Positions 1-57,162 of a DNA stretch of 57,162 nucleotides are shown piece by piece (position 1 is the first letter of the stretch; the number at the start of each line of letters is the position of its first letter). The stretch spans positions 1-57,162 of the forward strand of contig DASCPW010000052.1 in the NCBI GenBank assembly GCA_036012725.1, read 5' to 3'. This DNA is from Rhodospirillales bacterium (GTDB lineage Bacteria > Pseudomonadota > Alphaproteobacteria > Rhodospirillales > 2-02-FULL-58-16). Both the position numbers and the translations under genes were made by a program. Under the pieces are notes generated by a model. It was not told the origin of the DNA. It was given only the letters and a program-made list of their open reading frames with translations, and searched no databases.

Positions 1-408
1 GCGCATGGACAGGTCCAATTCGTTGTCTGCCAGAACCAGTGAAACATCGATGTCGGGATAGAGGTTGAGGAACTCCTTGATGCGCGAAGTCAGCCACACC
101 GAGCCAAAAGCAACCGTCGTGGTAATCTTCAAAGGACCCTGTGGACGTTCCCGGCTATCCCTGAGCCGGGCCTCGGCCATGATCAACTTATTGGAAACTT
201 CCTGTGTCGCTCGGTAGAGAACTTCTCCCTGTTCGGTGAGGATCAGGCCACGGGCATGGCGGTGAAAGAGGGATACTTTGAGACTTTCCTCCAACCCGCC
301 GACCTGCCGGCTGACCGCCGATTGGCTGAGATTGAGCGTCTCACCGGCATGGGTGAAACTACCGGCATCAGCGACCACTTGGAAGACGCGGAGCTTATCC
401 CAATCCAT
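1..408 (-). CDS. LysR-family transcriptional regulator, N-terminal part (gene runs off the left edge of the window)
   Basis: My own minus-strand translation from the ATG at 408-406 gives MDWDKLRVFQVVADAGSFTHAGETLNLSQSAVSRQVGGLEESLKVSLFHRHARGLILTEQGEVLY..., a typical LysR winged-HTH N-terminus. It is absent from the ORF track because there is no stop inside the window. Confidence 0.85.
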   Translation of the reverse strand, partial: MDWDKLRVFQVVADAGSFTHAGETLNLSQSAVSRQVGGLEESLKVSLFHRHARGLILTEQGEVLYRATQEVSNKLIMAEARLRDSRERPQGPLKITTTVAFGSVWLTSRIKEFLNLYPDIDVSLVLADNELDLSMR

Positions 409-412
409 GACG

Positions 413-1390
413 TTACCCACCCTCTCTGGCCGGGTCACGCGCGGCCGTAAAGTGTTCGCCCAGGAACCGTTCCGCTTGCAAGGCGCTCATGCAACCCGTG
501 CCGGCGGCGGTGATTGCTTGCCGATAGATCTTGTCCTGAACATCGCCGGCGGCGAAGACACCGGGAACGGAGGTGGCGGTGCTGTCCGGCAGGGTAATGA
601 TGTAGCCGTCCCCATCCAGGTCCAACTGGCCTTTGAAAAGGTCCGTATTGGGGGTGTGGCCAATGGCGATAAAAACACCATCGACGGCGAGTTCGCTCAT
701 CGCACCCGACTTCACGTTCTTGACTTTGAGCCCGGTGACGCCGGGTGGGGTGCCCGAGCCCAAGATTTCTTCGGGTACGCTGTCCCACATCACCTCGGCC
801 TTGTTGTTAAGGAACAAGCGGTCCTGGAGGATTTTGTCGGCCCTCAGTTCATCGCGGCGGTGGATAACCGTCACTTTGGTGGCATGGTTAGTGAGATAAA
901 CCGCCTCTTCAACCGCCGTATTGCCGCCGCCAATGACTGCCACCTCCTTGCCGCAAAAAAAGAAGCCGTCGCAGGTGGCGCAAGCGGAAACGCCAAAACC
1001 CTTGAACTTTTCCTCGCTTTCAAGGCCAAGCCAACGGGCACTGGCACCGGTGCAGATGATAAGGGTGTCGCCAGTGTAGATATCGCCGGAATCCCCTTTC
1101 AACGTAAACGGAGATTGGCCAAGCTCCGCCTCGACGATGGTGTCGTCGAACATGGCGGCGCCGACGTTTGCCGCTTGTGAATGCATTTGTTCCATCATCC
1201 ACGGCCCTTGTACCGGCTCGGCATAGCCGGGGTAATTCTCAACCTCGGTGGTGATGGTCAGTTGACCACCCGGTTGCAACCCCTTGACCAAAACCGGTTC
1301 GAGGTTGGCGCGGGCGGCATACATGGCCGCGGTATACCCGGCCGGACCCGAACCTACGATCAGGACTTTGCTATGGTGACAGGTCGGCAT
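413..1390 (-). CDS. trxB: thioredoxin-disulfide reductase
   Basis: 325-aa ORF with the FAD motif GSGPAGYTAA, the redox-active CATCDG motif and a second Rossmann motif GGGNTAVEEA. Typical TrxB length. Confidence 0.95.
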   Translation of the reverse strand: MPTCHHSKVLIVGSGPAGYTAAMYAARANLEPVLVKGLQPGGQLTITTEVENYPGYAEPVQGPWMMEQMHSQAANVGAAMFDDTIVEAELGQSPFTLKGDSGDIYTGDTLIICTGASARWLGLESEEKFKGFGVSACATCDGFFFCGKEVAVIGGGNTAVEEAVYLTNHATKVTVIHRRDELRADKILQDRLFLNNKAEVMWDSVPEEILGSGTPPGVTGLKVKNVKSGAMSELAVDGVFIAIGHTPNTDLFKGQLDLDGDGYIITLPDSTATSVPGVFAAGDVQDKIYRQAITAAGTGCMSALQAERFLGEHFTAARDPAREGG

Positions 1391-1611
1391 GGCGGCGGCG
1401 TTCCTTAGGTTCCGTCAATGGTCAGGTAACAGTCTTGGTGATTCCCCACAAGTCGGAACCCGTAAAATACGAACCCGGCGGACAAGGCGCAAGCAGCGGC
1501 TCCCGCCGATATCAAATGAAGTAGACGTGAACTGGATATGATGTGGCCTTGGCATGGCGCCGCCGCCATCGTAATATAATTGCGCGGGCCACGGACTAAG
1601 AGAAAAATCGT

Positions 1612-2094
1612 ATGCAAAAAGTCAAGCTGGACAGCATCGACCGCCGGATTCTCCATGACCTGCAAGCAGACGGCCGCATCACCAACGTGAAACTGGCCCG
1701 CCGTGCCGGTATTTCCGCGCCGCCGTGTCTACGGCGGGTGCGGGCGCTGGAAGAGGCCGGATACATTCGCGGCTACCACGCTGATCTGGAAGCCAAGGCC
1801 CTGGGCTACAACGTCACCGTATTCGCCCAAGTCGGCCTCAACTCACAGGCCGAACCGGATCTGGAGGCTTTTGAGGAAAGAGTCCGGCAATGGCCCGAGG
1901 TCTGCGAATGCCACATGCTGGCGGGCGAGACCGATTTTCTTTTGAAAGTGGTTGCCGGGGACTGGGATGCCTATCAGCGGTTCCTAACCACTCAGCTCAC
2001 CGCCGCTCCCAATGTCAACCATGTCAAATCGGCGCTTTCCATCCGCACCTCCAAGTGCCTTGCCGGTGTTCCCATTAGCAAAGGCGGAGAATGA
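1612..2094 (+). CDS. Lrp/AsnC-family transcriptional regulator
   Basis: 160-aa ORF. The N-terminal HTH (LDSIDRRILHDLQADGRITNVKLARRAGIS) and the C-terminal AsnC/RAM ligand domain pattern are present. Divergent from trxB. Confidence 0.9.
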   Translation: MQKVKLDSIDRRILHDLQADGRITNVKLARRAGISAPPCLRRVRALEEAGYIRGYHADLEAKALGYNVTVFAQVGLNSQAEPDLEAFEERVRQWPEVCECHMLAGETDFLLKVVAGDWDAYQRFLTTQLTAAPNVNHVKSALSIRTSKCLAGVPISKGGE

Positions 2095-2653
2095 CAGAGG
2101 CGGCAACGCCCAGCTGCCTGAAACAAGCAACCCTGATTTTAAGAAAGACCTAATGTCTAGGGGTTTTCCGCCGGCAGGCGGCAAGGGCGGCGGCTAAAGC
2201 GGTTTGCCAATGGTCAACGGTGAAACCAGATTTCGTCAGCAGCCGGGGCAAATCGAGAGCGTATTCCTTGGAGTAATCGGTTGTCACCGGCTTGGGAGTG
2301 AAAAACGGCATGGCTGCTCTCCTCTCTTTGGCTCACTTCCCGCCTGCGAGAAGCGTGGAGGAGAGCTTCTCCTGCGGACCCGGAGCAGCGCTTTTGGATG
2401 TGAAATTTCAGCGCTTCGATAGATGGCCCGGCCCGGTCATCGATAATACACAATTAATCTTATCAAGTATATAACTTATATGTTTCAATGTGTTGATGTG
2501 AATACACTATTCTTTTGAAAAAAGAATAATCTCTTCTATATGCAGAATATTTTCCTTGTTTAATTCTAATTTCACGGCATTAACGACGACAGGCTGGCAT
2601 TCCCTTTCGGCCGCCGCTAAAACTCATATCGGAATGTTACCCGTGAATGTGAG

Positions 2654-4783
<2,130 letters not shown>

Positions 4784-4819
4784 AGCCTGTCCGAAAATCT
4801 GGAGGCAATCATTTTTATC

Positions 4820-5323
4820 TCACTGCCCGAGCAATTCGGGGCTGGCCATCCATGCGATGGCCCAGTCGCCTGTTTCTCCGTTATGTTCCAGGCAAAGGAC
4901 GGTTCCCGGCGTGAAAGCGACGACGCCGACCTCCTCGGCGCCGGCGACCAGCAGCGAAGCCAGCTTACCCATGAATGGCAAATGCCCGACCAGCATCGCA
5001 TCACCCGCCGCCTCGACGCCGGATGCCACGTCCTCAAGCCAGTTGCCGATGGCCTGGACGAAAAGATCGGTTGAATTGTTTGGCGCCAAACCGGCCGCCG
5101 CCTCTTCGATTTCCGTCCCTGGACTGACGACGTCGGCAAGAAACCTGGCGGTTTCCCTGGCCCGCGTCTTGCCGCTGTGAATCACTCGCCCTACCCGCAT
5201 GCGACCGCGCCCCAGGAAAGCGGCGACACGCTGGATGTCGGCAAGACCTTTGTCGCTTAAAGGCCGTTCGGGGTTTTCCGCCTCCCCAAATGCCTCCGCG
5301 TGTTGGACCAGATAAAGGCGCAT
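4820..5323 (-). CDS. histidine phosphatase family protein, SixA-like phosphohistidine phosphatase
   Basis: 167-aa ORF with SixA-like size and layout (N-terminal LYLVQHAEA, SGKTRARET, VGHLP). It starts 7 nt downstream of atpC on the same strand. The catalytic R-H-G/A motif reads Q-H-A here. Confidence 0.7.
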   Translation of the reverse strand: MRLYLVQHAEAFGEAENPERPLSDKGLADIQRVAAFLGRGRMRVGRVIHSGKTRARETARFLADVVSPGTEIEEAAAGLAPNNSTDLFVQAIGNWLEDVASGVEAAGDAMLVGHLPFMGKLASLLVAGAEEVGVVAFTPGTVLCLEHNGETGDWAIAWMASPELLGQ

Positions 5324-5330
5324 TTTTCAC

Positions 5331-5762
5331 TTACTGATTTTCAGGCCCCTTGGCGGCGCCTTCGGCGGCCGCCAACATCGCTTCGGCCAGCTCCATCCGG
5401 CGCTCGGCATTCTTGGCCTCTTCGCTGCCGGCCTCGGCACCGTCCAGGTGTTCACGGGCGGCGTTGAGGCGCTCTTCGGTTTGCGCCCGATCGATCTCGG
5501 AGACCGGCACCGCTTCCTCGGCCAGCAGGACGCAGCCATCGGGCGAGACCTCGGCAAAACCACCGGCGACGAAGATGCGTTCGCCGACCTTGCCGCCCTG
5601 GTAAACATCGACAGTGCCGGGACGGACGGCGGAGATCAGCGGGGCGTGCCCCGGCAGGACTCCGAAGTCGCCCTCGCTTCCCGGAATCACCACCATTTCC
5701 ACAGGCTCGGCGAGAAGCAATTTCGCCGGCGTGATCAACTCGAATTCGACAATGTCCGCCAT
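5331..5762 (-). CDS. atpC: F0F1 ATP synthase subunit epsilon
   Basis: 143-aa ORF at the last position of the atpHAGDC operon, with a typical epsilon N-terminal beta-sandwich sequence (ELITPAKLLL...VVIPGSEGDFGVLPGHAPL). Confidence 0.93.
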   Translation of the reverse strand: MADIVEFELITPAKLLLAEPVEMVVIPGSEGDFGVLPGHAPLISAVRPGTVDVYQGGKVGERIFVAGGFAEVSPDGCVLLAEEAVPVSEIDRAQTEERLNAAREHLDGAEAGSEEAKNAERRMELAEAMLAAAEGAAKGPENQ

Positions 5763-5791
5763 TCATGTCTCCGTTTACGGAAAAGCCGACA

Positions 5792-8157
<2,366 letters not shown>

Positions 8158-8189
8158 GGATCGCCACTCAGTCTATCTCTGTGATCAGC

Positions 8190-10279
<2,090 letters not shown>

Positions 10280-10659
10280 CTGGGAGTTTCCTTAGGTTTC
10301 TCGTTGATGCTGGAAATGAAGTAGCGCGCGGGTTCCCGGCGGAACATACCTCTTCCCTCGCCCTAACGTCGGCGTATCTAGCACACCCGCTGTTGCCTTG
10401 CAAGCCGTCTCCCGGCTGGCGCGAGCCCAAAAATAGCGGGATTCCGCGCCTGATCGGGAAGAGAAGGCAAGTATTAGTGACGAGCCCTTTAAGCGGCTCC
10501 CGCGAGGCCTGGTGGGGGCGATGCAATCGTGACACAAATCACAATGTCCCCACCGAAATATGGCTATTGTTGATAATGGTCGTCTGTTTGAAAGAAACGT
10601 AAAAATCTTTAAGTTCAAGCCATGGCCTTAAGTAGCAAAAAACAGTAATCACAGACATA

Positions 10660-11245
10660 ATGATGAAGGACACTTTACCGCTCCCCCCGGAGCTCGCCGA
10701 ACTCTTTTTTATCATTATCGACGACAGCCGATACTCAAGAGAGATCACCAGAAACGCCCTCTACGCGTACGGCATGCGCAATGTGGTCGAGGTGGATGAC
10801 GGTATTGCCGCGCCCAAGGTTCTGCAAAAAAACGCATATCGACGTGATCCTGGTGAACTACGAATTACCGCGGAAGATGACCGGCATCGATTTTACTATG
10901 CGAGTTCGCCGCTGTGAGGACATCCCCAACCCCGAAATCCTTCTCATCATGCTTTCAGAGAGCTCGGAAAAAGGCAAAATTATCGCTGCCCGCAATGCCG
11001 ACGTTCACGAATTTTTGGCCAAGCCTTTCTCTCCGCAAGTCCTTTACAGGCACCTCCGGACCAATATTCTCAAACCTCGTAGGTTTCTGCGCACCAAAAC
11101 CTACGTCGGTCCGGACCGCCGCTGGGAAAACGCCGGTTCGCCGGACGGAGTCGAGCGGCGCAAGGGCCACGGCTACTACACCCCGGCGGAATTCCCGTTT
11201 ACAAAAAACTATAGGGGTCTACGTCCACTTGCACACGCACCTTAG
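10660..11245 (+). pseudogene. single-domain CheY-like response regulator, reading frame broken at an A7 tract (10826-10832)
   Basis: Two overlapping ORFs (10660-10917 and 10781-11245) together spell one receiver domain: FFIIIDDS...EVDDGIAAPKVLQK | THIDVILVNYELPRKMTGIDF...LIMLSE...AKPF. Removing one A from the A7 run fuses them into a product of about 194 aa. Confidence 0.75.
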
Positions 11246-13406
11246 GCGGTAGTCTGACGGCATTCAGCCAACAACGAACCAGCGGCTGCACCGTGATATC
11301 CTTGCGCGCCTTAAGAAGCAGTCTTTGCCGGTGGCGTCCGCGTAAAAGAGCAAGCGGCGCCGGCGCCGGCCCCAATACGGCAATGCCCTCGGCATTCGGC
11401 GCCGCCCGGCCCAATGCGCCTGCCGCCCGTTCGACTGTCCGCTCGTCGGGACCGGAAACAATAAGCGCCGTCAGCCGGCCGAAAGGCGGCATGCCGGTTT
11501 GCTCCCGATCCGCCGCCTCCGCTTCCAGGAAACGGTTCCTCTCACCGCTGGCAAGGGCCAGCATCACCTTGTTGTCCGGCATGTAGGTCTGTAGCAAGAC
11601 ACGTCCCGGACGCGCCTCGCGCCCGGCCCGGCCGGCCACCTGATGGAGCAACTGATAGGTCCGCTCCGTCGCCCGCAAATCGCCGCCGGCAAGGCCTAGG
11701 TCCGCGTCCACCACCCCGACCAGGGTGAGCAGGGGAAAATGATATCCCTTGGCGACGATCTGGGTGCCGATCAAAAGGTCGGTATCGCGTTCCTCGATGC
11801 CGCGCACCAACTCCGCCGCGGCGCGTGGCCCGCGGATGTTGTCGCTGGTGGCGATGGCCAGGCGGATACCGGGAAAATGGGCCGAGGCCTCCTCGGCCAA
11901 ACGCTCGACACCGGGTCCGCAGGCGACAAGGCTGTCTTCTTCCTCGCAGGCCGGACACCGCCCGGGGACCGCGATTATGAAACCGCAATGATGACATTGC
12001 AGGCGTCCCCGGGTGCTTTCCCGGAACCGGTGCTCGACCAGCCAGGCGGTACAACGCGGGCAATGCAGGCGATGACCGCAGGCCCGGCACAGGGTCAGCG
12101 GCGCATAACCTCGGCGGTTGAGAAACAGCATCGCCTGCTCGCCCTGGGAAAACGCCATTTCCAACGCCTGGAGCAGGACCGGCGACAACCAATTGCCATG
12201 AGGCGGGAGATCGGCTCGCATGTCGATAATGCTCACCTCTGGCAGCTTGGCGCCGGCGTGGCGGTCCGGCAGGTGAAGGCCGGCGTAACGCCCCATTTTC
12301 ACATTGACCACGGTTTCCAGCGACGGCGTTGCTGAAACCAGGAGCAACGGAATTTCGCTCATCTGCGCCCGCACCACCGCCATGTCGCGGGCATTGTAGA
12401 TGACACCGTCTTCTTGCTTGAAAGAGGCGTCGTGTTCCTCGTCGATAACGATTAGCCCGAGATCTGAGAACGGCAGGAATAAGGCTGAACGCGCTCCCAC
12501 CACCACATCCGCCCGCCCCTCGGCCACCGCCCGCCAAGTCCGCCGCCGGGTACTCATCGGCAGGTCGGAATGCCACTGGCCGGGCTCGACCCCGAAGCGA
12601 TCCTTGAAGCGTCTGAGCCATTGGGCGCCAAGGGCAATTTCAGGTAACAACACCAGAACCTGGCGACCCCGGCGCAAAGCCTCGGCGACGGCCTGGAAAT
12701 AGACTTCCGTCTTGCCCGATCCCGAAACACCGTCAAGAAGTGTGACCCCGAAACCGCCCTGTTTCATCTTGTCCGTTAAATTTTTCGCGGCATCCGCCTG
12801 TGAAGGCGAGAGAGCCGGACCGGGATGGCGCCAATCAGCGGCGGCGGGCGCGGTGGCGGGAAGATCAACGGCGACGATCGCGCCCGTTTCGGCGAGGCTC
12901 CGAATGACACCGCTTCCCGTCGCCGCCAGGCGGGCTAGTTCGCTGGTGGCACGGGGCGGTCCGACGGCCAAGGCATCAAGGATTCGCCGCCGCGCGGAGG
13001 TCATCCGGATCTTCGGCCGTTCACCGGCCAAAACAAAAGCCGTGGGGGCCTGACTCGGACGCAGGGCGGCGGGAACGCTCATCGCCATCTTAAGAACGGC
13101 GCCGGGTGGCGACAAGGTATAGGCGGCGACCCAATCGACAAAGCGCCGCAGAACATCAGGCAAGGGCGGCGTCTTCAGTCGCTTTGAGACATCTTTTAGT
13201 TTCGCCGCCGCCACGGAACCCGAGCCCGTCCCCCAGACCACGCCCAAGGTCCGGCGCCGCCCGAGGGTCACTTCGACGAAGTCTCCCGGCGCAAGCTCCA
13301 TCCCTTCGGCCACCCGGTAGTCGTATGCCCCGGCGAGCGGCAGCGGCAGCAAGACGCTGATGCGCTGGCCGGGCGGGTAGCGGGAACTGGCGCCGAATTC
13401 AAGCAT
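11199..13406 (-). CDS. priA: primosomal protein N' (replication restart helicase)
   Basis: 735-aa ORF with Walker [12 protein letters not shown], a DEEH box (VIDEEHD) and Cys-rich zinc fingers ([13 protein letters not shown] ... CHHCG ... CPAC). Confidence 0.96.
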
Positions 13407-13479
13407 GGGCTACACTTTAACGATTCGTTTTCTATTCGCGAATTAGGTTTGTTGCCGGTGACCAGTGAGATGCAGGAAC

Positions 13480-14211
13480 ATGACCGCGACTAACGACAAA
13501 GCGGCGATTACGAAAACGGTTAATTCCGTCGCCGGTGAACTCAGCGCCGAGCAAGTCGGTGAATACTTGCGTGGCCATCCCGAGCTGTTTGCCGATCATC
13601 CCGAGCTTTTGGAATCGCTTATGGTGCCGTCACGGTGGGGCGGTGACAGCGTGGTTGATTTCCAACATGCCATGGTCGAGCGTTTACGTGATGAAATCGA
13701 TTGCTTGCGCGACTGCGCCCAAGACGTCATCGAGACCTGCCGCGTCAACATGGGCAACCAGACCCGTATCCACGGCGCCGTTCTCACCCTGCTGGAGGCA
13801 ACCGACTTCGAGCAAATGGTCAGGGTCATTGTCGACGACTTGCCGTTGCTTCTCGGCGTTGACGTGGTCGCCATCGGCTTTGAAGCGGAACATCCACCGG
13901 CCATTGGACTGGTCTCGCCCGACATCCGCCGATTTGACGCCGGTACCGTGGACCGGTTTTTGGGCAATGACCAGAAGATTCTTTTAGTGCGCCAAATGAA
14001 CGACGATGGGACCGTTTTCGGCACCGCCTCGGGACTGGCGCGCTCGGCGGCGTTGGCCCGGCTGCATTCGGGCCCGGTCACTCCCGAGGGATTGCTGGCG
14101 ATGGGTTCCCGCGAAAGCGCCTTTCACCCCGGCCAGGGCACCGAGTTGATCGCCTTTCTGGCAAGGGTGGTGGAACATCGCATCCATGAATGGCGCGGAA
14201 AGCCTATATGA
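13480..14211 (+). CDS. DUF484-family protein (GAF-like), usual partner of xerC
   Basis: ORF 13465-14211; the likely start is the ATG at 13480 (MTATNDK...). The DUF484-like N-terminus is LSAEQVGEYLRGHPELFADHPELLESL. Its stop overlaps the xerC start as ATGA. Confidence 0.8.
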   Translation: MTATNDKAAITKTVNSVAGELSAEQVGEYLRGHPELFADHPELLESLMVPSRWGGDSVVDFQHAMVERLRDEIDCLRDCAQDVIETCRVNMGNQTRIHGAVLTLLEATDFEQMVRVIVDDLPLLLGVDVVAIGFEAEHPPAIGLVSPDIRRFDAGTVDRFLGNDQKILLVRQMNDDGTVFGTASGLARSAALARLHSGPVTPEGLLAMGSRESAFHPGQGTELIAFLARVVEHRIHEWRGKPI

Positions 14212-15140
14212 CCCCTTATGCCGCCGAGCCCGCCGTGCTCCGGGCCATCATGGATTGGCGGGCTTGGCTGGCCCATGAAAGACGCATGTCCACGCACACG
14301 CTCGACGCCTATGGCCGCGATCTGGCGGCTTTCCTCGATTTTGTCGCCGAACATCTGGGCTTCGCTCCCGGACTGCGGGATCTGGAAAACCTGACGACTA
14401 CCGATTTTCGAGGTTATCTCGCCAAACGCAACACCTTCGGCCTGGCCCGCACATCGACGGCGAGGGCAATGTCCTGCTTGCGCGGATTTTTTCACTTTTT
14501 GGACCATAACGGCATCGCCCACAACGCCGCCATCGGCGCGGTGCGGACACCAAAAATACCGCAATCCTTGCCCAAGGCGCTGTCGGAAGAGGAGGCCCTG
14601 GACGCGCTCGGCGCCATCGGGGATTTGAGTGACGAGCTCTGGATCGGCAAACGAGACACGGCGCTCATTACCATGCTCTACGGTTGCGGGCTGCGTGTCG
14701 GCGAGGCCCTGGCCTTGAACAGAGGGCAAGCGCCGAAAAGCGAAACCATGGTCGTCACCGGCAAAGGCAGCAAGCAACGCCTGGTGCCGGTCCTGCCCAT
14801 CGTCGCCAACGCCATCGGCAACTATCTCGCCGCCTGCCCCCATGCCTTGGGCAACGACGACCCGCTGTTCGTCGGCGCCCGCGGCAAAAGGCTGAACCCG
14901 GGCATCGCCCAGCGGCAGATGCGGCGCTTGCGGGCGCGGCTTGGCCTTGCCGAAACAGCGACACCACACGCGCTCCGGCACAGTTTCGCCACCCACCTTC
15001 TTTCCGGCGGCGGCGACCTACGCACCATCCAGGAGCTTTTGGGTCACGCCTCGCTGTCCACCACCCAGCGCTACACCGCCGTTGACGCCGGACGGATCGT
15101 CCAAGTATACCGCTCGGCCCACCCTCGGGCTCGCCGCTAA
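14208..15140 (+). CDS. xerC: tyrosine recombinase XerC
   Basis: Catalytic motifs ALRHSFATHLL and LLGHASLSTTQRYT are present, along with an N-terminal SAM-like core-binding domain. The ATG at 14208 overlaps the DUF484 stop (ATGA); the track ORF starts at 14190. Confidence 0.9.
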   Translation: MTPYAAEPAVLRAIMDWRAWLAHERRMSTHTLDAYGRDLAAFLDFVAEHLGFAPGLRDLENLTTTDFRGYLAKRNTFGLARTSTARAMSCLRGFFHFLDHNGIAHNAAIGAVRTPKIPQSLPKALSEEEALDALGAIGDLSDELWIGKRDTALITMLYGCGLRVGEALALNRGQAPKSETMVVTGKGSKQRLVPVLPIVANAIGNYLAACPHALGNDDPLFVGARGKRLNPGIAQRQMRRLRARLGLAETATPHALRHSFATHLLSGGGDLRTIQELLGHASLSTTQRYTAVDAGRIVQVYRSAHPRARR

Positions 15141-15149
15141 CCCCGCCAC

Positions 15150-15923
15150 TCACTTCTTTTTCGGCAGGCACCGCAGCAGAGTCCCGCTGATCGCCGCCGG
15201 CAGGGCGGCGATCAGCCACATGACGGCGGCCATTGGCAAGGGGAAGGCGATACGCGCCTTATCCCGGGAAAGGCCATGTTTTATTTTCCGCGCCGCCTTG
15301 TCCGCCGTCATCAGGAATGGCATGGGAAAAGCGTTGTTGGCGGTTATGCGGGTCTTGACATAACCGGGACAGATCACCGAAACCCGGATGTTGTCTACTT
15401 TGAGCCAGCCGTGGAGAGCTTCGCCATAGACCTTCACCGCCGCCTTACTGGCCGAATAAGCGGGTGCCCCGGGCAGGCCGATGAACCCGGCAAGCGAACT
15501 CATGATGGCGATTTGGCCGCTTTTGCGTTGCCGCATCAGGGCCATGGTGGGGAGCACCGTGTTCAAAACCCCAGCCATGTTGACGGCAAAGATTTCGCGG
15601 ACCTGGTCCTCGTCCTCGCCATGCCCGCCGGCGCCGCCCGAAATGCCGGCATTGGCGACCACCAGATCGAGGGGATGTTCGCCGTCGACGCGTTCGATCC
15701 ATTTGGCCATGGCGTTCCGGTCCTTGACATCGATAACCTCGGCGATGACCTGGGCGCCGCGCCGGCGGCAGGTCTCGGCGACTGCCAGCAGGCGTTCCTT
15801 GTCGCGTCCCGAGATGGCCAGGGAAATACCGGGTCCGGCATAAAGACGGGCCAGCCCGGCGCCGATGCCGCTGGAAGCGCCGGTGATCAGGATAGAACGC
15901 GGTTCGTTCCGTTGTTCGCTCAT
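15150..15923 (-). CDS. SDR-family oxidoreductase
   Basis: Contains the TGASSGIG cofactor motif and the YSASK catalytic motif. The start is ambiguous (15947 or 15923); 15923 puts the glycine motif at the usual distance from the N-terminus. Confidence 0.85.
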   Translation of the reverse strand: MSEQRNEPRSILITGASSGIGAGLARLYAGPGISLAISGRDKERLLAVAETCRRRGAQVIAEVIDVKDRNAMAKWIERVDGEHPLDLVVANAGISGGAGGHGEDEDQVREIFAVNMAGVLNTVLPTMALMRQRKSGQIAIMSSLAGFIGLPGAPAYSASKAAVKVYGEALHGWLKVDNIRVSVICPGYVKTRITANNAFPMPFLMTADKAARKIKHGLSRDKARIAFPLPMAAVMWLIAALPAAISGTLLRCLPKKK

Positions 15924-15966
15924 GCGTGTTATAACCGCCGTCCCCATGGCAGTATCGAGAACTCAC

Positions 15967-16857
15967 GTGTCCATTTCATCGATGACCGGTTTCGCTCGCA
16001 ACGAGGGCGATGATGCCGCCTGTTCCTGGACTTGGGAAGCCAAAAGCGTCAACGGCAAGGGCCGGGATATCCGCTGTCGGCTGCCGCAGGGATTCGATGG
16101 CCTTGACTTACCGGCCCGCGAGCGCGCGGCGCGCCGGTTCCGGCGCGGCAACATCACCATGACATTGACCATTACCGGCAACGAAAGCCATGGCAGCTAC
16201 CGGATCAACCACCATATCCTGGAGCAAGTCAGCGCCTTGCTGCCGGAAATCCGGGAACGGTTCCCCGATGTCAAGGAGCCGAGCACCGATGGTCTCATGG
16301 CCCTGCATGGCCTCATCGAGCCGGCGGAAAACGGTCTCTTTGGCGAAGCCAAGCGGCAATTGGAAGCCGGCTTGTTGGTGTCTCTCGACAAGGCATTGGA
16401 CGGCCTGGCCACCATGCGTAGCGAAGAGGGAGCCCGCCTCGCCGTCTTGCTCGGTGAACAGCTCGACAGCATTGATGCACATTACCAGGAGGCCGAACGC
16501 CTAGCCGCCGTTCAGCCCACGGCCATCCGCGCCCGTCTTGAGGAACAGATGGCGGCATTGATGGAATCGGTTCCGGCATTGCCCGAAGAAAGGCTGGCTC
16601 AAGAGGCCGCTCTGTTGATAACCAAGGCGGACCTGCGCGAGGAATTGGACCGTCTCAAGGCCCATATCGAGGCGGCGCGGGATTTTCTGGATAAGGAAGA
16701 GCCCGTTGGCCGCAAGCTGGATTTTCTTTGTCAGGAGTTAAACCGTGAAGCCAACACATTATGTTCCAAATCCCAAGGCCTGGCCTTGACCCACGCGGGC
16801 CTGGCCATCAAGGCGGCGATCGAACAGTTCCGAGAGCAGGTACAGAACATTGAATGA
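15967..16857 (+). CDS. yicC: YicC-family stress-induced protein
   Basis: In-frame GTG at 15967 followed by SISSMTGFAR (the canonical YicC N-terminus). The C-terminal LDFLCQELNREANTLCSKS motif is present. Overlaps the gmk start by 8 nt. Confidence 0.88.
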   Translation: MSISSMTGFARNEGDDAACSWTWEAKSVNGKGRDIRCRLPQGFDGLDLPARERAARRFRRGNITMTLTITGNESHGSYRINHHILEQVSALLPEIRERFPDVKEPSTDGLMALHGLIEPAENGLFGEAKRQLEAGLLVSLDKALDGLATMRSEEGARLAVLLGEQLDSIDAHYQEAERLAAVQPTAIRARLEEQMAALMESVPALPEERLAQEAALLITKADLREELDRLKAHIEAARDFLDKEEPVGRKLDFLCQELNREANTLCSKSQGLALTHAGLAIKAAIEQFREQVQNIE

Positions 16858-17491
16858 CGTCAAAAAAATCAAACGCCGCGGCCTGATGCTGGTACTGTCG
16901 TCGCCGTCCGGCGCCGGTAAGTCAACCATATCGAGGGAACTTCTGAAGCGCACCGGCGACCTTGCCATGTCCGTCTCGGCGACCACCCGGCCTCCGCGTC
17001 CCGGCGAGGAAAACGGCAAGGATTACTTTTTTTTCAATAAGGACGAGTTTGACGGCATGGTCGCGGATGGCGAGTTTCTTGAGCATGCCGAGGTTTTCGA
17101 CAACTTTTATGGAACTCCAAAAAAACCGGTGGAAGCGGCCCTGGCCAGGGGCCAAGACGTTCTCTTTGACGTCGATTGGCAAGGCGAGCGGCAACTGAAG
17201 CAAAATGCCGTCGGCGATATTGTCAGCATTTTCATTTTACCGCCCTCGCGGGCCGAGTTGGAACGACGCCTGTATACCCGTGCCCAGGATTCCGAGGAGG
17301 TGGTGCGCAAGCGGATGGCAAAAGCGTTTGCCGAAATAAGCCACTGGCAAGATTACGATTACATTATCGTCAATGAGGTGGTCGAAAACAGCGTCGCCCA
17401 AGTCCAGGCCACCCTAACCGCCGAACGTCTGAAACAAGGCCGCCAGACCGGACTGGCCGATTTTGTCGGAGCGTTGCGGGAAAGCCGTTAA
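16850..17491 (+). CDS. gmk: guanylate kinase
   Basis: 213-aa ORF with the P-loop SSPSGAGKSTI and TTRPPRPGEENGKDYFF. Confidence 0.96.
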   Translation: MNDVKKIKRRGLMLVLSSPSGAGKSTISRELLKRTGDLAMSVSATTRPPRPGEENGKDYFFFNKDEFDGMVADGEFLEHAEVFDNFYGTPKKPVEAALARGQDVLFDVDWQGERQLKQNAVGDIVSIFILPPSRAELERRLYTRAQDSEEVVRKRMAKAFAEISHWQDYDYIIVNEVVENSVAQVQATLTAERLKQGRQTGLADFVGALRESR

Positions 17492-17583
17492 TATCTAATT
17501 TTTTGGGGAGTTCCTTAAGAGCCCGTCCGGGACGTTGCGGGAAATCATTTTTCGCTCTGCTTTCTTCGTTTATCGGTGGCGGA

Positions 17584-19581
17584 TCACTCGGGCAAGTTCA
17601 CCGCCCCGGCCAAGCTGGGGAAGCGGTGCGAGGCATGGGGAATGTCCATGGCGGCAACGAAATAGTCCTGAAATTCTGGCGCCGTCGCCGTTTCCACCTT
17701 TTCGACGCGTTTGACCAGGGCCTCGATCTCGGCCCGCGCCTGGCGGCTGAGCAAGGCGATGCGGGCACCGGTGCCGGCGGCGTTGCCGGCCGGGCCGACC
17801 TTTGCCAGATCGCAATCGGGGATCATCCCGATCACCATCGCGTATTTGGTGTCGATATAAGCGCCGAAAGCACCGGCCAAGAGGATATGCTCGACCCGCT
17901 CCACCCCCATCCTGTCCATCAGCAGGCGGACACCGGAATAACAGGCCGCCTTGGCCAATTGGATGGCGCGGATATCGGCCTGCGTCACCAGAAGTTCCGG
18001 CGGTCCGACATGGAGGAGATAATTGAAATTACGCCCTTCGGGAACCAAGTGCGCGGTCCGCTTGGCGTTGACGCCTTGGCCGTCGATGCGACCGCTGGCA
18101 TCGACAATTCCGGCCAAAAACATTTCCGCCACCGCCTCGATGATGCCGGAGCCGCAAATGCCGGTGACGCCGATACCGGCTATGGCTTCGGAAAAACCGG
18201 GATCATCGGACCATAGGTCCGACCCGATGACCTTGAAGCGCGGCGCCAAACTGTCGCGGTCGATGCGGACCCTCTCGATGGCGCCGGCGGCGGCGCGCTG
18301 GCCGCAACTGATCTGCGCGCCCTCGAAAGCGGGGCCGGTGGGACTGGAACAGGCAAGCAGACGGTGATTGTCGCCCAAGACGATCTCGGCGTTGGTGCCA
18401 ACATCGATGACGAGGGTCAGCTCGTCGGACCCGTGGGGCGATTCCGAAAGGATCACGCCGGCCGTGTCGGCGCCGACGAAACCGGCGATACAGGGCAGGA
18501 AATAGGCATGCGCTCCGGGATTGAGGCTCAATTTCAGGTCCCGGGCCATAAGGGTCACGCTTTCGTCCGTCACCATCGCGAAAGGGGCCTGGCCCAATTG
18601 CCTGGGATCGATGCCAAGCATCAAGTGATGCATGACCGGATTGCCGACAAAAGTAGCCTCGATAACGTCTGTTAAATCGATTCCGGCATCAAAGGCGGCG
18701 GTGGCGGCGAGCTTGGCGACGGCCTCGCGCACGGCAGTGGTCAGTTGCGGAGCCTGGTCCTGGTTTTGTTGCAGGTAGGAAAGCCGGCTCATCACGTCCT
18801 CGCCGAAACGGATTTGCGGATTCATTGCGCCGGCCGAACCGACCACCTCACCGGTGGCGAGATGGCAAAGATGGACGGCGACTGTAGTCGTGCCGATATC
18901 GACGGCGAGCCCGAACACATGGTCATGAAATCCCGGCCAGACGGCGGTAATGAGTTTACCCTCGCGGACGGCAACGGTGACCTTCCAGTCGCCGCCGTAG
19001 GTCTCGCCGCTACGCGCGGCTTGGGAAAGCGACCGCAAAACACCAGCGTCGCAATCCAGGTCTTCAAGCTGCCAGTTTTCGGCCAACGCCAGTTTCAGAC
19101 GGTTGAGATCGCTGCTCTGGTCATCCATGCCGGGCTTCGACATCTCGACATAATGAAGCTTGATCAGGGGGTCGATCTCCATGGCGCGGGTGTCGGCACG
19201 CTTACGCACCATCTGTTTGTGAATTTGGCTTTCCGCCGGCACGTCGATAACCACGTCACCGGTTAGGCGAGCGGCACAGCTTAACCGGTGGCCGGGGAGT
19301 AAGCCCTTTGTTTCGGCAAAATGTTTCTCGACTTCCCCAACCGGCGAGAGGTGACTTTTCTCCGACGTGATCGCGAATTTGGCGAAAACACCAGTGCTTA
19401 AACTAACTTGGCAACGCCCGCATATGCCCCGCCCGCCGCAAACGGAATCGATGTCGACACCAAGATCGCGCGCCGCCCTGAGCAAGGGCGTGCCCTGGGG
19501 AAAACAGCCACGCCGTCCCGACGGCGTAAAAACCACCAGGGCATCGTCGGCGGCGCCCCGCTTTGGCCTGGATTTCGCCAT
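17584..19581 (-). CDS. RACo-type corrinoid reductive activase (N-terminal plant-type 2Fe-2S ferredoxin + ASKHA/DUF4445 ATPase)
   Basis: 665-aa ORF. The ferredoxin cysteines are CGGRGICGRCQV plus RLSCAA. ASKHA phosphate motifs are GLAVDIGTTTVAV and LVIDVGTNAEIV, with PAFEGAQISCG also present. The start lies 3 nt after the stop of the upstream pterin methyltransferase. Confidence 0.85.
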   Translation of the reverse strand: MAKSRPKRGAADDALVVFTPSGRRGCFPQGTPLLRAARDLGVDIDSVCGGRGICGRCQVSLSTGVFAKFAITSEKSHLSPVGEVEKHFAETKGLLPGHRLSCAARLTGDVVIDVPAESQIHKQMVRKRADTRAMEIDPLIKLHYVEMSKPGMDDQSSDLNRLKLALAENWQLEDLDCDAGVLRSLSQAARSGETYGGDWKVTVAVREGKLITAVWPGFHDHVFGLAVDIGTTTVAVHLCHLATGEVVGSAGAMNPQIRFGEDVMSRLSYLQQNQDQAPQLTTAVREAVAKLAATAAFDAGIDLTDVIEATFVGNPVMHHLMLGIDPRQLGQAPFAMVTDESVTLMARDLKLSLNPGAHAYFLPCIAGFVGADTAGVILSESPHGSDELTLVIDVGTNAEIVLGDNHRLLACSSPTGPAFEGAQISCGQRAAAGAIERVRIDRDSLAPRFKVIGSDLWSDDPGFSEAIAGIGVTGICGSGIIEAVAEMFLAGIVDASGRIDGQGVNAKRTAHLVPEGRNFNYLLHVGPPELLVTQADIRAIQLAKAACYSGVRLLMDRMGVERVEHILLAGAFGAYIDTKYAMVIGMIPDCDLAKVGPAGNAAGTGARIALLSRQARAEIEALVKRVEKVETATAPEFQDYFVAAMDIPHASHRFPSLAGAVNLPE

Positions 19582-19584
19582 GCT

Positions 19585-20454
19585 CTAATTTTTTTCTTTT
19601 GCGGCTTTAATTTTTGCCCGCGCCCGCGTCATCCAGGCCATGCACTGTTGATCATGGCCCATCACCACATCGGCGGCCTTGATGGCGGTCATCAGATCTT
19701 CGTGTAACGGGTTGGCGATCGCCGAGGTCAGCCCGGCGGCCATCATCATGGCGATGAAAGCGGAGTTGAGGCCATGGCGTTCGGGAAGGCCAAAGCCGAC
19801 GTTCGACGCGCCACATGTCGTGTTGACCTTCAGTTCCTCGCGCACCCTTTGAGTTACGTCGAGAACCGCGCGTCCGGAGTCTTGGACCGCGCCGACGGGA
19901 AAAACCAATGGATCGATCACCACATCACAGGCGGCTATGCCGTGATCGGCGGCGCGCTCGACGATTTTTTTGGCCGCCTTGAAACGAACCTCCGGGTCCG
20001 GCGAAAGCCCCTCGGCGTCGTGCGCCATGCCAATGACGGCGGCGTCATACTTTTTGACCAGCGGCAGAACGCTTTCAAGACGCTCGTCTTCGCCGGTGAC
20101 CGAATTGACCAGGGCCTTTCCCTGGTAAACGGCAAGCCCCGCCGCCAGGGGTTCGTTACCGGATGAATCGATGGCCAACGGGACATCGGTCAGCGACTGC
20201 GCCAACTTGACGACATCCGCCAGGATTTTCTTTTCGTCGGCCATCGGCAGACCGGCATTGACATCGAGCATATCGGCGCCGGCTTCGATTTGGGCGAGCA
20301 CATCTTTCTCGACGCGGCTGTAATCTCCGGCCGACATTTCATCGGCCAGCATTTGACGGCCACTAGGATTGATGCGCTCGCCAATGACCACGAAAGAGCG
20401 ATCAAAGCCGATGACCACCTCCTTGGAAGCCGAGCTGATGACGGTGTCAGTCAT
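19585..20454 (-). CDS. pterin-binding methyltransferase (methyltetrahydrofolate:corrinoid methyltransferase family, MeTr/AcsE/CmuB/MtrH-like)
   Basis: 289-aa ORF with the DHPS-like TIM-barrel pattern IGERINPSGR, DMLDVNAG, LAIDSS, ALVNSVTGE and VIDPLV. An AAGGAG RBS lies 7 nt upstream of the ATG. Confidence 0.85.
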   Translation of the reverse strand: MTDTVISSASKEVVIGFDRSFVVIGERINPSGRQMLADEMSAGDYSRVEKDVLAQIEAGADMLDVNAGLPMADEKKILADVVKLAQSLTDVPLAIDSSGNEPLAAGLAVYQGKALVNSVTGEDERLESVLPLVKKYDAAVIGMAHDAEGLSPDPEVRFKAAKKIVERAADHGIAACDVVIDPLVFPVGAVQDSGRAVLDVTQRVREELKVNTTCGASNVGFGLPERHGLNSAFIAMMMAAGLTSAIANPLHEDLMTAIKAADVVMGHDQQCMAWMTRARAKIKAAKEKN

Positions 20455-20505
20455 GAAAGTCTCCTTTCATCCGATCATGAATTGAGATGAAAATCAATGG
20501 GATCA

Positions 20506-21348
20506 CTAATCTTTCGGTATTCGGTTGGCAATGACCCGGTAGAGTCCACCACCGATCAAGGCGCCGAGAATGGGTGCTAAAATATAGATGGTGAAAAACC
20601 CGCCACGCGGACCGGGAATGGCGATCTCGCCCCAGCCCAAGAAAAAAGAGACCAAGCGCGGCCCAAAGTCCCGGGCCGGGTTGATCCCGGCTTGCGTCAG
20701 TGGCGCTATCACCGAAATAATGGCGGCCACCCCAATGCCGATTATCACCGCCCCCATTGCCGACGGCGGACGCGCCGTGTTGCGGTGATGGGTCACCGTG
20801 GCGACCAAGAAGGCAAGCATCGCCGTTCCCACCATCTCCGCCAGGAATGCTGTGCTGGGAGTGATGATCCGCCATGCGTCCTCGGCCGTGCCGTATACGG
20901 CGGGGTTGGGAAAATACTCGCCGAAGAGCATGGCGCTGAGTTCGCTTCCCGGCCCCCCGCGCAAGAGTCCGTGCAGACGTTCAAACTCGATGATAGCCTC
21001 CGAGAACATGGCGTAGATGACCAGCGACGCGCAAGCCGCGCCGGCCGTCTGGGCAATCCAATAAGGGGCAACGCGGGAAAGCGGGAAGCCGTCGTAAGCA
21101 GCGGCGGCGACCGTGATCGCCGGGTTAATATGGGCCCCGGAAAGAGACGCCGAAGCATAAATCCCCAAACTCACCCCGACCGCCCAGACGACCGCCACTT
21201 GCCACAAACCCACCTGGGCGCCCGTCACCACGGCCGCGTTGACGGCGCCAACACCGAAGAAAACCAAAACGAAGGTGCCGAAAAACTCGCCCATCAGCGC
21301 CGGCCAGAGCGGTCCCGCCGCCACTCTCATCTGATCATTCCGCGGCAT
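20506..21348 (-). CDS. MIP-family channel, aquaglyceroporin (GlpF clade)
   Basis: 280-aa ORF with two NPA boxes (SGAHINPAITVA; AGINPARDFGPR). The Asp after the second NPAR and the GlpF-like GLWQVAV Trp are present, and the sequence can be aligned with E. coli GlpF along its whole length from memory. An alternative start exists at 21330. Confidence 0.9.
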   Translation of the reverse strand: MPRNDQMRVAAGPLWPALMGEFFGTFVLVFFGVGAVNAAVVTGAQVGLWQVAVVWAVGVSLGIYASASLSGAHINPAITVAAAAYDGFPLSRVAPYWIAQTAGAACASLVIYAMFSEAIIEFERLHGLLRGGPGSELSAMLFGEYFPNPAVYGTAEDAWRIITPSTAFLAEMVGTAMLAFLVATVTHHRNTARPPSAMGAVIIGIGVAAIISVIAPLTQAGINPARDFGPRLVSFFLGWGEIAIPGPRGGFFTIYILAPILGALIGGGLYRVIANRIPKD

Positions 21349-22483
21349 TCGGAAAGAAATCCTTTTCGGTAATTTCGGGGATGTCGATGGGATAGTCCCG
21401 GCACTGTTCGAAAGCCGTCAGCATGGCCCAAATATTTTTCATTGGCACGTCCTGATAGATCAGATGGGCCGGCTGGAAGATATAGCCGCCGCCGGGAGCA
21501 TAAGCCTTGATCAGCCTCCTCACATGCATGCGAATCTCCGGAAGGGTACCGTTCGGCAGGACTTGCTGAACGTCAAGTCCGCCCTTGAACATTACTTTGC
21601 CGCCCCATTTTCTCTTATTTTCCCATGGGTTTTTGAAACCTGCCACCGGCTGCATGGTCGACAGCATGGTGAATCCCATGTCGATGAAATCGCCCGCGAC
21701 CGCACTGAAGTCACCGCAGGAATGGTACATGAAGTTGGTTTCCGGGCTCTTCTCCTTCCAGGTGTCGATTAACCGTTTGATCCTCGGTCTGACGTGCTCG
21801 CGCCACATCTCCGGCGGGATCAGCAAGCCGTTTTGAACGCCGATGTCGTCGCCGATGCGGATGATGTCGGCGCCATGTTCGATGGCCCGTAAACCCAGTT
21901 CACTGTAGTAATCGGCCAAGCCGTCCAGCAACCGGCCGGCCCAGGCCGGATCATCGTAGAGATCGAGGATCATGTTTTGCATTCCCCGAAGGTGCGCCAT
22001 CGAGGCTTCGAACAGGGTGCTGGAGACATCGGCCAGGATGACGTGGCTGTCGCCGTAAATGGCGATGACTTCGTCGAGTTCCTTCATCCGCCTGGCTTCG
22101 CTCGGATCGGGCCACTGAAAATCATCCAGTTGGTCGCGGCTTTCGCCCAGGGGATGTTTTACCGGATTGTCGAACTGGTTTTGCCGTTCATAGGTGACCC
22201 CCCATTCGGATACGTAGGTGTCGCCTTCGTTCATGAGCCCGCCGCCAGCCATTTCCATCATCGAATTGATGCCCAGTTGTACAACGATCAGGTCGTTGCC
22301 GATCAGCTTCGACAAATGCCCTCCATAGCTCATGGATTCTCCGGGCTTCGGTTCATACCCATAGATTTCCGCGAGTTTGACGGCGGTGCTCGTGGCCCAG
22401 CGAATGCTCTGCGGAACCTTGTCCGGCTCTTCGAAGTTAAGGGCCTTGAAAAAGCGTTCCCTTGAGGTCATTTGCTTGCTCAT
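21335..22483 (-). CDS. URO-D-family (MtaA/MtbA/MtsA/CmuA-N-like) corrinoid-dependent methyltransferase
   Basis: The ORF runs 21335-22516. The ATG at 22483 (MSKQMTSRERFFKALNFEEPDKVP) overlaps the corrinoid-protein stop as ATGA. The sequence is URO-D-like and carries a YHSCGD (H-x-C-G) motif. Confidence 0.8.
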   Translation of the reverse strand: MSKQMTSRERFFKALNFEEPDKVPQSIRWATSTAVKLAEIYGYEPKPGESMSYGGHLSKLIGNDLIVVQLGINSMMEMAGGGLMNEGDTYVSEWGVTYERQNQFDNPVKHPLGESRDQLDDFQWPDPSEARRMKELDEVIAIYGDSHVILADVSSTLFEASMAHLRGMQNMILDLYDDPAWAGRLLDGLADYYSELGLRAIEHGADIIRIGDDIGVQNGLLIPPEMWREHVRPRIKRLIDTWKEKSPETNFMYHSCGDFSAVAGDFIDMGFTMLSTMQPVAGFKNPWENKRKWGGKVMFKGGLDVQQVLPNGTLPEIRMHVRRLIKAYAPGGGYIFQPAHLIYQDVPMKNIWAMLTAFEQCRDYPIDIPEITEKDFFPNAAE

Positions 22484-23214
22484 CCGACCACTCCACTGAT
22501 GAATCCGGGCTGGCATTCCTTGTCAATTAGCTTTTTCGCCACTTCGACGGCGCTGGCAGCGTCCGGCGCAAAACCATCGGCGCCCGATTGTTTGGCGTAG
22601 TCCTCGGTCACCGGAGCGCCACCGCACATGATTCTGAACGTGTTGCTTCTGGTCCCCGCCGCCTTAATAGCTTTGATCGTCTCACCTTGCATGGACATGG
22701 TCGTACTCAACAATGCCGACATGCAAAGGAGGTCCGCTTTAAGATCCCTGATCTTGTCGACGAATGTCTGGACATTGACGTTTACGCCAATGTCATGAAT
22801 TTTGAAACCGGCGCCTTCCAGCATCATGCCGACCATGTTCTTGCCAATATCGTGAAGGTCGCCCTGAACCGTTCCCAGAACGACGGTTCCCAAAGGCTCG
22901 TTGCCGAGCTTGGTCAATATCGGCCTTAGTACCTCCATCCCGGAGTGCATGGCCCGGGCGGTCAGAAGAACCTCCGGAATAAAAGCCTCGTTTTTTTTGA
23001 AACGCTCGCCAACGACGGCCAGGCCGGCTTGCAGCCCGTCCCGGAGAACGTCGAAAGGAGCGATACCCATATCGAGCGCCGCCTGCGTTGCTTCCGGCAC
23101 GGCGCCGGCATCGCCCACCTCGACAATGTCGGCAAGATTCTGTAACGCTTGCAGAACCCCGTCGTCACCCTCGACAATGCGCCGTTCACCACTAATCGGA
23201 TCGATAACTTCCAT
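22480..23214 (-). CDS. cobalamin-binding corrinoid protein (MtaC/MtbC/MtgC-like: helical cap + B12 Rossmann domain)
   Basis: 244-aa ORF with the DxHxxG motif in VQGDLHDIGKNMVG, SxL in CMSALLSTT and GG in MCGGAPV. The RBS is GAGGAAAAA-ATG. Confidence 0.9.
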   Translation of the reverse strand: MEVIDPISGERRIVEGDDGVLQALQNLADIVEVGDAGAVPEATQAALDMGIAPFDVLRDGLQAGLAVVGERFKKNEAFIPEVLLTARAMHSGMEVLRPILTKLGNEPLGTVVLGTVQGDLHDIGKNMVGMMLEGAGFKIHDIGVNVNVQTFVDKIRDLKADLLCMSALLSTTMSMQGETIKAIKAAGTRSNTFRIMCGGAPVTEDYAKQSGADGFAPDAASAVEVAKKLIDKECQPGFISGVVG

Positions 23215-23303
23215 TTTTTCCTCTACTGGCGAGGCTGCCGGGGTTCTAAAATTTCAACTCGGTCGAAAGCCAGCTGCTTCCGGACCCGGCACCCCAACCT
23301 CGT

Positions 23304-23669
23304 CTATTTATTCGCTCCTGGCTGGCTGTTGCCGGTATCAACATAAGGGTTTGAGAGATCGACAAGGGGTCCGCACAGTTCTGGATCACCTTGACAGCAA
23401 TCCCGGGTCAGGAAGATCAGGAGTTCCCGCGTTCCCTCCATATGGGCGGTATAAAAGATTTGCCTTTGTACCCGCCACGAAGTGAGCAATCCGGCCTCTT
23501 CGAGTTGCGAGAGATGGGAAGACAGCGTTGATGGCGGAACGTCCAGGCGGCCCGAGATGCCACCGGCGGAAAGACCGTCCGGACCTTCCTTGACGAGAAG
23601 ACGGAAGGCGGCCAAGCGGGTTTCCTGAGCGAGTGCCGCCAAAGCTTTCAATGCTTTTTTAGGTTCCAT
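23304..23669 (-). CDS. arsR: ArsR/SmtB-family metalloregulator with a C-terminal Cys91-Cys92-x6-Cys99 triad
   Basis: 121-aa ORF with a wHTH core (ALAQETRLAAFRLLVKEGPDGLSAGGISGRLDVPPSTLSSHLSQLEEAGLL). There is no CVC motif in the helix-3 region. The C-terminal FLTRDCCQGDPELC resembles the C-terminal As(III) site of the Acidithiobacillus-type ArsR. Confidence 0.85.
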   Translation of the reverse strand: MEPKKALKALAALAQETRLAAFRLLVKEGPDGLSAGGISGRLDVPPSTLSSHLSQLEEAGLLTSWRVQRQIFYTAHMEGTRELLIFLTRDCCQGDPELCGPLVDLSNPYVDTGNSQPGANK

Positions 23670-23689
23670 ATTTCGACAATTGCCGAAAT
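23670..23689. promoter_or_regulatory. 20-bp near-perfect palindrome ATTTCGACAATTGCCGAAAT abutting the arsR start codon; candidate ArsR operator
   Basis: 9 of 10 positions pair. It lies immediately 5' of the arsR ATG (23669-23667), inside an AT-rich divergent intergenic region. Confidence 0.4.
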
Positions 23690-24082
23690 TACGTATTAAT
23701 TCAAGAAATAAATGCTTGCATGTTTATGAAATCATCACCGGCCATCTGGTCAGTAATATCATTTTCGGTGCACGCCCCCTCATCGCCGTCATCTGCGGCG
23801 AAAAAGACGGGTCGACCGGCGCCTGACATCGGGCAAAAGAACTCCGGTCAAAGATAGCGCCAGAAAATCGGCTGGGTTGCGAGCAAAAACGACGCTATCT
23901 TGTTTGAGAATGCATTTTCCCTGGTTTCATACGGGAGGTGGCGACAACATCACCGGCATAGGCTTGCCGCCAAATCGACGCCGTAAATCGCGGTTGGATG
24001 GAACTTTTGCGGTGACCGGCAATCTCCGTGACCCAAAAAGTTTTTTTAAGACCGATCGAAACGGAAAGGTTTTGAGGAAGCA

Positions 24083-25402
24083 ATGGCGATCATATCCTTG
24101 ATCAAAAGCATTCTACCGAGCAGCTTGCTGGGCCGCTCGCTTTTGATCATCGTCATACCGCTGGTGCTTTTACAACTGGTTTCCGCTTTCATTTTCTTCG
24201 AAACCCATTGGGACAAGGTCAGTCTGCGCCTAGCCCGCGGCCTGGCCGGCGACATCACCTCGCTTATCGATTTATTGCACCAGCACCCGGAGCCGGAAAA
24301 CCGGGCTTGGATTTTTGATCTTGCCGCCACCCACATGGAGATCCAGGCAACGATGCGCAAGGATGAAATTCTTCCCAATGTCCAACCGGTAGCAGCCAAC
24401 ATGATGGAACGGACATTGATCAGAACGCTCAGGGAAAGACTGCACAAGCCCTTTCTGATTGATACCAAGTCATTAAACCGGCTGGTGATAGTCAAGGTGC
24501 AGCTTTCCGACGGCGTTATCGAGATGGTCACCCTTCGCAAACGGCTGTTCAGTTCGACGACTTACGTCTTCGTTTTGTGGATGGTGGGAACATCAATGAT
24601 TCTTTTCGGGGTCGCCCTCATCTTCATGCGCAACCAGGTAAAGCCGATCCGCAGATTGGCTAGCGCCGCGGATAATTTCGGCAAGGGCCGGGACGCGCCT
24701 ACTTTCAAGCCGGAAGGCGCCAAAGAGGTCCGCCAGGCGGCTTCCGCCTTTCTCGCCATGCGCGAACGGATTGCACGCCAGATCAGCCAGCGCACCGAGA
24801 TGCTGGCCGGCGTCTCCCACGATCTGCGCACTCCCTTGACGCGGATGAAGCTGCAACTGGCCCTTATCGGCGAGGCCGACGGCGTCAAGGAGCTACAGGA
24901 CGACGTCGCCGAGATGGAACATATGCTCGGAGGATATCTGGACTTTGCCCGCGGCGAAGGGGCGGAAACGCCGGAGCCCGCCAACCTCAACAAATTGCTC
25001 TCTGACATGGCGGCACAGGGACGGCGCAAGGGAGGAAAAATCGACCTGCATTGCGAAGGAGAGATCACCGTACCGCTCCGTCCCAATGCCTTCAAAAGGT
25101 GTGTGACCAACCTTATCGATAATGCCATCCGCTATGCCGACCATGTCGGCCTACGCGCCGGAAAGCGCAACGACGCCATCGAGATTACCATTGATGATGA
25201 CGGTCCCGGTATCCCGCCGGAGCAGCGCGAGGAGGTGTTCAAGCCGTTCTTCCGTCTCGACAGTTCCCGCAATCCGGGGACCGGCGGGGTTGGTTTGGGG
25301 CTGACCATCGCCCGCGACATCGTTCGCGGCCACGGCGGCGATATCGCTTTGAGTAAATCCCCCAATGGGGGCTTGAGGGCGAAGGTCCGGCTGCCGTTGT
25401 AA
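24083..25402 (+). CDS. EnvZ-like sensor histidine kinase (2 TM + HAMP + HisKA + HATPase), no cognate regulator adjacent
   Basis: 439-aa ORF with the H-box AGVSHDLRTPLTRM, N-box NLIDNAIRYA, G1 DDDGPGIP and G2 GTGGVGLGLTIA. Confidence 0.92.
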   Translation: MAIISLIKSILPSSLLGRSLLIIVIPLVLLQLVSAFIFFETHWDKVSLRLARGLAGDITSLIDLLHQHPEPENRAWIFDLAATHMEIQATMRKDEILPNVQPVAANMMERTLIRTLRERLHKPFLIDTKSLNRLVIVKVQLSDGVIEMVTLRKRLFSSTTYVFVLWMVGTSMILFGVALIFMRNQVKPIRRLASAADNFGKGRDAPTFKPEGAKEVRQAASAFLAMRERIARQISQRTEMLAGVSHDLRTPLTRMKLQLALIGEADGVKELQDDVAEMEHMLGGYLDFARGEGAETPEPANLNKLLSDMAAQGRRKGGKIDLHCEGEITVPLRPNAFKRCVTNLIDNAIRYADHVGLRAGKRNDAIEITIDDDGPGIPPEQREEVFKPFFRLDSSRNPGTGGVGLGLTIARDIVRGHGGDIALSKSPNGGLRAKVRLPL

Positions 25403-25410
25403 TACGGCAT

Positions 25411-26548
25411 TCACGGTTGCCGGTAGGTGATCCGGTAGATCGCCCCCAGGCGGTCATCGGAAACTAACAGCGAGCCGTCGGCAAGCTCCTTGACGTCGAC
25501 CGGCCGGCCCCAGGCCCTGCCCTTGACCAGCCAGCCCTCGGCAAAATGCTCAAAGGACAAGGCGCGAACCTGGCGGTCGAATTTCACCCGTGCCACCCGA
25601 TAGCCATCGGGAATAGTCCGGTTCCAGGAGCCGTGCTGGGCAACGAAGGCATCGTTCCGGTAGGCCTCGGAGAACATGGCGCCACGGTACAAAGTGAATG
25701 CCCAGGGCGGCGACATGGGCGCCGAAGCGAATTTCAGGCATGATCGACGGCGGCTGTTTTCGTCCCTTGAAGGCATCGGTGCGAACGTCGCCGCCGCCGT
25801 AGAAGGGAAATCCGAAATCAAGCCCCGGCCTTGGCGCGTGGTTGAGTTCGTCCGACGGAACGTCGTCACCCATATTGTCGGCGCCATTATCGGTAAAATG
25901 AAGCTCTCCGGTGGCGGGATGGAAGTCCATGCCGACCAAGTTGCGGACGCCGCCGGCATAGATATCCGCCTCGCCGCCGGCCGGGTAGAGGCGGATGATG
26001 GTACCCTCCAAACCGGAGACTTCGCAGATATTGCAGGGCGAACCGACCGCCACGTAAAGCTTGCCGTCGGGTCCGAAAGCGGTGTAGCGCCAGCCATGCC
26101 AAGGATTGTCGGGCAGCCCGTCGAAGAGAACTTGCGCGGTTGCCCGGGCCAGCGTTTGCAGATCGGCGGCCAGAAAACGGACGACGCGGTGCTGCTCGGC
26201 GACGTAGAGGTATCCGTCCCGTCAAACAATGCCGTTGGGGACATGCAGGCCGGACTTCACCTTGACCACCGTCTCGGCACGCTGGTCGCCGTCGGCATCG
26301 GCGGCGGCAAAAATGGAATTGCCGCGAGTGCCGACGAAAACCACCCCCAATTCCGCCGCCACCGCCATCGACCTGGCCCCGGGGATGCGCGCGTACATGC
26401 CGATCCCAAAACCCGGCGGCAAGGAGATGCCGTCAAATCGGGAAGCAGCGGCGGAATGGGCCGGAAGCGCCAGACCGAAGCAAACCACCAGCAGGATCAA
26501 GATCCTCTGCCAGGGGCGGACGGCAACGGCTGTGTTGGCGACGGTCAT
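25411..26548 (-). pseudogene. PQQ-dependent sugar (sorbosone/glucose) dehydrogenase family gene, inactivated
   Basis: Three ORF fragments (26222-26617, 25550-26053, 25411-26244) together spell one beta-propeller protein with a signal peptide (MTVANTAVAVRPWQRILILLVVCFGLALPAHS). It is interrupted by an in-frame TGA at 26222-26224 (NGIV*RDGYLYVAE) and a 1-nt frameshift near 25690 (ALGIHF/YRGAMFSEAY...HGSWNR). Confidence 0.8.
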
Positions 26549-26631
26549 GGCTAAAGATTTTGGAGCGCTCGCCCGAACGGGCGCAAGAGGCAGCGCCTCC
26601 GGGACAACAAAAACCAAGCGGGAAAAGGGTG

Positions 26632-27831
26632 TTAGCGCAGGTAAAGATGGACTTCGTTGGTTTTGGCGCCACCGCTGGTTTTACCGGAAATGGCGACCCG
26701 CGCCGGCGGCAGTCCCATTTCGACAAGCGAACGCAACACGTCCTCGGCGAGACGCCGGGACTTGGTGGAATTCAGCGCCACCCTCGCCGGGCCGCCGCCG
26801 CTGGGAGCGACCGCAACCAAATCGAAGATGGCGTCGGGCCGGCGTTCCAGAACCCGGCTGACGGCGGCATAAAGAGTCTGTTGATAGGAGACTTTGGCGC
26901 GATCGAAACGAATCACCACCAGAGCACGCTGGCCGCTGGTGTCGGCCGCCCGCGCCGCCGTCGCCGGCCCGCCAGCGGCGACAGCCACATGGGAAATCAG
27001 GCTGGCGCCGTAAATTTCGCCGCCCTTGACGCCGGCGGCAAGCACGTTGAGATTGCTGCGCTCGGAAGATACGTAGTTGGTTTGGCGGCGAACGTCGTCG
27101 GAGACCTCCTTAAGCAGGCGCTCGATGAGAACGACGGTGCGGTTGACTTCGTCCTCGAGGATGGCCAGTTGCCTATGGTCGTCGTCGATGGCACCGGAAA
27201 CACCGAAAGCGGCGCGTGTCGATTCCGAAAGGTACGCCGACATGGTGGAATCCCCCGCCACGGCGGTGGCCAGCTTGTTCATCTCGCCGATATCGGCGCT
27301 GACGCGATCGAGATCGGCCTGGGCGCTATTGTACTGCCGCACCAAGATTGGGTTGCCGGGCGTGGTGCCCACCTGCAGGCGCGAATTCACCGCCGCGATG
27401 GTGCCGTGATAGCGTTGCGAATCCTGGACCATCTTGGCGCGTAGCTGCTGGAGCCCAGAGTTATGCTGGGAAATGGCGCTCTGCAACTTCTTCAACTCTT
27501 CGCGCAACTCATCCACTCTCTTGCCAACGAAGGTCCCCGTCGATGCGCCGGGGGTGACGCCTGACGGTTGAAAGTTGGTTTGGCCAAGCTGTGGCGGCGG
27601 GATAACGCCGAGGTCGGCGGCGGCGGTAGGAGCCGCCGATCGTGGCAGCGATTGGGGTTGGGCATGCATCTCGATTGTCCGCGCTTGTGGCGAGGCGGGC
27701 GATTGTGAAACACTCGGCGACGACGGGGCGCCACTCGGTTCCTCGCCGGTCAGCGAAGGCCACATAGTATCGCAAGCGGGTAGCAGAATAAGCGCCCCCG
27801 ACAAGACAAACCAACACCTATGAAAAATCAT
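26632..27831 (-). CDS. hypothetical lipoprotein with a Pro/Ser-rich linker, a coiled-coil region and a possible OmpA-C-like tail
   Basis: 399-aa ORF with a signal peptide and lipobox-like LLPAC. Also present are a low-complexity PS-rich segment, heptad-like ELREELKKLQSAI, and a C-terminal pattern ending NEVHLYLR. Confidence 0.6.
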   Translation of the reverse strand: MIFHRCWFVLSGALILLPACDTMWPSLTGEEPSGAPSSPSVSQSPASPQARTIEMHAQPQSLPRSAAPTAAADLGVIPPPQLGQTNFQPSGVTPGASTGTFVGKRVDELREELKKLQSAISQHNSGLQQLRAKMVQDSQRYHGTIAAVNSRLQVGTTPGNPILVRQYNSAQADLDRVSADIGEMNKLATAVAGDSTMSAYLSESTRAAFGVSGAIDDDHRQLAILEDEVNRTVVLIERLLKEVSDDVRRQTNYVSSERSNLNVLAAGVKGGEIYGASLISHVAVAAGGPATAARAADTSGQRALVVIRFDRAKVSYQQTLYAAVSRVLERRPDAIFDLVAVAPSGGGPARVALNSTKSRRLAEDVLRSLVEMGLPPARVAISGKTSGGAKTNEVHLYLR

Positions 27832-28238
27832 TTCAGTTATTAGCCCTTAACTTCACATTAAGGCATCATTACAAAAAAACCGCATGACCAAAACGGTGAA
27901 AATTATTTCAACGTGATAACTATTTCTAAAGAGTAAAAACAATTTTCCTCTCGATTCGACCATTCGGGATACTACTATTTGAGATACTAATCAAAGGTTA
28001 ATGGCGCCACAAGTTCAGATTCTCCATGCCAGAAAGAAGCCGATGTCGCGGTCTCTCCCCCCCCCACCATGAACGCGGCCCGGATATTGGCATGGCCCGG
28101 CCGCTTGGATTGTCCCTCTAGCCGACGCATCTTAACGGGTCTTAAATAAGACGGGGATCGACATCCTTGCCTTGCCCGTGGGTGTGGAGTAATGTCCCCG
28201 GCCTTCCTGCAAGGCCCCGCCAGCATCCGCAACGGATA

Positions 28239-28315
28239 GCGCCCGTAGCTCAATTGGATAGAGCGTCTGACTACGGATCAGGAGGTTGGGGGTTCGAGTC
28301 CTCCCGGGCGCGCCA
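28239..28315 (+). tRNA. tRNA-Arg (anticodon ACG), CCA encoded
   Basis: Folded by hand: a 7-bp perfect acceptor stem GCGCCCG/CGGGCGC, D stem GCTC/GAGC, anticodon stem TCTGA/TCAGG with loop CTACGGA, T arm GGGGG-TTCGAGT-CCTCC, discriminator G and CCA. Total 77 nt. Confidence 0.93.
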
Positions 28316-28592
28316 ATCTTCCCATTTAAATTAACGCTTTACCGGTGTTCACAAATGTTCTATCAGACTTTTTGTGCCGGTATATTCTCGCTCTCGGTCT
28401 CGACTTCCCGATCTCGGACTCCGAGCGTTTTCCGTCTAAGGAGGATGCACGGCCAATCGGCGACGATCTGAAAGCAACAAATTTCTCCGTTTTTCCACCC
28501 CTTTGTGGTTTATTACCGACGCGCCCCGCAAACCGGGGAAGGGAGGGCACAACTGCTTTCCCGCGCCGAGGTAAGAACAAAAACCCGGGTTA

Positions 28593-29819
28593 ATGCACGA
28601 ACTTGGCATGAAGCAACTCAACACCTACCGCGCCAGTCCCGACGACAACGGGCGTTTTGGCGACTACGGGGGACGATTCGTCGCCGAAACCCTGATGCCG
28701 CTGATCCTGGATGTGGAACACGCCTACAGGAAGGCCAGGAACGATGCCGCCTTCGCCGCCGAAATGGGCCATTACTTGTCCACATACGTCGGCAGGCCCA
28801 GTCCACTCTTTTTTGCCGAGCGCCTGACCCGGCATCTGAGCGGGGCGAAGATTTATTTTAAGCGCGAGGATCTCAACCATACCGGCGCCCACAAGATCAA
28901 CAACTGCATCGGCCAGGGTCTTCTCGCCCGGCGCATGGGCAAGACGCGGATCATCGCCGAGACCGGCGCCGGCCAACACGGCGTTGCCACCGCCACCGTT
29001 TGCGCCCTGTTCGATATTCCTTGCGTCATCTATATGGGCAGCAAGGATATCGACCGCCAAGCCCCCAATGTCTATCGCATGAAGATGCTGGGCGCCGAGG
29101 TGAAACCGGTGACCGCCGGTTCAGGCACCCTCAAGGACTCCATGAACGAGGCTCTGCGCGACTGGGTCGCCAATGTGGAGAACACCTATTATTTGATCGG
29201 CACCAGCGCCGGACCACATCCCTATCCGGCCATGGTTCGTGATTTCCAGTGCGTCATCGGCAACGAGGTCCGTGATCAGATCACCAGCGTCGAGGGAAGG
29301 CTGCCAGATACCCTGGTCGCCTGCATCGGCGGCGGTTCCAACGCCATCGGCATGTTCCATCCCTTTCTCGACGAAAAGGCCATCCGCTTCATCGCCGTCG
29401 AGGCGGCGGGAAAAGGCATTGAAACGGGCCAGCACGCGGCCTCTATAAGTGCCGGTTCGCCAGGTGTTTTACACGGCAACCGCACCTATCTCCTACAGGA
29501 TTCCGATGGCCAGATAGAGGAAGCCCATTCCATTTCCGCCGGTCTTGACTATCCTGGCATTGGGCCCGAGCATTCCTGGTTGCATGATACGGGCCGCGTT
29601 GAATACGTTGCCATCACCGATGCCGAGGCGCTGGCGGCTTTCCATCTTTGCACCCGTTTGGAAGGCATCATCCCAGCCTTGGAATCGGCTCATGCCATCG
29701 CCCATGTGTGCAAGATTGCGGACGGTCTCGGCGTCGGCAATTTATTGGTCATAAATTTAAGCGGCCGTGGCGATAAGGACCTGGATACCGTTGCCCGGAA
29801 CTCCGGAGCCGGCCAATGA
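28593..29819 (+). CDS. trpB: tryptophan synthase beta chain
   Basis: 408-aa ORF with the PLP-lysine motif [11 protein letters not shown] and GGGSNAIG. The start may be the second ATG at 28608. Confidence 0.97.
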
Positions 29820-30661
29820 TGCCGAAAACTCGCATCGATCACCGGTTCGCCGCTTTAAGGGGAGAAAACCGCGGTGGCTTGGTGGTCTTTGTGACGGCCG
29901 GCGATCCCGACCCGCTGACGTCGGCGGAAATCCTCCTGAGTCTTCCCGGCGCCGGCGCCGATTTTATCGAACTGGGCATGCCGTTCAGTGATCCAATGGC
30001 CGATGGCCCAGCCATCCAAAAGAGCTCTCAGCGAGCGCTTAAAAGCGGCGCAACAATGAAAACGACGCTCAAATTGGTCACCGATTTCCGCGCCCGCGAC
30101 GACGAGACGCCGATCATCCTCATGGGATATTACAACCCGGTTTATATTTTCGGCGTTGACGCTTTCCTGAGCGAGGCGAAAGCCGCCGGCATCGACGGCT
30201 TAATCATCGTCGACCTGCCGCCGGAAGAGGAAAATGAAATTTGCCTGCCATCGCAAATGGCCGGAATCAGCCCCATCTATTTAACGGCGCCGACCACCGA
30301 CGAGGTCAGGTTGCCAAAGGTGGTCAAAAATGCCAGCGGTTTCGTCTATTATGTTTCCATCACCGGCATTACCGGAACCGCCTCGGCACGGATTGAGGAT
30401 ATCCGCGAGGCGATAAAACGCCTGCACCGCCATACGGGCCTCCCCATTGCCGTCGGTTTCGGCATCAAGACGCCGGAGCAGGCGGCGGAGGTTGCCGCCG
30501 TCGCCGATGCCGCCGTTGTCGGGTCGGCCCTGGTCGGCAAGATAACGGAAAACCTGGACGAGGACGGAAAGGCTCGTCCTGGCCTCGCCGACGCGGTGCT
30601 GGATTTTACCGCCGAATTGGCCAAGGGTGTGCGCGACGCAAGGATAAAAGGGGCATCTTGA
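29816..30661 (+). CDS. trpA: tryptophan synthase alpha chain
   Basis: 281-aa ORF overlapping trpB by 4 nt, with [17 protein letters not shown] and GFGI motifs. Confidence 0.96.
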
Positions 30662-31603
30662 ATGAATTGGCTTAAGAACCTGGTGAGGCCAAAACTGAGG
30701 GAACTTGTCGGTGGGCAGAAGGAAATTCCCGACAACCTCTGGCACAATTGTCCCAATTGCGAGGAAATGATCTTTCACCGCGACCTGGAGAAAGATCTCT
30801 GGGTTTGCCGGTACTGCGGCCATCACATGCGCATGGAGGCCGGCAACCGGTTGGAAATGCTTTTTGATAACGGCGCCTATCAGAAAGTAGAACTGGGCGA
30901 CGTGCCAACCGACCCCCTGAAGTTCCGCGACCGCAGGAAATACACCGAGCGCACGAAAGAGGCGCAGAACCGAACCGGCGAAACCGATGCACTGATCGTC
31001 GCACATGGGAAAATGGGCGGCTCCAATGTCGTCATCGCGGCCCTGAATTTCTCTTTCATGGGTGGTTCCATGGGTATCGCCGTCGGTCAAGGATTGCTGA
31101 CGGCGGCCCGCTTGGCGGTAGTCCAAGATGCATCGCTGGTCGTGGTACCGTCTTCCGGCGGCGCCCGTATGCAGGAAGGCATTCTCTCGCTGATGCAAAT
31201 GGCGCGGACAACCATCGCCGTCGAAGAGGTCCGTGAAGCCGGCCTGCCCTACATCGTGGTCCTCGCCGATCCCACCACTGGCGGCGTGTCGGCCTCGTTC
31301 GCCATGCTGGGCGACATCGCCATCGCCGAACCGGGAGCCATTATCGGTTTCGCCGGCGCCCGGGTCATCAAACAGACCATCCACGAAAAGTTGCCCAAGG
31401 GCTTCCAGCGGTCGGAATACCTGCTCGACCATGGCATGGTCGACATGGTGGTTCATCGCCACGAAATACGCGGCACTTTGGTTCGCGTCATCGGCCTTTT
31501 GCGTAACACCGGTCCGGCGGCTGATGTCATTCCCATTCCCGCCGCCGCCGAGACGCCCGCCGCCACCAATCCGCCGCCATCCGAGGACCGTCCAGCTGAG
31601 TAG
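30662..31603 (+). CDS. accD: acetyl-CoA carboxylase carboxyltransferase subunit beta
   Basis: 313-aa ORF with an N-terminal zinc ribbon (CPNCEEMIFHRDLEKDLWVCRYCGHH) and a crotonase-like CT domain. Confidence 0.96.
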   Translation: MNWLKNLVRPKLRELVGGQKEIPDNLWHNCPNCEEMIFHRDLEKDLWVCRYCGHHMRMEAGNRLEMLFDNGAYQKVELGDVPTDPLKFRDRRKYTERTKEAQNRTGETDALIVAHGKMGGSNVVIAALNFSFMGGSMGIAVGQGLLTAARLAVVQDASLVVVPSSGGARMQEGILSLMQMARTTIAVEEVREAGLPYIVVLADPTTGGVSASFAMLGDIAIAEPGAIIGFAGARVIKQTIHEKLPKGFQRSEYLLDHGMVDMVVHRHEIRGTLVRVIGLLRNTGPAADVIPIPAAAETPAATNPPPSEDRPAE

Positions 31604-32873
31604 TGAAGCCATCCTCGAACGCCTTACTCGGCTTCATCCCAAACTGATCGATCTCTCGCTTGGGCGCATCGAGACCCTGCTTGGGCGATTGGGCCATCCG
31701 CAAAAGCAGCTTCCCGCCGTCGTCCATGTCGCCGGGACCAACGGCAAGGGTTCGGTGATCGCTTTCCTGCGCGCCTTCCTGGAAGCGGCCGGCCACCGCG
31801 TCCATATCTATACCTCGCCACATCTAGTTTGCTTCAACGAGCGGATCAGGCTGGCCGGAGAACTGATCTCGGATATGGAATTGACAGCCATGTTGGAGGA
31901 ATGCGAGACGGCCAATGACGGCGACCCCATCACCTTTTTCGAGATCACCACGGCGGCGGCATTCCTGGCCTTTTCCCGCCACCCGGCCGATGTCTTGTTG
32001 CTGGAAACGGGCCTTGGCGGACGGCTGGACGCGACAAATCTGGTCGAACATCCGGCGCTGACGGTGCTCACCCCCATCTCGGTGGATCACCAGCAGTACC
32101 TGGGCGACAGCTTGGAGAAAATCGCCGCCGAGAAAGCGGGTATCCTGAAAGCCGGCGTCGCCTGCGTTGTCGCCAGCCAGCAACAAAAGGCGGAGAAAGT
32201 CATTGCCAGGCGGGCGGCGGAGCAAGACGCGCCTTTGATCCGGGAAGGCAAGGACTGGTTTGTCGGCGGGCGCGCCAGCGTGATTTTCTCAAGCGGTGGG
32301 AAGACGCGGCGTCTGCCGCCACCGGCGCTTGCCGGGGCACATCAAGTCCGCAATGCTGGGCTGGCCGTGGCCTGCCTAGACCAACTCGGGGACTTCGCCG
32401 TTGCCGAAACCGCCATCGCCCTTGGAATGAAAGCGGTACAATGGCCAGCCCGGCTGCAACGACTGGCCCGTGGACCGCTTGTCGATATTCTGCCCAAGGG
32501 CTGGGAGCTATGGCTGGATGGCGGCCACAACGCGGCCGCCGCCCGCGTCATTGCCCGGCAAGCGTGGCGCTGGCGGGAGCGGCCGTTGGGCCTGGTCTTC
32601 GGCATACTGCGAACCAAGGACCCGCTGGTATTTCTTCAGCCTCTGGCAGAGGAAATAAACGCCCTTCGCGCCGTCGCCATCACCGGCGAGGAAAACAGCC
32701 TGAGCGCCGAAGAGACAGCCGCCGCCGCGGCAAAACTCGATATCGACGCCGCCGCCGCGGAAGGGGTCGGCGCGGCCCTGCAAAATCTTGCCAATCATTT
32801 TCCCGGCCCCGCCCGGGTGCTGATCTGCGGGTCTTTGTACCTGGCCGGCGAAGTGCTGAGGGAGAATGGATAG
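31524..32873 (+). CDS. folC: bifunctional folylpolyglutamate synthase / dihydrofolate synthase
   Basis: Mur-ligase P-loop VAGTNGKGS and conserved ILERLTRLHPKLIDLSLGRI are present. The start is uncertain: the nearest in-frame ATG upstream of the conserved N-terminus is 31524, which overlaps accD by 80 nt. The 31233 start in the track is not credible. Confidence 0.85.
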   Translation: MSFPFPPPPRRPPPPIRRHPRTVQLSSEAILERLTRLHPKLIDLSLGRIETLLGRLGHPQKQLPAVVHVAGTNGKGSVIAFLRAFLEAAGHRVHIYTSPHLVCFNERIRLAGELISDMELTAMLEECETANDGDPITFFEITTAAAFLAFSRHPADVLLLETGLGGRLDATNLVEHPALTVLTPISVDHQQYLGDSLEKIAAEKAGILKAGVACVVASQQQKAEKVIARRAAEQDAPLIREGKDWFVGGRASVIFSSGGKTRRLPPPALAGAHQVRNAGLAVACLDQLGDFAVAETAIALGMKAVQWPARLQRLARGPLVDILPKGWELWLDGGHNAAAARVIARQAWRWRERPLGLVFGILRTKDPLVFLQPLAEEINALRAVAITGEENSLSAEETAAAAAKLDIDAAAAEGVGAALQNLANHFPGPARVLICGSLYLAGEVLRENG

Positions 32874-32966
32874 AGCGCTTTGAAACCGACGGTTTTTCGC
32901 ATGAAATGAAAAACCCGCCGGGTGGTGGAGGTTTGTTTTCCGGGAGCGGGGATTGCAAACCCCGGA

Positions 32967-33284
32967 TCAGATCACCGATTCAATCCATTCGGCCATCTTG
33001 TTTTTAGGCAAGGCGCCGATCTTAGTAGCAGCGACCTCGCCATCCTTGAACAGCATCAGGGTCGGGATCCCGCGAACGCCGTACTTGGACGGAGTCATCG
33101 GGTTTTCGTCAATGTTGATCTTGGCAACGATGACCTTGTCACCCAACTCCGAGGCCAACTCCTCGAGTACGGGAGCGATTTGTTTGCAGGGTCCGCACCA
33201 CTCCGCCCAGAAATCAACGATGACGGGCGTCACGGACTTAAGAACCTCGAAATCAAAGGTATCGTCGGAAACCTGTTTCGGCAT
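32967..33284 (-). CDS. trxA: thioredoxin
   Basis: 105-aa ORF with the WCGPC active site. Confidence 0.97.
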
Positions 33285-33385
33285 TAACTCATTCCCCTCA
33301 ATAGGTTAGCTTAAAATATATGGAATTTTATGACTGGATATCCCCCCAAACCCGAAGCTGAATTTAGGCAGGCGCCGACCTTGCG

Positions 33386-36300
33386 TCAAGGCGCATACTG
33401 GTCCAAAAGGGGCTCGGGCAGGGCCATCAGGTCGGCCTTTACGGTCCACAGCAGGAAGCACCGCACCGGGCGGACCGGATAAATACGCCGAAGCGCCGCC
33501 CGGTAGGTGGCCATCTGCGTAAGATAGATGGCCGGAACCTCTTCAACGGCGGCGGGCGGCAATCGGTTGGTTTTGTAGTCGATGATGCTGACCGCCCTCT
33601 TGGTGATCAGCAAACGATCCATCCTGGCCGAGATAATGGTGCCCGAGACATCGCCGACCAAAGACACCTCCGCCTGGCTGCCCGGTCCGAAAAGGGCGGC
33701 GAAATCGGCATGCCCCAGGATAGCCATGACCTCGGCGGCGATTTCCGCCTGCTCCTCCGGCGAAAGATCGTGGACGGGGCGGGCTAGGTAGGTCCGCGCC
33801 GCCTCGAGGCGGGAATCACCGGACACATCCGGCAAGCATTGCAACAACCGATGGGTGAGACACCCACGTTTGAACCCGGCCCCACCGTCTTCCGAAAGGG
33901 GGGAGATCACGGACGGTTCTTCTTTTGCCGGCGCTGACGGGGTCAAGGGCCGCGACGGTTTGGCTTCTGGCGGCGCCGGTTGCCGCGCCCAGGCAGGCAA
34001 CAGGCTTGCCTGGGCCGTCGTTTCCGCCATCGGCGAGCTTTGGTCCGGCGGCGCCGTTTGCGCGCCCCTCAGGCGCCAGCCGGTTGCGCCGTTATTCGAC
34101 GGCAAGATTTCGGCACCGTTGGCATCAGCGATGGCGGCTTCAAGCAAATCGTACCAGCAACCCGGACCACGGTTTCGCCGGCCATCCCAACCACAGATGT
34201 AAAGGCGGTCCTTGGCCCGGGTCATGGCGACGTAAAGCAGGCGGTGGTATTCCCTGACGATGCGCCGCCGGGCTTCCTCGCGAAGGTGTCTGCATTGAGT
34301 TTCCTCATTTTCCTTGCGCGCCGGCCACAACAAGTAAGATTCTGTCCCTTTTCCCCACAATAATCGGGGGTTGAGCCTGGAATCGGGTATGCTACGGGTG
34401 TCGGGCAAGAAAACGATATTTGACTGCAAACCCTTGGCACCATGGACGGTCATCACCCGCACTTCGCCCAGCCCGTGCTCGAGGTCCCGTTTGATTACGG
34501 TCTCGCCGGCGGCGAGCCAGTGCAAGAACCCCTGCAATGAAGCGACGTGTTGGCGTTCGAAGTCGAGAGCCAGGGTGAGGAACTCGTCAATGGGGTCTTC
34601 GGCCTCTGGTCCCAACCGCGCCAAAAGCTGTTGGCGGCCACCGCCACGGCCCAACAGGTCGGAGAAAAATTCGAAAGGCGGGGTGAAATCAGCCATCTCC
34701 AGCAATGCCGCCAGTTTCACGTAAACGTTTTTGTAAAGGGGGCGGTCGCCGTGATTTTTTTTCAATTCCGTCCATAGGCTTCCGTCACGGCCGTATGCGA
34801 GGTCGAACAAGGCCTCGTCGTCGAAACCAAAAAAAGGGCTTTTCAGGACGACGGCCAGGTTCAAATCGTCTTCCGGCAGCAACGCGAACTGGCCAAGCGC
34901 CACCAGGTCCATCACCGCCAACTGCCCGCTCAGGATCATGCGGTCGCTGCCGGCGACGGGAATGCGGCGTTGCTTGAGGCAACTGACCATTTCCTCGGCG
35001 AACCGGCCACGGGTGCGGACCAAGATCATGATGTCGCCCGGACGTATCGGCCGCCCCGCCGATTCCAGAATCTCTTCTTCTTGCAGCCATCTCTCGATAC
35101 GCCTGGCGATGCGGTTGGCCAGCCGGGCCGGCGGGCTGGCGGCGGGGATTTGGTCGAGGGGCGCGTCCCACGGATCGGCGGTGCGGGTTTCTTCGGGCTT
35201 GAGCACTGGCCACATCTCGACCAGGCCGGCCTGGCCGTCCCGCGATGAAAGATGGTGGACCGGCGCCTCGCCGGAGGACAGGCCGTCGCCGGCCGCCGCC
35301 GTTTCGAATACTCGATCGACAAAACCAAGCACCGTCCAAGTGGAACGGTAGGAAAGCGTCAGGTCGACCGGCCGCCATTTGCCGCCCGCATTCCCGACCC
35401 GATCGGCAAAATGGGCGCGCATACGGTCGAATTCGTCCGGATCGGCGCCCTGAAAGCTGAAAATGGATTGCTTTTCGTCGCCAACAGCAAAGACCGTGCG
35501 GGGGCCTTCCCTGCTTCCCTCACCGGCAAAGAACTCCTCGGCGATGGCGGTAATGACCTGCCATTGTTCAGGGCTGGTATCCTGGGCTTCGTCGACGAGA
35601 ATGTGGTCGATGCCGCCGTCAAGCTTGTAATGCACCCAGGAGGCGCCGCCGTCTGTGACAAGGAGGTCCCGGGCCTTGGCGATCAGATCGTCATAATCAA
35701 GAAGGGCGCGGTTTTCCTTCATGGTTTCATATGAACCAAGAAGGGCGGCGCCCAGATGCAGCAAGGCCTTGGTCGCCCCGGCGACCTCCAGCGCCTTCAG
35801 CCTGTCCTTGACCGCCAGCACCCGCGCCTGTTCGTCAAGAAGGATGCCAAGCGCTTGCTGATCGGCGGCCTTGGCGGCTTTGGTGATCAGGTTTTTCTCG
35901 GCGCACGGACCGCCATCCGTTTTTTTGATAAAAATCAGGGCGTAATCCTCGAGGAACCCGGCAGCCCGCTCCACCACTCCGCCATCGAGCCAGGCGCGGA
36001 TGGCGGCGGCCCGCTCCTGGTCTTTTGCCGTTCCGTGATCAAGCGCCGCCGAGGCGCGGCGAAGGTCCTTGTCATGACCGGCCATCGCTGCGGCGTCAAG
36101 GACCGTTTCCCTATTATCGTCAGGGTCCAGGCCGAGGGCGTCGCGCGCCGCCCCAACCAGCCCGGCGCGGCCGCCGTGCTGGCGCAAAAGACCACACAGG
36201 CGGCCCCGGTTGGCGTCCAGTTCACACATCAGATCGGCGAACCCGTTTTCATCCACCTGCCCGGCCAAATGCTCCAACGCGGCACCGAGGCCATGGCTGT

Positions 36301-36817
36301 CGCCGCCGAAAGACCGGTCCAGAACCCGATCCCTCGCCTCAATACGAAGTTCCGCCGCCGTGCGCTCATCGATAACCGAGAAATGCGGCGCAACGCCGGC
36401 TTCCAGGGGGAAACGGGCAAGCAGGGATTCGCAAAACGAGTGGATGGTGCGGATACTGAGACCGCCGGGCGTTTCCAGGGTTTCGGCAAATAGCCGCCGA
36501 GCCTTGGCGAGGGTTTCGCCATCAGGATGGCGGTCCAGGAGCCGGCGCAACGTTTCGGCAAGTTCATCCTCAGTCATTACCGCCCAATCAGCCAACTGGC
36601 TGCTCAAGCGGTTGGCCATCTCCGCCGCCGCCGCCTTAGTGAAGGTCAGGCAAAGAATTCGTTCCGCCTTCGTGCCCGCCAACAATAGTCGTGAAATACG
36701 GTCGATGAGCACGCGGGTCTTGCCGGTTCCGGCGTTGGCCGAAACCCATGCCGAATGCGCCGGGTCGGCAGCGGTCATCTGCCCATGCGGGGTCTGTTGG
36801 CTTGGCACGCTGTTCAT
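33386..36817 (-). CDS. addA: double-strand break repair helicase AddA
   Basis: UvrD-like Walker A ANAGTGKTRVL, helicase motifs and a C-terminal PD-(D/E)xK nuclease (IIDYKTN). The ATG at 36817 overlaps the addB stop as ATGA; the track ORF starts at 36844. Confidence 0.93.
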   Translation of the reverse strand: MNSVPSQQTPHGQMTAADPAHSAWVSANAGTGKTRVLIDRISRLLLAGTKAERILCLTFTKAAAAEMANRLSSQLADWAVMTEDELAETLRRLLDRHPDGETLAKARRLFAETLETPGGLSIRTIHSFCESLLARFPLEAGVAPHFSVIDERTAAELRIEARDRVLDRSFGGDSHGLGAALEHLAGQVDENGFADLMCELDANRGRLCGLLRQHGGRAGLVGAARDALGLDPDDNRETVLDAAAMAGHDKDLRRASAALDHGTAKDQERAAAIRAWLDGGVVERAAGFLEDYALIFIKKTDGGPCAEKNLITKAAKAADQQALGILLDEQARVLAVKDRLKALEVAGATKALLHLGAALLGSYETMKENRALLDYDDLIAKARDLLVTDGGASWVHYKLDGGIDHILVDEAQDTSPEQWQVITAIAEEFFAGEGSREGPRTVFAVGDEKQSIFSFQGADPDEFDRMRAHFADRVGNAGGKWRPVDLTLSYRSTWTVLGFVDRVFETAAAGDGLSSGEAPVHHLSSRDGQAGLVEMWPVLKPEETRTADPWDAPLDQIPAASPPARLANRIARRIERWLQEEEILESAGRPIRPGDIMILVRTRGRFAEEMVSCLKQRRIPVAGSDRMILSGQLAVMDLVALGQFALLPEDDLNLAVVLKSPFFGFDDEALFDLAYGRDGSLWTELKKNHGDRPLYKNVYVKLAALLEMADFTPPFEFFSDLLGRGGGRQQLLARLGPEAEDPIDEFLTLALDFERQHVASLQGFLHWLAAGETVIKRDLEHGLGEVRVMTVHGAKGLQSNIVFLPDTRSIPDSRLNPRLLWGKGTESYLLWPARKENEETQCRHLREEARRRIVREYHRLLYVAMTRAKDRLYICGWDGRRNRGPGCWYDLLEAAIADANGAEILPSNNGATGWRLRGAQTAPPDQSSPMAETTAQASLLPAWARQPAPPEAKPSRPLTPSAPAKEEPSVISPLSEDGGAGFKRGCLTHRLLQCLPDVSGDSRLEAARTYLARPVHDLSPEEQAEIAAEVMAILGHADFAALFGPGSQAEVSLVGDVSGTIISARMDRLLITKRAVSIIDYKTNRLPPAAVEEVPAIYLTQMATYRAALRRIYPVRPVRCFLLWTVKADLMALPEPLLDQYAP

Positions 36818-39777
36818 TCCCCTTCTCCGCTTGCCGCCGTCCATTCCTTGACCCGGGCGAGGTGGTCGTAATCGCCATACTGGCTTTCGAACATGGGAAC
36901 CGGCCGCGACCGGTAAGGCATCTCAGGATCGTCGAAGGCGGCAATACGTTTGCGCAGTCCCCTGATGGCCTTTTCGGTGGCCTCGGCGACATCCAGTCCG
37001 AGGATCTTTACCTGACCCGCCGGCTGGCCGCCCGACAGGCGCAGATAGATGAGCTGGTTGATTTTTTCACCATCAACGCCCTCGAAACCACCATCTCTGG
37101 CTATCGCCGCCTCCAGGGGCAATTGCGGCGCCAAGCCGCATTCCACCTGCGGCGCCGTTGGCGTTTGTCCGGTTTTATAGTCGATGATCGCCAGACCGCC
37201 GCCGCTTAGACGGTCGATGCGGTCGGCACGGGCGGTGAGAGTGAAGTCTCCCGCCGGCCCGGCCAGCGTGAGCCGGCCCTTGACCTCGGTGGCGGCGGTC
37301 ATTTGTCTGGCAGCCCGCCGGCCGCGCTCGAAGTCGATGAACCAACGGGCGATGCGCTGAAACTTGGGCCACCAGAAAGCGCGCACGCCGGGGCGGTCCA
37401 GATGTTCCTCGAAGACCTTGCGGCCGATGGCGATCATCTCGCCCAAGGGGTCGGCGGGAAGCTCTCCGGGATGGGCGGCGATGAAACGCTCCAAGACCTT
37501 GTGAATAACGCTGCCCCTTTCGGCGGCGCCGGGGTCGGCGTCGAGGGGATCAAGCGGCCTGAGACCGAGGATATGTTCAGCATAGATGGCGTAGGGATCG
37601 CGGATCCAGGTTTCGACACGGCTGACGGACAGTTGACGGGGACGGGCGGCGACCGGCGGCTTCGGGGCCGGCGGCGGGACCGCGCCCTGTTCTTCGGAGG
37701 CATCCAGCATAGACACCCAATGCAGCCATTCAAGGTCCGGCTTGAGGGCGTTTCCCAAGCTTAAACCGCGGAACAATGTTTGCAGCCTGAGCAACCAGCG
37801 CGACGGCACTGTCGGCGTGCCCTCGACGCGGATTGCCCGGGTCAGCACCACATTCGGGGCGCAAAAGGCTTGGACGAAATCATGGGCGGCGAGGCCGACG
37901 CGCCGTTCCGGCGACGCCAAGCCGAAGGTCTTCAGCATGGGCCGGCTCATCCACGGATTGGCCATCGCCTCGGGCGGCCAAGTGCCCTCGTTGAGGCCGC
38001 CCAAAATGAGGGTATCGGCTTGTTGCAGGCGCGCTTCCAGTAGTCCCCAGATATGCAGCCGGGGATGGCGGCCGTAACGGGGCCTGACGACCCGCCCGGC
38101 CATCAGCGTCTCGAACAGGGCCGGGTACTGGCCACCCTCGATGCGTGCAAGAACGCCGCCGACTTCGTTCAATTCGGCGACGAAGGTGGCGGCGGCTTCA
38201 CCGGCTTCTCCGGCCCAAAGCCGCTCGCCGCCGTCGGTTTCGTCCGAAGCCGCCATTGCCTCGGCCATTTCCACATGCAGCCGCAAGAGATCGGTGAAGG
38301 GGACGTTTTTTCGCTTCATTGCTTTTGCCAGGGGGGTCGCGACGGCATCAAGAGTTTTGAGAAAATCATCCAGCTTCTTGCGCTCTTTGGATCTTAACGC
38401 GGAGCCAAGCCCTTTGATTCCCGCCGCTGGACGCGGCCCGCGCAAGACGGCGATTTCCAGGCTGCGAACCTGGGCGCGGAAAAAGGCGGGGCTTCGGCCG
38501 GCCGCCGCCAGGGGGTGCTTGCAAGCGCCAAGCAGGGCCATCGGCGCTAGGTTTTCGGCCGCCATGCGGGCGGTAAGCCGGAGGAAAGCTCCCGGCGGCG
38601 TCTGCGCCAGGGGACAACCGGCGGAATCATCGACCTCCACCCGCCAGCGCCTGAGTTCGGCCGCGACTCGCCGGGCCAGGCCCCGGTCCGCTGTCACCAA
38701 GGCGGCGGTCCGGGTCTCCTCTTCGAGGGCCCGGCGCATGATCAAGGCAATGACCGCGGCCTCTTCCCGTGGGCCGGGGCAATCGATATGGGTGACGCCG
38801 GCCAAGGCGTTTTCGTCCAAGCGCTCCGTCGGCTGCCCGCAAATGGCGGCGGGTTCCATGGCGCCGGAAATCAACGCTTGGCGCGCCGTTGTCGCCGCGC
38901 CGGTGACGGCGGCCGGCCATTCCTTCACTTGCCCGGGAGAGACGCCGAGATGCCGCAACAATTTGGCCAGGCCGTACTGGGGATGGGACGGCTCCAGGAC
39001 CTCCCAGGCATCCGGCGAGGCCCGCCGATCGAGACCGGGCAGAACCACGCACCCCTTTGGCATCTGGGCGACGACTTTCAAGAGGTCAGCGGTGGCGGGA
39101 ATGGAACCGGTGGAGCCGGCGGCGATGACGGGACCGGCGGGTGGCTGCTTTGCCCAGGCTGCCGCCTGCCACCGGAAAAGCAAATCGCGGCGGGTCGCCG
39201 GGTCGACGGAACCCTCCCGCTCCAGGATGGCGGGCCAGCTTTCGGTGACAACCTTGAGAAAATCCAATGTCACTTGCCAGTGAACAGCGAAGTTATCGGA
39301 AACCAGGCTCTTGAGCCCGTCGAAGCCGAGGCGCTCGGTATGGACCTGGTCGAGAAGCCGCGCCAGTTCACCGGCCAGCCGCGCCGCCTGATCCGGTGTC
39401 GTTTGCCCTTCATCCTTGGCCAGAATGAGCCTGGTCAATAGCAGTAGCCGTTTGAGCCCTGAAACGGCTGGCTTTGCTTCGATGCCGGCGGCGCTCATTT
39501 CCGTTTCCCGCCAGCTTGCAAAAGCCAATTCCTCTTCGTCGATATCACCCAGCGGCGTCAGCTTCGGCAAAAGCAGCGGCCGACCACCGGAAAGACGCAG
39601 GAAAGCCTCGCCAAGGGCACGACAGGCGCGCCGGGTCGGCAACAGAACCGTCACGGCGGCCAGGGCGACCGCCTCGTCATCGGTTTTGGCCAAAATTCCC
39701 GTCGCCAGGACGTCAACAAAGGGAATCCCGGCGCCAATATTGTAAACTTCAGGCAAAGTCTTATTCCTGTCGTTCAT
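36814..39777 (-). CDS. addB: double-strand break repair protein AddB
   Basis: About 990 aa with a C-terminal nuclease motif (LAIIDYKTGQ). Alphaproteobacterial AddB pattern and position upstream of addA. The ATG at 39777 overlaps the murU stop as ATGA; the track ORF starts at 39858. Confidence 0.9.
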   Translation of the reverse strand: MNDRNKTLPEVYNIGAGIPFVDVLATGILAKTDDEAVALAAVTVLLPTRRACRALGEAFLRLSGGRPLLLPKLTPLGDIDEEELAFASWRETEMSAAGIEAKPAVSGLKRLLLLTRLILAKDEGQTTPDQAARLAGELARLLDQVHTERLGFDGLKSLVSDNFAVHWQVTLDFLKVVTESWPAILEREGSVDPATRRDLLFRWQAAAWAKQPPAGPVIAAGSTGSIPATADLLKVVAQMPKGCVVLPGLDRRASPDAWEVLEPSHPQYGLAKLLRHLGVSPGQVKEWPAAVTGAATTARQALISGAMEPAAICGQPTERLDENALAGVTHIDCPGPREEAAVIALIMRRALEEETRTAALVTADRGLARRVAAELRRWRVEVDDSAGCPLAQTPPGAFLRLTARMAAENLAPMALLGACKHPLAAAGRSPAFFRAQVRSLEIAVLRGPRPAAGIKGLGSALRSKERKKLDDFLKTLDAVATPLAKAMKRKNVPFTDLLRLHVEMAEAMAASDETDGGERLWAGEAGEAAATFVAELNEVGGVLARIEGGQYPALFETLMAGRVVRPRYGRHPRLHIWGLLEARLQQADTLILGGLNEGTWPPEAMANPWMSRPMLKTFGLASPERRVGLAAHDFVQAFCAPNVVLTRAIRVEGTPTVPSRWLLRLQTLFRGLSLGNALKPDLEWLHWVSMLDASEEQGAVPPPAPKPPVAARPRQLSVSRVETWIRDPYAIYAEHILGLRPLDPLDADPGAAERGSVIHKVLERFIAAHPGELPADPLGEMIAIGRKVFEEHLDRPGVRAFWWPKFQRIARWFIDFERGRRAARQMTAATEVKGRLTLAGPAGDFTLTARADRIDRLSGGGLAIIDYKTGQTPTAPQVECGLAPQLPLEAAIARDGGFEGVDGEKINQLIYLRLSGGQPAGQVKILGLDVAEATEKAIRGLRKRIAAFDDPEMPYRSRPVPMFESQYGDYDHLARVKEWTAASGEGE

Positions 39778-40556
39778 CGACGCCTGTTTCCAGCGTAGCG
39801 GACGCGGATGTAGGATTCGGCTTCGGCGAGACCTTCCGGGGTGCCGATATTGAACCATTCCCCATCATGGACGATGCCGTGGAGCCTTGCCGTCTCGATG
39901 GCCCGATCATAAAGCAGGTTGAGGGAAAAGCCGCCCTCCGGCGCCCCGTCAAAGAGCCGTGGATGAAGGATTTGCAGACCGGTAAAAAGATAAGGCGAAA
40001 CCTCGGATTCTCGGCGGCGGGTAAGTAACCCCGTCGGATCGGCGCAGAAATCCCCCCGGCCTTGATAGCCGTATGCGTCGACCGTCGAATGGAGCAGCAG
40101 CAAGGCATCCATGCGCCTGGGGTCCCAGCCGGCGGCCATGCGGGCGAGCGCGCTTTGCGTACCGTTCAGCCACAAGATGTCGGAGTTGACGGCGTAGAAC
40201 GGCTCGGCGCCCAAGAGAGGCAGAGCCTTGGTTATGCCGCCGCCCGTTTCGAGAAGCTCGTCCTCGGATGAAAACAGCAACTCCGGCCGATGGCTTTTCC
40301 CTGAGCGCCGCCGGCGCCTTCCCAAATGCTGCTCGATCAGATGGCCCAGGTGATGGAGGTTGAAGACAACCCTTTCCACGCCGGCTTCCTGCAACCGGTC
40401 AAGGGTCCAGTCGAGCAAGGCCTTTTCTCTCACCGTGACCAGCGCTTTCGGCAGGCGGTGGGTGATTGGGCGCATGCGCTTGCCGAGTCCGGCGGCCAGC
40501 ACCATCGCCCGAGACGGGGCGTCAATACGCATCTTTGGCTTTTTTTTTCTTGTCAT
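39774..40556 (-). CDS. murU: nucleotidyltransferase family protein (MurU-like N-acetylmuramate-1-phosphate uridylyltransferase)
   Basis: Contains the sugar-nucleotidyltransferase motif VLAAGLGKRMRPIT. The ATG at 40556 overlaps the amgK stop as ATGA; an alternative start is at 40532. An A9 run lies between the two candidate starts. Confidence 0.8.
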   Translation of the reverse strand: MTRKKKPKMRIDAPSRAMVLAAGLGKRMRPITHRLPKALVTVREKALLDWTLDRLQEAGVERVVFNLHHLGHLIEQHLGRRRRRSGKSHRPELLFSSEDELLETGGGITKALPLLGAEPFYAVNSDILWLNGTQSALARMAAGWDPRRMDALLLLHSTVDAYGYQGRGDFCADPTGLLTRRRESEVSPYLFTGLQILHPRLFDGAPEGGFSLNLLYDRAIETARLHGIVHDGEWFNIGTPEGLAEAESYIRVRYAGNRRR

Positions 40557-41560
40557 TGGAGCCTTTTTTCGCGGCTGGGGACTGTTATCTCCTCGGGTAC
40601 ATGCTTTTCGAACCAAGCGGCAACGGCGGCGAGGGACGGGTGCCTGAGGGAGCGCGTCAACAGCCGCCACACCCTGGGAATATGAACAAGATAGGCAGAC
40701 TTGCCGTCGCGGACCGCCAGACGAGTGAAAACACCGATCACTTTCGCATGTCTCTGGGCACCAAGAATGGCGTAAGCGGTCTCGAAGGCTTCCCGGTCCC
40801 GGTCGGGGAAAGCGCCATGGTAGCGGTCCAGCATCGCCCTCGCCAACCTATCATCGATGTCCCGGCGGGCGTCCTCCAGGAGAGACATCAGATCGTAGGC
40901 GGCCGCACCCGCCACCGCGTCCTGAAAATCTAAAAGACCGCAGGCCTTGATGCCGGGCCTATCGGGCAACCAGATTAAATTATCGACATGAAAATCTCTC
41001 AGCACCAGGGTCCGGGGCTGGGCCTGGACAAGGGGGAAAAGGCCAAGCCAAGCATCAATGTAGCTTTGCCGGACAGGCCCGGGCGTCGCCGTCCCTGTCG
41101 CTCGCGGCAGATACCAGTCGGTAAGCCAAGTGGCCTCGCGAATAAGCATTTCGTCGTCGTAGACGGGGAGGCCGGACGGTACCGTCTCCGGCCGGCCGTG
41201 CAGGCCGATCAGCAAGTCGACGGCAAGCACGTAAAGGGGTTCCTCGTCGGCGCCGGCGGCGAGCAAAGAGGTATAGGTATCGTCGCCCAGGTCTTCGAGC
41301 AGCAGCAGACCGGCCGTTTCATCCAAGGCCAGGATGCGCGGCGCGCTCAATCCCAGCTTTAGCAAATGACGGGCCACGACGATAAAGGGGCGGACGTCCT
41401 CGTGCGGCGGCGGCGCGTCCATCAACACCGCCCGCCGACGGCCATCGCGCATACGAAAATAACGGCGAAACGAAGCGTCGGCCGCCAAAGTCGAACGTTC
41501 CCCCTCGCCCCAGCCGGCGTGCTTAAGGAATGTGTCGATCAATGCGGAGCGATCAGACAT
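40553..41560 (-). CDS. amgK: aminoglycoside-phosphotransferase-fold kinase (AmgK-like anomeric MurNAc/GlcNAc kinase)
   Basis: 335-aa ORF with the APH catalytic loop LRDFHVDNLIW and LLDFQDA. It sits in the conserved position between tsaE and murU. Confidence 0.8.
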   Translation of the reverse strand: MSDRSALIDTFLKHAGWGEGERSTLAADASFRRYFRMRDGRRRAVLMDAPPPHEDVRPFIVVARHLLKLGLSAPRILALDETAGLLLLEDLGDDTYTSLLAAGADEEPLYVLAVDLLIGLHGRPETVPSGLPVYDDEMLIREATWLTDWYLPRATGTATPGPVRQSYIDAWLGLFPLVQAQPRTLVLRDFHVDNLIWLPDRPGIKACGLLDFQDAVAGAAAYDLMSLLEDARRDIDDRLARAMLDRYHGAFPDRDREAFETAYAILGAQRHAKVIGVFTRLAVRDGKSAYLVHIPRVWRLLTRSLRHPSLAAVAAWFEKHVPEEITVPSREKRLQ

Positions 41561-42059
41561 CGATGTCCGCTTCTTTCAGCCGCCCCGCCCAGTTGCCATG
41601 GCCGGTGAGCGTGGCCCGGCGGCTGTTGGCGTCGCCGCCGTGCGCCAGTGACAGCCACAAATGGTCGCGGGGCAGGAGCCGGCCCAGCCGGTCCGGCCAT
41701 TCGATCAGTGAAATGCCGCCCGCGAAGGCCTCCTCGATTCCCAACTCGAAAACCTCGTCCGGACCGGCCAAGCGGAACAGGTCGAAGTGATAAACGGTGA
41801 CCCTGCCCAGATCATAGGCCTGGACCAAAGTAAACGTCGGGCTGGGGATTTCCTCGGGGTTGGGCGCCAGTTCGTTGATGAAAGCGCGGGCGAAGACGCT
41901 CTTGCCGGCGCCGAGCTCGCCGGCGAGCGCGAAAATATCACCGGCCCGCGCCAGCCTGGCCAAGACCCCGGCAAGGGCAGCCGTCGCCGCCTCCGAGGCC
42001 AAGTCGATGACGGTGGAATGGTCCATTGATTTGGCCTCGTGCATGTCTCGTCTTTCCAT
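41553..42059 (-). CDS. tsaE: tRNA t6A37 biosynthesis ATPase TsaE
   Basis: P-loop GELGAGKSVFARAFI and PTFTLVQ motif. The start may be the internal ATG at 42026. Confidence 0.88.
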   Translation of the reverse strand: MERRDMHEAKSMDHSTVIDLASEAATAALAGVLARLARAGDIFALAGELGAGKSVFARAFINELAPNPEEIPSPTFTLVQAYDLGRVTVYHFDLFRLAGPDEVFELGIEEAFAGGISLIEWPDRLGRLLPRDHLWLSLAHGGDANSRRATLTGHGNWAGRLKEADIDV

Positions 42060-42154
42060 CGGCTCGCAAACAGGCCAAAATGTGGGAACGCATAACAGTC
42101 GTTCGCCATGCTAAATTCCATGCGAATAATAACCCCGCGGGTCCACGAGTTTCC

Positions 42155-43183
42155 ATGACCAAAACGCCCGAACGTACCGATGTGGCGATTATCGGCGCTG
42201 GCCCCGCCGGTTTGTTCGCCGTTTTCGAATGCGGCATGATGAACATGCGCTGTCATGTCATTGATGTGCTGGAGGCCGTCGGCGGCCAATGTCAGGCCCT
42301 CTACCCGGATAAACCCATTTTTGACATTCCCGGCCACACCAGGATCCTGGCCAGCGATTTAGTGATGAAGCTGGAACAGCAGGCGGCACCGTTCGATCCC
42401 GCCTATCATCTAGGCCAACAGGTGGTCAAGCTAGCGCAGAGGGAACAGGGGCGCTGGCTGCTGGAAACCTCGCGGGACATTTTGATCGACGCCCAAGTGG
42501 TATTCGTCGCCGCCGGGGTCGGGGCGTTCGGCCCCAAGCGGCCGCCGCTTCAAGGTATTGAGCGGTTCGAGGGCAAAGGTATCCATTACCTGGTCAAAAA
42601 CCGCGAGGGTTTTCGGGGGAAAAAAGTAGTCATCGCCGGCGGCGGCGATTCGGCGGTGGACTGGGCGATTTCGCTCTCCGAGCTGGCGGCGAAGGTTTCC
42701 GTGGTCCATCGGCGGACCAAGTTCCGCGCCGCGCCGGCCAGCGCCGAGAAGCTGCAAAAGCTGGCCGATGTTGGCGCCGTCGATCTGGTGATCCCCTTTC
42801 AGCTGGCCGCCATCGAGGGCGATGGCGACAGTTTGAAGGCGATCATCGTCCACGACCTTGACGGAAACGAAAGACGCCTGGAGGCTGACGCGTTGCTGTC
42901 CTTTTTCGGCCTATCACAGAACCTTGGGCCTATCGCCGATTGGGAGCTCAACCTGAACGACAGTTTGATCGCCGTCAATCCGGGGACCAGCGCCACCAAC
43001 AAGCCAGGTATTTTCGCCATCGGCGATATCGCCACGTATCCGGGCAAGGTAAAATTGATCCTGAGCGGCTTCGCCGAAGCGGCGCAAGCGGCGCACGCCG
43101 CCCATTCCCTGGTCCATCCAGACGAGGAGTTACATTTTGAGCACTCTTCCATCAAGGGCGTGCCGGGCAATAGGTTGAAGTGA
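42155..43183 (+). CDS. ferredoxin-NADP+ reductase, thioredoxin-reductase-like type
   Basis: The track ORF starts at 42026; the credible start is 42155 (MTKTPERTDVAIIGAGPAGLFAVFECG). A second Rossmann motif IAGGGDSAVDWA is present and there is no CxxC redox motif, as in TrxR-like FNRs. Confidence 0.85.
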   Translation: MTKTPERTDVAIIGAGPAGLFAVFECGMMNMRCHVIDVLEAVGGQCQALYPDKPIFDIPGHTRILASDLVMKLEQQAAPFDPAYHLGQQVVKLAQREQGRWLLETSRDILIDAQVVFVAAGVGAFGPKRPPLQGIERFEGKGIHYLVKNREGFRGKKVVIAGGGDSAVDWAISLSELAAKVSVVHRRTKFRAAPASAEKLQKLADVGAVDLVIPFQLAAIEGDGDSLKAIIVHDLDGNERRLEADALLSFFGLSQNLGPIADWELNLNDSLIAVNPGTSATNKPGIFAIGDIATYPGKVKLILSGFAEAAQAAHAAHSLVHPDEELHFEHSSIKGVPGNRLK

Positions 43184-43205
43184 GAGTTAATTCGGTGACA
43201 GCATA

Positions 43206-45545
43206 CTAATTTCCCATTTCCTCCGTCCCCATTTCGCCAAGGGGCGCCTCCGCCGGCAAGCGGCATGTAACGGTGGTTCCCTTGCCGGGAGCCGATTTGA
43301 CCTCGACTCGGCCGCCGTGCAGCTCTATGAAGCGCTTGACCAGCGGCAAGCCCAGGCCGGCGCCACCCGGACGCGAGACCCAATCCTGGAGCTTCGCGGC
43401 AGCGCCACTTTCGAAGGTTTCGAATATCCTTTGCCGATCCCTTTCCGGAATACCGATCCCGGAATCGGCGACAATGAGCAGAACCTCGCTTCCTTGCCGC
43501 GCCGCCTGCAAACGGATACGGCCGCGTGGCGGCGTAAATTCAACGGCGTTGCCAAGCAAGTTGAATAGGACTTGTTTGAGGCGTCTCTCGTCGGCGACGA
43601 GCCAGCCGATGCCGGGCGGGCAATCGAGATCCACTTTCAGGGACTTGCGCCGCGCCCGTTCACGGATCAGCCCGAGGACCGAAGCCAGCATGCAGTGAAG
43701 ATCCACCGTATCGAGCTCCAGCGTCATCATTCCGGCCTCGATTGTGGCTAAATCAAGAATGTCCTCGACGACCGACATCAAGCCTTGAGAAGCCTCGAGG
43801 ATACTATGGCAATATTCATTCTGGCGCTTGTTGAGCTTGCCGAAATGATCACCGCAAAGTACATCAGCGAAACCGATGATGGAGGTCAATGGCGTACGAA
43901 TCTCGTAAGAAACATTGGCGATGAACTCGGATTTCAGGCGCCCGGCCTCTTCAAGAGCCTCGGCCCTTTGCCGCAACGCCACCTCCACCCTGGCACCGTC
44001 TGTAACGTCCAGGTAGCTCAACAAGATCGCCCCATCCGGCAAGGGAACATTGGCATAATCCACAACCGAGCCGTCACTCCTCGGCAGCCGCCCGGAACTG
44101 GGCTGGCGATCGATCAGCCGGGCGATGATCCTATTTTTGTGGGCTTGCCAGTCGTCAACGACGGGGAGTAACGGCCGCATTGTCTCGATGACGTCAGCCA
44201 TGTGCGGCTCGTCCGATAAATTATCTTCGCGCAAACTCCACAGTTTGGCGAAAACGGGATTGGCAAGTTTCAAGCGGCCGTCGCTGGTAAAAACGACGAC
44301 ACCTTCATAGAGGTTGTCCAGGGTCTCGCCCTGAACGGCGATGAGCGAGTTGTAGGACCGCTCAAGGGCCAGGCGCTTGGAGACGTCTTCATAGGAAAAA
44401 ACCAGGCCGCCCGGCCCGTGGGGGCCAACGACGACACGAAATGTGCCGCCGTCGGGAAGATGGATCAAGGACCGTGCCGGCTCGGCAAGGATTCTGAACT
44501 GAGCCAGTTGTTGTTCCTTGAAGGCTCGGAAATCAGCGACTTCCGGCAACCGCCTTTGTTCACGCAGGCGCTCTAAAATCTCACCCAATGTCGGTTTTGC
44601 GGCCAGCCAGCTCTCATCCAGGCCCCACAACTCGGCGTAAGAGCTGTTGCAGAAGCCCAAGCGGCCATCGGCGTCAAAAACGGCGATGCCGATGGCCAGG
44701 GTATCTAGTACCCGGTCCCGCGCCTGAACGTCACGGCTATCGTCTTCCGTCAACAGTTCCCGGCGCGAAGGCTCAAATGCGTATCCCAGGATTCCGGTCC
44801 AACCTTTGACGGGAGTTTCGGTTACTTCCAACAGGCGCGCCTCCTCGCCCAGTTTCAGGAGGCGGCTCTCGGCCAGCGGCTTTCCTTCCGCCTTGGCCCG
44901 TGCCGCTAGGTCGCTCGCCGTTTCGGCGACGACTTGGCCTTCACAAGCACGGTTGGTGAAGGCAAGCCCCAGGTCGGCACCGCGTAGCCAGACGGGCAGA
45001 GGCAGGGCGTCGAGGAGGGCACGAAAATGGTCGCCGTCGTCACCAACGGCAGCGTCATCGGTTTGGTTCTCCGCGCCTAAGCGCATCCATAAAAGATCGG
45101 CCAGGGAGTGGCCGTCGGGACAACAAGCGCGGACCCCGATGATTCGCATCATCCGCTGACCGCCGGCGACGGCCGCCGGCAACATCAGGTCGAATCCGCT
45201 GCCGTCGCGGCGCAGAAACTCGACGGCCCGGTCCAGGTCCGCCGCCTCCTGGTTCCGAAAACAACCGCGGATGTCGGAATAATTGGAATCGGTCCCGTTC
45301 GCCAGATCGAGGAGCACGGCGAGACGGCGCGAACAGGTCTCGCCACCGCCTTGATGATCCCAAAGAAAAAATCCGTCGGGCGCCGCCGCCAGGGCTTCAC
45401 GCCACAGGGAAGCCACGCCGGCGAGAGAGCGGCGGTCGTCATCCGCCGCCCGCAGCCGCCGCCACAGCCACAGCGCCAGTGGCGTTAATGCCGCCGCGCC
45501 GAGAACGAAGGCAACGGCGTCACCCATGTCAATATCCGTGAGCAC
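43206..45545 (-). CDS. membrane-anchored multi-PAS sensor histidine kinase
   Basis: 779-aa ORF with an N-terminal TM segment, repeated PAS-like segments, the H-box VSYEIRTPLTSI, N-box LFNLLGNAVEF and G-boxes DSGIGIP and GGAGLGLPL. Confidence 0.9.
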   Translation of the reverse strand: MLTDIDMGDAVAFVLGAAALTPLALWLWRRLRAADDDRRSLAGVASLWREALAAAPDGFFLWDHQGGGETCSRRLAVLLDLANGTDSNYSDIRGCFRNQEAADLDRAVEFLRRDGSGFDLMLPAAVAGGQRMMRIIGVRACCPDGHSLADLLWMRLGAENQTDDAAVGDDGDHFRALLDALPLPVWLRGADLGLAFTNRACEGQVVAETASDLAARAKAEGKPLAESRLLKLGEEARLLEVTETPVKGWTGILGYAFEPSRRELLTEDDSRDVQARDRVLDTLAIGIAVFDADGRLGFCNSSYAELWGLDESWLAAKPTLGEILERLREQRRLPEVADFRAFKEQQLAQFRILAEPARSLIHLPDGGTFRVVVGPHGPGGLVFSYEDVSKRLALERSYNSLIAVQGETLDNLYEGVVVFTSDGRLKLANPVFAKLWSLREDNLSDEPHMADVIETMRPLLPVVDDWQAHKNRIIARLIDRQPSSGRLPRSDGSVVDYANVPLPDGAILLSYLDVTDGARVEVALRQRAEALEEAGRLKSEFIANVSYEIRTPLTSIIGFADVLCGDHFGKLNKRQNEYCHSILEASQGLMSVVEDILDLATIEAGMMTLELDTVDLHCMLASVLGLIRERARRKSLKVDLDCPPGIGWLVADERRLKQVLFNLLGNAVEFTPPRGRIRLQAARQGSEVLLIVADSGIGIPERDRQRIFETFESGAAAKLQDWVSRPGGAGLGLPLVKRFIELHGGRVEVKSAPGKGTTVTCRLPAEAPLGEMGTEEMGN

Positions 45546-45651
45546 CGGTGAATCTTATGCGCGAAGTGGTACCGCCGTCGAGGGAATCGATATCCATCTG
45601 GTAAAATCATGACGGAGCAATCACCAGGCGGCCGGCCCATTTTCCCGTCCA

Positions 45652-45671
45652 GGCGGGGCTCCTTCCCCGCC
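45652..45671 (-). terminator. GC-rich hairpin (GGCGGGG-loop-CCCCGCC) directly after the ahcY stop; possible terminator without a U-tract
   Basis: A perfect 7-bp stem with a 6-nt loop lies 1 nt downstream of the ahcY stop codon (45673-45675). No T-run follows on the minus strand, so confidence is low. Confidence 0.35.
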
Positions 45672-45672
45672 G

Positions 45673-46968
45673 TCAGTAACGGTAGTAATCAGGCTTGAAG
45701 GGGCCGTCCGGGGATACGCCGATATATTCGGCCTGCTTCGGGTTCAGTTTGGTCAGATGGGCGCCCAGCTTGCCCAAATGCAAGGCCGCCACCTTTTCGT
45801 CCAAATCCTTGGGCAGCTGGTAGACCTTTTTTTTGTATTTGCCGGGATTGTTCCACAGCTCGATCTGCGCCAATACCTGGTTGGTGAACGAGGCCGACAT
45901 GACAAAACTGGGATGGCCGGTGGCGCAGCCAAGGTTGACCAACCGGCCCTCGGCAAGAAGGATCAGGCGCTTGCCGCCGGGGAATTCGATTTCATCGACC
46001 TGCGGCTTGACGTTATGCCATTTGAAGTTACGCAAATCTCCAACCTGGATCTCGGAATCGAAGTGGCCGATGTTGCAAACGATGGCCCGATCCTTCATCC
46101 GGCGCATATGGCCGAGCGTAATGACGTCGACGTTGCCGGTGGCGGTGACGAAGATATCGCCGCGAGACGCGGCCTCGTCCATGGACACCACTTCGAAACC
46201 TTCCATGGACGCTTGCAGGGCACAGATTGGATCGATCTCGGTGATCATCACCCGCGCCCCCTGGCCGGCAAGAGACTTCGCCGATCCCTTGCCGACATCA
46301 CCATAGCCGCAGACGACGGCAACCTTACCGGCCAGCATCACGTCGGTGGCGCGTTTGATGCCGTCGACAAGGCTCTCGCGGCAGCCGTAGAGGTTGTCGA
46401 ACTTGGATTTGGTTACCGAATCGTTGACGTTGAAGGCCGGCGCCTTGAGCGTGCCTTCCCTGGCCATTTCGTAAAGGCGATGGACACCGGTCGTGGTCTC
46501 CTCCGAAATGCCGCGCACCTCGGCCGCCAGCGAGGCATACTTTTGGTGCAAGACGGCGGTGAGATCGCCGCCGTCATCCAGAATCATGTTCGGACGCCAG
46601 CCGTCTGGCCCGTTAATGGTCTGTTCAATGGACCACCAAAACTCTTCCTCGGTTTCGCCCTTCCAGGCAAAAACTGGGATGGCTTGGGCGGCGATGGCGG
46701 CGGCGGCATGATCCTGGGTCGAGAAGATGTTGCACGAGCTCCAGCGAACTTCGGCTCCCAGCCGGAGCAAGGTCTCGATGAGAACCGCCGTTTGGATCGT
46801 CATATGCAGGCAGCCGGCGATGCGTGCGCCTCGCAGCGGTTGTTGAGCGGCGTATTCCTCGCGCAAGGCCATCAAGCCCGGCATTTCGGTCTCGGCGATG
46901 GCGGTTTCCTTGCTTCCCCAATCGGCCAGCGAAATATCGGCGACCTTAAAATCGGCAAACGAGCTCAT
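45673..46968 (-). CDS. ahcY: adenosylhomocysteinase
   Basis: 431-aa ORF with the NAD-binding motif [12 protein letters not shown] and typical SAHH sequence ([19 protein letters not shown]-terminus). Confidence 0.97.
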
Positions 46969-47129
46969 CGGGGCTATCTCCTGCTACTCAGAGCAAATTC
47001 AGATTAATTGCAATCGCCAAAGGCTTCTCATCAATCTGGAGAATTTGCTCTAACTTAATTGTTGTAGAGTGGGCGGGAAGGGGTCTTAGCAGCCACGAGT
47101 TCCAACCGCAAGGTTGAAAAGGCACGCGT

Positions 47130-47778
47130 TCACCCCAAGGCGTTGAAGTCATCCAGCAACATGGCGATGCGGCCGGAATCCATTTGGTCCATGATGATCT
47201 GGGCGCGGCGGTTGGCGGCGACCAGGTCCATTTCCCGGATACGCTGCTTGACCCGGGGAATGTTGGCGGGAATCATCGAAAGCTCCCGAAAACCGAGGCC
47301 CAGAAGAAGGGCCGTATAACGGGGATCTCCCGCCATTTCTCCACAGATGGAGACAGGGATGCGGGCGTGAAGCGCGGCTTCGGCGGAGAACTGAATCAGC
47401 CGCAATACCGCCGGGTGCAGGGGGTCGTAAAGGTGCGCCACATGTTCGTCGCCGCGGTCGATGGCCAGCGTGTACATGGTCAGATCGTTTGACCCGACGG
47501 CAAAAAAAATCACTGGCCTGGGCCAGTGCGTCGGCCGAAAGCGCCGCCGCCGGACCCGGCATGGTCCCAGCCTTGGCGCGGAGACGGCCGATTTGCCTGC
47601 GGGCACGGCCGACGGCACCATTAAAGCGTTCGCATTCAGCCGCCACTTTGCCTGCGGCAGTACGATACTCGGGCACAGGAATAGCGCCGCTTTCACGAAA
47701 ATGGACGACTCCTTTCCCGATTCCCGGGGAAACGCCCAAGCCTTCAAAACTACGCTCCTTGCTTGGTTTCTTGGCCAT
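47130..47778 (-). pseudogene. ptsI: remnant of PTS enzyme I (ptsI): N-terminal ~70 aa fused to C-terminal ~140 aa, plus a frameshift in a T8/A8 run (47502-47509)
   Basis: One frame reads MAKKPSKERSFEGLGVSPGIGKGVVHF...ECERFNGAVGRARRQIGRLRAKAG|TMPGPAAALSADALAQASDFF. The next frame reads AVGSNDLTMYTLAIDRGDEHVAHLYDPLHPAVL...ICGEMAGDPRYTALLLGLGFRELSM. The phospho-His (GGRTSH) domain and most of the PEP-binding barrel are absent. Confidence 0.8.
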
Positions 47779-47791
47779 GAAACCGGCGGCT

Positions 47792-48040
47792 TCAGCCCTC
47801 GTCAAATTCGGCTTCGATGAGCAGGCACAGCGCATCGAGAGCCTGCTTTGCCTGACGGCCGGTAATTTTGATTTCTATATTGCTTCCCTGTGCCGCCGTC
47901 AACATCATCAGGCCCATGATGGAAACCCCGGAAACCGTTTGCTCCCCTTTGCTGACGGAAACCGTGGCGTCGAAACAGCTGGCCAACTTGACAAATTTGG
48001 CGGCGGCGCGGGCATGAAGACCGCGTTGGTTTCTGATCAT
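47792..48040 (-). CDS. ptsH: HPr-family phosphocarrier protein (NPr-like)
   Basis: The core MIRNQRGLHARAAAKFVKLA...VSGVSIMGLMMLTAAQG carries both the His-15-type and Ser-46-type sites. The open frame continues upstream to an ATG at 48208, which overlaps the EIIA stop as ATGA, so the true start is uncertain. Confidence 0.85.
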   Translation of the reverse strand: MIRNQRGLHARAAAKFVKLASCFDATVSVSKGEQTVSGVSIMGLMMLTAAQGSNIEIKITGRQAKQALDALCLLIEAEFDEG

Positions 48041-48204
48041 GGCGGCACACTTTACCTTGCCGCCCCTAACCGGGACGCAACCACCGGCGGCGCTGGGTTT
48101 TTGCTTCCTGCCGGGACGATGAGAGGCGATCCCGCCCCTATTGGACCTGTTCGCCGCTCCGCATCGCGGCCGCGCCCGTTCCGAGCTCGCCACCGCGTCT
48201 CTCT

Positions 48205-48612
48205 TCATTCCCCGTCCTTGGCTAAAAGTTGCGAGGCGATATTGATGTATTTGCGACCTGCTTCCTGAGCGCTGGTGGCGGTTTCGGCCATGGATCCCGA
48301 CGCGCGGACGCTGACCAGCTTGATCAACATCGGCAGGTTGACTCCAGCGATCACCTCAACATTGGCTTTGTCCATGATTGAGATGGCCAGGTTGGAAGGC
48401 GTTCCGCCAAACATATCGGTCAGCAGCACGACCCCGTTTCCTTTGTCGGCTTTGGCGACGTTCTCCAGAATATGACCTCGGCGTTCCTCCATATCATCGT
48501 CGGGGCCGATGCAAACGGTGGCGATATCCGTTTGCGGACCGACCACATGCTCCAACGCGGCGACCAGTTCCTCGGCTAGACGGCCGTGGGTAACAAGAAT
48601 CATTCCGATCAT
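48205..48612 (-). CDS. PTS EIIA component, mannose family
   Basis: The credible start is 48612 (MIGMILVTHGRLAEEL, with the active-site His in VTHG); the track ORF starts at 48786. It sits in the conserved position between rapZ and HPr. Confidence 0.88.
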   Translation of the reverse strand: MIGMILVTHGRLAEELVAALEHVVGPQTDIATVCIGPDDDMEERRGHILENVAKADKGNGVVLLTDMFGGTPSNLAISIMDKANVEVIAGVNLPMLIKLVSVRASGSMAETATSAQEAGRKYINIASQLLAKDGE

Positions 48613-48643
48613 AATTTTTTTAACCTCAAGGCAAGCTTTGCCG

Positions 48644-49582
48644 TTACAAATCCCTGTGATTAAGGCGGACCTGCTGGTTCTGTTCACGCAACCAGGCCGC
48701 CAGTTTCTCGACGATGAAAACCGAGCGGTGGCGCCCGCCCGTACAGCCCACCGCAATAGTGAGATAACTCTTACCCTCGGCGGCATAACGCGGCAAGAGC
48801 GGTTGCAAAAGCTTGGTCAATCCTTCAAAGAATTGCTGAAACCCCGCGTCCGCGGAAATAAAATCGGCGATTTCGCGATCCTTACCCGTCAGCGATTTCA
48901 GATTAGGATCATAATGAGGGTTATCGAGAAAGCGCACATCGAACACCAGATCGGCTTCTCGGGGAAGCCCCTGGCGGAACGAAAACGAGATGACGAAAAC
49001 GGCCAGCCCTTGCTTGCCGGCCTGTTCGAAATGGCCCTGCAAAATTCCTTTCAGTTCCCCCGGCGCCAGTCCGGTGGTATCAATGACAATATCGGCACGG
49101 CCGCGCAAGAGCGACATCAAACGGCGTTCATGCTCGATTCCATCGCTGACCGGGCGGTCCTGAGCGAGGGGATGGCGATGTCGGGTTTCCATGTAACGAC
49201 GGCGCAGTTCGTCGTCATCGCAGTCCAGAAACACCACTTTGACCTCGAGAGCGTTTACGGAAACCAGATGGTCCAGTTTGTTAAGGAACGACTCGACTCC
49301 GAAATCGCGGGTACGGATGTCGATGCCGATAGCGATGGAACGCTGAAAATCGCCGCCGACGAGTACCTGCTGGGCCGGGACCACCAAGCTGCCAATGAGT
49401 GACAGCGGCATGTTATCCACCGCCTCATAGTCCAAATCCTCAAGGGATTTAAGAGCCGAGGTTTTGCCCGCCCCCGACATACCCGTGATCAATAGCACAT
49501 GCCTCGTGCCGGCATTCCCCACAGCCACGGTTCCCCCTTCGGCTTGCTCGAAAGGGGGGATGGGAATGGCTTTGTCGCTCAT
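48644..49582 (-). CDS. rapZ: RNase adapter protein RapZ (YhbJ)
   Basis: 312-aa ORF with the P-loop GMSGAGKTSAL and the C-terminal motif IAVGCTGGRHRSV. Confidence 0.93.
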   Translation of the reverse strand: MSDKAIPIPPFEQAEGGTVAVGNAGTRHVLLITGMSGAGKTSALKSLEDLDYEAVDNMPLSLIGSLVVPAQQVLVGGDFQRSIAIGIDIRTRDFGVESFLNKLDHLVSVNALEVKVVFLDCDDDELRRRYMETRHRHPLAQDRPVSDGIEHERRLMSLLRGRADIVIDTTGLAPGELKGILQGHFEQAGKQGLAVFVISFSFRQGLPREADLVFDVRFLDNPHYDPNLKSLTGKDREIADFISADAGFQQFFEGLTKLLQPLLPRYAAEGKSYLTIAVGCTGGRHRSVFIVEKLAAWLREQNQQVRLNHRDL

Positions 49583-49637
49583 ACTTTTCCTGTTGGCGCC
49601 GAACCCGGAACCTCACCTTAGGCTAGGCAATACATGT

Positions 49638-50072
49638 TCATGGGACGTGCATTATAGTGTCTTTGGCGATTTGCAAGGCAAGGCGAACCTTAGGCACGGC
49701 TGAAATCTCGAACGGATTCAGCTTAAACGCGGGAAGAGAAACCCCAAGGTAATGAAAAATTTCGGGTTCGGGCAAGCGCTCCATTTCGGTTTCCGGGACC
49801 AGTTCTATCGCCAGGCCGAGTACAACGTCGGGGCAACAGCCCATCCGCAAAACGCCCAGCCCGCGCACTTCCATAAGGCCGGCGATAGCTGAGGGCGCAT
49901 AAGCAAGGAGCTTTCCCTCGCGAACATCCAGCTCGGTATAGTCATCGGCGACCAGGTGGGCGCCGCCGTCGATCAGACGCAAGGCCAGGTCCGATTTACC
50001 GCTGCCAGGGGGGCCGCGCAAAAGAACACCCGTGCTGTCAATTTCAACGCAAGTGGCGTGAATCCGATCCAT
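49638..50072 (-). CDS. hprK: HPr kinase/phosphorylase, short alphaproteobacterial form (catalytic C-domain only)
   Basis: 144-aa ORF with the P-loop GPPGSGKSDLALRL and MEVRGLG. Confidence 0.9.
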   Translation of the reverse strand: MDRIHATCVEIDSTGVLLRGPPGSGKSDLALRLIDGGAHLVADDYTELDVREGKLLAYAPSAIAGLMEVRGLGVLRMGCCPDVVLGLAIELVPETEMERLPEPEIFHYLGVSLPAFKLNPFEISAVPKVRLALQIAKDTIMHVP

Positions 50073-50152
50073 GACAACAAAGCGTGAAGCTACAAATTCC
50101 CGCTGTCAACCGGCAACGGCAAAAGCACCCCATGTCTGGATGGCTGGGGGTG

Positions 50153-51784
50153 TCATTCCGCGGGCAACCGCACCGTCAAGCTGGCACCAACGATATTGGC
50201 GGCGGCGTCCTTCCGGTTTTTGGCGGTGATCATGCCACCGTGGGTTTCGACAATCTGCTTGCAGATACTTAAACCCAAGCCTGAGTGAGTGCCGAATTTC
50301 TCGCCTTCGGGGCGATCGCGGTAGAAGCGTTCGAAAATGGTTTCTTCCTTGCCTTTGGGGATGCCGGGACCTTCATCGTCGATGATCACTTCAATCCAGC
50401 CATCCTTGGCACGGGCCTTTATCGAGATGGTACCGCCAGACCGGCTGAAGGACGCGGCATTGGCGATGAGGTTTTCGAATACCTGGGCGAGACGTCTTTC
50501 CATGCCATTGATCTTCAGGTCTCCTTGTTGGTCGATAAGAAGGAGAGGCTTGTAGGCGCGCCCGGTGGTGGCTTCTTGGACATCAAGGAGAGTCGAAAGC
50601 ATCCGGGCCAAGTCGACCGGCCCCATTTCCGCCCTCGACAATTCCGCATCCAGGCGCGAGGCGTCGGAGATGTCGCTGATCAGCCGATCCAGACGGCGCA
50701 CGTCCTCTTTGATGATGCTCATCAGCTGGCGTTGCTCTTCAGCGTTTTTGATCCGGACAGCGGTGTCGACGGCGCTTTGCAAGGAGGTAAGCGGATTCTT
50801 GATCTCGTGAACGACATCGGCGGCGAAGCATTCGATGGCGTCCATGCGTTGCCATAGCGCCTCGGTCATGTCGCGCAGGCTGGCGGCAAGGTTTCCGATC
50901 TCGTCGGCGCGGCCGTCAAAATCGGGGATCACGTCTTGCCGGTTGTGGCTGTGGCGAATCTGCTCGGCGGCGGCGGCCAGGCGGTGCAGAGGCCTGGCAA
51001 TGGTTCCCGAAAGATAGACCGACAGCAGCACGGTCACGGCCAGGGCGACGGTGAAAACCTTAAGGATGTCCATGCGCACTTCGAACAGGGCGGCATCGAT
51101 ATCGCCGCTCCCCTTGGACAACATCATGGCGCCCAAAACCTGCTTGTAGCGTTGCACCGGCACGGCGACACTAAGGACCATGCCGCCGGCGCCGGTTTGA
51201 CGCGTCGCGTTCCCGGATTCGCCGGCAAGCGCCCTCGACACTTCCTCGTAATCATTGGCCTTTTGCCGGGCGCTCTCGTGGTAAATGGGGCTGCTGTTAC
51301 CGTTAGACAGCGATTGTGTCAGTCGGTCATAGACGTCCAGCAGAGTTGTCAAGATTCCGCCGCCGCCGGCATCGGGCGGGGGCAAGTCCTCGATTTGGAC
51401 CATGCCGCCACGGCCGAGCAACAGCCGCGAGTCGGCGATCAGCACGCCGCCTGAATCGAACAGACGCGCCCGGGTGCCGGCGCCGGTGGATTTGACCAGC
51501 CGACGCACCATCTGATGGACAACGTTCTTGACAAAACGCTGGCTGACGCCACCGCCGGCATCGGCATCGTTCGCATCGCCGGTATCAACAGCGCTTTCTC
51601 CCAAGGCGGCGGCGAGCATCAAGGCTTGAACCTTGAGCGCCTCGAGTTCGGCGGCGATCAAGGTTCGCCGGTATTCACCCAGAAAAAGAATCCCGCCCAC
51701 CAGGATAGCCAAAGCCAACACGTTGATGGCAAGAATGCGCCGGGTGATCGGCGAGATGGCGGGTTGGTCGTGTGGGTGCTTCAT
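50153..51784 (-). CDS. chvG: ChvG/ExoS-type sensor histidine kinase
   Basis: Has a periplasmic stimulus-sensing region between two TM segments, the H-box VVHEIKNPLTSL, N-box VFENLIANAASF and G-boxes DDEGPGIP and GLGLSI. The start is either 51784 (MKHPHDQ) or 51802 (an ATG created at the edge of the inserted repeat element). Confidence 0.9.
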   Translation of the reverse strand: MKHPHDQPAISPITRRILAINVLALAILVGGILFLGEYRRTLIAAELEALKVQALMLAAALGESAVDTGDANDADAGGGVSQRFVKNVVHQMVRRLVKSTGAGTRARLFDSGGVLIADSRLLLGRGGMVQIEDLPPPDAGGGGILTTLLDVYDRLTQSLSNGNSSPIYHESARQKANDYEEVSRALAGESGNATRQTGAGGMVLSVAVPVQRYKQVLGAMMLSKGSGDIDAALFEVRMDILKVFTVALAVTVLLSVYLSGTIARPLHRLAAAAEQIRHSHNRQDVIPDFDGRADEIGNLAASLRDMTEALWQRMDAIECFAADVVHEIKNPLTSLQSAVDTAVRIKNAEEQRQLMSIIKEDVRRLDRLISDISDASRLDAELSRAEMGPVDLARMLSTLLDVQEATTGRAYKPLLLIDQQGDLKINGMERRLAQVFENLIANAASFSRSGGTISIKARAKDGWIEVIIDDEGPGIPKGKEETIFERFYRDRPEGEKFGTHSGLGLSICKQIVETHGGMITAKNRKDAAANIVGASLTVRLPAE

Positions 51785-51801
51785 TTTAGCGGCGGGGGTC
51801 A

Positions 51802-51959
51802 TACCAAGGATCGATGATAATGACCCATGGAGACGGCTTCCAAAGGCTTTCGGCTAGGAGTGCGCGACGTGGCGATGCGGCACATCGTCAGAACTTTTCG
51901 ACGCCCTCCGACGGGGCGCCGAGGCGATCTCTATGGGTCATTATCATCGATCCTTGGTA
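51802..51959. mobile_element. 158-bp MITE-like non-coding element with perfect terminal inverted repeats, flanked by a TGA (plus-strand TCA) duplication
   Basis: ATACCAAGGATCGATGATAATGACCCAT (51801-51828) is the exact reverse complement of 51933-51960. TCA occurs at both 51799-51801 and 51960-51962, and the latter is the chvI stop codon. No ORF with recognisable content lies inside. Confidence 0.7.
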
Positions 51960-52655
51960 TCACACTCCTCGGTAACGATAACCGACACCGTAAAGAGTTT
52001 CGATCTCGCCGAACTCGGGGTCCAATTCCTTGAACTTCCTGCGCAGGCGTTTGATGTGGCTGTCGATGGTGCGGTCATCGACGTAGATATGTTCACCATA
52101 AGCCTGATTAATCAACTGGTCGCGGTTCTTGACGTGGCCGGGCCGCTTGGCCAGGGATTGAAGGAGAAGGAACTCGGTGACCGTCAGGTTGATTGCCTTG
52201 CCGCGCCAAGTGCACAGATGCCTGTCAGGGTCGAGCACCAGATTGCCACGGCGGAGCATGTTTTTGCCATCACCATGGCTGGCCGCCTTGATGTCGCGGC
52301 GACGCAGCACGGCGCGGATGCGTTCAATCAACAGGCGTTGTGAAAAGGGCTTCTTGATGTAATCGTCGGCACCCATGCGCAGGCCCAGCATTTCATCGAC
52401 CTCTTCGTCCTTGGAGGTGAGAAAAATTACCGACAGATCTTCTTTCCGACGTAACCTGCTCAACAACTCCATGCCGTCCAGGCGCGGCATTTTAATGTCG
52501 AGGACGGCCAGGTCCACGGGCGAGCGGCTCATGCCCTCAAGCGCTTCCACGCCGTCGGCGTAGGTCTGGACCTTGAACCCCTCGGCCTCCAAGGCCATGG
52601 AAACCGACGCCAGGATATTGCGGTCGTCATCCACCAAAGCGATGGTATGGGGCAT
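51960..52655 (-). CDS. chvI: ChvI-type OmpR-family response regulator
   Basis: 231-aa ORF with receiver motifs ([24 protein letters not shown]) and a wHTH C-terminus ([11 protein letters not shown]). Confidence 0.94.
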
Positions 52656-52917
52656 GAATTCATCCTCCTGCCTAGGGAAACCCCGATATGGCTAAGTGCC
52701 TATCCGAATAACTGGCGGCGATTGTGGCGAAATTATAGCCTTTCCTGGAAAAATTCTGGGAACGTTTCTTGACGGGCAAGTGGGAAATGTTGAGAGTACC
52801 GGTGGCCTATCCGGCGGCCGCCAATTCCCGGCAACATCTTGTTTTCGGCGAAAATTCACCATGAGCCATGAACAAAGCCCCCACTCAACCATCAACGGCA
52901 GTTTTCAGGAGTAAGGA

Positions 52918-54747
52918 ATGACCGCATCCGGCGAGGACTTTACCAATAACGCCAAACTACTGGCTTGGGTTGACGAGGCCGCGGGCCTCTGCAAGCCCGA
53001 CCGCATTCATTGGTGCGACGGCTCGCAAGAAGAGTATGACCGTCTTTGCCAGGAAATGGTGGAGTCCGGCACCTTCATCAAGCTGAACGAGCAAAAACGG
53101 CCGCAGTCATACCTGGCTCGCTCCGACCCCGGCGACGTGGCGCGGGTCGAGGACCGCACCTTCATCTGTTCGGAAAAGGCAGAAGACGCCGGACCGACCA
53201 ACAACTGGGCCGAGCCGGCCGATATGAAGCGCACTCTGAAGGGGCTATTCGACGGTTGCATGCGTGGCCGCACCCTCTATGTCTGCCCATTCAGCATGGG
53301 GCCGTTGGGCTCGCCGATATCCCACATCGGCGTGCAGATCACCGATTCCGCTTATGCCGCTGTCAACATGCGGATCATGACCCGGATGGGCAAAAAAGTT
53401 CTGGAGGTTTTGGGCGACGGCGACTTTGTCCGTTGTCTGCATTCAATCGGCGCGCCGTTGCAACCGGGACAAAAGGATGTTCCTTGGCCCTGCAATAAGA
53501 ACAAGTACATCGTCCATTTTCCCGAGCAGCGCGCAATCTGGTCGTTCGGCAGCGGCTACGGCGGCAACGCACTTTTGGGTAAGAAATGTTTTGCCCTTCG
53601 TATCGCCTCGGCGATGGCGAGGGAAGAAGGCTGGATGGCCGAGCATATGCTGGTTCTCGGGCTTGAATCGCCCGACGGCGAGAAAACGTACATCGCCGCC
53701 GCTTTTCCTAGCGCTTGCGGCAAAACCAACCTTGCAATGCTGATTCCCCCGGCCGGTTTCGACGGCTGGAAAGTGTCTACCGTTGGCGACGACATCGCTT
53801 GGATCAAACCGGGTGCCGACGGGCGGCTATATGCCATCAACCCGGAAGCCGGCTATTTCGGGGTCGCTCCAGGCACCTCCATGACCTCCAATCCAACGGC
53901 CCTTCGGACCCTGACCAGGAATTGCCTTTACACCAACGTCGCGTTAACCGATGACGGCGACGTCTGGTGGGAAGGCCTGGACGGCGACCCGCCGGCACAT
54001 GCCATCGACTGGCGGGGAGACGATTGGACTCCCGAGAGCGATGGCCTGGCGGCACATCCCAATTCCCGCTTCACGGCGCCGGCCGGCCAGTGCCCGAGCA
54101 TTGATCCGGCCTGGGAAGACCCGCAAGGGGTGCCGATCAGCGCCTTTATCTTCGGTGGCCGCTTGAGTACCACCTTTCCCCTTGCCTTCCAGTCCTTCGA
54201 CTGGCGGCACGGGGTTTACCTGGCGGCGACCATGGGCTCCGAGGCAACGGCGGCGGCCGTCGGCCAGGCGGCGATCCGCCGCGATCCGATGGCGATGCTG
54301 CCGTTCTGCGGCTACAACATGGCCGATTACTGGCGCCACTGGCTGGAGATGGGAAGCCTCATTACCCAGCCACCGCTGATTTTCCGGGTCAACTGGTTCC
54401 GCAAAAATGAAAACGGCAAGTTCATATGGCCTGGCTTTGGCGAGAACATGCGGGTTCTGAAATGGATCGTCGATTGCGTTCACAACCGCGCCCGGCGCGT
54501 CGAAAGCCCTTTCGGCTTCATGCCTCGCCACCAAGACCTCAACTGGCGGGGTCTCGACTACGATGCCAAGACCTTCTATCACCTGATGACCGTGGACCGG
54601 CAAGCGGGCATGGCCGAGGCCGATGACCAGAAGAAACTGTTCGAGCGTTTCGGCTCCCGCCTGCCCAAGGAATTGGAGGTTCAGCGCCAGCGTCTGATCG
54701 AACGCCTCGACCGGGCGCCGGCGGTGTGGGAACTGGAACGCCAATAA
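52918..54747 (+). CDS. pckG: phosphoenolpyruvate carboxykinase (GTP)
   Basis: 609-aa ORF with the GTP-PEPCK kinase-1a loop [25 protein letters not shown] and FGGR motifs. The RBS is AGGAG upstream of the ATG. Confidence 0.96.
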
Positions 54748-54792
54748 CCTCCGCCCTGGCCGGCAATACTCCATAAGCCGGTCGCCAGCGAT

Positions 54793-56655
54793 TCAAGTAG
54801 TGGTTTCCTCCGGCTGTAACTCAAGCTCCTCTTTCGTCGGTGCCGATCCGGCGATGCTGCGGCACGTCCTGTAGATGCGGTCCATGTGATCGATGGTCTC
54901 GCGTTCCCGGGTATAGGTTTTCAGCCGATTTGGCGCGTCCGCAGTCAGGCGCTCAATTTCATGCTTGGCCGTTTCCAACGCCAAGGCATCGATCTCTCCT
55001 TTTCTGCTTCTCACCCGCTTGATGGCATCGATGTCCTCGTTTGACACGATCTCGACGGTGTCCAGGAGGGCGGCGGCAACCTGCTGATGGTATTGATTGA
55101 TGATTTTCATGGTGGGATCGCTGACGACGATGTTTTCGTTAATCCGCTGAGTGCCCACCGACACCATGTTGGTTTCCATTATATCGCCGACATTTTCCAA
55201 ACGATCCACCGTTTGCAAGAGATACATGAGTTCCTCGGCCTGTTCGGCCGAGAGGTTGGTCATGCTCAACTTGCCTAGGAAGAGAACAATCTGGCCATGC
55301 AAGACGTCCACCTCATCGTCTATTTCGACGATTTCTTGCAGATCCTCCTTGCTGCCATTCAGAACCGCCGGCAGAACCTTGTCGAACATCTCGATGACCC
55401 GCTTGCCAAGCCGGCCGATCTCGAGCCGGCACCGGCCGAGCGCCAGCGGAGGGGTGGAAATGAGCGCTTCGTCCAGATACCTGGGTTTGAAATGAACCGG
55501 CAGTTCTTCAGCCTCTTCAGGCTTGTCGGCGACCACCCATTCACAAAAACGGGCGAACAGGGTGGTCGCCGGCAAGAAGAGAAAGGCGATGCCGACGTTG
55601 AACAGGGTATGGGCGTTGGCGACTTGGCGCGGCGTCTCTTTGGCCAACCTTTCCATGCCGGTCAGTTCCGGGTAGGCCGGGGAGATCCACCGGCAAAACT
55701 CGGCCAGATAGGGGATGAAGAAAAAGATAAGGGCGACGCCGACGATCTTAAAGGTGACATGGGCGACGGCGACGCGCACCGCCTCACGGGGCTTGCCGAT
55801 GGAGGCTAGGCCGGCGGTGGCGCAAGTGCCGATGTTGGCGCCAAGCGCTAGCGCGATGCCGCCCTCAAGGGAGATCAGGCCCTGTTGGGCGAGCACGATG
55901 ACAACGCCCATGGTTGCCGAGGATGACTGGATCAGCGCCGTGAAAATGGTGGCGATCAAAATGCCGACCAAGGGATTGGCAACGTCCTGCATCAATTGGA
56001 TGAACGGCTGGTAAGACCGCAACGGCTTCATGGCATCGCTCATGATGGCCAAGCCGAAGAAAATCATCCCCAGACCCATGGTCAAGACGCCATACTGTTT
56101 GATCTTCTCACTGCGGCCAACGAACATCATGACGAAGCCGATGGTGACCAGCAAAAGGGCGTATTTCTTCACTGGGAAGGCGACGATCTGGGCGGTGATG
56201 GTGGTGCCTATATCGGCCCCCAAGATGACCCCGATGGCCTGGGACAAGGACATCAGGCCGGCGGTGACGAATCCGACCAGCATCACCGTCGTCACCGACG
56301 AGGACTGGATAACCGCGGTGACGCCGGCCCCGGTGACGAGCCCGGCAACCCGGTTATTGGTGAGCTTGCCAAGGATACCCCTCATGCGGTCACCCGCCAC
56401 CGCTTTCAGAGCCTCGGACATCTGGTCCATGCCAAAAAGAAAAAGGGCCAATCCACCGAATACCCGCATGCCCATGATCCCCCATGGTATCTCCTTTCCA
56501 GCGACGGGCAGAGCGGCAAGAACCGGCGTCACGGCCAGACACAAAACGGCCGCCGTGACCAAGCATAACGTAATCCTGGTATTCCCGCCTAAACTGCTAA
56601 ACTTGATGCTCATATGGATGCCATTTTCTGTTGTTACAGTTTGCCTAATCCTCAT
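54793..56655 (-). CDS. Na+/phosphate cotransporter family protein with a C-terminal PhoU-like domain
   Basis: 620-aa ORF with multiple TM segments and duplicated Na_Pi_cotrans repeats (QSSSVTTVMLV / QSSSATMGVVIVL), followed by a soluble helical PhoU-like tail. The start is uncertain (56655 or 56613). Confidence 0.88.
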   Translation of the reverse strand: MRIRQTVTTENGIHMSIKFSSLGGNTRITLCLVTAAVLCLAVTPVLAALPVAGKEIPWGIMGMRVFGGLALFLFGMDQMSEALKAVAGDRMRGILGKLTNNRVAGLVTGAGVTAVIQSSSVTTVMLVGFVTAGLMSLSQAIGVILGADIGTTITAQIVAFPVKKYALLLVTIGFVMMFVGRSEKIKQYGVLTMGLGMIFFGLAIMSDAMKPLRSYQPFIQLMQDVANPLVGILIATIFTALIQSSSATMGVVIVLAQQGLISLEGGIALALGANIGTCATAGLASIGKPREAVRVAVAHVTFKIVGVALIFFFIPYLAEFCRWISPAYPELTGMERLAKETPRQVANAHTLFNVGIAFLFLPATTLFARFCEWVVADKPEEAEELPVHFKPRYLDEALISTPPLALGRCRLEIGRLGKRVIEMFDKVLPAVLNGSKEDLQEIVEIDDEVDVLHGQIVLFLGKLSMTNLSAEQAEELMYLLQTVDRLENVGDIMETNMVSVGTQRINENIVVSDPTMKIINQYHQQVAAALLDTVEIVSNEDIDAIKRVRSRKGEIDALALETAKHEIERLTADAPNRLKTYTRERETIDHMDRIYRTCRSIAGSAPTKEELELQPEETTT

Positions 56656-57121
56656 TGTTTTCCCTTGTCGCCTTGACGATGGTTACCGGAATTTTAGCCA
56701 TCCGTACAACCTGTTCGGCCTTGGATCCAACGAGCAGATGGGCCAGCCCCGAGCGCCCCTGGCTGCCCATGACGATCATACGCGCATTCACCTTGTCGGC
56801 GGCCTTGAGGACACGCGTTACCGGCAAGCCTGTCACCAGCTGCGTCTTCAGGTTTTTCAAAGACTTGTTGTGGGGATTGGCGTCGCTCCTTTCCTTCAGG
56901 AATTTACGCATCATTTTCTCGGCCACGTCTTCCATCGGACGCATCTTGTCCTTAATGTCATGCCGGTAATAACCGGGCGCCTCAGCAGGTTCATGAACCA
57001 CGTGAAAGAGCACGATCGGCGCGCCAAAAGCGGTTGCTGCCTCGCAAGCCCAGGTAAAGGCGGCCTTTGAGTCGTCGGAAAAACCCACTGCGACGAGAAT
57101 AGGGCGGTCCTTGGCGGCCAC
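56645..57121 (-). CDS. universal stress protein (UspA family)
   Basis: 158-aa ORF with a GTG start. Contains ILVAVGFSD...VLFHVV and the C-terminal ATP-binding motif MGSQGRSGLAHLLVGSKAEQVV. Confidence 0.88.
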   Translation of the reverse strand: MAAKDRPILVAVGFSDDSKAAFTWACEAATAFGAPIVLFHVVHEPAEAPGYYRHDIKDKMRPMEDVAEKMMRKFLKERSDANPHNKSLKNLKTQLVTGLPVTRVLKAADKVNARMIVMGSQGRSGLAHLLVGSKAEQVVRMAKIPVTIVKATRENNED

Positions 57122-57162
57122 TTCCTTACTGTCCTGATCTTTCGTACTTTTCTTATCTTTAT

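Follow-up and report, generated by a model that had tools for sequence, protein, structure and literature searches.

To our knowledge, the characterised bacterial systems that combine a first methyltransferase (MT I), a corrinoid protein, a pterin-binding second methyltransferase (MT II) and a RACo-type activase are all demethylases. For anaerobic arsenic demethylation, the mechanism is still unsettled according to recent papers. Here, we examined a 57,162 nt stretch of DNA from an uncultured marine bacterium (the window), in which these four components are encoded together with an ArsR-type repressor and a MIP channel. No prior description of an arsR-headed corrinoid module with a MIP was found in the searchable literature, in agreement with the original prediction that the combination is undescribed.

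Anatomy of the operon

The six genes are tightly packed on the minus strand (17584–23669) in the order arsR, corrinoid protein, URO-D/MtaA-family methyltransferase with a predicted zinc site (here named URO-D-A), MIP, pterin-binding methyl-H4folate methyltransferase and RACo (Table 1). All six co-directional ORFs were recovered where they had first been read, and profile-HMM assignments backed each of the domain calls. The corrinoid protein stop codon and the URO-D-A start overlap as ATGA, and the start at 22483 agrees with independent gene calls (382 aa). The URO-D-A and MIP genes overlap by 14 nt, and an alternative MIP start six codons downstream, used by some database members, gives a protein of 274 aa. 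Gaps of 51 and 3 nt precede the pterin-binding methyltransferase and RACo genes, respectively, and prediction over the cluster returned no terminator-like sites above chance level. L001, L049 and L050, which are independent metagenome contigs, carry the six-gene set at 99–100% identity, and copies conserved to this degree occur on about 20 independent contigs. Thus, the operon is not an assembly artefact.

Table 1. Positions of the genes and regulatory features in the window
Feature	Position	Strand	Details
RACo-type reductive activase	17584..19581	-	2Fe-2S ferredoxin domain and ASKHA ATPase; Pfam Fer2, RACo_linker, Raco_middle, RACo_C_ter
Pterin-binding methyltetrahydrofolate:corrinoid methyltransferase (MT II, MeTr type)	19585..20454	-	Pfam Pterin_bind
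MIP channel	20506..21348	-	Pfam MIP; two NPA motifs; aromatic/arginine filter W/I/A/R
URO-D-A, URO-D/MtaA-superfamily methyltransferase	21335..22483	-	Pfam URO-D; putative substrate-specific component
Corrinoid (cobalamin-binding) methyl-carrier protein	22480..23214	-	Pfam B12-binding_2 and B12-binding
Spacer between arsR and corrinoid protein gene, 89 nt	23215..23303	-	Ends in GTAGAGGAAAAAATG; GAGGAAAAA ribosome-binding site before the corrinoid protein ATG; no predicted terminator-like site
arsR, ArsR/SmtB repressor	23304..23669	-	Pfam HTH_20 and HTH_5; C-terminal Cys91, Cys92 and Cys99 (DCCQGDPELC)
Candidate ArsR operator, 20 bp near-perfect palindrome	23670..23689		Halves ATTTCGACAA and TTGCCGAAAT; abuts the arsR start codon

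The corrinoid protein comprises a cap domain and a Rossmann domain with a D119xHxxG motif (D119-L-H-D-I-G). It matched the MtgC-like and pyl_corrinoid NCBIfam models under their cutoffs, and is 52–57% identical to the corrinoid proteins adjoining URO-D-A orthologues. The pterin-binding methyltransferase scored 331 bits against NF005719 (NCBIfam cutoff 259), and RACo scored 401 bits against the NCBIfam AcsV-like model, under the cutoff of 800.

The top solved relative of the window ArsR is 6J05 (E 1e-16), which we take to be the A. ferrooxidans ArsR with an As(III) site at Cys95/96/102, and the C-terminal Cys triads (CC...C) of the two aligned. A 69% homologue is found in an arsH-arsR-arsC-acr3 operon, and a 70% homologue stands before an ArsI/CadI-like gene (113.4 bits, cutoff 116). 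From this alignment and from the genes that surround its homologues, we conclude that the regulator is of the predicted As(III)-binding type. The palindrome beside its gene is an inverted repeat, 90% complementary and without a spacer, that falls in a putative promoter block of approximately 60 nt 5' of arsR. This block is almost invariant in comparison with L053, which encodes an 86% identical ArsR, and sequence farther upstream has diverged. No Shine-Dalgarno sequence was found for arsR, which may be leaderless. As ArsR-family repressors are derepressed by ligand binding, arsenic is predicted to turn the operon on.

The MIP has GlpF as its top solved relative (E 1e-46) and is 38% identical to E. 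coli GlpF. While its placement as GlpF-like therefore held overall, the filter differs from the W/G/F/R of GlpF. Over 100 relatives sharing 77–84% identity were found in marine Rhodospirillaceae and Magnetovibrio MAGs, and this MIP type is lineage-native and abundant in marine Rhodospirillaceae that do not have URO-D-A. The presence of the channel thus does not point specifically to arsenic, and carries less weight than the original prediction assumed. Across orthologous clusters, at least three unrelated MIP types occupy the same transporter slot.

URO-D-A and the neighbours of its orthologues

URO-D-A falls within the TIGR01463 mtaA_cmuA subfamily, yet far under its cutoff, and was also far under the cutoffs of all NCBIfam equivalogs. 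No membership of a characterised methyltransferase family was found using the NCBIfam models and comparison with MtaA, which matched at just E 3e-5; the protein thus lies in no clade with a characterised substrate. Alignment with MtaA 4AY7 (YHSCGD with LHICGN, PAH with PGC) predicts a zinc site formed by His254-x-Cys256 and His340, ligands that are unchanged in 22 orthologues. This His-x-Cys...His arrangement resembles, in variant form, the zinc site that MtaA uses for thiol substrates, and its likeness to a site typical of thiol methyltransferases keeps a non-arsenical methyl donor alive as a candidate substrate. Cys256 is the only invariant Cys, and URO-D-A lacks a vicinal Cys pair, unlike ArsM, ArsI, ArsR, ArsD and ArsP, which have As(III)-binding pairs. 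Both features count against an arsenical substrate. The orthologues are 42–72% identical and, apart from that in the window, were found in anaerobe MAGs.

Among 21 de-duplicated URO-D-A loci, 10 include ArsR, ArsD, ArsA, ACR3 or ArsP-like genes, in many cases immediately adjacent and on the same strand, and 15 include ars genes or a MIP. Neither was present at control loci for distant paralogues (0/5), a small set totalling 45 kb. In the other 11/21 loci, some of which are too short to judge, ars genes were not seen inside the fetched flanks. The ars neighbours were found in Nitrospirota, Chloroflexota, Bacillota and Deltaproteobacteria MAGs and in a Pseudomonadota sister clade with 35% identity; some of these loci may have common ancestry and hence not be fully independent. 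L006 contains CobW, ACR3, ArsD (124.8 bits, cutoff 90), ArsA and FolD; L016 contains ACR3 (373 bits, cutoff 283) and ArsA; L037 contains ArsR, ArsD and ArsA; and L019 contains ArsP_1. Elsewhere the gene orders are MeTr-ArsD-ArsA with a 41 nt gap (L014), URO-D-ArsD (L007), RACo-CobW-GntR-ArsR-ArsD-ArsA (L021 and L056) and ArsR-ArsP-like-CP-URO-D-DUF47-PiT (L010). The ArsR-type regulators of orthologous loci have CVC, CxC or C-terminal CC motifs, and MCCSxGxCG is found in the ArsD proteins.

Linkage to arsenic genes is recurrent in the URO-D-A family and not an accident of the window, but it is not universal. An adventitious insertion had been considered, but MIP channels and genes for ars regulation and efflux turn up repeatedly in clusters from other phyla. 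Many Nitrospirota clusters also encode an MFS transporter like aromatic-acid/H+ symporters, and Liv-type ABC or PiT-type importers are found in others. As the MFS and Liv-type transporters are not obvious arsenical transporters, they count against an arsenical substrate.

Candidate substrates and direction of methyl transfer

We propose that the operon specifies an arsenic-inducible, SAM-independent corrinoid/H4folate system that adds methyl groups to a small neutral arsenical or removes them, a reading of the sequence to which we give an even chance. ArsR would sit on the palindrome, a conserved operator-like block, until As(III) or methylarsenite bound at its three Cys residues freed it, as homology to arsenic-responsive ArsRs suggests. 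The overlaps and short gaps are consistent with co-transcription and translational coupling of the five downstream genes. The MIP would pass an uncharged arsenical across the membrane, with As(OH)3, CH3As(OH)2, protonated dimethylarsinic acid and trimethylarsine oxide as candidates. As is known for their families, RACo would restore the corrinoid protein to Co(I) using ATP and a low-potential electron, and the pterin-binding enzyme would exchange the methyl group with H4folate. The zinc-containing URO-D-family enzyme would shuttle it between the arsenical and cobalt. Anaerobic relatives encode a pair of URO-D paralogues, with a separate corrinoid protein for each, and a cytoplasmic Phs/Psr-like molybdoenzyme, a set that fits two methyl transfers with a redox change between As(III) and As(V) in between, as in the Challenger scheme run in either direction.

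If the substrate is an arsenical, we lean slightly towards demethylation. Co(I) would then take a methyl group from methyl-As(V), giving CH3-Co(III) and an As(III) species with fewer methyl groups, and the methyl would finish on folate as CH3-H4folate. Demethylation is favoured because the four-part architecture serves it in all of the characterised bacterial systems, and because the clusters of anaerobic relatives include importers (SBP-dependent ABC, MFS and PiT) and FolD, which fit catabolism of an imported methyl donor, along with pumps that would expel the resulting arsenite. Indeed, As(III) is what ACR3, ArsD and ArsA export. Transfer in the methylation direction only, from CH3-H4folate through the pterin-binding enzyme, corrinoid protein and URO-D to As(III) or Sb(III), forms part of the arsenical reading and is unlikely taken by itself. 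It would be an ArsM-independent detoxification or methylarsenite-producing route with the neutral methylated product leaving via the MIP. A three-Cys ArsR is expected to sense inorganic As(III), the would-be substrate, and an operon with a channel and no pump suits passive exit. The absence of an arsenite pump and reductase from the window nevertheless counts against the arsenical reading as a whole. The unusually hydrophobic filters, W/I/A/R in the window and V/L/M/V in L002, L023 and L036, suit methylated species, and two clusters adjoin genes for permeases like ArsP, a methylarsenite efflux permease. Metalloid methylation by methylcobalamin and MtaA-type enzymes is known from in vitro work, and hgcAB, a corrinoid metal methylase, is likewise ArsR-linked.

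The main rival reading, possible but doubtful, is that a small neutral non-arsenical methyl compound (dimethylsulfide, methanethiol, DMSO after reduction, a methyl halide, methanol or methyl selenide) is demethylated into the folate C1 pool. The ars neighbours would then reflect collateral protection against adventitious arsenic methylation by methyl-corrinoids, island co-transfer or an ArsR with a changed ligand. Consistent with such a substrate, the HxCG zinc motif of URO-D-A also occurs in CmuA and in the thiol methyltransferases MtaA, MtbA and MtsA, Nitrospirota loci encode fusions of URO-D with a corrinoid protein that are built like CmuA, the filters also suit DMS or methyl halides, and about half of the loci (11/21) have no visible ars genes. 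A molybdoenzyme of the Phs/Psr/DMSO-reductase family and two methyltransferases would fit conversion of DMSO to DMS, methanethiol and sulfide, and in marine alphaproteobacteria methyl oxidation via H4folate is common and split B12 methyltransferases are used aerobically. However, this leaves unexplained the bona fide ArsD, ArsA, ACR3 and arsenic-motif ArsRs directly adjacent across several phyla, in varied gene orders and with varied ArsR classes. An ArsR-type repressor would switch the operon on with arsenic, the opposite of what collateral protection needs, and the window ArsR has kept its full Cys triad and has near relatives that control ars genes. Far less probable is a mosaic relic or non-functional acquisition, in which methyltransferase genes gained by horizontal transfer would have come to lie next to the lineage's own arsR and MIP genes without working together with them. 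In a tree with bootstraps, the URO-D pair from the window and its sister cluster L002 is nested among anaerobe sequences, the MIP and ArsR genes are of Rhodospirillales type, and L002 looks degraded (99 aa corrinoid protein, frameshifted MeTr). Against this, all six ORFs in the window are intact, their overlaps imply translational coupling, the predicted zinc ligands and DxHxxG motif are in place, near-identical copies recur on independent contigs, and a transporter slot is likewise kept in distant clusters, flanked by MeTr on one side and the genes for MT I and the corrinoid protein on the other.

The original prediction had offered metalloid methylation, metalloid demethylation, and demethylation of a small neutral methyl donor with ArsR as a generic repressor. 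The two metalloid hypotheses are favoured over the third, and computation did not distinguish between them. If the arsenical reading is correct, the operon represents an undescribed way to add or remove methyl groups on arsenic, by a SAM-independent route distinct from those of ArsM and ArsI.

The operon and its URO-D-A methyltransferase

The ORF listing of the window contained all six co-directional minus-strand genes of the operon, namely arsR and the genes for the corrinoid protein (CP), the URO-D methyltransferase, the MIP channel, the pterin-binding methyltransferase (MeTr) and the RACo activase, at exactly the coordinates of the original prediction. The predicted junctions also held, with 89 nt between arsR and the CP gene, an ATGA overlap into the URO-D gene, a 14 nt overlap into the MIP gene, and then gaps of 51 and 3 nt. 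The 89 nt gap includes GAGGAAAAA, ahead of the CP ATG. Pfam and NCBIfam profile searches of the six proteins agreed with every domain that had been assigned. In Pfam, the CP comprises a B12-binding_2 cap (PF02607) and a Rossmann B12-binding domain (PF02310) with the His-on motif D119-L-H-D-I-G, and is of the soluble MtgC/MtbC-like type. MeTr matched PF00809 (Pterin_bind) and NF005719 (331 bits, cutoff 259), and the activase contains a Fer2 domain (PF00111) and three RACo domains (PF17650, PF17651 and PF14574). By its parts the module is a complete and intact corrinoid/folate set with a predicted role in methyl transfer.

The same operon was seen at 99-100% identity on independent metagenome contigs, and its proteins were found on about 20 contigs, including some from Tara Oceans data. 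Either side of it, the window is alphaproteobacterial core chromosome that includes the atp operon, priA, xerC, gmk, trpBA, addAB, ahcY, a ChvG/ChvI-like pair and pckA. No further ars, cobalamin or C1 genes were found in the window outside the operon. In scans of the operon region, no sigma-70 consensus was detected and terminator-like sites occurred only at chance level. One segment of the window (25411-26554) consists of overlapping ORFs on both strands with no Pfam match. In its place, beside the same histidine kinase, L053 (a related contig with the window synteny) has an intact 378 aa GSDH/TrAA12-type gene, and L001 (a contig with the same cluster at 99-100%) retains only an 88 aa TrAA12 fragment. 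This segment may be a pseudogene.

The methyltransferase of the window and its orthologues are here named URO-D-A. The NCBIfam scores of the window protein were 77.9 bits to TIGR01463 (cutoff 235), 43.7 to MtaA_Meth (cutoff 400) and 30.4 to MtbA (cutoff 600). As the MtaA, MtbA, MtaA/CmuA and hemE models were all far below cutoff, membership of a characterised methyltransferase clade was rejected. The sole phmmer match in the PDB was MtaA (4AY7, E = 2.7e-5), confined to residues 200-359, while a profile of the URO-D-A family returned MtaA (8e-11), UroD and, marginally, CdmB (7e-4 over about 80 residues). When aligned to 4AY7, the predicted zinc motif His254-x-Cys256 is kept as YHSCGD, and the distal zinc Cys of MtaA corresponds to His340 (PAH vs PGC). 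Both the HxC motif and the distal His are invariant in 22 URO-D-A orthologues.

The window URO-D has just two close relatives, at 99% and 72% identity. Next come sequences at 42-55% from MAGs of Nitrospirota, Desulfobacterales, Chloroflexota, Bacillota and Kuenenia, some of them fused to a corrinoid domain. A tblastn search of plasmids returned only paralogues at 26-28% identity. In a neighbour-joining tree, the window protein pairs with that of L002, the sister cluster in a Rhodospirillaceae MAG (100% bootstrap), and the pair is nested within a clade of anaerobe sequences (72-79% support), which suggests horizontal acquisition. URO-D-A paralogues with a C-terminal corrinoid-binding domain, a CmuA-like architecture, lie directly upstream of an unfused URO-D-A and CP pair at four loci (L003, L005, L006 and L024). 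The only other alphaproteobacterial cluster, on the 3.9 kb contig L002/L004, appears degraded, with a CP ORF of just 99 aa and MeTr matches spread over two reading frames; given the low coverage, this appearance is possibly due to assembly error.

The ArsR regulator and the MIP channel

The window ArsR is a winged-helix protein (PF12840 and PF01022) that scores 53.2 bits against NF033788, just below the cutoff of 55. Its top solved relative is 6J05 (E = 1e-16), which we take to be Acidithiobacillus ferrooxidans ArsR with an As(III) site formed by Cys95, Cys96 and Cys102. The window sequence LTRDCCQGDPELC aligned to LTENCCHGTRD-C of 6J05 with one additional residue before the third Cys, and the vicinal Cys91/Cys92 and Cys99 in its C-terminal tail match the Cys pattern of the solved protein. 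Most of its homologues at 60-73% identity belong to Rhodospirillales. A 69% identical one from Nitrospirillum lies within an arsH-arsR-arsC(-acetyltransferase)-acr3 operon, and another, 70% identical, lies ahead of an ArsI/CadI-family gene (113.4 bits, cutoff 116) and is on a different contig from the 72% URO-D relative. As the As-type Cys triad is kept and relatives are found in ars operons, an S-adenosylhomocysteine-sensing, SahR-like role of the kind discussed for hgcAB is unlikely. On L051 and L052, contigs with the 70% homologue, arsR overlaps by 1 nt with the 163 aa ArsI/CadI-family VOC gene, and the pair would be an ArsR with a putative C-As lyase.

A 20 bp palindrome (ATTTCGACAA-TTGCCGAAAT) directly abuts the arsR ATG. 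In L053, where an 86% identical ArsR is found in the same synteny, the approximately 60 nt that hold the palindrome are almost invariant and the sequence farther upstream has diverged. We infer that this block is an autoregulated arsR promoter that includes a candidate operator. No Shine-Dalgarno sequence precedes arsR, and the conserved upstream block reaches its ATG; the transcript may be leaderless.

The channel had been assigned to the GlpF clade. Its PF00230 fold, its two NPA motifs and its nearest solved channel, GlpF (E = 1e-46; 38% identity to E. coli GlpF), bear this out, but its filter does not: it reads W/I/A/R and not Trp48-Gly191-Phe200-Arg206 when compared with a GlpF sequence that agrees with the solved-structure alignment over residues 11-257. 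More than 100 relatives at 77-84% identity, with the same filter, were found in marine Rhodospirillaceae and Magnetovibrio MAGs. At least three unrelated types of MIP accompany URO-D-A genes. One is the window type, to which the MIP of L003 belongs at 37% identity, with the filter F/M/A/R. The type found in L002, L023 and L036 is only 25-28% identical to it; these three NPA/NPQ proteins are 75% identical to one another and have V/L/M/V at the positions of GlpF W48/G191/F200/R206, all hydrophobic and without Arg. This type spans the Rhodospirillaceae MAG and anaerobe metagenome contigs and always adjoins a URO-D-A gene. The third is the split gene of L019. In both L019 and L020 the cluster MIP is broken into ORFs of 119 and 90 aa, and since the two assemblies are independent, a genuine frameshift or pseudogene seems likelier than an error of sequencing. 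The slot between the genes for the substrate methyltransferase (MT I) and CP and that for MeTr is occupied by a MIP in the window and L019, and by an MFS transporter in L003, L005, L006, L026 and L037.

Inheritance of the MIP together with the methyltransferase genes was rejected, as the window MIP is 77-84% identical to those of marine Rhodospirillaceae and only 37% or 25-28% identical to other cluster MIPs. Since relatives of the channel abound in the host lineage while the URO-D protein has none at 77-84% identity, we conclude that the channel was recruited locally from the host lineage. Only matches at 41% identity or less were found when plasmids were searched with the window MIP by tblastn, and a scan of viral contigs found no relatives. 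By sequence relationship, then, the operon is a mosaic of apparently acquired methyltransferase genes, a Rhodospirillales-type ArsR and a native-type MIP.

Linkage of URO-D-A to ars genes

A total of 48 related loci were fetched and scored by tblastn with seed proteins identified by Pfam or NCBIfam. De-duplication left 21 locus groups (368 kb), and five loci of distant paralogues (45 kb) were used as the control. At least one ars-type gene was present in 10 of the 21 groups, and ars genes or a MIP in 15, compared with none of the five control loci. The ars genes recur next door to URO-D-A and on the same strand. Regulators at these loci have arsenic-type Cys motifs (MCVCE, LCVCE, HCNCE or a C-terminal NCC), and the ArsD proteins have MCCSxGxCG. 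If ars genes make up on the order of 0.1-0.2% of bacterial genes, a rough estimate, the approximately 20 found among some 300 called ORFs would represent an enrichment that can be put, equally roughly, at tens-fold. Gene orders and ArsR classes vary between loci, which argues for repeated selection and not for one inherited arrangement. Linkage of the orthologous methyltransferase to ars and MIP genes is recurrent across phyla.

Gene content at URO-D-A loci and at loci of a sister clade
Locus	Source	Genes
L006	Nitrospiraceae	URO-D-CP fusion, URO-D, CP, MFS, MeTr, CobW, ACR3, ArsD (124.8 bits, cutoff 90), ArsA, FolD
L014	Chloroflexota	MeTr, 41 nt gap, ArsD, ArsA
L007	Nitrospirae	URO-D, ArsD
L037	Metagenome contig	ArsR, ArsD, ArsA
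L010	Deltaproteobacteria	ArsR, ArsP-like, CP, URO-D, DUF47, PiT-type permease
L019	Bacillota	PadR, ArsP_1, AraC, URO-D, CP, MIP, MeTr, second URO-D, CP, FeS, NrfD, Mo-enzyme
L016	Metagenome contig	ACR3 (373 bits, cutoff 283) and ArsA, 6 kb off
L021, L056	Pseudomonadota, sister clade at 35% identity	MeTr, URO-D, CP, RACo, CobW, GntR, ArsR, ArsD, ArsA

Many of the anaerobe clusters contain a further URO-D paralogue (about 30% identical) that is paired with a CP of its own. They also include a Mo-bisPGD enzyme, a Phs/Psr-like oxidoreductase with no twin-arginine signal, for which the best NCBIfam match was PhsA (413-460 bits, cutoff 694) and ArrA scored about 210 bits. It is accompanied by a 4Fe-4S (Fer4_11) subunit and an NrfD or QmoC-like membrane protein. 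In several lineages, Liv-type (HAAT family) ABC importers with a Peripla_BP_6 binding protein recur beside the clusters, which hints at an imported organic substrate. Inside them, CobW/COG0523-type GTPases recur, with 'CobW-related selenoprotein' as the best NCBIfam match; these could be metallochaperones for the predicted zinc methyltransferase. In L021 and L056, genes for a Rieske protein, a 2Fe-2S ferredoxin, a ferredoxin reductase, a hemopexin-like protein and a class-I methyltransferase lie upstream on the opposite strand, joined in L056 by a homocysteine S-methyltransferase-family gene, and possibly form an oxygenase or demethylase module of their own.

Positions of features in the window and in related contigs
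Feature	Contig and position	Remark
Six-gene operon	Window 17584-23669	Minus strand
Palindrome abutting arsR	Window 23670-23689	20 bp
Conserved block upstream of arsR	Window 23670-23760	
Overlapping ORFs	Window 25411-26554	Both strands
70% ArsR homologue and VOC gene	L051 1618-2468; L052 218-1068	1 nt overlap
MIP with V/L/M/V filter	L002 2361-3074; L023 5135-5827; L036 3089-3781	NPA/NPQ
Split MIP	L019 11784-12449; L020 4482-5141	
URO-D-A paralogue with corrinoid domain	L003 8218-9975; L005 18-1493; L006 8172-9929; L024 5045-6823	
Mo-bisPGD enzyme	L016 11158-13272; L019 16558-18717; L023 2967-5081; L036 921-3035; L009; L013; L014; L015	
Liv-type ABC importer	L007 1268-6012; L014 4531-9529; L019 2773-7489; L021 18465-21170; L028	
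CobW-type GTPase	L006 14955-15572; L012/L019 18747-19649; L021 13999-14961; L037 15686-16303	
Upstream oxidoreductase and methyltransferase genes	L021 3350-6577; L056 166-6710	Opposite strand

Substrate and relationship to known systems

The toxicity, volatility and mobility of arsenic are set by its methylation state, a point that applies, for example, to dimethylarsenate in rice paddies and to methylarsenicals in surface seawater. To our knowledge, only two types of enzyme handle arsenic methyl groups: ArsM, which depends on SAM, and the C-As lyase ArsI, which depends on oxygen. Judged from gene content and motifs, there would be about an even chance that the substrate of the window system is an arsenical. 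The main alternative, a sulfur, halide or other methyl donor, we consider rather unlikely, although several observations fit it: the predicted zinc site of URO-D-A is of the thiol type, the protein has no vicinal Cys pair, relatives' clusters include a Phs/DMSO-reductase-family enzyme, and 11 loci are without ars genes. ArsR repressors are released on metalloid binding, so arsenic should switch the window operon on. Such induction fits arsenic as the substrate and argues against the view that the ars genes provide mere collateral protection.

For an arsenical substrate, demethylation is slightly favoured over methylation, because there is precedent for it in this architecture and because importers, FolD and arsenite pumps are encoded in the relatives' clusters. 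In favour of methylation are the sensor with its three Cys, the hydrophobic channels and the ArsP-like permeases. We tentatively propose, with a little less than even confidence, that URO-D-A is the missing O2- and SAM-independent enzyme of the arsenic methyl cycle, a zinc/corrinoid methyltransferase that would shuttle methyl groups from arsenicals to tetrahydrofolate or back. In anaerobes, a cytoplasmic molybdoenzyme coupled to it would switch between As(III) and As(V) in the interval of two methyl transfers, and ArsD/ArsA/ACR3 would export the product. In the marine alphaproteobacterium it would have been re-wired under an As(III)-type ArsR and a native MIP, and the window operon, with one methyltransferase and no Mo-enzyme, would perform a single step.

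According to papers from 2019, 2023 and August 2026, neither a mechanism nor a gene is known for the demethylation of arsenic without oxygen; the 2023 and August 2026 papers take generic methyltransferases of methanogens as stand-ins for the anaerobic process. If the arsenic-cycle proposal is true, URO-D-A would account in terms of genes for the loss of methyl groups from methylarsenicals under anoxia, or for methylation without ArsM, and arsenic would become one of the few elements that corrinoid methyl transfer handles. With a family of genes traceable in genomes and metatranscriptomes, and an in vitro assay that tests it directly, the question of anoxic demethylation could be answered. Even with a non-arsenical substrate, a B12 methyltransferase operon controlled by an arsenic sensor in an aerobic marine bacterium would be unusual regulation. 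The combination of a corrinoid module, ArsR and an aquaglyceroporin had been predicted to be undescribed, and full-text searches, with limited reach into subscription journals, indeed brought up no report of any such methyltransferase system in which corrinoid genes are linked to ArsR, other ars genes or an aquaglyceroporin.

The genes for ArsM, an As(III) SAM methyltransferase, and ArsI are commonly ArsR-controlled and inside ars operons. Neither the SAM-methyltransferase domain of ArsM, which has a Cys triad, nor the VOC dioxygenase domain of ArsI, which has a Cys pair, was matched by Pfam or NCBIfam in the six operon proteins, and the chemistry of the window system, in contrast to theirs, would use cobalamin and folate and would not need oxygen. 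MtaA, MtbA and MtsA of methanogens include the nearest solved relative (4AY7) and the nearest curated families, and share the H-x-C-G zinc motif. However, their third zinc ligand is Cys where His is predicted in the window protein, and their partner is CoM, not the H4folate of the bacterial system. Methylation of metalloids with methylcobalamin has been reported for MtaA-type enzymes.

A distinct group is formed by the widespread Type 1 mlp clusters (Kountz and Balskus preprint, PMC10418091), in which MtaA-like proteins are found with a CP and a Ram/RACE activase. They are restricted to obligate anaerobes, and their proposed substrate is a methyl-sulfur compound or methyl-selenide. At least two Mlp paralogues (Mlp2 and Mlp3) are present in these clusters, which are without an H4folate methyltransferase, whereas the window has one URO-D and one pterin-binding methyltransferase. 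As the architecture differs and PMC10418091 makes no mention of arsenic, ArsR or MIP, we rejected the possibility that they are the same system.

Conceptually, the system comes closest to hgcAB, which lies under an ArsR-like regulator, and to the split B12 methyltransferases of aerobic marine alphaproteobacteria. HgcAB likewise involves corrinoid methyl transfer to a toxic element, is genetically linked to an ArsR-family regulator and is arsenic-responsive. However, the corrinoid protein HgcA is CFeSP-like and anchored in the membrane by a transmembrane region, and its partner is the 2x[4Fe-4S] ferredoxin HgcB, whereas the window CP is soluble, and profiles and the ORF listing revealed no HgcB-like ferredoxin ORF in the operon. 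The URO-D methyltransferase, dedicated pterin methyltransferase, RACo and MIP of the window are all absent from HgcAB. In Sinorhizobium, aqpS sits in an ars operon. The GlpF-clade MIP of the window is similarly within an operon predicted to be ArsR-controlled but, unlike aqpS, lies inside a methyltransferase module and not beside arsC.

In overall design the window operon resembles the bacterial three-component corrinoid methyltransferase systems that have a RACo/AE activase, namely the O-demethylases Odm/Vdm/Mtv, CdmBCA and CmuAB for chloromethane, and Mtg for glycine betaine. These share its four parts: MT I, CP, a methyl-corrinoid:H4folate methyltransferase and a reductive activase. The window MT I is a UroD-superfamily member, like those of Odm, Mtv, Cdm and Cmu. 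CmuA is a methyltransferase fused to a corrinoid domain, whereas in the window the URO-D domain stands alone, with a separate CP gene and a TIGR01463 score below cutoff; fused, CmuA-like relatives of the window protein do exist in Nitrospirota loci. The window MT I lies outside all of the Odm/Vdm/Mtv/Cdm/Cmu/Mtg clades, and none of these systems has been described with ArsR, MIP or ars efflux genes. The parts are those of a familiar kind of methyl-transfer system in a new variant, and the substrate class of the window operon is possibly new.

Follow-up and report, generated by a model that had tools for sequence, protein, structure and literature searches.

What appears to be a corrinoid-dependent methyl-transfer operon in a Rhodospirillales bacterium is headed by a gene for an ArsR-type repressor. 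The locus raises the question of which signal this repressor senses and what ties it to the genes behind it. The initial annotation of the whole 57,162-nt stretch of DNA analysed here (the window) had favoured a trivalent-metalloid (or thiol-reactive) sensor over a generic ArsR-fold repressor. In the present study, we consider it probable that a type-2 ArsR represses the six genes and that a trivalent metalloid releases this repression, in which case the protein would be a re-deployed arsenite sensor. The coding features of the locus are as follows.

23304..23669, minus strand: arsR, a 121-aa ArsR/SmtB winged-helix repressor assigned to the type-2 (AfArsR) class (intact ORF, Pfam, NCBIfam, PDB, AF2)
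23373..23399, minus strand: codons of Cys91-Cys92-x6-Cys99, just past alpha5 (residues 77-91); putative site for three-coordinate As(III), Sb(III) or MAs(III)
23215..23303, minus strand: arsR-corrinoid spacer of 89 nt with a GAGGAA ribosome-binding site and without an intrinsic terminator
22480..23214, minus strand: corrinoid (B12-binding) protein, MtgC/MtbC-like (Pfam B12-binding_2 and B12-binding)
21335..22483, minus strand: corrinoid methyltransferase of the MtaA/CmuA superfamily (URO-D fold), rare subfamily (Pfam URO-D)
20506..21348, minus strand: GlpF-like aquaglyceroporin with NPA and NPARD motifs (Pfam MIP; 1FX8)
19585..20454, minus strand: methyl-tetrahydrofolate:corrinoid methyltransferase, pterin-binding, MeTr/CmuB-like (Pfam Pterin_bind)
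17584..19581, minus strand: corrinoid-protein reductive activator of the RACo type, ATP-dependent, with a 2Fe-2S domain at the N-terminus (Pfam)

The ArsR protein and its cysteine triad

The arsR ORF uses its first possible start codon, and the C-terminal part of the product, ...LIFLTRDCCQGDPELCGPLVDLSNPYVDTGNSQPGANK, matched the quotation in the initial annotation. As that annotation had stated, the protein carries a C-terminal triad, Cys91 (23397-23399), Cys92 (23394-23396) and Cys99 (23373-23375), and these are its only cysteines. No Cys was found before residue 91 of the translated ORF; thus the helix-turn-helix core is free of Cys and the ELCVCDL site is absent, again as claimed. Pfam returned HTH_20 and HTH_5 matches, and the NCBIfam model HTH_metalloreg (NF033788, metalloregulator ArsR/SmtB subfamily) scored 53.2 bits (E 1.9e-14) against a curated cut-off of 55.

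Both sequence and fold placed the protein beside AfArsR of Acidithiobacillus ferrooxidans (6J05), which was the top PDB sequence match (E 1e-16, 39% identity). The AF2 model of ArsR (pLDDT 85) consists of helices H3-13, H16-28, H35-42 and H46-58, strands E62-67 and E70-75, and a last helix, H77-91, so alpha5 stops at Cys91. The top Foldseek match of this model was again 6J05, with a TM score of 0.86-0.92 and an rmsd of 1.3-1.9 Å. In the alignment, LTENCC of AfArsR paired with LTRDCC of the window protein, which bears out the resemblance proposed earlier; Cys91-Cys92 aligned with Cys95-Cys96, and Cys99 aligned with Cys102 across a one-residue gap. The two proteins also share an MEP... N-terminus, a DNA-binding core without Cys, and a vicinal Cys pair that closes the last helix and is soon followed by a third Cys. 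Cys95/96/102 of AfArsR have been described at the ends of the C-terminal helices in the work that defines the type-2 class (PMC11868830). The window protein has the fold of this class (alpha1-alpha5 and a beta hairpin) and its site, in which the pair ending the last helix and the downstream Cys lie in one subunit. By sequence and model, it is typical of the known type-2 (AfArsR-class) arsenite repressors. One feature of the class, regulation of the arsenic-resistance genes arsC, arsB/acr3 and arsH, was not found at this locus: AfArsR regulates ars genes, whereas the window ArsR heads a corrinoid methyl-transfer operon.

The metalloid-sensor proposal turned on the conservation of the triad among orthologues. 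Cys91, Cys92 and Cys99 were invariant columns in a 36-sequence alignment. Of the 120 closest homologues in the database, 119 have the CC-x6-C pattern, as DCCxGxPExC, and CC-x6-C recurs in four more homologues of 47-52% identity. Judged from these sequences, the conservation of the triad is far beyond chance. The dN/dS between arsR and its orthologue on the related contig L001 was 0.19, which indicated purifying selection. The initial annotation had also pointed to one extra spacer residue. The difference is real (CC-x6-C in the window, CC-x5-C in AfArsR), but it is no peculiarity of this protein: the longer spacing is the norm of the alphaproteobacterial branch. RpArsR1 and RpArsR2 of Rhodopseudomonas palustris CGA009, members of the AfArsR-type clade III, are described with exactly Cys91-92 and Cys99 (PMC13236881). 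These two proteins, which we compared by description and not by sequence, showed the tightest As(III) binding among nine ArsRs tested, with a KA above 1e7 (PMC13236881). They differ from the window ArsR in carrying an extra Cys109-Cys110 pair and in lying within ars clusters. Additional C-terminal Cys pairs also occur in many other relatives, whereas the window protein has its three Cys only.

The sites of the other ArsR classes were not found. Type-1 (R773) repressors carry ELCVCDLC in the DNA-binding helix (Cys32/34/37), and type-3 (CgArsR) repressors combine an N-terminal Cys15-Cys16 pair with Cys55 of the other subunit; neither site can be formed here, where Cys91 is the first Cys of the chain. 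SpArsR of Shewanella putrefaciens 200, which is selective for MAs(III), resembles the window ArsR in its AfArsR-like fold and vicinal Cys pair (PMC11868830). However, SpArsR has no third Cys and does not respond to As(III), whereas Cys99 is present and invariant here. Since the third Cys is kept, the window ArsR would be predicted to respond to both As(III) and MAs(III).

We then read the gene neighbourhoods of nine ArsR homologues (L002, L011, L012, L014, L100 and L007-L010; the set leaves out homologues P0003, P0005 and P0007, which at 70-73% identity rank next after the orthologues). All nine were canonical ars operons of the arsR-arsC-(acr3 / MIP) type, and their regulators were 47-70% identical to the window ArsR. 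Extra ars contexts came from four loci found by a contig scan with exact peptide patterns of the single ArsR sequence, which reaches close relatives only. Four of them (L002, L008, L009 and L100) are alphaproteobacterial arsR-arsC(LMWP)-aqpS/acr3 operons, which we take to be of the S. meliloti type; their regulators span the same 47-70% identity and have DCCQGxPExC in common. Like the window operon, they include a MIP channel. In contrast to them, the window operon lacks arsC, acr3 and arsH. A scan of ~40 ORFs over the 57-kb window found no ars gene apart from arsR; the window thus lacks the genes that would ordinarily account for an arsenite sensor.

Collectively, the class assignment, the conservation of the triad, the ars contexts of the homologues and the RpArsR precedent support the earlier preference for a trivalent-metalloid sensor, as far as sequence comparison can carry it. 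The Cys triad argues strongly that the window ArsR would release DNA on As(III)/MAs(III), and only indirectly that the corrinoid operon is tied to metalloids.

Putative operator and promoter, and gene arrangement

Two candidate control elements lie directly upstream of arsR.

23670..23689, minus strand: 20-bp imperfect dyad ATTTCGGCAATTGTCGAAAT, putative ArsR operator, which abuts the arsR ATG and overlaps the -10 region
23676..23704, minus strand: putative promoter, inferred by comparison, with -35 TTGAAT (23699-23704), a 17-nt spacer, -10-like AATTGT (23676-23681) and 6 nt to the ATG

The dyad is the sole match in the window at up to three mismatches (0.02 expected), and no other copy that could serve as a further ArsR target was found at this threshold. 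It is identical in L001. In L002, L014 and L100, which are canonical ars operons, a corresponding ATTTCG..CGAAAT dyad lies at the same position before arsR, and a degenerate form was seen in L011. Matches to the half-site arrangement TTCG-N8-CGAA at 20089 and 32598 are both intragenic and at chance expectation. No promoter emerged when 17400-24200 was searched with a strict sigma-70 consensus; thus the promoter proposal rests on the comparison of upstream regions, in which the layout TTGnnn-17-hexamer-6/7-ATG was repeated in ten compared arsR upstream regions. The alphaproteobacterial arsR-arsC-aqpS/acr3 operons share both this layout and the dyad. No Shine-Dalgarno sequence precedes arsR, so the transcript is probably leaderless. 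Rfam showed no riboswitch of the cobalamin or any other class; its single match was a tRNA at 28239-28312.

The genes behind arsR follow in the order corrinoid protein, MtaA/CmuA-family methyltransferase, GlpF-like channel, methyl-tetrahydrofolate:corrinoid methyltransferase and RACo activase. The junctions are, in order, the 89-nt spacer, overlaps of 4 nt and 14 nt, and gaps of 51 nt and 3 nt, an arrangement consistent with co-transcription of all six genes. The terminator scan of 17400-24200 found none between arsR and the corrinoid gene. The spacer forms hairpins without a U tract (-32 kcal/mol), which could attenuate read-through into the corrinoid gene; its sequence is not kept in L001. 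Contig L004 has the same gene order and an identical arsR (366/366). In L001, where ArsR is 86% identical, arsR is likewise succeeded by the corrinoid gene, of which the contig holds the beginning. The association of arsR with the methyl-transfer module is lineage-specific, seen in the window and these two related contigs; Nitrospirota-type clusters with relatives of the methyltransferase are under the control of a sigma-54 activator and not of ArsR.

We propose the following mechanism. Without inducer, an ArsR homodimer would sit on the dyad, over the -10 region and the transcript start, and would silence arsR together with the corrinoid, methyltransferase, channel, MeTr and RACo genes. The thiolates of Cys91, Cys92 and Cys99 would bind As(III), and probably Sb(III) and MAs(III) too, at the end of alpha5, and this binding would distort the dimer until it left the DNA. 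A standard arsenite sensor would thus have left the ars genes and come to serve a B12/folate methyl-transfer module. A partial parallel exists in Pseudodesulfovibrio mercurii ND132, where an arsenic-responsive ArsR-like regulator lies upstream of hgcAB and is co-transcribed with it (bioRxiv 10.1101/2022.10.17.512643). In both cases, an ArsR-family gene heads a corrinoid-dependent methyl-transfer system. However, the ND132 regulator is SahR-related and also responds to SAH, and its cargo is HgcA/HgcB and not an MtaA-family protein, MeTr and RACo.

The methyltransferase, its relatives and the channel

Among the genes behind arsR, the MeTr gene scored 331.2 bits with NCBIfam NF005719, above the cut-off of 259. 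The RACo gene has all four Pfam domains (RACo_C_ter, Raco_middle, RACo_linker and Fer2) and scored 401 bits with AcsV. The corrinoid protein scored 182 bits with pyl_corrinoid and 202 bits with MtgC, both under the equivalog cut-offs. The methyltransferase start overlaps the corrinoid stop by 4 nt, and the gene call in L004 agrees. Its subfamily has an invariant His265-x-Cys267...His351 motif (numbering of the 393-aa ORF). Pfam URO-D gave 98 bits, and TIGR01463 (mtaA_cmuA) gave 77.9 bits against a cut-off of 235. The sole PDB match was the methylcobalamin:CoM methyltransferase MtaA (4AY7), which shares the URO-D fold and an aligned His-x-Cys zinc motif. However, the match is weak (E 2e-5), and the third zinc ligand is Cys in MtaA and His351 in the window protein. 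The protein thus reads, from its sequence, as a superfamily member of a separate, Zn-type subfamily. Assignment of a substrate by homology failed: the NCBIfam equivalogs MtaA, MtbA and HemE were all far under their cut-offs, as was CmuA, so no substrate can be transferred. The operon also resembles the CmuA/CmuB chloromethane pathway in combining a methyltransferase, a corrinoid protein and a pterin-binding methyltransferase; it differs in that CmuA is fused, whereas the methyltransferase here is separate and an aquaglyceroporin and RACo are added.

In other phyla, genes related to the methyltransferase are repeatedly neighbours of MIP genes, and at some loci also of ars genes. In L034, arsR(CVC)-permease-arsC-arsD comes after the module on the same strand, and in L015, acr3 and arsA lie 8 kb from the module. 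At several other loci of the family, no arsenic gene is nearby, and MFS/ABC transporters, a sigma-54 activator or a Psr/Phs-like molybdoenzyme is found instead. These neighbourhood counts are small and uncontrolled for enrichment. The anaerobic relatives adjoin a cytoplasmic Psr/Phs-like molybdoenzyme and Fe-S proteins. As an ArrA, this 704-aa molybdoenzyme scored 217 bits against a cut-off of 1600; its best match was PhsA-like, at 460 against a cut-off of 694, and the enzyme was left unassigned.

For the channel of the window, E. coli GlpF (1FX8) was the best PDB match over the full length (E 1e-46). GlpF-type channels conduct As(OH)3. The selectivity filter of GlpF is Trp48/Gly191/Phe200/Arg206, and that of the window protein is altered to Trp/Ile/Ala/Arg. 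The methyltransferase-linked MIPs fall into two unrelated types across phyla. One comprises the window channel and that of the Nitrospirota methyltransferase cluster L006, which are 37% identical. The other (L005, L020, L026, L033, L102 and L104) shares 36-39% identity with the channel encoded in an arsR-arsC-MIP operon. The view that arsR and the MIP gene are the remains of an arsR...aqpS operon with a corrinoid insertion was rejected, since the MIP of the window resembles GlpF and shows no kinship with the ars-operon channel (~235 aa); its match to the MIP of L002 is confined to 49 residues of the NPA region.

Possible roles of the operon

Two explanations would take the metalloid or the operon out of the proposed mechanism. 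The three Cys might form a redox or persulfide switch, closed by a disulfide or polysulfide bridge as in BigR, SqrR and HlyU. Vicinal thiols are oxidisable, and these three proteins were among the weaker sequence and fold matches, but we regard this as very unlikely. BigR/SqrR-type sensors have one Cys in alpha2 and one in alpha5, and ArsR has no alpha2 Cys, so the BigR/SqrR/HlyU pattern is absent. The NCBIfam BigR model (NF040642) scored 26.9 bits against a cut-off of 155, and the nearest relatives all regulate ars operons in the nine neighbourhoods read. It is also improbable, if somewhat less so, that arsR is a stranded, autoregulating remnant of a lost ars operon and that the corrinoid genes have an unrecognised promoter of their own in or after the spacer. 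The stable spacer hairpin would suit such a break. Moreover, since arsR is followed by ars genes in each of the nine homologue neighbourhoods, the genes behind it must have been replaced at the window locus. However, the sigma-70 and terminator scans found no terminator-like or promoter-like site in the spacer, and L001 has kept the arsR promoter but not the sequence of the spacer. The adjacency and orientation of arsR and the corrinoid gene have been held at 86% protein identity under purifying selection, and translational coupling links the rest of the genes. Repression of the whole operon by a metalloid-responsive ArsR remains our preferred reading.

Two further proposals concern what the operon does. 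The operon may itself transform arsenicals, a tentative suggestion that is compatible with ArsR repression and extends it. For demethylation, MAs, DMAs or TMAsO would enter through the aquaglyceroporin, the methyl group would pass to the corrinoid and on to tetrahydrofolate, and the freed As(III) would induce the operon and exit through the channel. For methylation, methyl-THF would supply the methyl group and the corrinoid would pass it on to As(III), a route that would use B12 where ArsM uses SAM. The arsenite-class sensor at the operon head and the GlpF-like channel within the operon are consistent with this idea. So are the association of the methyltransferase subfamily with two unrelated MIP types across phyla, the kinship of one of these types to an ars-operon channel, and the ars genes near the module in L034 and L015. 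However, the subfamily has one invariant Cys in its zinc-type motif and no Cys pair or triad, and all As(III)-binding enzymes known to us use one or the other. The family loci without arsenic genes fit sulfur or other small methylated compounds equally, the channel of the window is not the ars-operon one, and the neighbourhood evidence is limited as stated above. From the literature, MtaA of methanogens methylates arsenic with methylcobalamin, an unregulated side reaction that is the only known case of cobalamin-dependent arsenic methylation (PMC13262295). The enzymes that demethylate DMAs are unassigned both in paddy-soil methanogens (PMC10579292) and in marine SAR11 bacterioplankton, which feed the methyl groups into a THF-linked pathway (PMC6426599). 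We regard it as possible but doubtful that the six genes form an arsenite-induced B12/folate system for arsenic methyl transfer, in which the His-Cys-His MtaA-like subfamily would be catalytic in Alphaproteobacteria, Nitrospirota and Desulfobacterota-type anaerobes.

Rather unlikely, in our view, is a methylotrophy module for a small, neutral, non-metalloid methyl donor, such as methyl halides (cmu-like), dimethylsulfide or methanethiol, DMSO-derived DMS, or methanol. ArsR would then be a recruited general thiol-reactive or stress sensor, or an arsenite sensor tying to an 'arsenic stimulon' an operon whose substrate is not arsenic. The parallel with the parts of chloromethane utilisation, the Psr/Phs-like molybdoenzyme and Fe-S proteins beside the anaerobic relatives, and the genomic background, which UvrB at 81-82% identity to named MAGs resolves to uncultured marine Rhodospirillales-like Alphaproteobacteria, all agree with it. 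A. tumefaciens ArsRs are also mentioned as regulating non-arsenic genes in a remark in PMC13236881. Against it stand the scores with the characterised MtaA/CmuA/MtbA families given above, and the window ArsR is 62-73% identical to true ars-operon regulators, with site and operator unchanged. We also know of no precedent for a type-2 ArsR that senses anything besides trivalent arsenicals or antimonite.

Under the preferred reading, a metalloid-released type-2 ArsR at the head of six genes, the regulator is textbook, and what is unusual is its cargo, a corrinoid operon in place of ars genes. To our knowledge, all characterised arsenic methylation is carried out by the SAM enzyme ArsM and all characterised demethylation by the dioxygenase ArsI. 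The operon is a compact, clonable and testable candidate for B12-dependent arsenic methylation or demethylation. If it does act on arsenicals, it would represent the long-sought non-oxidative demethylase feeding C1 oxidation, or an ArsM-independent cobalamin route of methylation. Should its substrate prove to be something else, the operon would nonetheless clearly exemplify an ArsR in control of non-arsenic metabolism.

Cysteine site and class of the repressor

The window arsR (23304-23669, - strand) was an intact ORF of 121 aa that used the first possible start codon. Cys91, Cys92 and Cys99 were its only cysteines, all located within FLTRDCCQGDPELCGP. The helix-turn-helix core contained no Cys; thus the R773-type ELCVCDL site was absent. 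Both features agreed with the initial annotation. The protein matched Pfam HTH_20 and HTH_5, and its score against the NCBIfam ArsR/SmtB metalloregulator model was 53.2 bits, slightly under the cut-off of 55. The triad was conserved: of the 120 top-ranking homologues in the database (55-99% identity, mainly Rhodospirillales and Hyphomicrobiales), 119 had CC-x6-C in a DCCxGxPExC context, and the three Cys columns were invariant in the homologue alignment. In public gene calls, arsR of the related contig L001 was given an internal start (5547 vs 5520; 112 aa rather than 121), and arsR of the related contig L004 (5481-5846) was missed, though it matches the window gene at every position (366/366, 100%).

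The best solved sequence relative was AfArsR, the Acidithiobacillus ferrooxidans type-2 arsenite repressor (PDB 6J05; E 1e-16, 39% identity). Its LTENCC aligned to LTRDCC of the window protein, and its Cys102 aligned to Cys99 after a one-residue gap. The AlphaFold model, built with 36 homologues as input (pLDDT 85, >89 up to residue 90), revealed a canonical alpha1-alpha5 winged helix in which alpha5 (77-91) stopped exactly at the vicinal Cys pair. The top structural match of this model was again 6J05 (TM 0.86-0.92, rmsd 1.3-1.9 A), which outranked HlyU, SrnR, SqrR, BigR and CzrA. A previous study has placed the type-2 site, Cys95/96/102, at the C-terminal helix ends (PMC11868830). The CC-x6-C spacing is a known, functional variant, because the AfArsR-type RpArsR1/2 of R. 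palustris carry Cys91-92 and Cys99 and, in a set of nine ArsRs, bound As(III) more tightly than the others (PMC13236881). Other classes did not fit: type 1 by the missing CVC site, type 3 by the lack of an N-terminal Cys, SpArsR-like by the presence of a third Cys, and BigR/SqrR-like by the missing alpha2 Cys (BigR model, 26.9 bits vs a cut-off of 155). The AfArsR-like site proposed earlier was therefore upheld by sequence and by fold, and the protein itself adds one member to a class already known. Sequence, predicted structure and context also supported the earlier view that it would be a genuine trivalent-metalloid sensor.

Homologue neighbourhoods and putative operator

A canonical arsenic operon was present in 9/9 readable ArsR homologue neighbourhoods; the exceptions were the window arsR and its two orthologous copies.

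Gene order at loci of ArsR homologues
L002/L003: arsR-arsC(LMWP)-MIP (MIP, aquaporin-type channel)
L007-L010 (one a gammaproteobacterial MAG): arsR-arsC-acr3 or arsR-arsC-MIP; all DCCQGDPE[LI]C
L011: arsR-arsC-arsC-acr3; aioAB, arsM and arsP adjoin
L012/L013 (Nitrospirillum): arsH-arsR-arsC-acr3
L014: arsR-glyoxalase-arsC-acr3
L100 (Azospirillum plasmid): arsR-arsC-arsC-ACR3 (RefSeq annotation)

A 20-bp dyad, ATTTCGGCAATTGTCGAAAT (23670-23689), lay directly upstream of the arsR ATG, occurred once within the window (0.02 expected by chance) and was identical in L001. Comparison of upstream regions revealed a layout common to the window and canonical ars operons: TTGnnn, a 17-nt spacer, a -10-like hexamer, 6-7 nt and the ATG. 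The compared regions lacked a Shine-Dalgarno, and an ATTTCG..CGAAAT-type dyad spanned the -10 and the start.

Dyad/promoter examples upstream of arsR
L014: ATTTCGATATTCGTCGAAAT
L100: AATTCGACTATCGTCGAAAT
L002: ATTTCGATAATTAAGAAAAT

The putative arsR promoter was not called in a strict sigma-70 scan. From these alignments we infer a leaderless, ArsR-occluded promoter with an operator of the same class as true ars operons. In the ~40 nt 5' of arsR at the AfArsR-type clade loci L001, L002, L007-L011, L014 and L100, a TTGnnn -35 stood 29-30 nt before the ATG and an A/T-rich dyad covered the -10 and start, with no Shine-Dalgarno; arsR transcripts appear to be leaderless throughout the clade examined.

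Operon structure and the methyltransferase subfamily

Genes downstream of arsR
22480-23214, - strand: corrinoid protein
21335-22483, - strand: MtaA/CmuA-superfamily URO-D-fold methyltransferase
20506-21348, - strand: MIP channel
19585-20454, - strand: methyl-THF:corrinoid methyltransferase, MeTr (NF005719, 331 bits, above cut-off)
17584-19581, - strand: RACo activase

In the 89-nt spacer between arsR and the corrinoid gene, the ribosome-binding site was good and a terminator was absent. The next two junctions, in gene order, were overlaps of 4 and 14 nt, and the last two were gaps of 51 and 3 nt. The gene order was the same in L004 (HK / arsR-corrinoid-URO-D-MIP-MeTr-RACo / gmk), and the arsR-corrinoid junction also occurred in L001 (ArsR 86% identical, dN/dS 0.19), where the spacer sequence differed whereas the arsR promoter was conserved. 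This synteny supports a unit of arsR and the five downstream genes.

The window was core chromosome of an alphaproteobacterium, Rhodospirillales-like, marine and uncultured (atp operon, uvrB, priA, xerC, gmk, trpBA, addAB, chvG, pckA), and no ars genes were found anywhere in its 57 kb. The sole Rfam match was a tRNA gene (28239-28312, + strand); the scan found no cobalamin or other riboswitch tied to the corrinoid operon. Next to the histidine kinase, a GSDH-like gene (glucose/sorbosone dehydrogenase; 25411-26617, - strand) was broken at two points, by a stop codon in frame near 26222 and by a change of frame near 25695. Its L001 orthologue (2279-3415, 378 aa, Pfam GSDH) was intact; the gene was also split in near-identical L004, so a pseudogene seems more likely than a read error. 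A 205-aa ORF (47130-47747, - strand), adjoining a RapZ/HPr-kinase-type cluster and a chvG-like kinase, matched the PEP-utilising-enzyme C-terminal domain only over its last ~100 positions; this ORF may represent a ptsP/ptsI-like gene that has been truncated.

The URO-D methyltransferase belonged to a rare subfamily, with only two close relatives (99% and 72% identity); the remaining relatives (~45-55%) came from Nitrospirota- and Desulfobacterales-type metagenomes. His265-x-Cys267 and His351 were invariant and aligned with the His-x-Cys...Cys zinc ligands of MtaA (4AY7, the only PDB match); the subfamily had only one invariant Cys. The window MIP was a GlpF-like aquaglyceroporin (1FX8, E 1e-46; NPARD signature) with a Trp/Ile/Ala/Arg selectivity filter, whereas GlpF has Trp48/Gly191/Phe200/Arg206. 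MIPs of two unrelated kinds were repeatedly tied to the subfamily across phyla. A channel of the window type (37% identical) recurred at L006, a Nitrospirota cluster. A short NPA/NPQ type (~230 aa) was found at L005, L020, L026, L033, L102 and L104; full-length members shared 75-99% identity with one another, and the type was 36-39% identical to the L002 channel, which belongs to an arsR-arsC-MIP operon.

Contigs of anaerobe-type metagenomes carried a conserved module of corrinoid protein, 4Fe-4S protein, pterin methyltransferase, URO-D methyltransferase, molybdopterin oxidoreductase (704 aa, Psr/Phs-like, cytoplasmic with no TAT signal) and short NPA/NPQ MIP. This layout suggests reduction, followed by demethylation, of a methyl compound that is small, neutral and oxidised.

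Sites of the anaerobe-type module
L020: 708-5827
L033: 2-3781
L102: 465-6622
L104: 494-4509
L015: 10001-13272

L005 combined the alphaproteobacterial-type methyltransferase (72% identical) with the short MIP of anaerobes (75% identity), and this mixed pairing suggests that the module moves horizontally. At 738-1100 of L005, only the last ~40 residues of the corrinoid protein were in frame upstream, owing either to truncation of the gene or to local misassembly of the contig.

Probable regulation and possible function of the operon

The arrangement probably reflects repression of a leaderless, arsR-led six-gene transcript by a type-2 ArsR dimer sitting on the dyad. As(III) bound by Cys91/92/99 would release ArsR from the dyad, and Sb(III) and MAs(III) may do likewise by analogy. 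A stranded arsR, with the downstream genes on an independent promoter, is improbable beside the terminator-free junction and the synteny, and a redox or persulfide switch is more improbable still for a protein with no alpha2 Cys.

That the operon itself moves methyl groups between arsenicals and tetrahydrofolate is a possible but doubtful extension. It would fit the arsenite-class sensor heading the operon, the aquaglyceroporin within it and the cross-phylum MIP and ars associations of the subfamily. At L034 (9016-17847), URO-D-corrinoid-MFS-pterin MT-CobW genes, a 99-aa second URO-D fragment and an ars operon (CVC-type arsR, permease, LMWP-type arsC, arsD) followed one another on one strand, and at L015 acr3 and arsA lay 8 kb downstream of a family member. 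Moreover, MtaA with methylcobalamin can methylate arsenic (PMC13262295), and DMAs demethylation enzymes are undetermined in the literature (PMC10579292, PMC6426599). However, the methyltransferase has no As(III) site rich in thiols, and only one lineage places the module under ArsR. The genes around the anaerobic relatives would suit sulfur or other small methylated compounds just as well. Other URO-D methyltransferase loci had no arsenic link; genes there encoded a sigma-54 activator, transporters of the MFS or ABC type, or a Psr/Phs-like molybdoenzyme of the cytoplasm together with Fe-S partners. It is unlikely that ArsR here controls a methylotrophy module unrelated to arsenic.

The nearest precedent is an ArsR-like regulator co-transcribed with hgcAB (bioRxiv 10.1101/2022.10.17.512643), which differs in being SahR-like and in controlling a different corrinoid system. 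In the literature search, no paper brought together corrinoid, uroporphyrinogen-decarboxylase-family methyltransferase and aquaporin. The publications found on ArsR, corrinoid methyltransferases and arsenic, among them the hgcAB study, work on mercury methylators and unrelated surveys, did not describe this arrangement. As a system, the joining of an AfArsR-class sensor to a corrinoid/folate methyl-transfer operon that includes its own aquaglyceroporin is a new variation on known arrangements. A metalloid function of the operon is an attractive hypothesis of less than even probability.
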